Below, in pieces: positions 1 through 64,000 of a stretch of 64,000 bases of DNA. Position 1 is the stretch's first letter, and every line of letters starts with the position of its first letter. The stretch lies in assembly GCF_009914755.1 (NCBI RefSeq), contig NC_060936.1, one strand, 5' to 3'. The translations under genes were made by a program, and so were the position numbers. Under the pieces are notes generated by a model that saw nothing but the letters and a program-made list of their open reading frames with translations, was not told the DNA's origin and did no database searches. This DNA comes from the human T2T-CHM13v2.0 reference genome, Homo sapiens.

Positions 1-465
1 TCTTCTGTTCCATTTTAAGCCTTTATTCAGTAAATTTTTTCCTAAGTGTACAACTTAGGAAATCTCCCAAATTTTGATATGTTGAAGTTTCATTTTCATT
101 CACTTTAAGATACTTGCTAATTATCCATTTCATTTGTTAATTGCCTCGTGTCTTATTCAGAGTGTATTATTTAGATTACAAATATTAGAAGATTTTTCCA
201 GAAAATTTTCTGTTATTCATTTCTTATTTAATTTTATTGTGGTCAGTGAATATACTCTGTATGTCTTGAATCTTCCTAGATTTATTATGGTTTATTTTAT
301 GGCCCATAAGTTGATATGTGTTGGTAAATGTACTGTATCCACTTCAAAAGAATATGTATTCCACTAGTGTTAGCTAGAGTGTTCTATAAATGCCAGTTAA
401 GTGAGGTTGGTTGATAGAGTTGTTCGAGTGTTCTGTATCCTTATTGATTTTCTGTCCACTTATTC
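1..465 (-). mobile_element. Old L1M (mammalian-wide) ORF2 fragment
   Basis: Typical antisense L1M text (aagaatatgtattcc...gagtgttctataaatgccagttaag...ccttattgattttctgtc). Boundaries approximate. Confidence 0.65.
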
Positions 466-874
466 ATCATGCTTTCTTGATGGGCCTTCATTGTGTGGAT
501 TCACTCACGTAGTACCAAATCAAACATCTAAAACTGTGGAGAAAAATAGTGACCCAGTTATCTGCTGGCATATCCGAAAAATAATTTTCAAATGTGAATA
601 TGGAGAAATGAGGGTTAAAACATTGAGGCTGAAATTTCAGGGACTTCATTTTCATAATCTCAGCATCAGGCCTTTATGTAAATTCAGTTTCTTAGCCTTG
701 TTCTTTGATTTGGCTTCACTCAGTTTCTTCCTATAAGAAAACTAGTATGTGCATAATGAGTAATAACCAATTACTTTGTAAGTGGAACAAAGGTAAACTA
801 TGTTGGGTTTTGTAGGTTAAACCACATCATTCTGGGATGTATGACAGGTAATATAGATGATTCTGGAGACATAA

Positions 875-1085
875 ATAATAACTGCTAACATTTATTACAT
901 GGATACTCTGTACTAGTCACCGAACTAAGATTTTTACATTTATTATATAATTTAATTCTTATAAGCATCTGATGGGGTTGTTATGATCATAATCCTCACT
1001 TTAAAGGTAAGTATGTTGAGTTATGGTAAATTCAAGGATATGTTTCCCAGAAAATCAGGTTCCAGAGCCAGTATTCTTAATTATT
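875..1085 (-). mobile_element. MIR
   Basis: ataataactgctaacatttatt...ttatataatttaattcttataa...atcctcactttaaaggtaag, MIR-like core. Confidence 0.55.
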
Positions 1086-2041
1086 TTCATGTTTGATTAA
1101 CAAGTTTGGCTGGAACATTTATTCCAAAATCATTTGATAAGCCTGTGCTTATGTTCTAGGCACTGTGTGCTGAGTAGAAGAGATATAACAATCAATAATA
1201 CACAAAGGAGAGAAAACATATAAATAAACCAGTGCAGTAACATATGAGTGTTATCCAGCAATATTTCCATATTAAATGTTGACACCTACCTGAAGTCATC
1301 TTAAGCCATTTATTCAATCTTGTTGACTAAATAATGGGTAAATTTGATATGTAGTATTAACTTTCAGAATAGTTGAATTACGTATTTACAGTATCATCAG
1401 AAATCTACCTTTCTTCAGTTTATTGAATCTCTTTCTCTATCTGACTTAATTTCTAGATGATCCTTAAGATATGCTAAGACTCATCTCATACGGGCCTCAA
1501 TCTTGTGACCCTAATGAGCTCAGAGAAGGAGTAAATTGACTCCCATCCAATAGAAGCTATATCTGTTTCCCCAAAGGGCTATGATTTGTTTTGATTAGGA
1601 AATAGATTATTACTGGCCAATCCTTGTGTCCACAGGGATGGGGTATTCTGACTGGTCAGTGAAGGTCATGAGCTCATCCTCTGTGATGTGAGACAAAAGT
1701 CCCAGAGTGGGTAGGCCCCCTGGGATCACTCAAAGTAGAGGAGGAGCAATTTCTGAAAGAAAATGATCAGTAGAAAAAAGTAATGGATGCCACCTCAGAA
1801 TCTAAGGAGTTATGACAGAAATATATACAAGATACAGTCACGAGACAGGGGAGTAGAGGGGAACTGTAAAAAAACAAGAAAATCATTCTTTAGAGGAAGC
1901 TCAGAAAAGAAAACTGGTGATTAAGTGGAACATCAAAGAGTTAAACATGATCATAGCAGAATGTGAATTCTGGGTAGCAGATAGGCTGGAAGAATAAGCT
2001 GGATATGAACTTGGAAGACATTTCCTTTCTCACTAAGAAAA

Positions 2042-2337
2042 TTTTTTTTTTTTTTTTTTGAGACAGTCTCGCTCTGTCGCTCAGGCTGGAGTGCAGTGGC
2101 ATGATCTCAGCTCACTGTAACCTCTGCCTCCCGGGTTCAAGTGATTCTTCTGCCTCAGCCTCCTGAGCAGCTGGGACTATGGGTGCCCACCACCACGACT
2201 GGCTAATTCTTGTATTTTTAGTAGAGACGAGGTTTCACCATATTGGCCAGGCTGGTCTTGAACTCCTGACCTCATGATCTGCCTGCCTCAGCCTCCCAAA
2301 GTGCTGGGATTACAGGCGTGAGCCACTGCTCCCAGAC
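2042..2337 (-). mobile_element. Alu, AluS (Sg-like)
   Basis: Poly-T followed by a full dimeric antisense Alu; approximate TSD agaaa(a)ttt. Confidence 0.92.
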
Positions 2338-3169
2338 AGAAATTTGTATTTTATCCAACAGGTCAGATAGAACCAAGAAGAGTTTAAAGCAGAGGAGTCA
2401 GATAATTAAAATTGCATTCCTAAAAGAATATTCCTGTAGATGTAGAGATGGAGTTAATATTGATAGATCTGGAAAATTCAGGAAAGATTGTAGAGACTGG
2501 AGTTGTATAATGTATCACTTATATTTTGAAATGTTGTATGTAACACAATAATTTCTTGCCACTGCTCTTCTGTGTTCTTCTCCCTAAAGATCTCTGTTAC
2601 TAGTCAACATTAACCTCTGCCAACAGTCAACCCCTCATTGCATCAGTGTTTTGCTAGCTTATCATCTCTTGTAATTATTTCCTTAATAATTATTCTGATT
2701 ATTCCCAGTTCTGTTTTTTGTTATTCTCCCTGAATAATAATTATAATACACTTTAAATAGCTTTTTATAAAGAAATGTATTATAACGGGACAGAAGATTA
2801 TAAAAAAATAAAGGTTAGGAACCAATAGACCAGCTACTAATTTGGGATTGAATTTAAGAGCTGACTGCCTTTGAAGAAATACTGAGTAATGTTCAATATG
2901 GATAGTCCCAAGACCATTATTAAAAGAATAAAAAACTCCTAAAATTGCAAGCATTTTTTAGAGTGGGAAGAGAAAAACATGAAAACTACTCTATTTAACA
3001 AATTAGATCTGGTGAAATAACAAGTTTCCCATTTTAATAGTAGATTGAAAATGCTTGTATTCTTAAAGTGTAATGGAAGCAGGAAAATACTGTCCATAGA
3101 CAGGAAGGACTGGAATAGATGGATTGAGACAGTCTCTTTGTTCTAAAAGCACAAAGGAAACAAGAATCA

Positions 3170-3300
3170 GTGACCCAATGACCTAGATGATGAAAGTGAG
3201 TGAATGCTCATTAAATTTACATATGATGCCAAGGTGGAGAGGGTTGCTACAAGCTTGGAAGAGAAGAACAGGGTTCAAAATAACTTCAATTTTAAAGGGG
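3170..3300 (+). mobile_element. CR1/L3 LINE reverse-transcriptase fossil
   Basis: Frame from 3177 reads NDLDDESE*MLIKFTYDAKV, resembling CR1 RT 'NDLDxGIECTLSKFADDTKL'. Confidence 0.6.
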
Positions 3301-3753
3301 ATCCTTTACAAGCAGGAACACTTTTTCAGCAATTCTTATGTCGTGGTTAGTATATCTGTACACCAAACAAAATTACATAGAATAAAAGGTAAGAGAATTA
3401 GCAAGTGAAAAAATCTTCAAGGGATCATTGGGGACATAAATTTTTTAAAAAGTGATTGTGGTAGAAATTTAACTTGCTGCGCTTTGCCAATATATTCCAC
3501 ACCTTATATTTGAAAATCCTTTGACCAACAGAAGTCAACATGTGAAATTTCTATCATCTCTAGAAATGAATAGGAAAGGCCAATCATCCATTTGTATCTA
3601 TCACCCCTTGTAATACCAGGCTCCCCATCCACAACATCATGTCAGTCAGATGATGATTAATGCACAGAGAGAGCACTATTAACGCTACACACAGTATGCC
3701 TTATTTCTGCAAGGGGGAAAAAAGATGATGCCTTTCTTCAACAATGCAACCCA

Positions 3754-4080
3754 GCCGGGCATGATGGCTCATGCCTGTAATCCCAGCACTTTGAGAGGCT
3801 GAGATGGAAGGACTGCTTGAGCCCAGGAGTTCAACTCAAGTCTGGTGAACATAGTGAGACTCTGTCTCTACAAAACATTCAAACATTTTTTTTTAAATTA
3901 GCTAGGCATCATGGTGCATGTCTCTAGTTCCAGCTATTCAGAAAGTTGATGGAGGAGGAATGCTTGGGTCTGGGAGTTAGAGGCTACAGTGAGCTATAAT
4001 AGATCTCCTGCACTCCAGCCTGGACAAGAGAGCAAAATCCTATTTCAAACAAACAAACAAACAAACAAACAAAACAAGAA
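3754..4080 (+). mobile_element. Alu, AluJ-like, with (CAAA)n tail
   Basis: Diverged dimeric Alu with the ttgagcccaggagttc J-type motif. TSD aa(c/g)aatgcaaccca at 3740-3753 and 4081-4094. Confidence 0.92.
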
Positions 4081-4149
4081 AAGAATGCAACCCAATAGAA
4101 GACATAAAACACATGAAATAAAAATAGTGATTATCCTATGAGTACTACA

Positions 4150-4395
4150 AAAGCATGTCTATCATTTAATGATCACTTACTATGTACAATGTATTTTGTG
4201 AAATGTTTTGCATGTATTATCCCATTTATTCCTGACAGAAAACTTGGCATGCAGGCATTTTTAACTCATTTTACTGATGAGAAAACTGACACTTGGGTAC
4301 TTAAGTGATTGCCACAGCATCAGATATTTAGCAAATAAACATTTCAGGATTTGATGTCAGATATATCTAAATTTGAATCCTGAGCTCTTATCTAC
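4150..4395 (-). mobile_element. MIR
   Basis: gatcacttactatgt...cattttactgatgagaaaactgac...ttaagtgattgcc MIR core. Confidence 0.65.
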
Positions 4396-4576
4396 AAAGT
4401 CTTTCACAAATAAATATATTTCAAGGCAAGTTATGATATGGACCATCTCAGTGGATGGCAACTCCAAGCTCCCAGGCTACCCTTGATCCTGCCATCCAGA
4501 GACAAGGATATCTTGTCTCTGCTATCAGAGTATTTCCAGAATCTAACCTCTTCTCATCCCTGTCACTGTTGCCACC

Positions 4577-6836
4577 AGATAAGGTTTGAATTTGTGTCCT
4601 CAACCAAATATCATGTCAAATTATAATGCCCATTGTTGGAGAAGGGGCCTGGTGGGAGGTGATTGGATCATGGGGGCAGATTTCCCCCTTGCTGTTCTCC
4701 TGATAGTGAGTGAGTTCTCATGAGATCTGGCTGTTAAATATGTATACCACCTCACCCTACTCTCTTCTTCCTCTTGCTCAAGCCTTGTAAGATATGCCTC
4801 CTTCCTCTTTGCCTTCCACTGTGTTTGTAAGTTTCCTGAGGCCTCCCAACCCATGCTTCCTGTACAGCCTGCAAAACTGTGAGCCAATTAAACCTCTTTT
4901 CTTTATGAACTACACAGTCTTAGGTAATTCTTTATAGCAATGTGAGAACTAATACAGAAAATTGGCACCAGGAGTGGGGCATTGCTGTAAAGATACCTGA
5001 AAATATGGAAGCAACTTTGGAACTGGATAATGGGCAGAGGTTGAAACAGTTTGGAGGGCTCAGAAGAAGACAGGAAGACGTGGGAAAGTTTGGAACTCAC
5101 TAGAGACTTTTTGAATGATTTTGACCAAAATGCTGATATTGATATGAACAGAGATGGCCAGGCTGATGAGTTCTCAGATGGAGATGGGAACTTATTTTGA
5201 ACTTTGAACTTGAGCGTGATGGTTTATGGTATCTGGCGGAAGAAATTTCTAAGCAACAAGTCATTCAAGATGTAGCCTGGCTGTTTCTAATAGTGTGTTC
5301 TCATATGTGTGAGATGATCTGAAATTGTATGAAACTGGAACTTAAATTTAAAAGGGAAGCAGAGTGTAAAAGTTTGGAAAATTCATAGCCTGGCCATGTG
5401 ATAGAAAAGAAAAACCCATTTTCGGGGAGGAATTCAAGTGGGTTGTAGAAATGTGCATAAGAAGAGCTGAATGTCAATAGCCAAGACAATGGGGAAAAAT
5501 GCCTTGAAGGCATTTTAGAGATCTTTTAGCAGCTCCTCCCATCATAGGCCTGGAGACCTAGGAGGGAAGCATGGTTTCATGGGCCATGCCCATAGCCCTG
5601 CTGCTCTGTGCAGTCTTGGGACATGGCACCCTGCATTGTGGCTGCCCTAGCTCCAGCAGTGGCTAAAAGGGGCCAAGGTATAGCTTGGGTCATAGCTTCA
5701 GAGGGTGTAAGCCATAACTCTTGGTGGCTTCCATGTGGTGTTAAGCCTGTGGGTGCAAAGAGGACAAGAGTTGAGGCTTGGGAGCCTACACCTAGATTTC
5801 AGAGGATGTGTGAAAATGCCTGGGTGTCCAGGTGGAAATCTGCTGCAGGGGCAGAGCCCTCATAGAGAATCTCTACTAGGGCAGTGTGGAGGGGAAATGT
5901 GGGGTTAGAGCCCCCACACAGAATCCCCTCTGGGATATTGCCAAGTGGGGCTGTGAGAAGAGGGCTACCATCCTCCAGACCCTAGAATTATAGATCCATT
6001 AACAGCTTGCAGCGTGTACCTAGAAAGCCACAAACACTCAATGCCAGACCTTGAGAGCAGCCATGGGAACTGAGCCCCCAAAGCTACAGGGGCAGAGCTG
6101 CCTAAGGCCTTGGGAACCTAACCCTTGGATTAGTGTGAGCTGGATGTAAGACATGGAGTCAAAGGAGGATATTCTGGAGTTTTAAGATTTAATCACTGCC
6201 CTGCTGGGTTTCAGACTTACATGGGGCCTGTAGTCCCTTTGTTTCAGCCAATTTCTCCCTTTTGGAATGGGAGTATTTACCCAATGCCTGTATCCCCATT
6301 CTATCTTGGAAGTAACTAACTTGTTTGGATTTTATAGGCTTATAGGTGGAAGAGGTTTGCCTTATCTCAGATGAGACTTTGGATTGTGGACTTTTGAGTT
6401 AATGCTGGAATGAGTTAAGACTTTAGGGGACTGCTGGGAAAGCATGATTGTATTTGCGATGGGAGAAGGACATGAAATCTCATTTTAAATTGCAATCCCC
6501 AGTGTTGGAGGAGGGCCTGGTGGAAGGTGATTGAATCATGGGGGTGGATTTCCCCCTTGCTGTTCTCATGATAGTGAATGAGTTCTCATGAGATCTGGCT
6601 GTTTAAATGTGTGTAGCACCTCCCCCTGCTCTTTTCTTCCTTCTGCTCCAGCCATGTAAGATGTGCCTCCTTCCTCTTTGCCTTCTGTTATGATTGTAAG
6701 TTTCCTGAGGCCTCCACAGCCATGCTTCCTGTACAGCCTATGGAACTGTGAGCCAATTAAACCTCTTTTCTTTAAATTTTCTAAATTACCCAGGTTCAGG
6801 TAGTTCTTTATAGCAATGCGAGAATAGACTAATATA
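4577..6836 (+). mobile_element. ERVL-MaLR provirus, MSTA/MSTB-like: 5'LTR 4577-4956, internal about 4957-6474, 5'-clipped 3'LTR about 6475-6836
   Basis: Two homologous direct LTRs ending ctaataca/ctaatata around a typical MaLR internal sequence. 5-bp TSD CCACC at 4572-4576 and 6837-6841. Inserted into an L2 fossil. Confidence 0.9.
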
Positions 6837-6841
6837 CCACC

Positions 6842-7570
6842 CCAGTCTGAATCAGCACCATTTTGCCAGAATCATTTTCTGCAACATCTCTCTGCTTTTA
6901 ATCCTGTTCTCCTACAGCCTATCTTTATCAAGCATTCAGAGTGATGTTTATAAAACCTGTGTCATATTGTGCCAGTTCTTTGCTGAAAATTCCATAATAA
7001 CCACCGCACCCCCCCGCACACACAAAATGATAATAAAAGACACAGTCTTGACCCACAAATCCCTTCCTGATCTCTACTCATTCTATTCTCCCCAGGTACT
7101 TATAGACCCCTGACTCTTATTTTATTTCTTATCTATCTGAATTCTTCTCTATTACTCTCCCTAAACTCATGGTGCTACTGTTCTACCAGCTCCCTTGTTT
7201 TCCCTGAGCTCTACCAAACTCCTTCCCACATGAGGGCCTTTGAATTGGCCTTTCTCGTTGTAGGAAAAATGTTACTCCACATAGTGTCATGGTCCCAGCT
7301 TGCTCTCCTTGAAACCTTTACTTAAATGTCACCTTCTCAAGAAGACCTCCCATTTAAAATGGGAATTGACACCTTCAGTCTTTTTCCCACTCATTTTTCT
7401 TAATCTGATCCTATTATGTTTACTATATTGTTTGACTTTCCACTTTCCCCCATTGAATGTGAGCTTCATAAAGGCAGAGATCTATGTCTAGGTTTATCAC
7501 TAATGTATCTCCAATACCTATTATACTGCCTGTGTGCAGTAAGCACTCTAATAAGTATTTGTTGAGTTAA
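6842..7570 (+). mobile_element. L2 3' fragment (its left part lies at about 4480-4576, split by the MaLR)
   Basis: L2-type 3' end (...gaatgtgagcttcataaaggcagaga...gtaagcactctaataagtatttgttgag). Confidence 0.65.
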
Positions 7571-10114
7571 ATTAAAGTAAATGTCAGAAAAACAATATAA
7601 ACAAAACATTCTGGTGTTTCAGAGGGAAAGATCCCATCTGTTTATAGGAATTAGGAAAAAGAGTTGGCTCTTGAAATAGGATTAAGGAGTTTCCAAGGTA
7701 ATTCCATATGAATTCCAGAGGGGAAAGAAAGATTGTGTTGCCCAGTCATTTAGTTTTCTAATGGGTTTCATCACATGTGACCTGACCCCTCAGCCCTGGA
7801 CCTCATGGGACCCCCTTCTGTGAGCTCAGCTACTCTCCTGCTGTCTCTTCCCTCTCCTGCCTCAGGCACAATTAGCCTCCTGTTCTGCAAGTCTTCCTGG
7901 CTCTTATTTTTCTAAACAGGTCCTTCTTAGACTTTGCTTTCCCTACTCACAGCGAATCAGTTACATATATACTAACAAATGAATATAATAGATCACTATT
8001 TTGTGATACTCTTTAGATATTCTACAGTATCTGGTATATTACATTTATTGATTAAATATAACACCTGTGGTCATTTCTGTAAAATGGTTGGACAATAGGC
8101 TTTTAGTGTGCTATATGATGGCAATAATAGGCGATAATAGTATCAGCTACTTTTTGCCACTGGACATCCACTTATTTAATCTCCCACACTTGTAACATAT
8201 AAGGTATAAATTATTATCTTCAATTTAGTAAATAGAGGCCTAGGAAGTTTAATGATGTGCTCCAGCTCCTAAGTGTCAGACATGGGATTCACATCTTATT
8301 GTTTCTAACTCATGCTTTTCATTCTGCCAGGATTCTTGTCTATTGTGCCATTGTTTAAATAGAAAATATGATTTGGGTTTTCATTCCATGAATGAAAAAA
8401 AATGTCTTATTTAGAAGTAAGTAACATACTAGCATGCATATAAAAAATAAAGGTTGTAAAATCTGAGAAGTATAAGCACTGGTTATGATCATCTCATAAG
8501 GAAAATGTGAACAAGCTTGGGACTGAAAAAATTAGGCAAAGGAGAAAAAGCCAGAAAAAGAAGGGAGAAAGAGAGATTGATTTTGGAACATTTGGAGATA
8601 AAGCCTATAGAAAAGGCTAAAGAACTTACATATGTCCACCCTGGAGGATAGAGGGCTAAGAGGTGACTTAATAATTGGCTCTAATATGTGAATGGTCGTT
8701 ATGGGAAGGCTGCTCACCATTTCTCTGTCAACATCAAGGTCAGAGTAAGATAGATGGACTTAAATTACAGGAAGAAATTTCAGTTAATATAAGAAAGAAC
8801 TTCTTGACATAAAAGGCAATTAAACATTTTAATATGAAGTACTTAGGCTTGTGAAATCTTCATTCTTTGATATTCTTTAGAAATAAAATTTAAAATGTGC
8901 TCCCAAATTAATAAATTAAATTGGAGAACTACTGAAAAAATTCCTCCTGAATATTAACTTCACGTTACATAATAGTCAGATAATATAAAATTTACAGCTT
9001 ATCAGAAATTAATTTTGTATTTGCATATTTATGTTTGTATCATTAAATTTCTTTTTGTTATAAATATAGAAGTGTGAGTGGTTTAGAAAAGAACTACTAG
9101 CTTCTTAGGTAAACAGAAAAAATTTAAAAATAATTCCCATCTGTCTCTGAGTGGTCTACTGATACCTATTAAACATCATCAAAATAATTTCTAGATATAT
9201 TTTTGTTATTCCTTTTCTTTGTTACCAGACTTTGCTTTTGAAGCTAAATCAACATTATACTGGACCAGCAGCAATTTTAAGTCATTCTGTAAAGAAAATA
9301 CCTATTTGCCTTCATAAAGAAAATGTACATGGTGGGAGGAGATAGTTTTATTGATATTTTTGTGATAAATGCCTTTACCACTTACTGGTAAATTATTAAC
9401 TTGTGCATTTTGCTGATGGAGGCAAGTTTTCCTTTGCACACATATTTCACCGATTCATCATCATTTAATGGTTTCTTTTTATTTTTTCCTGTGCGAACCT
9501 TAACACTTAAAACAGCTAGTTTTCATACTAGAAACTTGCACTTCTCCCCATTATATGTCCATCTCTGATTTGGCATTTACTTGGTGAGACTGAAAGAAAA
9601 AGTCTGTATTTAATAAAAATAGGTAGCAGGTTATTGAATAGAGTAAGGAATAGATTAATCCTATTCAAAGGATTCTTGTTATCCTCTCTTGTCCCTCTTT
9701 GTGTCACATTGTATTGTTGTTAACTAATGGTTTAGATAGCTACTTTTGAATTCCTCTGTTGCACACAGTTTCTGTCTTTTTTACTTTGCTGAAAAGCTTA
9801 AGAAGGTGCAATGTTGGTTTTGACTCTATTCTTCTGCTTTCTTACGCTGGCTTTGTGAGAGCCAAAGTGGTGATCTCATGATATGAGAAGCTTACGGGTC
9901 AGAGCCATGTAACCCTTAGCTTGCAAAACTTGGCTGTAGTGAGATTCTGCTTTCACGGCTTTCAGAAATACTTCTACAGCTACAGTTGTTCTTGTCTTCT
10001 GCTTATGCAAAAAGCTTAGTTCTAATGACTTTTGCAGTGGGTTTATTTATGCTAGACTTCATCAGTAGTCATAATGAAAAATAAAAAGTTAGTATTTCAG
10101 TTAGTATAAATGGA

Positions 10115-10412
10115 ATATATAATATATAATTATTATTATATAATTATAACTATATAATATATATTATATAATATGTTATAATTATATAATTATAATATAT
10201 TATATAGTTATAATTATATAATAATAATATATTATATAGTTATAATTATATTATATATAATATATATGATTATATATATTCATATATAATCATATATAAT
10301 ATAATATATAATCATATAATAATCATATATAATCATATATATAATTATATATAATCATATATATCATATTATCATATATAATCATATATAATATATAATA
10401 TAAATGGTAATA
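10115..10412. repeat. (TA)-rich low-complexity tract, about 300 bp, almost entirely A/T
   Basis: Degenerate TATAA / TAATTA / ATATAATC units read directly. Confidence 0.95.
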
Positions 10413-11499
10413 TAGATTTTTTATAGATTTTTCAGATTGACAGAATTCTATAGTACTTAGAAAGGAATAAATTAAGATGTAAAGGATAAATAAGCAGGCA
10501 ACTATAATCAAGGGTTGACATTTTGATAAATGAGAAGTATACAGGAAGGAAAAGGAGACTAGGAATAAAAATTCCTATTTACAGAAAGAACACTTGGAGA
10601 AAATTCAGAATAAACATATTTAGAATATAAGTAGTGTTTGTACATCTAACAATATTGAAGGAGGTTGAACTGAATTGATCTTTCCTATGGAATAATTGTG
10701 AATGAATTGTGTTTTGGCATTTGAGGAATGACTTTTAATCAGCATAACCACACACCAATTGTTAATCAACCATATATGGTATGTTAATGAAATATAAACA
10801 TCTTCAAAAGCCCTATACAGTTACCAATGTTACACATAATGTTCAGAAGCATTAGTACACCGTTGTTTTTACCATTGAGGTCACCTTTTATCACTATTTC
10901 CTTTTCGTGTGGACCTAAATATTATCTCAGTTCATTATAAAAATTGTATTTTTGAAATATTTAAGAATTCAGGGCTTTATTAATTAAAGACATATATAAA
11001 CCTCAATCAGAGTTTCAGCTTCAAACAGATTAAACTATGTTGCTCCACAGGGCAGATACAATTCTAGTCGAACAACAAAGACACCCTTTCTCTTTGGCCC
11101 AAGTATTATTTTCTCAGGTAAATATGTTATTTCCTTGGAAATGATGAAATTGTTTCTTTGGACATACTCTCCCAGATGTTTTTATGGATTCTTTCGTGGG
11201 AGGCTAAGGACCATTTGAGGACCTACTGAGAAAATTATCTAGAGACTACATGTTGTCTATATTTATTGTCATTCATGCTGTTGCATATTTCCTAGGAGAA
11301 CCAAAATCAAGTCGTTGATTTCTGTGCTTTTAAAAGTAGAATATCTTTCAGCTTTTTCTGAGTTAATTTTGAATCAGTATTAGGAGGCTTAACTGTGATT
11401 TCATACAACATACTGTTACCTTGAAGACACAGAGATTTTTTTTTAAAAGTACAAAATCTGGCTTTTGTCTTAAAGGCATTTTCCCAAGCAGGAGAGTTT

Positions 11500-12340
11500 A
11501 AGCACGATTTTTAAGGTTTCACAGAGGTAAGAAAATAAGACAAAGCCGAAGGTGAGAAGTTTAATGGGAGGCCTCCCATAAAGCCAGGACCTTAAAGAGT
11601 TACACCTTAGCACACAGATGAACTAGAAATAAACCTATCCCCATCCTCAGGGGACTACAAAGAAATTACCTGTTCCAAACTTTGGCAGCAAGTAAAAACG
11701 GAAAGAAAATTTCTCCTGAAAATTTGCAACTACAAGCAACCTTTGACTGGCATCGGATCTCAGATGAAAACCATCTTGGTACACTGTGAACCTCAGGCCA
11801 GGATTTAATTTAAAATGGCTGGTCCTGGACTAGAAGGTATCCCCAGACACCATACAGACACTAAAACATATCCTTTCTAGAAAAGCCCAACTTCATATCT
11901 CATCTCAAAAGATTTCCACAGATAAATCTCAAGGAAAAAAACCAATTTACAGTCAAAAATCACCAGTCACATGAAGAAACAAGTTTCCACGAATATGAGA
12001 CAGCAGAAACAATTAAGAGAAGAATCATTTGTGCATATGACTAAGACACTGGATGCATGACTTAGACCATAAAATAATATATTAATAAATTTGAGGAAAT
12101 AAAAAGAGACATTATAAGCAAAATGTAAGCAGACATAAAGAACAGTGAGAATTCTTAGAAATGAAAATGAAATAAGAATATAGTAAATATGACAGATAAG
12201 TTCATCACAGATTAAAAAAGAGCTAAAGAGAGAATTATAACCTAAATGGTAGAACTGAAGATACTGTGTATTCAAGAGTTATGCAGGAGACATAAAGATG
12301 TATAGAAAAGGCAGTGAGAATTGGTAACACATGGATTCAA
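11500..12340 (+). mobile_element. Ancient L1M/HAL1-like 5'/ORF1 fragment
   Basis: A-rich text resembling old L1 ORF1 (aaaatcaccagtcacatgaagaaacaag; ttcttagaaatgaaaa; gctaaagagagaatt). Recognised by eye only. Confidence 0.45.
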
Positions 12341-12590
12341 GCCTTAACTACACTTACTTTTTCTTTTTTTTTTTAATTTATTATTATTTTACTTTAAGTT
12401 TCAGGGTACATGTGCACAATGTGCAGGTTAGTTACACATGTATACATGTGCCATGCTGGTGCGCTGCACCCACTAAATCGTCATCTAGCATTAGGTATAT
12501 CTCCTAATGCTATCCCTCCCCCCTCCCCCCACCCCAGAACAGTCCCCAGAGTGTGATGTTCCCCTTCCTGTGTCCATGTGTTCTCATTGT

Positions 12591-16422
<3,832 letters not shown>

Positions 16423-16485
16423 TATGATGTTAGCTGGTTATTTTGCTCGTTAGTTGATGCAGTTTCTTCCTAGCCTCGATGGTCT

Positions 16486-17500
16486 TTACATTTTGGCATG
16501 ATTTTGCAGCGGCTGGTACTGGTCGTTCCTTTCCATGTTTAGTGCTTCCTTCAGGAGCTCTTTTAGGGCAGGCCTGGTGGTGACAGAATCTCTCAGCATT
16601 TGCTTGTCTGTAAAGTATTTTATTTCTCCTTCACTTATGAAGCTTAGTTTGGCTGGATATGAAATTCTGGGTTGAAAATTCTTTTCTTTAAGAATGTTGA
16701 ATATTGGCCCCCACTCTCTTCTGGCTGGTAGAGTTTCTGCCGAGAGATCTGCTGTTAGTCTGATGGGCTTCCCTTTGTGGGTAACCCAACCTTTCCCTCT
16801 GGCTGCCCTTAACATTTTTTCCTTCATTTCAACTTTGGTGAATCTGACAATTATGTGTCTTGGAGTTGCTCTTCTCGAGGAGTATCTTTGTGGCGTTCTC
16901 TGTATTTCCTGAATCTGAATGTTGGCCTGCCTTGCTAGGTTGGGGAAGTTCTCCTGGATAATATCCTGCAGAGTGTTTTCCAACTTGGTTCCATTCTCCC
17001 CGTCACTTTCAGGTCACCAATCAGATGTAGATTTGGTCTTTTCACATAGTCCCATATTTCTTGGCGGCTTTACTCATTTCTTTTTATTCTTTTTTCTCTA
17101 AACTTCCTTTCTCACTTCGTTTCATTCATTTCATCTTCCATCGCTGAACCCTTTCTTCCAGTTGATCGCATCGGCTCCTGAGGCTTCTGCATTCTTCACG
17201 TAGTTCTCGAGCCTTGGTTTTCAGCTCCATCAGCTCCTTTAAGCACTTCTGTGTATTGGTTATTCTAGTTATACATTCTTCTAAACTTTTTTCAAAGTTT
17301 TAAACTTCTTTGCCTTTGGTTTGAATGTCCTCCAGTAGCTCGGAGTAATTTGATCATCTGAAGCCTTCCTCTCTCAGCTCGTCAAAGTCATTCTCCGTCC
17401 AGCTTTATTCCATTGCTGGTGAGGAACTGCGTTCCTTTGGAGGAGGAGAGGTGCTCTGCTTTTTAGAGTTTCCAGTTTTTCTGTTCTGTTTTTTCCCCAT
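16486..17500 (-). pseudogene. L1 ORF1p (RNA-binding chaperone), frameshifted
   Basis: ATG at 17500 and stop at 16486 give 1015 nt versus the canonical 1017. Single-base deletions near 17148 and 17014; only the C-terminal 165 aa are open. Confidence 0.9.
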
Positions 17501-18395
17501 CTTTGTGGTTTTATCTACTTTTGGTCTTTGATGATGGTGATGTACAGATGGGTTTTTGGTGTGGATGTCCTTTCTGTTTGTTAGTTTTCCTTCTAACAGA
17601 CAGGACCCTCAGCTGCAGGTCTGTTGGAGTACCTGGCCCTGTGAGGTGTCAGTCTGCTGCTAGGGGGTGCCTCCCAGTGAGGCTGTTTGGGGGTCAGGGG
17701 TCAGGGACCCACTTCAGGAGGCAGTCTGCCCGTTCTCAGATGTCCAGCTGTGTGCTGGGAGAACCACTGCTCTCTTCAAAGCTGTCAGACAGGGACACTT
17801 AAGTCTGCAGAGGTTACTGCTGTCTTTTTGTTTGTCTGTGCCCTGCCCCCAGAGGTGGAGCCTACAGAGGCAGGCAGGCCTCCTTGAGCTGTGGTGGGCT
17901 CCACCCAGTTCCAGCTTCCCTGCTGCTTTGTTTACCTAAGCAAGCCTGGGCAATGGCGGGCGCCCCTCCCCCAGTCTCGCTGCTGCCTTGCAGTTTGATC
18001 TCAGACTGCTGTGCTAGCAATCAGCGAGACTCCGTGGGCGTAAGACCCTCCGAGCCAGGTGCGGGATATAATCTCGTGGTGCGCCATTTTTTAAGCCCGT
18101 CGGAAAAGCGCAGTATTCGGGTGGGAGTGACCTGATTTTCCAGGTGCCGACCGTCACGCCTTTCTTTGACTAGGAAAGGGAACTCCCTGACCCTTTGCGC
18201 TTCCTGAGTGAGGCAATGCCTCGCCCTGCTTCTGCTTGCGCACGGTGCGCGCACCCACTGACCTGCGCCCACTCTCTGGCACTCCCTAGTGAGATGAACC
18301 CGGTACCTCAGATGGAAATGCAGAAATCACCTGGCTTCTGTGTTGCTCACGCTGGGAGCTGTAGACTGGAGCTGTTCCTATTCGGCCATCTTCTT
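17501..18395. promoter_or_regulatory. L1 5'UTR bidirectional promoter (sense promoter fires on -, antisense promoter fires on +, i.e. in the TRHDE direction)
   Basis: The most CpG-rich stretch of the window. YY1 core AAGATGGCC on the - strand at 18384-18392. Promoter activity is inferred from the family, not shown for this copy. Confidence 0.7.
17953..18135 (+). other. L1 ORF0 (antisense 5'UTR ORF), 60 aa, shortened by CGA>TGA
   Basis: MAGAPPPVSLLPCSLISDCCASNQRDSVGVRPSEPGAGYNLVVRHFLSPSEKRSIRVGVT*, with strong Kozak gcaATGg. The canonical ORF0 donors are retained after nt 106 (18058|GTGCGG) and nt 191 (18143|GTGCCG). Confidence 0.85.
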
Positions 18396-19734
18396 CACTT
18401 ACTTTTTCAATCCTTTGTTTCTTTACCAAATTATAGCTTCTTAGCATCAGAAAATTTTTGCCTGAAACAGTGACATCTTTTTTAGAAATGGAGCTCTGGG
18501 TTCGATCTAAGTCTTAAAGTAATAAGGTTCACGCATCAACATAGCACAATTTTATCATCTATATTCTCTTTTATTACCGTATTAAAAGCTTGAATGAGAT
18601 AAAACTGGTATTAACTTAAAATTATACTTTTTTCACATTAACTGTTATTTATTCAGTGTTAGCTATGTTCCCAGAGTTTTACCAGATATCATGCAATTTA
18701 AACTTTAAGCTGAAAGATAGTTAAATTATTTGGCCCAGACTCATAATAGCTCGTGAGTAGCAGAACCAACATTTCAGCTCAACCTTCCTGAATCCAAATT
18801 CTGCCCTGTGTGTGATTGCCTGATCATATAGTCAAGTAGGTATTGACTTTCACAGCAGAGAATACTATACATGTATCCAAATAATTTTTCCTTTCATCTG
18901 ACCATTTATTTCTTCCCTTTTTGGAAATAACTTTCAGATGCAATTTCATTCTTTCCTACAAAACCAGTCTCATGATTTCATAATTCCCAAAGAGTCTACC
19001 TTGATGAGATACTTTAATTTGCATTGCCTCCCTTCTCTTCAATCCCTATTTTACCCTATTTAGTATTTCCTGGCTTACCCTCTGAATTTGAGCCAACAGC
19101 ATAAGGAGCTCAGAAAAGCGCTATGCCAAGGCTATCTTGGAGCTCAGAGACCCTGAGTGGAGATGAGCATGGTGTAGAGGGGAGAGTGTGAGTCGCAGCA
19201 ATTCTGAGAAACATGGTTTGGCTTCTACAGAGTAGAGCACATCCAAGCAAACCAACTTGTGTCGTTTAGTTGTGTGCTGCCTCTCTGCTGTCATTTTACA
19301 ATAGGATGCAGTTAGCTCAGTGCCATAAAAATATCTGGCTTAAAGTAGAGAATTTTTGGTATGTATTCCCCTGGTAAGTACTATAAGCCCAAGTAAAGCA
19401 TGACCAACCAGCTGAATATCTGTGTTTTGCTTACATATTCCCCAAACTGTTTTCCAGCTCCACGATTTTAAGATGAAATGTGCAAACATTTATTGCCACA
19501 TAATTTTCCTTCTGGAAGGGGGTCTGTCACAGCAGGAACCTTGCTACTAAATTGGAGCCGTTGAAACTATTTCAGTAGTCAAATTTGTTAAGAGTAAAAG
19601 CAAGAGTTTTAAGTGCTGTCTAATGCCTAAAAATGTTTTTCCAGTTTGAAATGAGTGTGGTGGTAGGGTTAGGGAAAAGTTAGCATGTTTTGAGATAGTT
19701 ACGTCTGAAATAATAACCTCAGTTAACATGTATA

Positions 19735-19945
19735 TAATACTATGTACCAGATACTTTTGTGTATGTTTTTTACGTATATTAAGTCATTTAATTCTTACAG
19801 CAGTCACATGCTGTATTACTACTCTTTCCATCTCCATTTTACAGATGAGGACACTGAGGCAGTAACTTGCCCAGCATTGCAGTTAGTAAATGGTGGAGTC
19901 AGGATTCAAACACTGGCCATTCTGTCTGTGCTCTTAGTCACCTAC
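19735..19945 (-). mobile_element. MIR
   Basis: ctccattttacagatgaggacactgaggc...gtaacttgccca...ggattcaaac MIR core. Confidence 0.75.
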
Positions 19946-22900
19946 ACCAGACTGCTTAACCTTTGATTTCTTTTTATGTTTATAGAGCACCTTACCCATA
20001 AAACATGAAGAGACACTCATTTCTTTTTCAGTAGAGTTATTATATTTTGTAATTATTTACATCTATCTGTATGTCCTTTTAAATTAAAGTTTTTAGAAAC
20101 ATCCTAGTTATCACCTAGTGCAGTGACTGGCAGATAGTGAGCAACAACTAATACTTATAGTTCAGGATTTACAATGAATTTAACAGTCATTAATCCTGCT
20201 CTCCAAGCCCACAGAAGCTTTAAAGTAGTCTTGCAAATTGAATTTCTAATTGCTTCAGATTACTAACAGCAATGAGTTTTGATTTTTTTTATTGTTAAAC
20301 ATCTAGCTTGGAAAGAAAAATAAACATGGCTCTGTGCTATGAAGCAATATCATACTTTATTAATAAGTGTTCCTCTTAACTTTTTAAGAGTTTAGTTTGA
20401 ACTAGTCACATCTCTTCTGAAAAATACTGGAGAATAAAACTTCTTTAGTTTGCTCTAAATTACTTTCCTCAAGCACCAAGTGATAATCCCTTTTTCTGGT
20501 GTCCTGTGATGCCTTCTATAAACCCGATGGAGAATTTAGGAACATGCAGAGCATGCCCCTCACCTCTGAAATGAAGATCATGGAGAGTAATGAACATACC
20601 TGCCTCTCCACATCCCCTGATGCATTTGTCAGCTCACAGTCTGACGGACCATTGATCTGCCCCTTTATGGCAGTTTTGTTCCTAATTCCACTTTTGTTTA
20701 CTTTAAGAGCTAAATCTTTCACCATTTTCCACTTCTGCTTGAGAAAACATTTTTATAGCTTTGAGACCAAATGTTTTTTATCACCTTATTTTAATGTCTC
20801 TTATCAGTGACCCTGTTGTAGGCAGAAGCCATGATGTTGCTGGTGGATTACATGAGAAACTTGTCGCAAGTAAAATAGAACACCGTTTCTTTTTCCTGAA
20901 GAATAAGGATATAAGAGTAACTTGCTTTTTTTTTCTTTCTTACATTTGCTCTGTGTTAAATCATAAGAAAGTTAAGTTACTTTTAATTGTTTTAAAATGA
21001 AAAGGTGCTAGATTACCAGGTATTAGGGTGTTTATTTCTTCTAGGCTCCTGTTAGTAGCAACTGTCAATATTTCTTCTTTTGGTTAATAGGAAAAGAATG
21101 GAAGAAAGCTAGAAGTAGAAACTTGCTGCCACATACAAAAAGCTAAAGTTTGGAGAGGCCATAACTGGACCTGTGATGTGGATGTTTGCTTAGAGAGTGT
21201 TAAATGCTTACTTATAGGTTCCTAGGGTAAAGGGCATTGTTTATTTTTACATACATATCTTGAGAAATTTTATTTTATAAAGGTCGTGCTTTCCAAAATG
21301 TAATTTGTGGAATGCCAGTTCTACAATATGTTTTATAAAAATTATTTTCTTACCTTTAACTCAGATATTGAAACTTCAGATTGCATTGATTTAGCTTAAT
21401 GGCATTACACAAAACTGCACCTTCAATGAAAACCTTAAACAATGAATTTCTTACATGGGCTTGCTGAATACACTCTAATAAGACTGTATTTGCTTGTCTT
21501 GACATAAAAACTTGGGCTGATTCTGCTCGTGATACACCACTGTCAGAAGAGTTTGCTTTGTGATAAATGGCTTGTTTTAGTTCCCTGGACGATATGTTTT
21601 TGAGTTTTGAAATTCTCCAGGGACAGAATACATCTGTGCTTTGCCACTCTGAAAACAAAAAGCAGAAGCCGGAAGTGAAAGCTGTCCTGTTTTACAAGCT
21701 GGGATGGTGATGATTATTTACCTCACTGATGGACTTCTAGATTTTATCAAGTCCTCAATACTAACCTGGTCTCCATTATCCTCTGCTGTGCACAGCATCC
21801 ACACTGAAGTTGTGACTTCTGCCTTTTTGGAAGAAAAGCAAAGAAAGAAATCATCCATTTCTCAATGATATACATGAAGAGGCTAATTTATTTTTTTGAG
21901 AACAGCTGAAGGTGGTTTGATGAAACTTTAATCAGCGCATTTTATCCTCTCCGTAAACTCTCCCTGAAGTCAGAATAGCAGAAAGGGAGATAGAGAAAAC
22001 CTTACTCAAGCAATTATTTCCCTTATCCTGCAAATATTGGTAGAGTAAAATAATTTTCTTAGCTTCCAGAAAATCGTTCATATCATGTATGAGTAAATTC
22101 AACAGTGAAGATTACAAAGTGTCTTTCAGTTACCAAGCCCATGCCCTAGACAAGATTTTTTTTCTTGCTTCTCTACATATATATGAGTGATAAAACAAGG
22201 TGCAGATCTCAATTGGTCCATTTCCTTTGCAGATTAATTGGTATGATGGAAACATCAGTTATGCTGGTATTCACTTGTAATACATATTTTATTTATTATG
22301 GATCTAGCAGGATGGTAAATTCAGTTTTATAGCACAGTGGAGTTTGAGAAGCATGGCTTTATTCAATATTGTTCTTGAACTCAGTGATGGCCCATCTGTG
22401 TAAATAATCTCATCAGCCTCTTATGCGAGCCCATCCTTGAAGATTTCCTCATATGGATGCTTAATGAGAAAGTATACTATGCTTTTGTCCTTGTCTGTCG
22501 TGTCAGAACACATGAGATGTTCACCACAACTGCTAAATAAAGCTTCTACTATAAGAGGAGGCCCCGCAACACTTTGTCTGAAAGAGGAAGCAGCTTATGT
22601 ATCCTGGTCTTCAAGGAAAACAGACAATCCTGGGCACACATGAAGGGCACAGTTATTTATGGTTATGTCTAGTGAATCCTTTTCATGTGGAAAGTATGCC
22701 TGAAATTCCAGAGAACTGACCTCCAAGACTCGTGTCCTTGACTTAAATTTCCTTAATTTTCCATGGAATCTTTTAACACCTGTTCTCAATGATGCATTTA
22801 TCCATCCAAGACAAAGCTTATACTAAGACATATTTGAATCTGGAGTTTCTGAATTAGATGAACAAGCTATAGATGTTTACACAAATTACCCTGTGAACAA

Positions 22901-23334
22901 AAGTGTACTCTTATTTACTTCAATTTAATGGTATTTTAAAAAGTCACTTGAACATATTCGTGGTTAGGAAAAATGGTTTTGAAAAGCTAGAATCTCCATT
23001 TAAAATAAGAATAAAATAACTTTGTCCTTTAGATATGTGCATTGTTTTTAAATTTTAAAATATTCTATTTTGAAGTCAAAACCCAGTTTTAATTTTTTCC
23101 CAAGGTTTATCATTTCTAAAAATATCAAGTCTTTTAAAACTAAATAATATATTATGATGAGATATTTAATAGTAATTGGATTATTAATCTAATTAAAAAT
23201 CAAATTAAAAGATTGTGCCTGGTATATCCTAGGATGACATTATTGAAATTTATACTTAAATTTGTTTGCCTTTACCATATATAATCACAAGAAGCCTTGA
23301 AATACTATACTAGACTTCTCATGTTTTGTGTGTG

Positions 23335-23337
<3 letters not shown>

Positions 23338-23390
<53 letters not shown>
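23338..23390. repeat. Compound microsatellite (TG)16(AG)10
   Basis: Read directly. Confidence 0.95.
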
Positions 23391-23391
<1 letters not shown>

Positions 23392-26259
23392 AGTTGGTGA
23401 TTTTTCGGCTATTCACTTCTTTTCAGTATCAGTGAGCTATGGTAGGAACCAGTTTGGGAGCAGCTGTTTGATTGTGGAAAGTCTTTACAGAGAAAGTTAT
23501 TCTACTTTCTTGCAGATCAATACTTAAATTTTTAATACAAAAAGAAAATATAGTTTATTCAACTACTTTTTGAAAAACAATCTACATATACCATTAGTGA
23601 TTAATGCCAAATAGTAAGGCTTTCATGGTTTAAGGAACACTTTCTGCCTTTCGTATTTCTGTTTCAGTCATTTTTTTCCCCTGCGGTCGTTATTTAACTC
23701 CCAGTGTAGTTGAGAATCAGCTGACCATATCTACTTCATATAAAACTTTTGTACATTTGAAAATTATTCTTAAGTGTTTGATTGGCCTCCATTTTTCCAG
23801 AAAAAAATTATATCTAGTTTTTAAAACATTTTATCTTATCTATGGATTTTTTCTGCTGTCCTCTGACATTTTTACCTATAACCTTTTTCAGCACATAGTT
23901 ATTGCAAATCACGTTCAATATAATGTGTTTGCTGCATGATAGTTTATATCCCAATATCATGTCCATTCTGAACAGTTTCAGGATACTCGGGAGCAAATAC
24001 ATGTATTCTACTGTTGTTTGACTGGATTGATTTCTTTACACATTTTTCAGATAATTTATTGCTAAAGTCCTTTTTCTTAGCCACTCACACAATAACAATT
24101 GTTTACTTTTTGTCAGCTTTTGGTAGAAGATTTAGAAATATTACCTTAAGACTCCAGCTTCTTTGGGCTTGGTTATTAAGCTCGTAATTGATATTTTATG
24201 TTGTTGGGATGACTGTACTTTCTAAATGTTTTGTTGATGACAAGTCATAATTCACAATTATTCTGTAAACATAAATATGCAAAGATATTTTCTCAAATAC
24301 TGTAAAATCATTTCTTCATACCCTGCAAACAAATTTTCTCTGGCAACAAAAGGATTACACAAAAGTGCCTGTCCTCTGCCATAGTTCATCCTTTACTAAA
24401 TGTCACTTTCATTAAGGATATACTTGGTTATGTTTCAGCTGAATGTAGAGTGAGTGAGGTGTGTCTGCACAAGGATATCTGAGTTTTGTAGCCATGTGTC
24501 TTTATGACTTTGATATAATACCAAAATGAACTTTTATGATTCTGAATTACAATTTAATGATTAAGTGGATGAGATTAAGAAAAATGATGAAGATACATAT
24601 ATTAAGAGTATTCGGGAAAATCAATAAAAGGGAATTGTAAGTTTGGGAATCAGAAAAGAGGAGTCAATGTAAATCAGTAGTAAATTCTGCATCTAGTTTT
24701 AAACAATTATTTTCTTGACATCTATACTTGGGTTGTTTCTAGAAAACAGAAGAAATATTTACCAAGGATTAGTCTTTGTCTCAAATAATGCTGCTCTTAT
24801 GCTTATTTAGTGTTTTATTTTTTCCTATCATTTCTTACTAATATTTTGCACATTAGTGCAGTTACTCAGTTATCTAGTTTAACAGGTATGTGTTGAATGT
24901 CTAGCCATGAAGCAAAATACTGGGTTTTGCAGAGCATGGCTCCTCCATTCCTGATTCCTAATGGTATGGCAAGTATGTGTTACGTGTAAATTCTCAAATA
25001 AGACAGATTGTTCTATTTCCTAAGTTATTTATCAAAAACAAGTGCTATAAAATTGTGAAAACAGTTTTAATTTTGACATGAATTGGGAAAGATTTCTTAG
25101 AAATATGGGATACTACAGTTATGTCGCATAAAGAATTCGATTTAGGGCAATTGTGGAATTTCAGGCATGGAGAACGTATACAAAAATAAGGATAATGGGA
25201 AGTACAGAATCTGTTTCAGGGACCAGAAGAAATGGCCATCAGAGGCAGGGGACCAGACAGATAACTCTTTTCGCAGTCTCTCAAAAGGGAATATTATTGG
25301 GAATGATAGTAAGAGGAGTTAAAAAAAAAAAAAAGACAAAATAAGCCAGAGTCTGAGGGAGAGATTACGAAGAAGAGACAGATTCAAGAAAATATTATTT
25401 TCGTAAGAATCACATTCCCATTATTTTTTCTTATTTTAATATGTTAAAAATATGAAAGGACTGACATATGCTATATGTATTTTATACACATCAATATTAT
25501 ATACATCAACATACACAATAAAATATTAGAAAAGAAAAACTAGAAAAAGTATGAATTTCATCATGTAACTAAATGTGCTTTAAACTACTTTATGAATAAC
25601 TTTCAAATATTCAAGTATTTGGCATTTTGTTGCAAAAGTGAATGTTTACATTATTCATAAAATATGTGGCATAATAAATAACTTTTTAAAGGCTAACACT
25701 ATGCTCAACTTTCAGACAAAATATCTGACACTAAAACTTTATAAAACTAATATATATCGTTTTTTGCATGATAAACCACATTTACTTAAGTTGCTACCAT
25801 TCAGCCAATTCCAGCCATGCTTCTTTAAGATTATGCCATCTTTTATATTAGATGGAAATTGGGAAAGTATTTTGTATTCAAAATGTACCTAAAATCTAAT
25901 TTGTAATAATTCTGTTAAGTATTTTATTTGTGACGTTTTCTGGCACAATATTATGCAAGCATCTTTTAAAAGCCTTGTTTATTTAGTACCTTTGAAATGC
26001 CTTCTTCACTAACATTAATCACGTATTTTTCTTAATACTCTAGATTTCATATTCTTTCTAGCTGTGATAGTTTAACTCTGACAAGGAACAATTCTACAAT
26101 AAATGACAAGAATACTATTTGTTGCCTGATATTAAAAACACAAATGATGTTGTCTTCGTGTAGTTATTCTACAGCCTGTTACTCACAAGTTCTGAACTGA
26201 ATTTAGAACTGAAAAATATTTAGATTTTTTACAAACAAATAGTGTTTTCTGAGCTTCTT

Positions 26260-26518
26260 TTTTTTTTGAGACGGAGTCTCGCTTTGTCCTCAGCTCACTG
26301 CAACCTCCACCTGCCGGGTTCAAGTAATTCTCCTGCCTCATCCTCCTGAGTAGCTAGGATTATAGGAGTGTACCACCAAGCCTGGCTAATTTTTGTATTT
26401 TTAGTGGAGACGGGGTTTCACCATGTTGTTCAGGCTGGTCTCGAACTCCTGATCTCGTGACCCCCCGCCTCTGCCTCCCAAAGTGCTGGGATTACAGGTG
26501 TGAGCCACTGCACAGGCC
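26260..26518 (-). mobile_element. Alu, AluS-like, with an internal deletion of about 27 bp
   Basis: Antisense Alu lacking the gcccaggctggagtgcagtggcgcgat segment near 26288. Short TSD cttctt. Confidence 0.9.
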
Positions 26519-27499
26519 CTTCTTAAAACAACATTAAATTAGTTTTACTCATTCAATGCTGTTATTAGTTTGGGGCATTTTAGTCTTCCATTGGATTCAG
26601 AAATAAACAAAATAAAGATTTTTAGCACTTTTAAACCATTGCTTTGCTAATACCTTTATACTTTAACGATGATTATAATATATTCACTAATAATTTTATT
26701 CTTAAAATAAAATTATTATTCATTAGATCTTCATTGTTTAAAAGTTACCTCGAGTGTCTCACTAAATTTAACTTATTTCATTTTTCCTCTGTCAGATAAT
26801 TTTATTTTAAATAAAAACCAAAAAATTAAACTATAGGACTAAAATACTCTTAGAAGGCTCTGGAGATAGATCATGGTGCTTAAGCCAAGAAGAGTAAGAA
26901 ATTTATATAAAATATGACTGAACTAAATGAGATTAATTATAAGGTGTTGCAGGTTAGCAATTTTCCCAGAGACTCCTGTTGGTTATTTTTAAATAAAAAT
27001 CTCAACCGAGAAATTTTTAAACATACAGAGGATATTGCCAGATATACATATACTCAAGACCCAAAGTCAGCAGTTATTATTATTTTGTTTGATGTATTTA
27101 CATATGACTTGTTTTAAAGAATAAAACATTGAAGTCCTCTAATCCCTTTCTTAACCCCCTGTCCCTCCCTCTATTCCCAGAGGTAATCATTAAAGAGACA
27201 TAACTCTTATTCATATTTTAATACTCAGACCTCTATTTTATTTATCTTTGCTGCTATACAATATGTAAAAAGCACAGTTTATAAATCCATCCCCCTATTC
27301 ACAGGCTGACGTTTGTTTGAAGTTTTTGTCTATTATACACTACTGAAATTAGAATTAGAAATTAGAAACAGTGTTGCAAATGACCTCTTTCTACATGTGT
27401 CCTTGTGTTCATATGTGAGTGTTGGTCGTTCTGTGTATCCAGGTAGAGAAATTGTGGGGTTGGGAGGTACATGCATCCACATTTCCCAACTCAATTTAT

Positions 27500-28740
27500 C
27501 ATTCTTCCACACACCTAATGCCTACTTCTTTTTTCTTAGTGTTCACATTCTGTTATCCCTCCTCACTCTCATCTGATTACTCTGCTTTTATTTCACTAAA
27601 ATATTAGAAGCAATAAACAAATCAATGTTCTTACGCCTCCAACCCTGTGCATCTCACCTATCAATTCCTATATACTCTGCTTCCCTTGCTATTTGTCACA
27701 GTGAATGAAGGTCTGTACTATGATATAGGCCAATGCCTCCACTCTGTACCGGACTCCATCCTCTTGTCTACTCTAGGATGTTGGTCACGTTGAGCTGTTT
27801 CTTGTCTTTTGAAACATCCATTTTTCCTTCTCTACTCAATTATTCTTCCCTCTGTAGAATGTTAAAATATTTTGATCCTGGTAAAAATTCCCTTGACTTA
27901 CTCCACCCAGACTATTTTTATATCTTTACACTCTTAGAGCAAAAGCCTGATTTCTCTCTTCTCTTTTTCTTTTAAAATCCCCCAATTAAGCTTTCATTCT
28001 TATCATTTACTCAAACTTTTCTTGTCAACTCAAAAATTAATTCCATGTTGCAAAATCCAGTCTGCATGGTAGCTGACTTGCTTTCTTAAGCACACTTTGT
28101 AATGATCATTTTACGTTTGAAACACTTTCTTCATTTTGTTTCCTAGAAGCTTTTTTTTTTTTTTTTTTTTTTTTAACTTTAACCAGCTCATTGGCCATTT
28201 CTTTTTCATCTCTTTGAGGAACTTAATTACTTTTCTCAACCTCTAAATACTGGAACTCCCAGGACCTATTCTTCAGGTTTTTTTTTTTCTTTTTTTGTCT
28301 TCTTCATCTATTCTTGCTCTCTGTGGGAGCCTGGGACTTCTAGCCCTACTTTCTCTCCAGACTTCTAGATTTCAAAATCCGGTTATGCTTGTTCTCTCTG
28401 CCTGGAATGTTCTTCCTCAGTCATCAACATGGCTTGCTTCTTCATTTGATTCCTTTCTCTGCTCCATGTCAATTTATTAAAGAAATCTTTCCTGATTATC
28501 TTACCTAACATATGAGAGCCTATTCTCCAGCACACTCTATCCCCTAACCCTGCTTTATTTATTTTCAAAGCAATAATGGGTATTTGATATTATTGTTGTT
28601 TCTTTGTTTACTAACTGCCTCTTTTGTCTAGAATATAAACTGCATGAAAGCTTTATTTGGTTTGTTCTCTGCATCATTTTCAGACCCTATCAAAGTGCCT
28701 TACACAGCAGGCACTCAATAATTGTTTGTTAAATGCACAA
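27500..28740 (+). mobile_element. L2 fragment
   Basis: ctctgcctggaatgttcttcc ... ctagaatataaactgcatga ... gcaggcactcaataattgtttgttaaatg, an L2 3' end. Confidence 0.65.
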
Positions 28741-28759
28741 ATAAACTAATCTTAACATT

Positions 28760-30900
28760 TATTTTAGCATAACATTTTCTTCCCCAAAGCATTTGTACCT
28801 ATGTACACACTCCCACCAGAGAGTTTGAGAACATCCTGTTTTCTCACATCCTCATCTGTGCTTATTATTGCTAAATTCTCAAAATTTTGTCTGGTCAGTG
28901 GCTAGGAAATGCTTTCTTATTGTTTTAATTTATACTTATTTGTTTGTTAATGAGATTAAATGTTTTTCATGTATTTATTGCCGTTTGGGTTGCTTACTTT
29001 TTGAATTTTCTATTTATATCCATTGCCCATTTTCCAATGGGGTCTTTGTTTTTTAATCTGTTTTCCTATTCATTTTAATAATTAATTAATGAGAGTTGCT
29101 TTTTGTTTGCATTCTGGATACTAATCTTTCATTGCTAATAGTACTGCAGCTTGTCTGTGAATTTATGATGTCTTTTATCATATAGATTTTAAAGTTCAGA
29201 TGTAGTCTGTACATTTTCTCCTTTATACTTCATACTTTTTGTTTTGTTTTGCTTAAGTATCCTCCTTTATCCCAAATTCATAAAGATGTGCTTTTTTTCA
29301 TTTTCTCCTAATATTTTTAAAGTTTTGCATTGTATATTGAGTTCTGTAATCATCCATTTGGGTATTTTTTGGTGATATTTCTTCGTTGATGTTGTGCTGT
29401 CCAATGTAATTTAATTTTAGTTTAGGTAACAAATCATTCTAGTGTGATTTACTGAATTCCCTGCTCTTATTCTGCTGGTATCACATACCATCTCTGTCAG
29501 CTATCACAGATATCAGTATTGGTATATCTGCAGTCCCTTGATCTGGTCCCTAGTTTATATGTTTATTTCTGCTCCAACATTACTGTCATAGGGCTAACCA
29601 CTACAACTTTATAGTTTTGTTATTGAAAGAGATGATTCACCATCTTTTTCTATTTCAAAATTGCTGTTGTTTACTCTTTGCTAATCCATGTGAATTTTCA
29701 GATCAAGACAATTTCTGTGAAAAAGAAATTATTTTGAGAAGTTTGCAGGTTAATTTTAGGATATTTGACATTTTTGCAGTAACTTTTTCTAGCTTTCTAA
29801 AGAATATAGTTCTTCATTTTTACATCCTTGTGTGTTTGGTTAAGTTCTATAATTTTCTCCATGAAAACTCTGTACAATTTTGAAATTTTTCTTGTTTTGT
29901 TTTATAATATTTGTTTGTACTTTTCCTTTTGAGAATAAGACTCAATAAATTAATTCCTTAAATTCAATTTTAGTAACACATATTCTTTTTATTTTATTCA
30001 TTAATCTCATGTCAGAGATTAACTTAATGAATAAATAATCTCTTTGCTATACTCTTTTATTGATTTTATATATTGCTTCTATATATTCTTTTAGATTTCT
30101 GTGAGAACTTTCACATCATCTTTGAATTATGATAATTTACTGCTTTATTTTTTAAATTTCATTCGTTCATTTTATTATACTTTTGAATAGAAATATTAGT
30201 AGAGTGAATTCTTATTTTCAACTTTAAGAAGAATGCATCTCATGTTTCACTATTGAGTGTATTTTTTAAAGATTGCCTTTATTGTTAATGGTCCCCTTCT
30301 TTTCCTAGTTTATTAAGATATCTTATTATTTTGAATAAGAATGAATGAATGCTAAGTAATATTAAATGGTTTTCCTACATTTGAGATGATTAAACAATTT
30401 GTCTCCACTATTAATGCAATTAATTATAATATGTTTGCTATTAAACAATTATTAAATTTCTGGAATGAATTCTACTTAAATATTTTCTCTCTCTTCATAG
30501 AATCTATATTATATATAGATTATATTATTTATTGTATTATCACATATAATATATATTAACTTGTCTTTATATTAGTCTATATTATATATGTGGTATTTAT
30601 CCCATCAATTATGTATATATTTGCATACATGATCATATGAAGGATATTGGACTATATTTTACATTGTCCAGTTTGCATATCAGTTACACAGCATCATAGA
30701 AATTGTTGAAAAGCTTGTATTCATTTTCAATTCCTTTATAGTACTTTATCTAAAACAAGGGTAATATGTGACAGTGTTTCCTTAAAAGTTTATTTGCCTG
30801 TAAAACTGTCCTGGATTGGTATATGTGTTTGTTGTTGTTTGTTTTTGGTGTATTTCTTATTTTTAAACCATTACTTCTTCTTTAGTGACATTATGATTTT
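28760..30900 (-). mobile_element. Old L1ME-like fragment (related piece at about 26980-27480)
   Basis: T-rich antisense L1M text (acactcccaccag, tttctcacatcctc, ttgcccattttcc, attctggatactaatc). Boundaries approximate. Confidence 0.55.
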
Positions 30901-30911
30901 AGAGAAAATTC

Positions 30912-31207
<296 letters not shown>

Positions 31208-31582
31208 GAAAATTATTTCTTCTAATCTGAGTTTTCATATTTATTAGTATATGTTTCTAGAATATTCTTATTTTAGTTTTAAAAACTTTTTTCTGTAGCT
31301 ATGTGCCCATTTTTAGTATTTGCATTATTTTATTCTCCTTTTCTTCTTTTTTACCTCTATTACTTTCTTTCTCGGAGCTTTGCTATTTTATTAGTTTTTT
31401 CATGGACTCTTTATGTTTTATTTTTCATCTTCTCAACCATTTCTTTGTTTTCTATTTGTTTTTTTTTTTTTTTGCTTTTATGTTTTATCCTTCTATGTAC
31501 ATTCATTTAATGGGACAGTATTGTTATGCTTCAAATTTCTTGAGTTGAATGCTTTCATGCAAATGCTATTTCCTACACTGTT

Positions 31583-32950
31583 GAAAGTTTTTGTTTTTTT
31601 GTCTCTGATATCTGTGATCCTCTTTGAATACTTTTTGGTCTCATATTATCTTGAATATAGACTACCCTGTTTGAATGCCATTACCTGAGAATACTGAAAA
31701 AACATACGGCCTCAGTGAAAGATATATGCTGAATTTCATGGCAGAGGAGATTGATGAGTACCTGGGTATAGGCTGCAATCTCATAGTCTGGATTGCTGAT
31801 TTGAAACTAGGAAGGAGTTGGTGGATACTTCTTTTAGCCAGGATCATGTTTCATTTGCAATGGAAAAGTTATATCATCAACAACTAACAGATATGCCAAC
31901 GGTTAGTTTAAATAATCTAGTTAAAGGAGATTAATGTAGTTAAATGACCTACATGTAGTTGTGAGAAGGAGACAAAGTCATGTGAAACAATTAGCTAGTG
32001 ATTTAAAATAATTTGACAAATTGCTTAGTTCAGACTTAAATAATTTATGACTGTGGAGGAGAGAAAAACATTGAGAACTAACATAGTTGTGGAAAGTTTC
32101 TTATCTTTGTTTTCTTGTTGCTGGTATCTATGGTCCTCCTTGAATACCTTTTTGGTCTCCTATTATCTTGAGTATAGACCACCCAGTTTGAATGCCATTG
32201 CCTGAGAATGCTCAAAGAATGTACGGTCCCAGTGAAAGATATATGCTGAATTTCTTGACAGGGGAGATTGACTACTGTGTACTCAATTTTGGGGGGCAGG
32301 GAGCTAGCATAAAAAGATGATATTGATGATGATGAAGATAACAATACCTACATACATTTTTGAAGTTTATTATATACCAAACACTGTACCAAGTACTTTA
32401 TATGAATAATTTAAATTAATTCTAAGAAAAATTTTGATGGAAATATTATTATCATTATCATTATTATTAATGGTGGCAGTATAGCTGTGTGGACTATACT
32501 ATGGTATGGGCTTTTCCTGTGCTTTTAATAATGTATAGAGCTCAGAATATAGGATCACAAAGGATTAACATTGCAACTGATATAAATAAGCATGATTAAA
32601 ACATAAGTGTGTAAGGAATGCTCATGGGATAATGGGAAGAAGAGCTTAACCAGTGTAGAAGCTGATTATCTGGTCACATGGAAAAAAGCATTGGTAAGTA
32701 GTGGTGAATCTCATTATGTATGGCCTTTATTACTACCACAGGACTTTTTTTTAAAGTAGAGATTTGGGGGGCAGGGGACTAACATAAAAATGATGATAGT
32801 GATGATGAAGATGATATCAATACCTATATACTTTTTAAACCTTATTATATGCTAAACACTGAGTATCTAGTGCTTTATAATAATTTAAATGAATTCTCAG
32901 AAAAATTTTGAAATAGGTGTTCTTATTATTAAAGGTAGTAATATAGTTGT
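31583..32950. repeat. Old local duplication with layout A-x-A'B'-z-B
   Basis: 31583-31754 resembles 32092-32271, and 32271-32488 resembles 32732-32950; identity roughly 75-85% by eye. Confidence 0.85.
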
Positions 32951-34014
32951 CATCATCATTTTTATTGTTATGTTCTAATTGTAGATACTTAGATCATCTC
33001 ACATGCCTAAGTACATGACAGAACCAGGACTCTTAGCAGACATTATGCTTCTAAAATAATTATTAAAATTAGTCTGATGTGGCCCATAGGATGGATTCCT
33101 GAGGGTGAGAACCCATCTGGGGTTGTCTCTAGGAGACAGTGAAATAATTCAGCTATGCAGAGGTAGAGGCTTGGCCTCAGGAAGTAATAAATCATAGAGG
33201 ACTCCAAGGCTCCAAGCATGGGTAACTGAAGCAATGGGGCATTAATTCTGCTTTCTTGTATGGAATTAATTTTCTTTCCCCTTTCATTCTCTTTTTTCCC
33301 TTGTTCTATCCTCTCTTTCTGCCTTTCTTTTTTGTAATCAACTTGTGAGTAAGGGATATTCAGGATTAGGTATTTCTTTTTCTGTTCTTCAGATGCTAAA
33401 TATAGCTATCATATTATTATGGAAAAAAAAAACAGCGAAGAAAACATGTTTTTCAAAAAACCATGGAGGATTTAAGGTATGCTTTTATTCCATACCAAAA
33501 GACATGCTTCAGGAACAAATCTTGTTAGAACATTGTTTTATTTCCACATATGTCCAGAATTAGTGCAGAAACATCATTTACAAATTTACATTTTAAAAGT
33601 ACTTTGATTTTGAATCAATAGACTAATCCTTTCAGTAACTCAAAAAGTAAAAAGAAATTCTTACTTCATAATTCTTTTGCTAATCAAAGAACTCAACAAC
33701 TGAGTGAATGGAAGCAAGTAACTTGGACAAAGCACCTAATCCCTTCACCTCAGTCTCTCCTGTATGTCAACGGAAAGTAATGATACATTATTTCTTAACT
33801 TCTCTTGTGCTGGAGGAGAGCAAACCATTAAGCTAAGACATTTGTAGTGTAGACTATATACTAGCCAAAGATTTCCTGAAAGGACTAAGAAGGAAAAGAT
33901 TATTTTGTTTTGATGGATGTGCTACTTGTTAACTAGAGTATTCTCATTACCAACTTATTTTAGGGACCTATCATTAATTTACACTTGTGTGGACTTCTGC
34001 ACTAAAAATGGAGC

Positions 34015-34407
34015 TACTAGGTTAGTCCAGATTTTCTAAGAAGGAGAAAACATTATATGCAAAAGATTTATTTGTTAAAGGAGCCAGAGAAGGTAGGGGG
34101 ACCTGCCTTCAGACCACATTACAATTGACAGCCTTTGCAAGGAGAGAGGAAAGGAAGAGGCGTCAGGTTGATAGTTTCAGACTTTAGCTCAATTGCAAAA
34201 ACACATTCATCCACACCAGTGACAAGTCGTCTAGTTAGAGTTATCCATTGGTGGAGTCTCCTGTCTCACTAGAACAGGTCTGCAGTTGTTACACTGTCCT
34301 GCTCAGTGATTGGCTAGGAGTAAACTGAGGAAAGAGTGACCTTTGTGATGGTAAATGCAGAGGGGCAGCAGTGGGAAATCTGAGCAGTGCATTTTCACAG
34401 CTGCCAC
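34015..34407 (-). mobile_element. Old ERVL LTR (LTR16-like)
   Basis: Ends cagctgccaca (TGTGGCAGC start on the - strand); ctgctcagtgattggctagg and tgcaaaagatttatttg are typical. Family call tentative. Confidence 0.45.
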
Positions 34408-34985
34408 ATCCACATACAGTAATAAAAATATCACTATTTTCAATTTTGCTAGCCTTTTGTTCTTACTGAACCTGCCATAAAGAAGCTTTATGTCTCCTAG
34501 ACCATAAACATGTCCTATTCTGCAAGTTCATATCTGTCTTCTATTTTATCCCTAATCCTGGGAATATGGGTCAGGCATTTCAACTATGTCCCATTGAATT
34601 AGGTTTTCCTTCTTCCTCTTCTGTGAGCATCTCACTGATTCCAAACTCTCAGTAACTCTAAGAATTTCCTTTATTTTTCTAAGTTCTTGCTATACCCCAT
34701 GTTTCTAGAGACAGTCATGTAAATATTTTGAATTGGGATCACAAGAGGTCATCTAAATTCGTTTAAATTATTGATTTTGGAGGTGGGTATAAGTGGGTTT
34801 CTAATTCTGGCTCCATTGTTTACTACCCATGTCAATTTCTACAAGGTGTGTAAACTTTATGCCTCAATTTTCTGACCTGATAAATAAAGATAGTAATATT
34901 TTCCTTTTGATATTATGGCCTTAGCATGTAGTACAAATAGTTAATGAATGACAGATACATTATTGATGACTTCAGCTAGGACTTA

Positions 34986-35359
34986 TGGTGTGGTTTGGCC
35001 CTGTTTCCCCACCCAAATCTCATATCGAATTGTCATCCCCACTTGTCAAGGGAGGGGACCTGTAATCCCCACATGTCAAGGAAGGGAACTGATTGGATTA
35101 TGGGGGCGGTTTCCCCCATACTGTTACTCATGATAGTAATCGAATTCACATGAGATCTGATGGTTTCATAAGTGGTAGTTTTTCCTGCGTGCTCACACTC
35201 ACAAGAAGGTGCTTGCTTTCCCTTTGCCTTCCACCATGATGGTAAGTTTCCTGAGGCTTCCCCAGCCATGTGGAACTGTGAGTCAACTAAACCTCTTTCC
35301 TTTATGAATCTCCAAGTCTTGGGTAGTTCTTTATAGCAGTGTGAGAACGGACTAGTACA
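34986..35359 (+). mobile_element. Solo MaLR LTR, THE1(C/D)-like, 374 bp
   Basis: TG...CA termini (tggtgtggtttgg ... ggactagtaca), typical THE1/MST LTR body, and 5-bp TSD ACTTA at 34981-34985 and 35360-35364. Confidence 0.9.
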
Positions 35360-38300
35360 ACTTACAACTTTTCTACACCTTTCCACGTCTTAAACTCCTA
35401 ATTACGTTTTCAATGGGTTACTTCAAACCTACTTCCAGTCTTTCCAACTCATGTTATCTTCAGACCACATCTCCTATATTATTGGAAAGTGATGGTCCAT
35501 CACTTGTTCAATATTTTTTGAGAGCCTGCTATGTGCCAGGAACAGTTTTTGGCAATGAGCGTATAATGGTGACAGACCAATTCCCCACCTTGATGGAGAT
35601 TACAATCTATTTTGTGCAATGTACTTTCTTAACCTCTGTGCTTTACACTTCAACATCTCTTATGTATCTTTTCTTATTTCTTATTTCCCTTTTCTGCCTC
35701 AGTCCTGTCTCAGAGTAGATTGTTGTTATTCTTTCCCAAGATTAATCTAAATTCTTATTAGCTTTCCTGGAATCTTGCTTCAATAATGATTTCTTGATTG
35801 ACTGTGTCTTCAGTTTCTATCTCCACTGGGTCATCTTTTGCTTTGCAGAAAAAAATTTCTCCCATTTCTACCAAAGAAAATCACAAACAAACCTTTCATG
35901 TGAATTTGCTTCTAGCTTTCTCTTTTCTTCCTTCTGTTTTCACTTGGCTTTCACACCCACAAGTCTATTTAAATATCTCTCTCTTAAATATGGCCTACTA
36001 TGGCCTTCTCTTAGCTATTATTTTCCTTGAAATCTGAAGCACTAATTCTTAAAACATGTCTTCTATGACACTGCTTATACCCAGTTTGCCTTCTGTTTTT
36101 TATCACAATATGTCATTTTTTTCTCTTAATGTCATTTCTTCGTTGATTTCAATGGATATTTGTTGAGCGCCTGTTACAAGCACTGAAGTGCAAGTCATAA
36201 AACAGAATAAACAAATAGAAAACAATTATACGATTCTGTTTTCTATTTTTCTTACTAAAGCCTTAGAACTTTTCTCTTGGCAGACTCTCCCACTCTAATT
36301 CCCAATTTATCTATTCAATCGTAACTTTCCACTCAATTTTATTCCTGTGGTTGAACTTGCCCTCTGTTCCTTGGGTTCTATACCTGTTCCTCAAACAGCA
36401 CATTTACAAACAGATGTTATTATATTCACCTCACCAGCACTTTCTTCTAAATTCTGTATATCTGCTAATGTCATCATCCACTCTAGCTTTAAAATACAAA
36501 CTTATCTTTCCATTTCTTAAACCTATCTCTGATTTTTATCATTGTTATCATTTGTTTCTGGTTACTTTACTTCTTCCTTGGAGTATCACAGTTAAGTCCC
36601 GACTTTTTTGAAAACCAATTTTCCAAATTCCTTATCCCTGGTATTCAAAGTCCTCTAAAAACTGTCTCAATCTTATTTTCCATCTAATCTTCCATTTTCT
36701 GGTTTTATTTACTGTCTTTCCATATAAACTTCCCTACTTGTGATTTCCACTTTCACGCCTATTTGACCACATAAAGTCTATTCCTGTCATAACATGCAAA
36801 TGCCTTTTGTTTATCTTAACTCATGGAACCCTTATCCATCCTCCAAGGTTCAACACAAATAACACTTCTTTAGACCCTCGTTATCCTTTGTCCCTCCAGA
36901 TATAACCTCTCCCTCTTCTGAAAACAGTAGAATACTTTCTCTTGTCATTCATTTTATTTTGCTTTGCATCTCATCTCACTTATGAGATTTTGAAATCCTC
37001 AAAGACAGAGACTTGTGTCATTTAGGATACCAAACATACCACCTTATTCAATAAGCATGCACTAAAGAAAGAAATTAGTTGAGAAGATCTCCCTCTCCAA
37101 AAGTGAGGATTTATCACTGAAGTATACCAGTGAGGCAATAGACTGTATATCCTGGCTGAATAGCTCCTCTACAAGAACACAAAGTAATTGCTATGCATGC
37201 AGAATTTTCTCTTTCTCTGTTATCCATGTCTTACATTAAGGGAGCACCTCCTCTGAGCCAGACATAGGAAGAGGGTGGTACCAAGTCATGAGGACACAGT
37301 TTTTTCTCTGGGCATGTTTAATACCTCTGAGACTGATGTGCATGCAAATGGCTACAATGTAAAATAAAAGAAAATTTAGGTGGGAACTTACATTAAAAAG
37401 ATATTCCAGATATAAAAATTGCTAAATGATGAATGGGTTTATAAGCATACTTTTGTGGAATATTCTCTATGAAACTTTAGAAAAATCAAGTAGATATCCT
37501 AATATATCCTTGAATGTTAGTTTAGCAAACAGTGATGAGTTTTCTAGAGCAAGTCTCAAAAATTATTAAATCTTGCAGAAATAGTATGTCTACTTTTCAT
37601 AAAGCTACTCGGGCTTCCTAAATGTCCAGTTTGTTTGACTGGGGCTGGAGTTTTGAATCACAAGGTAATGTAAGTTACAATATTGTAAACAAAGTTTGCT
37701 TGATAAACAAATGTTTTAAAGGCATGATGAAAAAGGATTCTGAGTTTTCTTAAAAAAAGTTTATAATGAGCTCTGCCTGTGTTAGGGGTTGTGATCTTTG
37801 TTATAATCCATACATAGTATGTGCTTAGTATATGTTGGCTAAACCATGACAGTTGGAGAGCCCATCTGTCTATGAAGTTCTATAAAATAAGGATTTTTGA
37901 ATTTTAGCTTTGGAAAGAAAAGGCTAGTTAAACATAGAAGAGTGCATGCCACTCCAGAGGCTATTAAAATGTTCAGATGGGTAACATAGTCATATTTTCT
38001 AAAACTTAATTGAGTTATACAATATAATATAATCAGGAGCTAAGTGATATTCTATAACTTTTGAATACTGATTGTACTTCTAGTTTTTCCTTCCTGTTAC
38101 CACTCTCTCCAGCTTAATTCAGACAGGAAAATTGGTACATTCTTTATGATCAGAAAGCATTCTTGTGTCATTAGACCATGCTAGATTAATAGTTTTTATA
38201 AACTGACAAGAGACCAAGTCATCATTACCTGGGGGGAAACACCTAAATCATCTGAAGATGGCTATTCAGTGCTGAAGGAAAGTTTGAGTTGACTGCTTTA

Positions 38301-39324
38301 GATACTAAGTCTCAATTCCCAGTTGGCAATGGTCAGGTTTGCTGAAAAATGGACAGTTTCCACCCTCGGGATGGGTCGATTATACTGGGAAATATATAGG
38401 AGGAGAGCTTGTCAAGGCAATTCAAGGAACAGAGCTGATATGTTCTAAAGGGAATTCTAATCTAGTCCTCAGATTGAATCATAAATGCTTATGTTTCATG
38501 GTCATATACAAATGTGCAGAAGATAAAGAGGAAGAAGCTAAAGAAAGAGCAATGAATGGAAGGTGTGAGAAGAAAAAAAATCAGAAAAGGCATAAAACTA
38601 TTATATTTCAGCCTATCATTTGTTGAGATGAGAATAAAATACTGACTTGGGAGCAATTTTGGTGGTGGTTGAAATTTTTTGATACACATCTTTAATGGTG
38701 ATTCATAGTCTGAGTATTGCACTACATTCAAGTCCCAGAATTCTAACAAATCATTCTAGTAACAAACTGTGGAAATTCATTGTTGTGTTGCTGGACTGGA
38801 CAGCAGTCCAGTCCCTGGCTGAATGATTCTATATGTGATTCTTACGATTTTCTTGTAAAAAGAGACATCTTGCAAGAAATGAATTATTGCAGTTGTACAT
38901 TTGTACTGAGTATGAAATGGGATGTGTAGTCATAAAGCAATTTGTAACCCCGAATCCAGGCTACCATTTGTATTTAAACATTCATTGCTTACAATCCACT
39001 GCTCCATACCAATTCAATTTGGTCAAGTGTCTTCTTGAAGGCTTATTTATATTTTACATGAAGATTTGTTATCATCCATACTTAATTGTAATTCCTTGGA
39101 ATGTTTCATATTGATTACGTACCTACCTTTTGCATTCATGTTGTTCTGCCATATTATAATAATGGTTCTCAAGATGAGAGAGACTCTTTCAAATTAGTAT
39201 TTTCTTCTATTTCTCAAGTTATTTATATTGATCTCATATGTTTTACTTGCATATGGATGTATGCAGCTAAATACAACCTCAAAAAGAAATAGGAAATGAA
39301 AATGATTAGACAATTTGAAATAAT

Positions 39325-39550
39325 ACTGGTAGCTAACACTCCTATATGGCTTACTATTTTTCAGACCTAGTTCAAACTGCTTTACATGTATTGAGTTATT
39401 TAAGCTTTAGAACAGCCATATTAAATATAACTACTATTAACTACACTTTACAAGGAGAAAAGTAAGGAGCAGAGAGCTGAAATATTCTTACTGAGTAAAC
39501 ATGGTGAGTAAGTAGCAGACTTAAGATTTGAACCCAGACAGTCTGACTTC
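39325..39550 (-). mobile_element. MIR
   Basis: gtagctaacact...ttactat...tgctttacatgtatt...agtaagtagcagacttaagatttgaacccagacagtctgact. Confidence 0.65.
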
Positions 39551-40025
39551 TTGGTACTCTACTCTCTACTTCCACAACTAAACTTTTCTTGGTTAAGGAG
39601 TACATTCAGTACCTATTTTACTTCAAAGTTATATTTTAATATGATTATTTATTAACATGGGTATCCTTCCCTGAGCAAATTATGAGATTGTAAGTAAAAG
39701 AATCATGTTTTATTAAATTTGTCATATATAGTGTTCAATAAAATATTGAGTACTCCTGAATTACAGCTTATCATTGCCCTGAGATATTCTTTCTAGAGGA
39801 CTTCCATTTTGTGGTTGTAGGTTTTACACAAAACTTTAAAATTCACAAGACCAAAAAAATGAAATTGTTATCACTAAGTTGGATGTTGTTTTCATGATAC
39901 TGCTGTTTCTTAATTATTTTTGAAAATAGAATAGCATGAATGAAGTAGACTAGATTTGAGTAAAACAACTTTACAATCATGATACTTTGTTGAAATTCTG
40001 TTCTTTTTATTATTCTTTCCTATAG

Positions 40026-40091
40026 GGTGCTGCTTTAATAAGAATGCTGGCTAATTTTATGGGCCATTCAGTTTTCCAGAGGGGTTTGCAA
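40026..40091 (+). CDS. TRHDE: TRHDE internal coding exon (66 nt, phase 0/0): GAALIRMLANFMGHSVFQRGLQ
   Basis: Polypyrimidine tract then TAG acceptor (ttctttcctatag|GGT) and donor CAA|gtaagt. The translation matches the M1 aminopeptidase segment after the catalytic-Tyr 'YxKG' motif and matches human TRH-DE as I recall it. Confidence 0.96.
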
Positions 40092-41532
40092 GTAAGTAAA
40101 ATGCTTTTTATTTTCTTTTACATTTTTCCTTGTCAATATATTTCACAGCTTAGGAAATGGCTAATACAAAATTGCTGAACTTGGTGGAAAACTTTAAGAT
40201 GTGTAAGTTAAGCAATGTCTTTCTATATGACAAATGAAAATTCTAGATAGGATACTCACGATATCAACTGACAAAACTTGAACTGTTGAACAATTTAGAA
40301 TCTGTTTGATTTGCATTTTTAAATTGAAGTAATTTTAAAATATGCCAGATTCTAAATGTTCTATAAAAGACTTCCAGAAAGACTGCCTTCTTTTTCTTCC
40401 ATTTAAAGATTCAAATAAGGTGAAACAAATTTTGTTAGTGTTATTCGAATTATGTATTTGAGAAATCTTAAGGCTATTTTTCAAATATGCGCCTTTTAGG
40501 TTTTTGTTATTTTGCTGTTGATATACATAGATTATTTGTTCCAAAGGTTTTTAATTGTTTTTATTTTAATTAGAAAATATGTTTTTCTTAAAAAAGGAAG
40601 AAAAAGATACAGTTTTTATCATAATGTGTTTAGAGTATGAAGTATAGAATCTAAGAATGAATTCTTAGAAAAGGAAGATTATTAAACTTCTTAAAGCAGA
40701 CACAAGTATACTGAAAAAACTTTTATTCCATTGAATCTGCTGGAGCAAATCATGTTCCTAGTAGCTGTGATTGATGAATTATTTATGATGCATTCTGCTA
40801 CTTAGAAGTGTCCTTTAAAGTAAATTGATGTTCACCTGAAACACAATTATGCTAAGACAGAGAGAGCAATCAATCTTATCTGTTCTTAGTAAGCTTTTCA
40901 TTTTGAAATTTAAATAAACTACATCTGGGTCCAGGTCATATTTTAGTAGTATAATTCTATCTGTACCCCCAAATAAATTGAAAGATAAAATACAAGGCAA
41001 GAGTTAACTATGTTATGACAAACTCTCTCTCTATACTTAACACAACAGAAACTATATATAAAAATAAATTTTTTGAAGAATAATTTCCCTCAGAAAATAT
41101 TTTTACAGATTTGTTCCAGCAGGGTTTGAAATTTACTTTAATCAGCTCTTTCCATTAGGGACACCTTCAGAATAGCTGAATCCATTGAATCTATTTGCTG
41201 TATGTTAACAGCTCTATTCTGATCACATAGTTGGGAAAATCTTTTTTTCTCAAGGAGTATCCTTCATGAATATCAGCTATCTGGAGGAATGTCCTTCTTT
41301 ATCCCCATTCCTTTGTTTTTCCCCATTGAAGTTGTAGCATGACAGTTTCAGAAAATATCTAACTGTTCATAAGGGCAACATAAATTGAATTTGATTTCTT
41401 CATAGCAAGTTGATGTGAAATCATTTTCTGTATAAAATTCTTATTGTTTTTCTTCATCTGTGTGTATGGATTTGCTCAGCAGATTGAATAACTACAGTTA
41501 TATTATTTGGAAAGGATTATTATTTGGAAAGG

Positions 41533-41534
<2 letters not shown>

Positions 41535-41573
<39 letters not shown>
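41535..41573. repeat. (TAT)13 microsatellite preceded by a 17-bp tandem duplication (tattatttggaaaggat x2, 41501-41534)
   Basis: Read directly. Confidence 0.93.
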
Positions 41574-41759
41574 GAACGTTTTTGTTCATCCTGTCATACT
41601 TTCTATGGTGTGCAAAATATATCAATTTTTAATACATTCTTTTCCACTGACCCACTCTGCTCAGTTTTATATGAAACAGTTAGAATATAGCCTCTGACTC
41701 ATATCATATTAAACTTTCATTCCAAGCTTGTATTAATGTGTGCCTTTATGCTCTGATAC

Positions 41760-42110
41760 TTGATATGGTTAATTTTCAACTGAGGTACTCTATGTTTGTC
41801 AACACTGCATTTCATTTGCCTGGTGACATCTCATTGATCAGATAGATCTGTATCCTTCAGTACTTCGCTTGCAGCTTTATTTATACTCATCACTCAAACT
41901 GATTTAGTGTATCATCAGCAGTTTGGATTAGTTTACAGTAGATCCCTACATCTAGGTGATAAATTATCATCTCTTGTGCATGAAGATGTATGGGATACAT
42001 TTTGGAGTTGACCTCCTGAATAGACACTTGATGTCATGGTGCTGAGTGGTCACAGAGTTGATATTAATGTGCTTCCCATCCAGAAGGCCCTGGGGAGTCT
42101 TGGTTTACAA
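41760..42110 (-). mobile_element. CR1/L3-clade LINE reverse-transcriptase fossil
   Basis: The minus strand reads LDVGIYCKLIQTADDT (41955-41908) and QMKCSVDK (41818-41795), with PQG near 42090. These match CR1 RT motifs PQG / FADDT / WQMxFNVDK in the right order. Confidence 0.65.
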
Positions 42111-45100
42111 GTTGTTGAAAGAGCTAATCTAGGCTGTCAGCACTTATCTCTGCTGGAAAACCTATGAATTGTTTTTACATTAACCATGGTTATTTCCATG
42201 TTGACAAATGAAAGTTTACTACTTGCAATTCCAAATTGCAGATAGTGTGTTTTTCATATATGTTTTTATTCTCCCCCCTTTTTTTCTCCTTTTTTCTCTT
42301 TTTCTCTCTTGCTCTCTTTTCTTCCTTTCTTCTTTTTTTCTGGACTCAGACCTTAAACTTCATGTTCCACATAGGAACAATGTCTTAATGCTCTTTCTTC
42401 TTGATTTATTATCTACCTGAAATTTGTGTTCTCTTGCAATTTATGTATCCTTACGACCCACCTTAAGGTCTTTTGGAAACAAGGTAAACTTTTTAAAAAT
42501 ACATACATGTATATGTGTGTGTGTATATGTATATGTAATATAGAAAGGTAGTAGGTTTCTGGGTTAGTTCACATACTCATATTTAACTTATAAAGCATCG
42601 GTGTAGATTCAACTACATTTTCAATTTTTTGTAATGTTTTGTATGGGAATATATTTTAAATTTCAATTTAAACATATATTTTTCAGCAGGAAGAGACTCT
42701 AGAGGCTTTCTGAGAAAAATTTTGTTTCTATAGTCATATTACCCATTGGTTCAGCTATGAGAAAGTTTAGGAGAACAATTTCTTACTGAACAATCACAGC
42801 TTTTGTTGGTGATTTGTTGGTGATACCACCAGCAAATTAGCTTCCATTTTAATGTTTTAATTGAAAGTGGAACTGGACTGAATTGAGCTTGAACATTTCT
42901 GTGGTTAGATTATGTGTCACTAATAAATATTTTTTAAATGCAAAAATGTTTACATTTTTGCAAATTCTACATGTCTACTGTTCTATGTAATCCATTTCCC
43001 AAAATGATAGCAGGCATATTTTGAGAAACATGAGGCAATAGAATAAATAAGGAGAAATAATTCTCATTTCTATCTCCAGTTAATAGCGGTTTTCTGCAAG
43101 TCACTAGACCTCTCTTGACCTCTGACATTACAGTTATGAAATGTTTAAGAGTTGAACTAAATACTGTAAGATTCCTTTTATCTTTTATATTCTCTAAATC
43201 TAGGATTACTTTAATGCAGTTTACTAGTTAGACAATTTGGGTTTGATATATTTAATTTGGGACAGCTGTTTTAATTTGATGGACACATTTGTAAACTAGA
43301 TATGCAAGAGTGAGTGACTCCCTTTTTTTGAATCTTTAATCATTTGAATATTTAGACTGTATTATATGACTATCAATACATATAGAACTATAACTGTAGT
43401 CAAACCAGATCAGCATTTTTGTAACAGGGAGTTTTTGCTGGTAATAGTTTTATTTTGCTAGTATAAGGAAACAACTTCTATTTCCTTGGCTTTTATTTAC
43501 TTGTTCACTTTCATAATTGGCTCTGGATACTTTATAATTTTATGATTAAGCTACAGTGGTTTTAGATGTTATATGCTAAGAACTGTTGAAATTTCTTGGT
43601 GATTTTCAGTGTAAATTCCATCTTCTAATGTTGGAATTTCTACTTGAACTCTTGAAATCTGGTGAAACCAATTCTATTTATTGGTTTTGCATTTAGGTAT
43701 ATTGGAGTTGGTTTTGAGAAGAGCCAACATCCTCCTTGATGAGTGACGTTACAGGGAACTCAAACAAGGGGAATTTACTTTTTCAGAGACAAGAAAAGCT
43801 ACCACGGTGGCTCAGTGAAATTTAGACCTTCAAGTCCTGCATTCCGATTCTTCATCCTACACTTTCCTTGTCAATACCCTAACTCTCACATAAAAGATCT
43901 AATAAATCCATGAAATTTACTTGAGTTGTAATTTTGCCACTCAGAATTTTAAATCATAGTTTTCTTTTTGGATACATTGATTCAAAGCCTGTAAGAGATA
44001 CATGATTCTTTTCACATAGTCATAGATCTCTGGTTCCCTGCCAAACCTTCAGCTGAGAATTTAAAGCACTAAGGTTGTTGTTTTGGTTTTTGTAATCTCT
44101 CCAGTCCAGGCAGAAATAGCCAAGCCTCTCAAAGACTTTGTAATTCTCTATTCTGTTATAATGTTCTATTGAAACAGTCATTTGTTTTCCCAGTGCTTAT
44201 TCTTCAGTTTAGGAAACTATCGATGATCATTTAAGAAGCTGTTTTGGCTCTGAAAATGATTAACTATCATGATCCTATCACTCATTATTAATGACATTAC
44301 CTTCTTTAAATCTAATCAAGGCAGGCAAACAATTGTAGATAACCATCTCTGAGGGTCTACAATCACTTCTGGTACATAATTCTGTAACATACTAAAACCC
44401 TTAGTAATATTTCAAGCAGAAAGGGAATTAACATTGGATATAGTCATTTTCTAAAACTGTTGGCAGGGTTATGGAAGTAAAGGTCAGGAAAGCCACTGCC
44501 AGCCTTCCAGAAATAAAGGCATTTGGGTTTCATAGGGAAGTAATACACAAATTCTCAGCTGCCTAGAGTACACCTGAAAGCCACTGGTAATACTTTACCC
44601 CTGCCTTCTGACAAAGCCCACATGCCTGCTCTCTGCTATCTGAGCAGTGACAACTCCTCCTTCTTTACTGCTATCCATATCTTTTATGTGTGCTTTTCAT
44701 TTTGCAGAACATAAAGTTGAACCTAACTAGCAAAGGATTCTTGGAAATGTAGCATTCAAGCTTCTAACCCATACAGTGCACAAGAGTGTAGATGGCAGGG
44801 GAAGTGGTGGTGAATGGCTAACCGTCTGACACATTTGATCCATAAATGTCTTTGTCCTATTGATTAAATATTATTTGCATTATTTTTACTTGTTTTTTTT
44901 TTTTACCATATGGAGATTTAAAAAGTATTAACTCCTTTATTCATCTCTTCCTTAATATTGTATTAAGACCATATGATACTTCTCTAGCTAGAGCAGAGAA
45001 TGTTCTCAGCTGATTTCAACAATTTTACCAGGACATATGATGAGAGATATAAGGAAATCAAATCAACAATTACCACATTTTACTAACCTCATAACTTCAA

Positions 45101-48100
45101 TCCAGTTGCTTGTGGTCTGTAATGTCCAATTTTCTCTTTGAATGAGTTGATTTGATTATATCAGGATGAATCAGTACCAGTAATATATAAAATTTGTAAA
45201 TTTCTAAAGTGATTACTCATAAAATAAGGATCTGGAAAAAAGACGGGAGTTTACTACTGTGAATAATTGTTTTGCTTTTTGATTAACTTACGAATTTAGC
45301 CTTTGGTTTGCATAATCACAACTGTAGGATCCTCATTCCTACCTCCCCAGGTGGGCCAATCCTCTTGGGATAAGTTAAAGTACAGCAGCAGTTTGCCTAA
45401 ATTGCTTTTGATTTAAGACCACCTCTATACAGGACATCTGGAAAGCAAGATTATGTGTTCTCCCAACCCAGGACTTTCTCCTAGCAATAATTCCAAAGAG
45501 TAATGATGACTAAGAAAACATCTGCATAATACATGACCTATTGCAACTTAAGCAGAGTCAGTGAGAAATGCAATAGGCAGGTTGGCAATAACCAGAAACT
45601 GTCTCTTGCACAGAAGCTCAAGTTACACTTTTTAAATATAATATCATTCTTATCTTTAGCACCTCATTTTTGTTTGTGGTATACACATCTCCAAATTCCT
45701 TCCTAGGTCATTTGTAAGGACAAGCTAGCAAGATCACTCATGGGTTTCATGCCTATTTAATATTTATACTATTGGAATCTGGTTTTGTCATTAAAATGTT
45801 GCAAATGTAAGTAGAGTCCTTACTAGTGTAACATTGGGGTGGAATATATGCAGTGCAAACCCACTTCTATCCTCTCTTCCTCTTGGACAGACTTTAGGAC
45901 CCAGTGTTGTTGAATTTCCCTTTCTGTGTGGTACCTGGAGTATAAATATACTGCAATTTTGCCCTCATTTTTTTGTCTGTCTCTGTAGAAGTTCTTAGTG
46001 ATTTCACATATCTCCCTGAAATATTCCCTTCTCCTATAAATAAATATTTTATCTAAATTCCTTCTGTAATAAAAATTTCTCACCTTACAGCATCTTTTGG
46101 TAATTCTTGCATTGCATCTTTGACTTACAGGGTTCTTAGTGCTTACATACATATACATTACTATTCATCCATATACAACAATGCTTATAGTTAAAATATT
46201 CATTTGATCAATAAATTAGAATCTACTTCTTTAACCTTGTTTTTATAATCTAAGTTCAATAGCTCAAATCCTGATTCTACGTAAGTAGAATAAGTCTTAC
46301 TTTTAAAGTAAGTAATTCAAGTAATTATTCTTTTGGATATATATCTTTACATGACTTGGATTTTTCTTATTTTGTTTTTATGTTTTAATCTCCCTAATTA
46401 CATTTTTTTCAGATTTTTCTGGAAATAAAAATTAAAGCTGTAATTATGAAATCCTCACATAAAATTGATTGGCTAGGTAGCTATTAAAAAAAATTAGTAC
46501 CTGTGCTATGGCTTTTTCTTTCAAACAAAACAATATTGTTTTAATGATTTGAGCCTAGTAGTACCATTCTTCATGTTGTTATGAGTCAACACCAGGGTAT
46601 TGAAATTATAAAGAAAGATCATTATTAAGCTTGATATAAACTCAAAGCCTAAAATCCCTGTCAGAAATTGAGTCACCTTCCTGCTCAAGCAGTGAGGGTA
46701 ATTCACCATCATCTAAAATATGGTTGAATAAAGAAAGATTTATCTTGATTAGTATTTAACTGCTCTTTTCCATAAGGTAACCTACAACAAGATGTTTGGC
46801 TCCAATTATCAGGGTGGAAATTGCTTATGCAAATCAATGTAAGGCAATGAGGTGTGGATAAAAAGCAAAAAGGAAATATCATTATTATTGGTTTGTGCTC
46901 ATAAAATTCTGATAGCCTGAAGGTAATGACAGGCACAAAGCCATAGGGATTATTAGTAGCAACAACATACTCAATAACTTGTGTTCCAATGTGGTGTTAT
47001 GTGGTAACATGTCTATGCAGGATTTTTAGTTGAAAACTGCAGGCTTACATTTGTGAGAGAGTGTTTTGTCCCTTACATGTAGGTTTTCAGATAAGTAAAA
47101 AGTCAGAAAATCATAGAGGAGCAGAGACAGTATGTCAAAGTTAATTTTCTTTCTGAAGAGATAATATTGTGTTTTTATCCAGATGGCAGCTGAATCATAC
47201 TCAATCTAAAATGAATGACCATAGAAGCTTTTGCTCAAATGTCTCCTAGTTTTGCTTAAAATGCTGTGCAGTTTTAGATATGCTATCGGTAAAAAGGTTA
47301 ATAACTTGAAAATAATTTGATGTGTTCAATGTCATATGATAATAATGTTATCATTACTAATTTTTTAATTATTGGATTTGACTTAATTGGCATTTAATTT
47401 ATTAATGACCTAACTATAACGGAAAATTAATGAGCATGTTATAGAGAAAGAAATATTTAAGTTTGAGAAAAGATTTGATGGATTTCAGAATTAAAAATTC
47501 CATCTTTAATACAAACAAATACTTTAAAAAAAGTAAATAGCATTCTGTATTCATATTTCTGGATCAGAGAGAAATAACTTTTATTCATCAATTTTTAAAA
47601 TATATAGCCACTGATTGAATCTTTATTATTTTGCTTCTAATTTAAAGGTTGTTAACCGACCAATGTGGCTATATAATATTAACTAAAAAACTCGTATTTT
47701 TAGAGATATATATCTCTATTTAATAATCCTGCAGGCATTTGTCTAGCTCAACAGGAGGCCTCATAAATTTATATTTATTGGTTATCTTTTATCTATTAGT
47801 TAAGGGCTCAAGATGTATTACATATTAGCTAATCGGGTTGATATTATAAAATGACTTTTTGGTTATTTAAATGTATCTATGAAATTATTAGACATATTTA
47901 GTTGATGTATGGATGTATCTGTATGTTAGTATGTGTAAATCTGTAATTACAGATGCCAGTCTGTAATTATGCCAATTACAGATGCCGATTACAGATGCCA
48001 ATCTGTAATTATGGACATACCTGCTAAAAACTGTCTCTGACTCTTTGTACACATTGCCATTTGGTTAAAGTGCTAGTTCAGTAGTACAATAAACTTGCCT

Positions 48101-49334
48101 TACAGGCATTTTTCTGTAACCTACTTAGCTTCTGCATCAGCAGTTTTCTTTCTTTTCCTTTTAAAATTTATTTTTCTTTTTATTTTATGTTCTATTTTTG
48201 GAAAGTGCATGTAATAGCCTAGAACTATATATTTGGAAAGGTTACAAAAAATTCCTCCTAATTTAAAAATATTTCTCCTCATTTACTAATATTTTTATAA
48301 TTGCTTGACATGATTCTGTTACATAGCTTAGTTTAATACTAGTAATATGACGTAGGGGTACCATAATATATTTCGCTTTGTCCATGTTTGTGAGCATTTA
48401 CTTTGGTGTCTAATTTTTGTTAAATAACACTCTAATAATCTTTACATTGTTGATTTTTTCCATTATATTTTCAACTATCTCTTCATATATATTTTTAGGA
48501 GCATAGTATCAATATTTTCTCCAAAATATTAAACTAGTGTATAATGCTAGAAGTTTGAAAGTTCTCTGTTTATACTACACTAAGTAAACAGGATTCTTAT
48601 AAATTTTCAAAATAAATTTCTTACTAATTTAGCAAGTAAAAAACTTTTTCCATTATTTCAGTGTATACATTATATCATAAATGAGACTATGAAATATTTT
48701 AATACATTCTCTGCTTGCATTTCACTCTTTTCATTTATTCTTTTATAACATTTATCCATGTGTCTTATGCATTAAAATTGAGGTCTTATTCTCTTTTTAG
48801 TAACTTTATATAGTTATAAAATAAAAGTAACAAACTATAACATATTTACTACAAACTATTTTTCCTCTATATTTAATATGTCAAAATTATTGTTATGAAA
48901 AAATACGTTACAAATTAGTGGCTTAGGAGTGTTGCAAAGACTTAAGTTACATGTTTTGAACCTGGTTTACAAAAGATTCATATGCATCCAAAATTCTCTT
49001 TTGGTCTACCTCTGTATTTTTGTTTATGGAAGAGAGAGCTTCATGTTAGCATGGCACACAAAGAAATGGTAGTACCCATTTGTTACACTGAATCTAATTT
49101 TCTTTTCCAATCGGTCTCCTGTATTCACCTTCTCTCTTCTGCTCAAGGTTTCTCCCTATGATTATTTTACTGATCATTTTCTTTTCCATTTAAGAACAAT
49201 AACACATATAAGTGTTAAAAAGTCATTTCTTAATGTTTTGTGCTAACAAAACAAAATTATAATTTATCTTCCTGTACCAGCTTTGCTTAGTTTTGTATAT
49301 ACAGTTCACATACCCCACCATTTGACATGTCCAG

Positions 49335-50470
49335 TCATTCATTTATTCCACATGTATTTATTATGCATCTAGTCTATGTCAGACATCATGATAAGTACCA
49401 AGTATTCAGGGCATGGTCCTGAATACACAGCGGATATGGTCCCTGTTCTCATGAATCATGTAACAGGATAAAGGGGACACACGATAGATAGGAAAAAACA
49501 AATAAATATATTTTTTTGCTCAATGTGAAAAAAATGCTAGGAAGCAAAAAATAGGATGCTGTGAGAAAGCATAGTGAGTGGGTGGTTGGAGCAACTCTAG
49601 ATCGGGTGTTTAGGGAATCCTTCTTGAGAAGACGGTAGGTATGCTGAGGTCTGAAGGAAGAAAGACGGGGGTCAGGGAGATTCCAAGAAGAGGGAGGAGC
49701 CCTACAAAGGGTTAAGACAAGAACTGAGCATGTTTTAGGAAAAGAAAGAAACTGGTGGATGAGTAGAGTTAGTAAGAACAAGAGGTAGGTGAGGTGAGCA
49801 GCAGCCAACCATGCATTGCCCAATAGTCTGTGCTAAGAAGATTCCATATTATTCCAAGTGCTGTATTAAACGGTTTTAAACTGGATATGACATGGCTCTA
49901 TTTACATACAGAACAGTTCTCTGGCTAATTGTAATAATACCCTGGGATTGGGGCAGTCAGCATACCAAGAAAGGGATTGGGCAAAAAAAGTGAGGAGGAT
50001 ATTTTTATATTCAGGTAAGAGATTATCAAGGCTTAAATGGTTCATAGAAATAGAGACATAGATGGATCTGAAATGTTTTTTAATGGTCGAATACAATGGG
50101 CCTAGGGATAAATTCGGTGAAGAGAGTGGTATGCGAGATGAGGAAGAGAATGTAATCAAGAATGATTCTGAGGTTTCTGGGATGAGGACCTGGAAACACG
50201 CCTTGAACAACTGTAACAACTGGAGGTTAAGAGAAAAGGAGGAGCCCATGGAGGTGACTGAGATGGAACAGCTAGAGAGGCAGGCAGAGTACCAAGGGAA
50301 TCGTGTCACAAATGCTTAGAGAAGAGCTTGTTTCAAGAACAAGAAAGTGGCCAACAATGTTAAATGGAGTAACAAGGTGGAGAAGGGTAACGACTGTAAA
50401 CTGTTCCTTTTGGTAGCCTGTAAATTCATTGATTTCAGTGGAGTAGGTTAAAGAGTGAATGGGAATGTGG
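49335..50470 (-). mobile_element. L2 fragment
   Basis: Begins cattcatttatt...tatttattatgcatctagtctatgtcagacatc; purine-rich L2 antisense body (aatcaagaatgattctgaggtttctgg). Confidence 0.65.
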
Positions 50471-51531
50471 AAATGGAAACAGAGTATGTAGAATAAAATT
50501 AAACAAATTTTTCAAGGAAGGAGATAAGAAAAACAGGGTCAGTTGTTAGAGGGGGATAAAGGCTAAGGAAGATTTTTGTTTTATTTTTAAAGATTAGAGG
50601 GAGCTGTAATGGTTTTAAGCTGGCAGAGAAAGGAGATGATAATGTTGGAGAAGTGAGAAATAACTCCAGGACCTTGCTCATTGAGAAGGTGAGGCACTTG
50701 TCTTTAATAGGAGACTTATCTCCAGTAAATTTGGAAAGCTGGCAATGGGGAAATCAGAGAAATCCTTTCTGATGATTTATATTTTTTCAGTGTTTTTTGA
50801 GAGAAGGTCAGTAGCTGAATGAAAGTGAGATGAGAGTGGGAAGTGGAGAAATTTGAAAATAGAGAATTCAAAGAGTAGAAAGGTACTTTCTGACAGTTTT
50901 GAGTTTCTATTTGTATTTGGTGATTATGAATTTATCATAAGCTCAGCTTTTCAATGGCATGATTTTCTTCTGTGATATTCAGCTGTATGATTACAGGTTT
51001 AGAGAAGATAAATACTTGGATTCCTCCAGGATTGGGATTTTTGCCAAGCTACTATAATTGAAGAACAGTACAACAAAAAAGATGAGGCTTTTTTCTAGGA
51101 TTTGATTAAGATGATCTATGAAATCTAATCTGGATACTCAGGGAAGAGAAGACAGGAAGAATCTGATAGACAAATAACCCACCATTAATAATAATAACAG
51201 TAAGATTAGTGTCTTTATTGCATTAGTGCCAGCTTGGGTAAGTCTCTTTTGTGCTGAGTCGAATTAGTGTGCCCATTCCATGAACTGCCCATCAGGGGTC
51301 TTGTCATCTCAGTAGAGCTCAGTGAAAGACAGGCTGCTAGACCCCACAACTTGGAAGAACTGTCCAAAACCCATTACTTTCCTGTATTTGGAAGGAAGTC
51401 TTCTAAGCAGCTTTCCAGAAGCCTAAAGGAAGCTTTGTTCTTAATTTTTCTTTTCTTTTTCTACCGCTCCACCACACCCCCCACCCCACCCAGGCAATTT
51501 CCTCCTTCAGGTTAGTACATATAATTTTCTT

Positions 51532-51888
51532 TTCTTTCCTTTCCTTTCGTCTCCTCTCCTCTCCTCTTCTCTGTTCTTTTCTTTTCCTTCTTTTTTTTTT
51601 TTTTTTTATTTGGAGTTTCGCTCTTGTCACCCAGGCTGGAGTACAATGGTACAACCTCAACGCACTGCAACTTCTGCCTCCTGGGTTCAAGCCATCTCCT
51701 GCCTCAGCCTCCTGAGTAGCTGGGATTACAGGTGGCTGCCACCTCACCTGGCTAATTTTTGTATTTTTAGTAGAGATGGGGTTTCACCACGTTGGCCAGG
51801 CTGGTCTCGAACTCCTGACCTCAGGTGATTCATGCGCTTCGGCCTCCCAAAGTGCCAGGATTACAGGAGTGAGCCACCGCTCCCGGCC
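51532..51888 (-). mobile_element. Alu, AluSq/Sx-like, with tail expanded into a CT-rich tract
   Basis: Antisense Alu body at about 51610-51888. TSD agt(a/c)catataattttctt at 51514-51531 and 51890-51907 encloses the pyrimidine tract. Confidence 0.92.
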
Positions 51889-53999
51889 AAGTCCATATAA
51901 TTTTCTTATAGTGTTTCTAGAACATTTTGGCTTCTCTTGGAGGGAAGATTGAAGAAGACTTTTGACACCAGCCCTTTTTTTCCCATTTATCTTGCTATTA
52001 AAATAACTGAAGTTTCTTGGATTCTTTATGTGGCTGGTATTTTTCTAAGTCGTTTATTTGTTTTATATCATTTTCTCTGCATACCCTTATCAGGTAAGCA
52101 CTACATTATGTACATTTTTCAGTTGAAGAAATTAAGGTTTAGAGAAAATAGATACTTTATCCAAGATCACATGACTGGTAGGAATCAGCATGGGTTAATA
52201 ACTATACCTAGTTTATATATATCTTCTTTCTCAACTAAATTACATTTCTTCCCAAGTTGTCACCAGCACCGGGGCTGAGAGAGCGAAGAGGTGGGAGAGG
52301 GAACTCTGTGTACATGCCTGCAATCAGTGGGCAACTTGATTTACAAGAAGCAGTCCATTTTTACCAGCCAGGATGTAATTTATCTATTTTGGGAGTGAAT
52401 GGTGATCAAAGCCCTTGATCAGGATATTCAGAAAAAGCAATTCACAAATTTCATTTTTACCAATAGATTCACTTTATGTCTCAGTAATATTTCATACCAG
52501 CAGCAAAAGTGAGAGGTAGAAATATTTTAGAACCCCAGAACTCCTCTATAGACTATGACACTTACATTATTTCACTGACAGGTGTAGGACCCTGTCACCT
52601 TGTTCTGGAATGGCATACAAATCCTACAGTGGAAATATTGTAACTCTGGTCATGTGCCTGCATGTTGAGGAATTGGTGGTATGATCTATAATTACAACAT
52701 AGGAGATATTTGAAAACAAAAGTGATGTGAGAAGATGCCATTGTCTGTAATTTAAAGCAAACAAGCAAGAAAAACTTTCATGAGCTGGCAGGTTGTTTTG
52801 ATTTACAATGTTGTGATGTTCTACTACATTTAGCAGCCACTTATAAAAATATACTTATTCTTACAAAATTTACATTGATTGGGTGGAGTAATGGATTTGT
52901 ATAACATGTAAAATGCCTTTTTTGTTCCTAGCAAACTATCTGAATACTCCCATATCTAAGCAAGCCACTTCTAAAGGTAAATTTAGGGTAAACACATTTA
53001 CAAATTCAGTCAGAATGGTATACAAACCATGAAAACTGACTTTCAACTATCCTTCTTCTATCTCTCCAATAGCTTTCTTTCCTAAATCTGTCATCTCTTT
53101 CTTTCTTTTCATGTCCAGTGGCTTGAACTGCTATACCTCAAAAAGTTTAGTAATGGTTCTTATTATACTGGAGTTATGTCTTGGAAACCTAATATAATTT
53201 AATAATAAAGGTTTCAATAATTATACCTTTTCATCTTTGACTCTTATCTAATAGAATTAAAATATAAACATTATTTTTTAATCTTTGCATAAAGCTTTCT
53301 TAGGGATTTGTTACTCATTTTTACTTAATCTTAAAATTTCCATCAATTTCTAGGTATGAATCCACATAGACACCTTGGTCTATAGTCTAGCTTTCTTTGT
53401 TTAAGTTGGTCATCTGTCACTGTTGTAGTCTCCTTGCTCCTGTTTCTCAAGGTTAGGGAATGTGAAAACATCCTCTGAAGTGCATGGGCCAGGCTTCAAA
53501 TGGGTTTTATTCAACTCTTGTGTGACTTTGCTGTGATCTGATACTTTTAGTCTACTTTTGTTGTTGTTTATGGATCCCTTTAAGATCATCTTACTCTAAT
53601 AATGCACATACTTACAAATGTATAAGCTCAGAACTTACGGTTCTCAGTTCAAAAGCCCCTGCTTTGGAAGCTTTGTTTAAGACAAAAACTGTTGCTTTTT
53701 AAAATGTTTTTGTTGTTGTCACTCTGTCTGCCCCCCAGTCTATAGAATCTTCTGCACTTTATTTCAGTTTTAATCTTTCTCTCCAACATTCTTGTCTGCT
53801 TTTAAAACATAAAAATTAAATATACATGTCTTTCACGCCATATCTACTGTTCATAAGAACAACAAAAGCCTAACTGATGTACTAAATAGAATTTAGTGTT
53901 CTTTAGTTTTTATTTTGTATAAGTTGTAGGCAATAGTTTAATTTCTTACTACGGGTTGCCAAGATAATGTAGAAGTGTCTTCCTTCATTTTGCTTAACC

Positions 54000-54490
54000 C
54001 ATTAGGGTTGTATTATGCAAGCAACAGAAACAAATTCTGGTTAAATCAGGCAGAAAGGAAATTATCTGAAGGATATAGGTAGCCCATTGAATCATTGGGA
54101 AGGATGAAGAACCAGGCTTACAAAATAGAATAAGAACTAAAGTAGACTCAGAAATCAAGAGATGTAGCCAAGGTTATGCCACAGGAGTGAAGGTTTAGCT
54201 GTTCCCATTAGAGTGGCTACCACAGGACCCTCAGTGTCACCATGACAGGCACTACTCTTTTAGGATTCATAGTCCTAGGACGAAGCATCCCCTTGTCTGA
54301 GGCCAGAGCACATGCCCAGGCTTTAGCTGCCAGGCAAAGTGGAGAGGGAATATTTAGTATTTTGTCCCTTCCATTTCAGTAGAGGGAGGCAGAGATTTTG
54401 CCTTCTTCCCAGATTCCATTGTGAGTGATTGCCCCCGTATAAAACTGGTATTTAAATGCTGGAAAGCCAAAAAAATGACAAATGCACACT
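54000..54490 (-). mobile_element. Old MaLR LTR (MLT1J/K/L-like)
   Basis: tgcaagcaacagaaacaaattctggttaa...aaaggaaattatctgaaggatataggtagc is characteristic of antisense MLT1. Confidence 0.55.
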
Positions 54491-54689
54491 ACAAATTTTT
54501 TTGAGGTACAATTATTCTTGATAGAAAGCAACAATATTTCAAACTCTTGCTTCAGCCTTCTTGTCACATCTTCAGAAAAATCAGTGCTTGAATTTACCTA
54601 GCATTTCCAGACTAGTCTTACAACTATAGGACATCCTACTTCCCAGTGTCAATGAGTCCCAGGCTGCTGTACCCTGTCTCACTGGAGAA

Positions 54690-55205
54690 AGCACTATTGG
54701 TGGTGGTCTCCCTATACCTAGTTGTCCTCTCTTTTTTATTAGCTGAATTCTGATTTTTTTCTTTTAAGTTCTCACCCTGTTATAAACAGCCATATTCTTT
54801 AGAGGACTATGTCTTTCCTTGGGTAAAGTTCAAACAATGCCTCCTTAAGATGCAGTAACAGATTCTTGCTAGAGCACATGGTGCAATGTTGACAGATGAC
54901 AAATGTGGGAAATTTGCTGCAGAATTTGAGGGGAAGTTTTCCTGATTCCTTAAAGGAGGTTCTCAGGAAGAAATTCTGTATCTTTCCTCTGTACAATGTC
55001 ACATCTGAATATGATGCTTGGGATTGCTGCTGCCATCTAGCCATGAACCTGAGAAGCTAAATCATAGATGGGGTGGGACCAAAATAATTCCAGAAGAAAG
55101 TGGCTGCAGCTCTGTCCTACCTACTTATGATAGGAAAGAATAAATACTCCTATTTTAAAAGTCATTCTAGGGTGGATGTTTATTACTTGCAGCTAAACAC
55201 ATGTA
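54690..55205 (+). mobile_element. Old LTR (LTR33/MLT1-like)
   Basis: gctgctgccatct...ttacttgcagctaaacacat, a 3' end typical of ancient ERVL/MaLR LTRs. Confidence 0.45.
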
Positions 55206-55700
55206 AATGAATCCATATGGTTTTTATGGAATCATCCCTTTATGTCTCAAGGAGTAAACCATTTATGTGGTTAATCCTCTATCCTAGCATGCTAAAAGAC
55301 TCATTAATAGGAAAGCAATTATTCCATAATTATTTCCATGTAAATCTTAAAAGATAATAGTGCTTTACTTCCTTAACTCACTCTTTACTTTTCCCCTTGT
55401 CTTTATTAGTCCTGTTGGCTTTTACACATGACATGTTATGAAGCACATCACTTGTTAGCAAATGAAATAAAACAAAAATGGTCTCGTATGTAATCATTCA
55501 CAATTTTTGGTGACATTATATGCAATCGCATATATCCATTCAAGTTATATGCCTGACAAGTATATACTGAAATAATGAATTATGTCCTGTATTAATATTT
55601 AAATATGATATTTTGGGGGATCCTGACAGATATAAGTAATCTATGCTTACTGCATTGTCAGTTATCAACAGAAACAAATATTGCAAAAAGAAAGACAAAT

Positions 55701-55803
55701 CACACACACACACACACACATACATGCTCTTATTACTGCATTTTAAATACATATATATGGAGAGAGAGGACAGGGAGAGAGAGGAGAGAGAGAGAGAGAG
55801 AGA
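55701..55803. repeat. (CA)n at 55701-55719 and interrupted (GA)n at 55760-55803
   Basis: Read directly. Confidence 0.9.
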
Positions 55804-55804
55804 A

Positions 55805-56600
55805 AGCACCTATTGTGTACCAGACTGGGCACAAAGATGTTGGTTAAATAGTGGTAAACAAGACTGGCAGGATCATTACTCTCACGGATTTTACAGGCTG
55901 TGTGAACAGTCAAACTAATAAACAGGCACCTATGACACAGTGGGATAAATGCTATTATATAGAACATTGTGTGACAATATAAAAGAGATATTTAACTTAG
56001 GAAGGAGGTTGAAGTGGATGGGGAATGATTCCTGGAGGAAATGCATCAAAATTGAGTCCTGGAAATTGAATTGAATTGAGGTAGGCAAAGGAGAAAAGAA
56101 TATGTAGAGAATTGCATGTGCAGAGAACCAGAAATGAGATAAAATATCCATTAGGCATCTTCAGAAAGCTGAAAGTGGCTAAATTAATGCAGGGAGCAAC
56201 AAGTTAACAAATGGGATTTGAGAAATACAGAGGGACAAGATTATGAGGGCCATTTTTAGGTTATATTAAGGAGTTTGGACTATATTCTGAACATAGCAGG
56301 GATTTATGTGTGTATTTGATCAAAAATATTCTGGCTTTGTGGGAGAGACTAGATGTGAAAGGGACAAATCAGAAGCAAGGGCAGCTGTCATCACCCATGT
56401 AAGATTCTGTAGAGTAGACAAACAGGTAAGGGAAAGTGGGAATCTTGGAGTATATTTAGGTCATGGATTATTAATTGAATATGGTGGAAAGGGTGATCAA
56501 GGCATCAAGATAACCCTTTGCTAGAGGTGGATGAGAAGGTCTTCACTGGAGAAGGGCCACCAAAAGGAGCCAATATAGGGGAGGATAATGAGTTCAGTTT
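55805..56600 (-). mobile_element. L2 fragment
   Basis: agcacctattgtgtaccagactgggc ... ttaaggagtttggactatattctga ... ggcatcaagataac ... gataatgagttcagtttt. Confidence 0.6.
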
Positions 56601-56601
56601 T

Positions 56602-56653
56602 TAATAGGACTCAGTTATCTATGTGGCTAATAGGACTCAGTTATCTATGTGGC
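56602..56653. repeat. Perfect 26-bp tandem duplication (taataggactcagttatctatgtggc x2)
   Basis: Read directly; the two copies are identical. Confidence 0.95.
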
Positions 56654-56959
56654 TTGGATATCTTGGATATTGGATTTGGGTAGGCACAGGCATGGGGTTT
56701 GGATGTAGGCTGAAGACTCTGAGTTCCAATGTTCTGATTTCTTAAATGATGATAATAATGTCTACCTCTAATGTGTTGTGTGGATTGAATGAGATAAAAT
56801 ATAAGGCAACTCGCACAGTGTTAAAAAGGAGACAAATATTACGGTTTTCATGTGCTGTGCTCTTTCATTATTATTGATAATGATGCATTTCCTTCTCAGT
56901 TACTCAGTTTTCCAACCTATAGCCTGAGATTATTAAAAAGATTACCAGAGAGAATGCCC

Positions 56960-57200
56960 ACTGAATATTTATGATGTGCTAGGCACTATTCATTCTTTTA
57001 ACACTGTATATTGAATCATTCAATTCTCAGAAAAAATATATACAGTAGTTATTTTATTATCCCCATTGTTATATATGTGAAGATAGGCACAAAGAGTTAA
57101 ACAGCTTTCTAAAGCTCATATAGCTAGTGAATGTTGGACCTTGTGTTTGAACCAAGGCAGGCTCTTGTTACTGCATTTTAAACCACTATGCTATGATACC
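56960..57200 (-). mobile_element. MIR
   Basis: ctgaatatttatgatgtgctaggcact...attatccccattgtt...gagttaaacagctttctaaagctcatatagctagt. Confidence 0.65.
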
Positions 57201-58279
57201 TCTCTCCATAGGCAGATGTAATATATTCTTGTTAAATAGAGTTTTAACTTTTAATCAGTCTATATTATTTGGTATGTCTCTTAAGAATATTCTGGTGATT
57301 ATCTTTATTTGATTCCTTACAATAACTCTATTATTTCTGAAATACCTAGTATAGAGAAACCACAATTCTTTTTAAGTTAATATTAAAACATTCTTCTATT
57401 TTATATCATAATGTCAAATCTGCTGAAGACTGACTTTTATACACATAAATGTAAACTTAGATTTCCATTTCAGATTTATATCTCTAAGGACTTTCATATT
57501 CACTGACTTAGAGGTTTGAAAAGAACTTAAAATATTTTTATTCAATGAGATACTAAATGTGATTTCATCTTGCCAAGTGGTTATTATACCAAGACTTCTA
57601 TAGCTTCAGTCATGGAAATCTCCCTACACAAATCACATCTCAGTATTTGTAGTTGTTCTCAGTAACCTTTTCTTCACCATTGTTTCCCCTGTACTAGAAA
57701 GTTACCTGAACACACTAAGTGCTCCATAAATTTTGTGGAATTAATGAAAAAAAATAGATGACTGATTATTGAAACGCACTCATTATCCTTTAAGTTTCTT
57801 TATAATTCTGCAGAATTTTCTTAATTCAAGCTGTAAGTTTATGCAAGCTTTCTCTTTTAAAAAGGGAAACTTTAAAAAAAGTTGGCACATGTAAAATTCC
57901 AATAACGTCTGAATATTAGGGTTACTGAGAGTTCAAGAAGATATGTTATCTTCCCTGAATACAGAGACAGGCAAGTTGGAAATTGCTTATGTCTGGATAA
58001 TTTTCATTTCAGCCTGCTTGAAGTGGAAACTTGAACCTTTCTCTAAACTGAGGAGGGAAGAAATAGTTCAAACTGATGATACTAGGACAAGGTCAACTCA
58101 TATTATGAATAGTTAGACTTTTATGATCTTTGAGAAGAAAATTGTATATTGGATTTTATAGTATTCCTTTATTTCCACTTTGCTGAATTAGCCTAGCAGC
58201 ACTACCCATAAACAGAACCTAAGAGTAAAGAGTTCTAATATTAGCACCTTTTATTATTACATCACTAAAATAAAATGCA

Positions 58280-58600
<321 letters not shown>

Positions 58601-59904
58601 TTATATTTTGTAAATCTTATTCCCAAATTTATTCATTTAAGTGCAAAAAAGCATAAAGAATAATTTTGAAAGTTAAATCTGAAATAGTTAAATCCTGGTC
58701 TCTGGGTTCATGTTGAAAAACCTCATATGGAATGTTCAAAGCCAAATTAGGATTCAGAATGGTTATTCAGGGTTATGTTTTTTAACAAAGTTATTCATAA
58801 CACCTGATGGCAATGATGAATTTGTGGTTGCTAAGTTAGTGTTGGACATTGCATCTCTAGGCATCTGATTAAGTGGGAGTTGCCATTTGCTGTGCTGTGA
58901 GTTGCCAACAAAAGCTGAACCTGTCACAGGTGTTACAATTTGTATTTCAGAAACTTTGCTTCCCCCAAGTTTAATTATCCCCAGAGTAGCCAACTCCATA
59001 AAAGTACTGAAGGAGTCAGCATTTTTCTTTTCAGTACTTTGATATAATTTAGGATTTTGTCTACTATATATATGTTGCAGAGATAATGGAATTTCAAATG
59101 AACGAGGAGGGACTTTTACAATATAACACTATTTTCATATTCATATTTCTGTTTTGAAATCAGAAAAAATAATGCAAACCAGCCATAACTAAATAGCACA
59201 TTGATGAGACAAACCATGCTTCTTAGAGGAGAACAAAGTGTGAATCGGATAGAAAGTGTATAGGTTTTACCACTAATAACTAAACATTAAAAATGGCAAG
59301 TCCTAAGGCCCAAAATGTTAAATAAACTCAGGAATGACTTTTTCTTATCAAATATTAATGTGTGTTTCAAATCCATGGAAATAAGTATTTATCATTATTG
59401 TAATAGGCAGCCTTTCCTTTGCAGAGAGACCATTGAAATGGAGACAGATTGTGAAGAGAGTATTCTTTTGGCAAAGCAATCCCTCTTAACATCAGCATAT
59501 ATTAGCTCTTTCTTTTTTTCATAAAATATTTCTTTTTCAACACTTTAACGCAAAAGCCTGATGGGAAAGTTTCTCTAAATATTTCATTGAAGAGGTAGTG
59601 TTTTCAGAATTGACTGAGGTTGACTTGCTCAATTAGAGAAAGATCTTTGACTCTGAATATCTGTAAGAAGTTATTATAGTTATGAAAATGATTTTTAAGA
59701 GATTAATATTGTTCGACGACTTAATTAGGAAATATTCTATAGTTAAATCTCTTTGGAATATTTTTAAATGAGATTATTTATCTTTTTTATGTCCTTTTTT
59801 ATTAATATAATTCCAACAAATGAAAATTATTAATTGAGAAATAAATGTGTTTACTAGTTACTGTTTAACCTTTGAATTACAATTACAATTTTATATTCTT
59901 GTAG

Positions 59905-59970
59905 GATTATTTAACCATTCATAAGTATGGTAATGCAGCCAGAAATGATCTCTGGAATACATTATCGGAG
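59905..59970 (+). CDS. TRHDE: TRHDE internal coding exon (66 nt, phase 0/0): DYLTIHKYGNAARNDLWNTLSE
   Basis: Acceptor ttcttgtag|GAT and donor GAG|gtaaag. Continues the previous exon in frame; M1-family YL..H.YGN....LW pattern. Confidence 0.96.
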
Positions 59971-60592
59971 GTAAAGTATAGGAAGCTTAAATATCAAAAC
60001 CTCTACTTGAATATTTGAATTGCATTTATAAGACATTCATAGCCTTTATTGACACCTGATAGTTTGTTTTTACTTTTTACATTTTTCATTTGTTCATATT
60101 GATTTTTTGTTTTATATAATATATTGTAAAATAAAGGGGTTTAAAACTAAACTACAAATGGTAGTAAATGATACCTCACCTACTTTCAAACATGACAATA
60201 CTTCTGAAATATAAGTTTAACATGGTGTAAGATATTCATGTTAAAAAAAAATTGAAGTTTTAAATAATTTTTTCTATAGGTCAGATATTTAAATGTGACA
60301 CTAGACATGATGGGAATAATTACTGATGCTTCAGGGATTTGCTTTAATAATAACATTTATTTTATGTTATGTAAAAACTTTAATGTTAATACAACTTTCA
60401 TTTTTATATACATTTATGAAGCTTAACTTAGGGCAAGAAGATTAATTTCACTAACACATTATATTGGCTTCAATGACTTTAAATGTTTTCATATTTAGGT
60501 AAATAGTAAAAATAGAAATAAAAATGTCTTAATGTTAATAATGTTGATAATTCATGTTTATAAAACTAATTTGTACATTTTTCCTTGTGAAG

Positions 60593-60780
60593 GCTTTAAA
60601 AAGAAATGGGAAATATGTAAATATACAAGAAGTAATGGATCAGTGGACACTCCAGATGGGTTATCCTGTTATCACCATCTTGGGAAACACAACAGCAGAA
60701 AATAGAATAATAATTACCCAACAGCATTTTATCTATGATATCAGTGCTAAAACTAAAGCACTTAAACTTCAGAATAACAG
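60593..60780 (+). CDS. TRHDE: TRHDE internal coding exon (188 nt, phase 0/2): ALKRNGKYVNIQEVMDQWTLQMGYPVITILGNTTAENRIIITQQHFIYDISAKTKALKLQNN(S)
   Basis: Branch-like CTAAT at 60566-60570, acceptor ttttccttgtgaag|GCT, donor CAG|gtatga. Contains the M1 motif MDxWTLQxGYPVI; seen within ORF-track entry 60554..60871. Confidence 0.96.
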
Positions 60781-62378
60781 GTATGACATTCTTTTTTACG
60801 TGAAAAATATTGTTTTTATTCTTACATTTGTAGGTTTAATATTTCAAAGAGCATTAATAACAAAATTCTGAAATATTGTAAGTGAAATATAGTTTTTGTT
60901 TCTTTATTTACACAAGTTACTTTGATTCTCCTTTTACTCCCATTTCCTGGATATCTGAACCTTCAAGCTGAAAAAACACCAAAGTTATTTGTTTAGGAAG
61001 ACAGAATTTTAAATAATCATGGTGGTTAAAAAAATAAAATGTTATTTTTCACTTTTCCCCATGAATGTTTCTTGAATTAAATGCAAGAAGTTAAAATGTG
61101 TTGCTGTGAATTAAAAGGAATTGAGCAAACTGTGAGATTTATAAAACAAGTGAGAACAGAAACTCATAATGCAGAAAAACTAAAACAAAAATCAAATTAA
61201 ATAATGTCTGAGTCAAAGGAATTTAAAACGATACCTTAAAATGATCTAATGATTAATGCCACTTAGTATCAACATATTTTCTCTTTCTTATTTTTAGTGT
61301 TTAAAATCAATAAACAGACAGCATACACAGAATCTTTATTTGTTGTTTCTTTAACTTTCTGCTGAAACTCATTTAATTACTGATAACTCAGCAAATAGCA
61401 TTTTTCTTTCTTTTCTACTTTATGTTTTCTATTTTGTGTCTGATTAAAGTCTGAGCCAAAGAAAGATATTAAAACTTAAATCATTCCATTTCATTTCATT
61501 TAAGATGCCCTAGTAAGACTTTCGTTCCAGTGAGGGCTGGGGGCGGGGGTGGGGGATGGGAGCTACAGAAAGAGGGAGAGAAGTTAAAATTGATAAACGC
61601 AATGAGATGTTTGGATTGGGTTACTCATGCTGTCTCCCATTACCTTGGAAAATTAGGAGTCTGACTTTATCATTCACCCATGTCTAGGAGATCTGGAACA
61701 GACATTAAGTTTGCTTTGTCATCTCTAAGAAGAATGGAAATTGTTCTCCTGTAGGCTGGCTCCAAGACCAGCCAGTCACTCAATCTAAGTGACTGAGAAA
61801 TTCATGAATGTTTCTGGTGACTACATTTGGAATCCGATTTAGGAAAGCAGTGTCTTCTATCTCTCTCTCCATATACAGTCTATATTTACCTTCAACATGC
61901 TACCCTTTGAAATCCAACTGTGTAGACTCATGGATTGTGCTAGTACCCTGCCACACTCTCACCACCTTTAGGGGCTGACTCTGTCAATGCTTCTTCCCCG
62001 AGCCTGGATTTCCCACATCTGCCAAGTGCTGTTTCTAATCTTCTGATGTCTGGCCCCAGGCAAAACAAGCACAAGCGTAGGCATCAACTCTGGCCTTGCC
62101 AGGAAGTACATAAAAACTACTTGACTGTGGCCAAGTTAGAGAGATTCGGGCCAGGCCTTTGAGAATGATCAGTGTGACACAAGCATCACTGATGCAGAAA
62201 AACATAAAGGACACGCAGATGACAGAACAAATTTTGAACAAAAATATTCTGTCAACCTATAACATACATCAGATGTACCAGCCAGGAGTCTGATTCTTTA
62301 AAGGAAGAATTTCTCCAAGGCTGTATAAGCATATGTAACATCTAGACAGCTTTGTCGGTTTGTCTTCTGGAATTATAA

Positions 62379-62699
<321 letters not shown>

Positions 62700-64000
62700 T
62701 ATGTATGATTTTGAACTCTGAGAACTTGGCATATAAAATATTAAGAGTAAGATAATGCAGGACATCCTATTAGTCTCAAAAATGACTGACTTTCTATTCA
62801 TTTTGCAATTATAGAGCTTGTAGCTGAAAATTTATTATTACAATTTCATATTATTGATCATTTAATTCACTATAACATCCTGGTCAAAGCTTCAATACGA
62901 TTCTCTCTGGCCTATGTATATAGCCTTCCTAGATCTTTATTTTACAATGCAAACAGTTGATGGAGTAAAACCAACTACCGATCTATTCCAGAAATCCTGT
63001 GAAATCTGTATATTTTCTGAGCCAGGAAAATCAATTATTTGTCTTTTCATTTTTCTAAGAAATACTAGAACATCACTGCAATATGCCTAGAACATTTTAA
63101 GAGAATCCAGTAATTATATTTTTATATGTAATAGTTGTATTACAACATAGAAAGGAAAGATCTTTACATAACTGAATAGTCACATAAAGTTAGCTGATGT
63201 GTAACGGAGTATAAAATATATTCTAGAATTTTGGTACTTGGGAAGTTGTGAATTTGCGTAGCCTTTTTCATTATACAGTTAATGCATTGCAATGTAAAGT
63301 AATGATTCCCTATACACTGAGGAGCTTCTCAGCGTTCTTTGCTGCAGAGAATTTTACTAACCTCCACAGTCATACTTTCCTTCTCTTAATGCCCTGATGA
63401 CAGTGACATCTGAACAGTTTTTCACAAAGTCTGGACAAATGCTTCATTAATATTGATGCTATTTTATAAAAAGATGTCTCATTCAGGTTTATATGCACCC
63501 ATTCTTTACTACCTTAATATAATCATTAGAATAAAAGTTGCTTTATTATAACAATGAAAACGACTGATAAGAGAGGCAGTCCCAGGAACTGTTAAAGAAA
63601 AAAATATCTTGATGGGTCTTTTTTTAATGCTTAAAATAACGTGATGAAAATTCAAGTTAAACCGAAACAGCTGGAACACAATCTAATTTCCTAAGTTATT
63701 TTTTCTAATATCTTTTTAAACATAATCCATTGCAGTCTTGGATTTCTTTACAACATAGAGGGCTTTTCACTAAACTATGTTTAGGGTCTTCTAGTCTTTT
63801 AAGTTATAATCACAAAGCAGCATAATTATCAGGCTTTCCTTGATTTTAAAATGAAATTTATGAAAAGTCCACATATATGATATTTTGAAAGTTATGAAAT
63901 GTATTAACAGTACGGTATTTCAAAAATAAATACAAATTTCAAATATGCTTGGTAACTTGGAACTTTTAATTTGTCTTTGTTACTATATGTAGATTTTCGT

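What the first reader, a model, noticed from the sequence alone, without database searches (positions are those of the whole stretch)
34986..40091. Solo THE1 LTR arranged as an in-frame, possibly DUX4-driven alternative first exon of TRHDE
Seen: the LTR is sense to TRHDE and 4.7 kb upstream of the phase-0 exon at 40026. In order it carries TGATTGGATTA at 35090-35100 (TAATCCAATCA on the - strand), a TATA-position element CATAAG at 35167-35172, and an ATG-free leader. CCACC-ATG-ATG at 35231-35241 is followed immediately by GTAAGT (donor 35241|35242). The related MST LTRs in this window have T at -1 of this donor; here it is G, giving a near-consensus site. The LTR poly(A) signal is degraded to ACTAAA (35286-35291). 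Splicing 35241 to 40026 gives MM-GAALIRMLANF..., in frame, with both ATGs having -3 A. Established: TAAYYYAATCA is the DUX4 motif, DUX4 activates MaLR LTRs as alternative promoters, and THE1B drives CSF1R in Hodgkin lymphoma. Inference: an isoform lacking the type II membrane anchor, the HEXXH zinc site and the catalytic Tyr, i.e. a cytosolic, inactive C-terminal half of TRH-DE, possibly in cleavage-stage embryo, FSHD muscle, placenta, testis or tumours.
Basis: partly seen in the sequence, partly recalled or inferred. Interest (0 to 1): 0.72.

Follow-up and report, generated by a model that had tools for sequence, protein, structure and literature searches.

The report
Old solo THE1 LTR inside TRHDE

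Summary
The element is a real solo LTR, window 34986-35359 (374 nt, TG...CA). It is sense to TRHDE, lies in intron 6, and is flanked by a perfect 5-nt duplication, ACTTA.

It belongs to the ERVL-MaLR THE1 group. It is closest to LTRs named THE1D, and is not THE1B, THE1A or MSTA; THE1C could not be excluded. Its own divergence of about 0.107 substitutions per site gives roughly 45-70 My. Print puts THE1 in simians only.

The minus-strand 11-mer is an exact printed DUX4 consensus. The donor's G at -1 is rare in the family: 119 of 8,241 exact 17-mers. The in-frame arithmetic holds.

Function is unsupported:
- No RefSeq transcript starts in the LTR, and no paper links TRHDE to an LTR.
- 283 copies share the motif in the same context.
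- 0 of 9 chr12 copies with this donor are annotated exon ends.
- The TATA-place hexamer is off the family norm.
- Only 38 of 12,642 THE1D copies were DUX4-activated in print.
- The product would begin inside the M1 catalytic domain.

Verdict: an ordinary, probably silent solo LTR.

The parts
34981..34985 (.). Left copy of the 5-nt target-site duplication (ACTTA)
   Evidence: Read directly. The flanks printed are identical to 35360-35364.
34986..35359 (+). Solo LTR of an ERVL-MaLR element of the THE1 group (THE1D-like). 374 nt, TG...CA ends, sense to TRHDE, in intron 6.
   Evidence: 8,381 first-look candidates; the 39 scored non-self matches are 77-81% identical over nearly the full length. Searches give distances to print-named anchors and an NJ tree; no partner LTR of this group in the window.
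35031..35089 (+). Two tandem units of about 30 nt inside the LTR (35031-35059 and 35061-35089, 86% alike)
   Evidence: The second unit is present in 28 of 29 of the target's best hits. It is absent from all 10 D, 10 B and 10 M copies and from all 9 named anchors.
35090..35100 (-). Exact match to the printed DUX4 consensus TAAT[T/C][T/C]AATCA (CC flavour), reversed relative to the LTR
   Evidence: It is the only site with <=2 mismatches in the LTR on either strand. The same place carries the consensus on the minus strand in 9 of 41 THE1D-like relatives. The 17-mer context occurs 283 times in the genome.
35167..35172 (+). TATA-place hexamer (CATAAG), off the family norm
   Evidence: TATAA is at this place in 31 of 41 relatives but not in the target, and the target's first letter is shared by 1 of 41; 4 of 7 print-named active LTR promoters have TATAA here.
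35191..35191 (+). Place homologous to the annotated transcript starts of two LTR-driven genes (WNT5A THE1D, SQOR THE1A). No start is annotated here.
   Evidence: mapped through the alignment; no RefSeq start in the window.
35236..35241 (+). ATG ATG directly before the donor
   Evidence: The first ATG is a family trait (41, 37 and 37 of 41 share its letters). The second arises from the rare G at 35241.
35242..35247 (+). GTAAGT donor-like site. With the G at 35241 it matches the textbook 9-mer (recalled) at 8 of 9 places.
   Evidence: GTAAGT is at this place in 29 of 41 THE1D-like and 6 of 11 MSTA-like copies. The segment is absent from all 15 THE1B/A copies. It is not an annotated exon end.
35286..35291 (+). 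Poly(A)-place hexamer (ACTAAA), not a canonical signal
   Evidence: AATAAA or ATTAAA is at this place in 32 of 41 relatives but not in the target, and the target's second letter is shared by 1 of 41.
35360..35364 (.). Right copy of the target-site duplication (ACTTA)
40026..40091 (+). TRHDE exon 7 of NM_013381.3 (host gene): phase 0, codons 575-596, GAALIRML...
   Evidence: RefSeq table. One search gives the translation. Peptidase_M1 PF01433 profile positions 162-183 of 218.

Best explanation
A retrovirus-like MaLR element of the THE1 group inserted in sense orientation into what is now TRHDE intron 6, in an early simian ancestor some 45-70 million years ago. Recombination between its two LTRs then left a single LTR with its 5-nt target-site duplication.

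The LTR keeps the family layout. In order it has a homeobox-type site about 100 nt before the start place, a TATA place, a start place near 35191, a short leader, an ATG, a GTAAGT and a poly(A) place.

Three single-letter departures from the family norm mark this copy. One makes the 11-mer an exact reverse-strand DUX4 consensus. One gives the donor a G at -1. One each hits the TATA-place and poly(A)-place hexamers.

Shown: identity, bounds, family group and the letters. Inferred: that it is now a silent passenger that neither starts nor ends TRHDE messages in any annotated transcript. The in-frame 'first exon' is then a by-product of family traits plus neutral drift.
For: Bounds and solo state:
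- TG...CA ends, ACTTA on both sides, and no partner LTR of the group in the window.

Family:
- K2P to named anchors: THE1D 0.259 (WNT5A, named in print) and 0.282 (IL2RB, name recalled); THE1B 0.291-0.384; THE1A 0.379; MSTA 0.380.
- Mean distance to groups: own neighbours 0.211, THE1D neighbours 0.269, THE1B neighbours 0.288, MSTA neighbours 0.358. NJ places the target among copies intermixed with both THE1D anchors, apart from the THE1B/A and MSTA clades.
- It has the 9-nt segment with GTAAGT that all 15 THE1B/A copies lack. At two motif places its letters are shared by 0 of 15 THE1B/A copies but by 38 and 40 of 41 THE1D-like copies.

Age:
- Own branch 0.107, or 0.099 without CpG, which is typical of its group (median 0.106). 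That gives 49 My at 2.2e-9 and 71 My at 1.5e-9 per site per year (both rates recalled).
- Print: THE1D, C, B and A occur only in simians and their fossils are older than 40 My (PMC10735291). THE1 is dated at 55 Mya (PMC1794541 Table 1).

Silence:
- 0 of 5 RefSeq TRHDE models start in the window.
- 0 of 9 chr12 copies with the same donor 17-mer are exon ends among 9,877 annotated rows with exons.
- 24 of 25 near-consensus donors in the window are unannotated.
- The TATA-place and poly(A)-place hexamers are both off the norm.
- Base rates in print: 38 of 12,642 THE1D and 43 of 9,874 THE1C copies were DUX4-activated.
Against: - The DUX4 11-mer is exact, and all four flavours bound and activated in print.
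- It sits at the same LTR place as the plus-strand site of THE1B copies that are DUX4-responsive in print, such as HEY1.
- The donor is stronger than in 98.6% of family copies with this 17-mer.
- TATAA is not strictly needed: 3 of 7 print-named active LTR promoters lack it.
- RefSeq would not see a transcript confined to cleavage-stage embryos, oocytes or DUX4-positive muscle.
- No expression, ChIP or CAGE data could be consulted here, and the supplementary tables of the DUX4 papers are closed.
- The subfamily (THE1D or THE1C) is unresolved. The age rests on a clock with about twofold scatter: own branches of four THE1B anchors run from 0.063 to 0.245.
Confidence: 0.85

Rival explanations
1. 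DUX4 binds the reverse-strand site. Transcription starts near 35191, and a 51-nt first exon ending at 35241 splices to exon 7. The mRNA encodes MM + residues 575-1069 of TRH-DE: a cytosolic fragment without the anchor, the zinc site and the catalytic Tyr.
For: - Exact printed consensus.
- The start place agrees with two annotated LTR-driven genes.
- ATG-free leader.
- Donor matches at 8 of 9 places, with a rare G at -1.
- Phase 0 and no premature stop expected.
- The poly(A)-place hexamer is non-canonical.
- DUX4-dependent THE1B-HEY1 and other MaLR first exons are in print (PMC3836709).
Against: - In print 1.2% of 63,795 bound sites start transcripts, about 0.8% for single-motif peaks and 2.7% of bound THE1D. 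This LTR has one motif.
- The TATA-place first letter is shared by 1 of 41 relatives.
- At least 283 LTR copies share the motif context and 119 share the donor, so the arrangement is not singular.
- No RefSeq model.
- TRHDE occurs 0 times in the main text of a DUX4 embryo-activation paper (PMC8990217), and no relevant paper holds TRHDE with DUX4.
- The protein would start at position 162 of 218 of the catalytic-domain profile. It would also be an ectodomain made in the cytosol, with 12 putative N-glycosylation sites in print. It is therefore likely unstable (inference).
Confidence: 0.02
2. The LTR is active without DUX4, in one of two ways. It could be an oocyte or early-embryo LTR-initiated transcription unit. 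Or it could be a promoter or enhancer de-repressed by inflammation or tumours, as described for MSTA and THE1 LTRs. The effect would be on transcription or methylation across TRHDE rather than through a protein.
For: - MSTA and THE1C LTRs start oocyte transcripts that splice into genes (bioRxiv 10.1101/723254).
- THE1B and THE1D LTRs are activated in Hodgkin cell lines, for example the THE1D 20 kb upstream of WNT5A (PMC6558280).
- The target has the family layout and a good donor.
Against: - No annotated start and no RefSeq functional element at the LTR; the only two in the window are at 17520-18684.
- The TATA-place hexamer is off the norm.
- No paper holds TRHDE with LTR in this sense.
- Only a small share of copies is active in any of these settings (for DUX4; the other settings rest on passages only).
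Confidence: 0.06
3. The strong donor makes the LTR part of an occasional cryptic internal exon of TRHDE, paired with an upstream cryptic acceptor. The result would be out-of-frame or decayed messages rather than a new first exon.
For: - The donor matches at 8 of 9 places in a sense-oriented intronic LTR.
- Print describes selection against sense LTRs in introns because of their splice and poly(A) signals (PMC1794541).
Against: - No such exon in 5 RefSeq models.
- 0 of 9 chr12 copies with this donor are exonised, three of them lying sense inside genes.
- I did not score acceptors upstream of the donor.
Confidence: 0.03

Closest known systems
THE1D LTR 20 kb upstream of WNT5A (promoter in a Hodgkin cell line; PMC6558280, passages)
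   Same: It is the nearest print-named anchor (K2P 0.259). It has GTAAGT at the donor place. The RefSeq gene start lies in that LTR and maps to target coordinate 35191.
   Different: It has TATAA and a canonical poly(A) hexamer at the homologous places. It has no DUX4 consensus and lacks the second unit of the 30-nt duplication. It lies upstream of its gene, not in an intron, and its use is documented.
THE1B-HEY1 DUX4-dependent alternative first exon (PMC3836709, passages)
   Same: A MaLR LTR with a double-homeobox site at the same LTR place. The chimeric mRNA encodes an N-terminally shortened host protein.
   Different: It is THE1B. The site is the plus-strand MaLR 11-mer and TATAA is present. 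The LTR lacks the GTAAGT segment. It is 40 kb upstream of the gene, was verified by RT-PCR and 5'-RACE, and loses only 38 residues.
MSTA-initiated oocyte transcript at RHOBTB3 (bioRxiv 10.1101/723254, passages)
   Same: A sense MaLR LTR that starts a transcript splicing into downstream host exons.
   Different: It belongs to the MSTA clade (K2P 0.380 to the target). It has no DUX4 consensus and its donor place is not GTAAGT. Its activity is documented in human and macaque oocytes.
TRH-DE*, the truncated dominant-negative isoform (review PMC7225337, passages)
   Same: A catalytically inactive product of the same gene.
   Different: It is membrane-bound and truncated at the C-terminal side by exon-14 extension. 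It was described in rat and dimerises with the full enzyme.

Membership tests
ERVL-MaLR solo LTR | TG...CA termini and a length of about 350-390 nt | tested here: met
   374 nt, starts TG and ends CA. Relatives are 354-397 nt.
ERVL-MaLR solo LTR | 5-nt target-site duplication directly abutting both ends (the size for this class is recalled) | tested here: met
   ACTTA at 34981-34985 and 35360-35364.
ERVL-MaLR solo LTR | No internal part and no partner LTR | tested here: met
   The only other matches in the window are at 4654-4949 and 6528-6834, at 69-71% identity, and belong to another element. No masked repeat of 100 nt or more lies between 35356 and 51515.
THE1 group (as against MSTA) | Closer to print-named THE1 LTRs than to print-named MSTA | tested here: met
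   K2P 0.259-0.291 to the nearest THE1D and THE1B anchors against 0.380 to MSTA. Mean to groups is 0.269 and 0.288 against 0.358, and the clades are separate in NJ. The window's own MSTA-like LTRs are 69-71% identical to the target but 81-86% to MSTA neighbours.
THE1B / THE1A | Shares their structure at the donor place and their plus-strand MaLR 11-mer | tested here: not met
   The 9-nt segment with GTAAGT is absent in all 15 THE1B/A copies and present in the target. The target's letters at motif places 2 and 7 are shared by 0 of 15.
THE1D (as against THE1C) | Closer to named THE1D than to named THE1C over the full length | tested here: inconclusive
   The only THE1C-named piece obtained is a 138-nt 3' fragment upstream of TM4SF5 (listed in PMC4419796). 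It also has the GTAAGT segment and does not discriminate. The target's sub-lineage carries a duplication that both THE1D anchors lack.
THE1 group | Insertion present in simians only | not testable with these tools
   No primate genomes are on hand. Print gives the family distribution only.
DUX4-activated MaLR promoter (type described in PMC3836709) | DUX4 double-homeobox motif in the LTR | tested here: met
   TAATCCAATCA on the minus strand equals the printed consensus, CC flavour. It is the single site in the LTR.
DUX4-activated MaLR promoter (type described in PMC3836709) | DUX4 occupancy and a DUX4-dependent transcript starting in the LTR | not testable with these tools
   No ChIP or RNA data are on hand and the paper's Table S1 is closed. 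No paper holds TRHDE with DUX4 in this sense (listing only).
LTR-derived alternative first exon of a host gene | An annotated or published transcript whose first exon lies in the LTR and splices to the host exon | tested here: not met
   0 of 5 RefSeq TRHDE models. Position 72513241 is not an exon end in any of 9,877 chr12 rows with exons. Searches found no paper.

The most novel reading that the evidence does not exclude
This copy is one of at least 283 MaLR LTRs in which a single-letter variant of the family's standard 11-mer yields an exact, reverse-oriented DUX4 consensus. It would be one of very few that also carry a near-consensus donor right after an ATG. In DUX4-positive cells (cleavage-stage embryo, FSHD muscle, testis) it would fire and give an in-frame TRHDE mRNA for an anchorless, zinc-site-less fragment.
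Probability: 0.03. Interest if true: 0.45.

Novelty: already known. Interest (0 to 1): 0.15.

Why it matters
As it stands this is one of tens of thousands of THE1/MST solo LTRs, and it teaches nothing new about TRHDE.

If the LTR did fire, it would add a primate-specific, N-terminally truncated TRH-DE product to a gene whose promoters are unmapped (PMC7225337).

A smaller by-product may matter more. In the THE1D-like and MSTA-like copies sampled, the homeobox place holds a non-consensus 11-mer that a one-letter variant turns into a reverse-strand DUX4 consensus. That variant occurs in 9 of 41 aligned relatives and in 283 of 3,036 exact 17-mers. This may bear on the lower DUX4 occupancy printed for THE1D (11%) and MSTA (3%) than for THE1B and THE1C (about 30%). 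That link is inference and was not tested here.

Tried and rejected
Naming by overlap of best-hit lists. The top-40 lists for the target, the IL2RB THE1D LTR, the CSF1R THE1B LTR and the RHOBTB3 MSTA LTR share no place. The tool scores only 40 of 8,000-10,000 candidates, so this says little, and I dropped it in favour of distances.

THE1C anchor. DNAH7 is named THE1C in print without a place. The only MaLR LTRs within 30 kb upstream point away from the gene, so I did not use them. The TM4SF5 fragment was too short. The IL23R and THOC5 starts and 15 kb upstream of GLIS3 held no matching LTR.

Within-group distances as a clock. MSTA neighbours (0.160) come out 'younger' than THE1D neighbours (0.174) and the target's neighbours (0.208), against the printed order. 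Best-hit sets are biased to the least-changed copies, so I used own-branch lengths instead.

Papers. One search was badly designed: TRHDE was not required, and the 20 listed papers hold it 0 times. The sarcoidosis THE1B paper has none of my six terms. PMC2231382 lists only MSTA exons in other genes.

Not done. I used the textbook 9-mer (recalled) and counts instead.

Rejected ideas. I had recalled that the target's 11-mer was a triple-mutated THE1B-type site. The shares show that two of those letters are the norm of its own group.

I translated no retroviral gene and did not read the inner part of the MSTA-like element.

Full report
WHAT IS THERE

- TGATTGGATTA at 35090-35100.
- CATAAG at 35167-35172.
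- CCACC ATG ATG at 35231-35241.
- GTAAGT at 35242-35247.
- ACTAAA at 35286-35291.
- The TRHDE exon at 40026-40091, behind a pyrimidine-rich ...ctatag.

The repeat runs from 34986 (TG) to 35359 (CA), 374 nt. It is flanked on both sides by ACTTA, at 34981-34985 and 35360-35364. That is the signature of an LTR-element insertion reduced to one LTR by recombination.

The window holds no partner LTR of the same group. The only other matches, at 4654-4949 and 6528-6834 with 69-71% identity, belong to a different element. The RefSeq soft-mask table lists only 35203-35356 as a piece of 100 nt or more.

FAMILY

A search of the reference genome gave 8,381 first-look candidates. The 39 scored non-self matches cover nearly the whole LTR at 77-81% identity. 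No tool here names repeats, so I located LTRs that papers name and compared them.

Named anchors used:
- THE1D, 20 kb upstream of WNT5A (PMC6558280, passages).
- THE1B at CSF1R and 1.2 kb upstream of TNFRSF11A (same paper).
- THE1B about 40 kb upstream of HEY1 (PMC3836709, passages).
- THE1B at CRH (PMC6166974, passages).
- THE1A at the SQOR start (PMC10735291, Results read whole).
- MSTA about 25 kb upstream of RHOBTB3 (bioRxiv 10.1101/723254, passages).
- An LTR holding the IL2RB gene start, whose THE1D name I recall from a 2011 paper that I did not see.

The anchors were placed by BLAST.

K2P distances from the target:

| Anchor | K2P |
|---|---|
| WNT5A THE1D | 0.259 |
| IL2RB THE1D | 0.282 |
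| Four THE1B anchors | 0.291-0.384 |
| THE1A | 0.379 |
| MSTA | 0.380 |

I then added ten best neighbours of each of the IL2RB, CSF1R and RHOBTB3 anchors. The target's mean distance is 0.211 to its own 29 neighbours, 0.269 to THE1D neighbours, 0.288 to THE1B neighbours and 0.358 to MSTA neighbours. In a neighbour-joining tree the THE1B/A and MSTA sets form separate clades. The target sits among copies intermixed with both THE1D anchors.

Structure agrees. The target has the 9-nt segment that contains GTAAGT. That segment is absent in all 15 THE1B/A copies. GTAAGT itself stands at that place in 29 of 41 THE1D-like and 6 of 11 MSTA-like copies.

THE1C could not be excluded. The only THE1C-named piece I could get is a 138-nt fragment upstream of TM4SF5 (listed in PMC4419796). 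It also has the segment and does not discriminate.

The target's sub-lineage is marked by the second unit of a 30-nt tandem duplication (35061-35089). That unit is present in 28 of 29 of its neighbours and absent in all 30 other group members and all 9 anchors. So the name is: ERVL-MaLR, THE1 group, THE1D-like, subfamily not settled. Inner genes were not needed and not read.

AGE

The target's own branch, measured against pairs of its neighbours, is 0.107 substitutions per site (0.099 without CpG sites). That is typical of the group, whose median is 0.106 and range 0.063-0.129. At 2.2e-9 per site per year this is 49 My, and at 1.5e-9 it is 71 My; both rates are recalled.

The clock is coarse. 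Four THE1B anchors have own branches from 0.063 to 0.245. Two of them are shared by Old and New World monkeys in print. The LTR pair of the MSTA-like element in the same window differs by K2P 0.161.

Print says THE1D, C, B and A occur only in simians, arose within the last 70 My, and are fossils older than 40 My (PMC10735291). THE1 is dated at 55 Mya and MST at 75 Mya (PMC1794541, Table 1). My estimate is 45-70 My. The orthologous locus in other primates could not be checked.

THE SIGNALS, ONE BY ONE

DUX4 site.
- PMC4730607 (passages) prints the ChIP consensus TAAT[T/C][T/C]AATCA. It shows that all four flavours bind, compete and activate, with CT the strongest. Its 'CC' probe holds the exact minus-strand 11-mer of the window.
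- The usual MaLR 11-mer printed there is a weaker near-match on the plus strand. I find it in 6 of 15 THE1B/A copies and 1 of 41 THE1D-like copies.
- In the target's group the 11-mer letters are the family norm at 10 of 11 places. The tenth place is shared by 14 of 41. The reverse-strand consensus is present at this place in 9 of 41 relatives, 0 of 15 THE1B/A and 0 of 11 MSTA-like copies.
- Genome-wide, 283 of 3,036 exact 17-mers with either pyrimidine at that place carry the target's letter.
- In the window the consensus occurs once against 0.82 expected. The LTR has no second site within two mismatches.

TATA place.
- TATAA stands here in 31 of 41 relatives but not in the target, whose first letter is shared by 1 of 41.
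- Of seven LTRs named in print as promoters, four have TATAA and three do not. So this lowers the chance of promoter use but does not exclude it.

Start place.
- The RefSeq gene starts of WNT5A and SQOR lie inside their LTRs, and both map to target coordinate 35191. The IL2RB start maps to 35132.
- From 35173 to 35235 there is no ATG.

Donor.
- ATG|GTAAGT matches the textbook 9-mer (recalled) at 8 of 9 places.
- At -1 the relatives have T in 38, G in 2 and A in 1 of 41. Genome-wide, 119 of 8,241 exact 17-mers have G.
- Such donors are common decoys. GGTAAGT occurs 5 times in the window against 6.3 expected. 25 plus-strand sites match at >=8 of 9 places and only one is an annotated exon end.
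- None of the 9 chr12 copies of the G-type 17-mer is an exon end in 9,877 annotated rows with exons, although three lie sense inside genes.

Poly(A) place.
- A canonical hexamer stands here in 32 of 41 relatives but not in the target.

FRAME AND PRODUCT

The annotated CDS before the exon at 40026 is 1,722 nt, so the exon is phase 0 and begins at codon 575. A donor after ATG ATG is therefore in frame. So would be the family's next GT at 35278, which lies 42 nt after the ATG.

The in-frame reading follows from a family-wide ATG. Its letters are shared by 41, 37 and 37 of 41 relatives.

The annotated protein has 1,069 residues, against 1,024 in print, because the annotated start lies 45 codons further up. 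HEICH is at 485-489 and the Tyr of ...IAYKK|GAALIRML is at 572, three residues before the exon border.

Scanned exon by exon:
- Exons 1-2 match Peptidase_M1_N.
- Exons 3-8 match Peptidase_M1. Exon 7 covers profile positions 162-183 of 218 and exon 8 covers 185-205.
- Exon 13 matches ERAP1_C.
- Exon 9 matched nothing, and exons 10-12 and 14-19 were not scanned.

But the product would start inside the catalytic fold. It would also be an ectodomain made in the cytosol, with 12 putative N-glycosylation sites in print. I infer that it would be unstable.

IS IT USED?

- None of the five RefSeq TRHDE models starts in the window. One Gnomon model has another alternative first exon far upstream.
- The only RefSeq functional elements in the window are two hESC enhancer features at 17520-18684.
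- Papers: TRHDE with DUX4 gave 4 papers, 3 listed, none on LTRs by title. TRHDE with LTR gave 4 papers, 3 listed, on other subjects. The 15 papers listed hold TRHDE 0 times. A DUX4 embryo paper has TRHDE 0 times in its main text. I saw listings and abstract starts only. Supplementary tables, where a ChIP peak or junction would be listed, are closed.
- Base rates in PMC3836709 (section 6 part 1 read; passages elsewhere): 738 of 63,795 bound sites start transcripts; the rate is about 0.8% for single-motif peaks. For THE1D, 1,386 of 12,642 copies are bound and 38 activated. For THE1C, 3,214 of 9,874 are bound and 43 activated.

COMPARISON AND VERDICT

The arrangement works like the printed THE1B-HEY1 and THE1D-WNT5A cases on paper. 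It fails the one defining test of an LTR-derived first exon that I could run, which is an annotated or published transcript.

The known inactive TRH-DE isoform, TRH-DE*, is truncated at the other end and is membrane-bound.

The feature is real, old and of a known kind. The proposed function is a reasonable but unsupported guess. Interest is low.

Noticed in passing
window 4578-6834 (+): A full-length MSTA-like MaLR element, sense to TRHDE. Its two LTRs (about 4606-4948 and 6475-6824) are 84.6% identical (K2P 0.161). They are 81-86% identical to neighbours of the print-named MSTA LTR. The inner part was not read.
   Followed up: partly
window 35061-35089; loci L002-L030: The second unit of a 30-nt tandem duplication marks the target's sub-lineage. 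It is present in 28 of 29 of the target's neighbours, and in 0 of 30 other group members and 0 of 9 named anchors. I could not tell which named subfamily this is.
   Followed up: partly
L036 449-839 and 7520-7909 (upstream of RHOBTB3): The MSTA LTR named in print as an oocyte promoter exists twice, 99% identical and 7.07 kb apart. This looks like a young local duplication rather than the two LTRs of one old element.
   Followed up: no
L085 (TRHDE exon 1): The RefSeq CDS in T2T gives 1,069 codons, against 1,024 residues in print. The annotated start lies 45 codons further up, in a Lys/Glu-rich stretch.
   Followed up: no
G000 C5, about 21.49-21.59 Mb: Six equally scoring THE1B LTR matches are spaced about 20.3 kb apart. 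The LTR lies inside a tandemly repeated unit.
   Followed up: no
window 12350-18684: Two RefSeq 'NANOG-H3K27ac-H3K4me1 hESC enhancer' features (17520-18684) abut a 5.3-kb masked repeat (12350-17680) and two shorter masked pieces. I did not look at them.
   Followed up: no
window 1006, 19373, 32693, 35241, 51237: All five GGTAAGT matches in the window are on the plus (gene-sense) strand and none on the minus strand. The total is as expected by chance.
   Followed up: no
genome-wide: THE1D-like and MSTA-like LTRs carry a non-consensus 11-mer at the place where THE1B has its plus-strand DUX4-type site. A one-letter variant, found in 283 of 3,036 exact 17-mers, makes it a reverse-strand consensus. 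This may relate to the lower DUX4 occupancy printed for THE1D and MSTA.
   Followed up: partly
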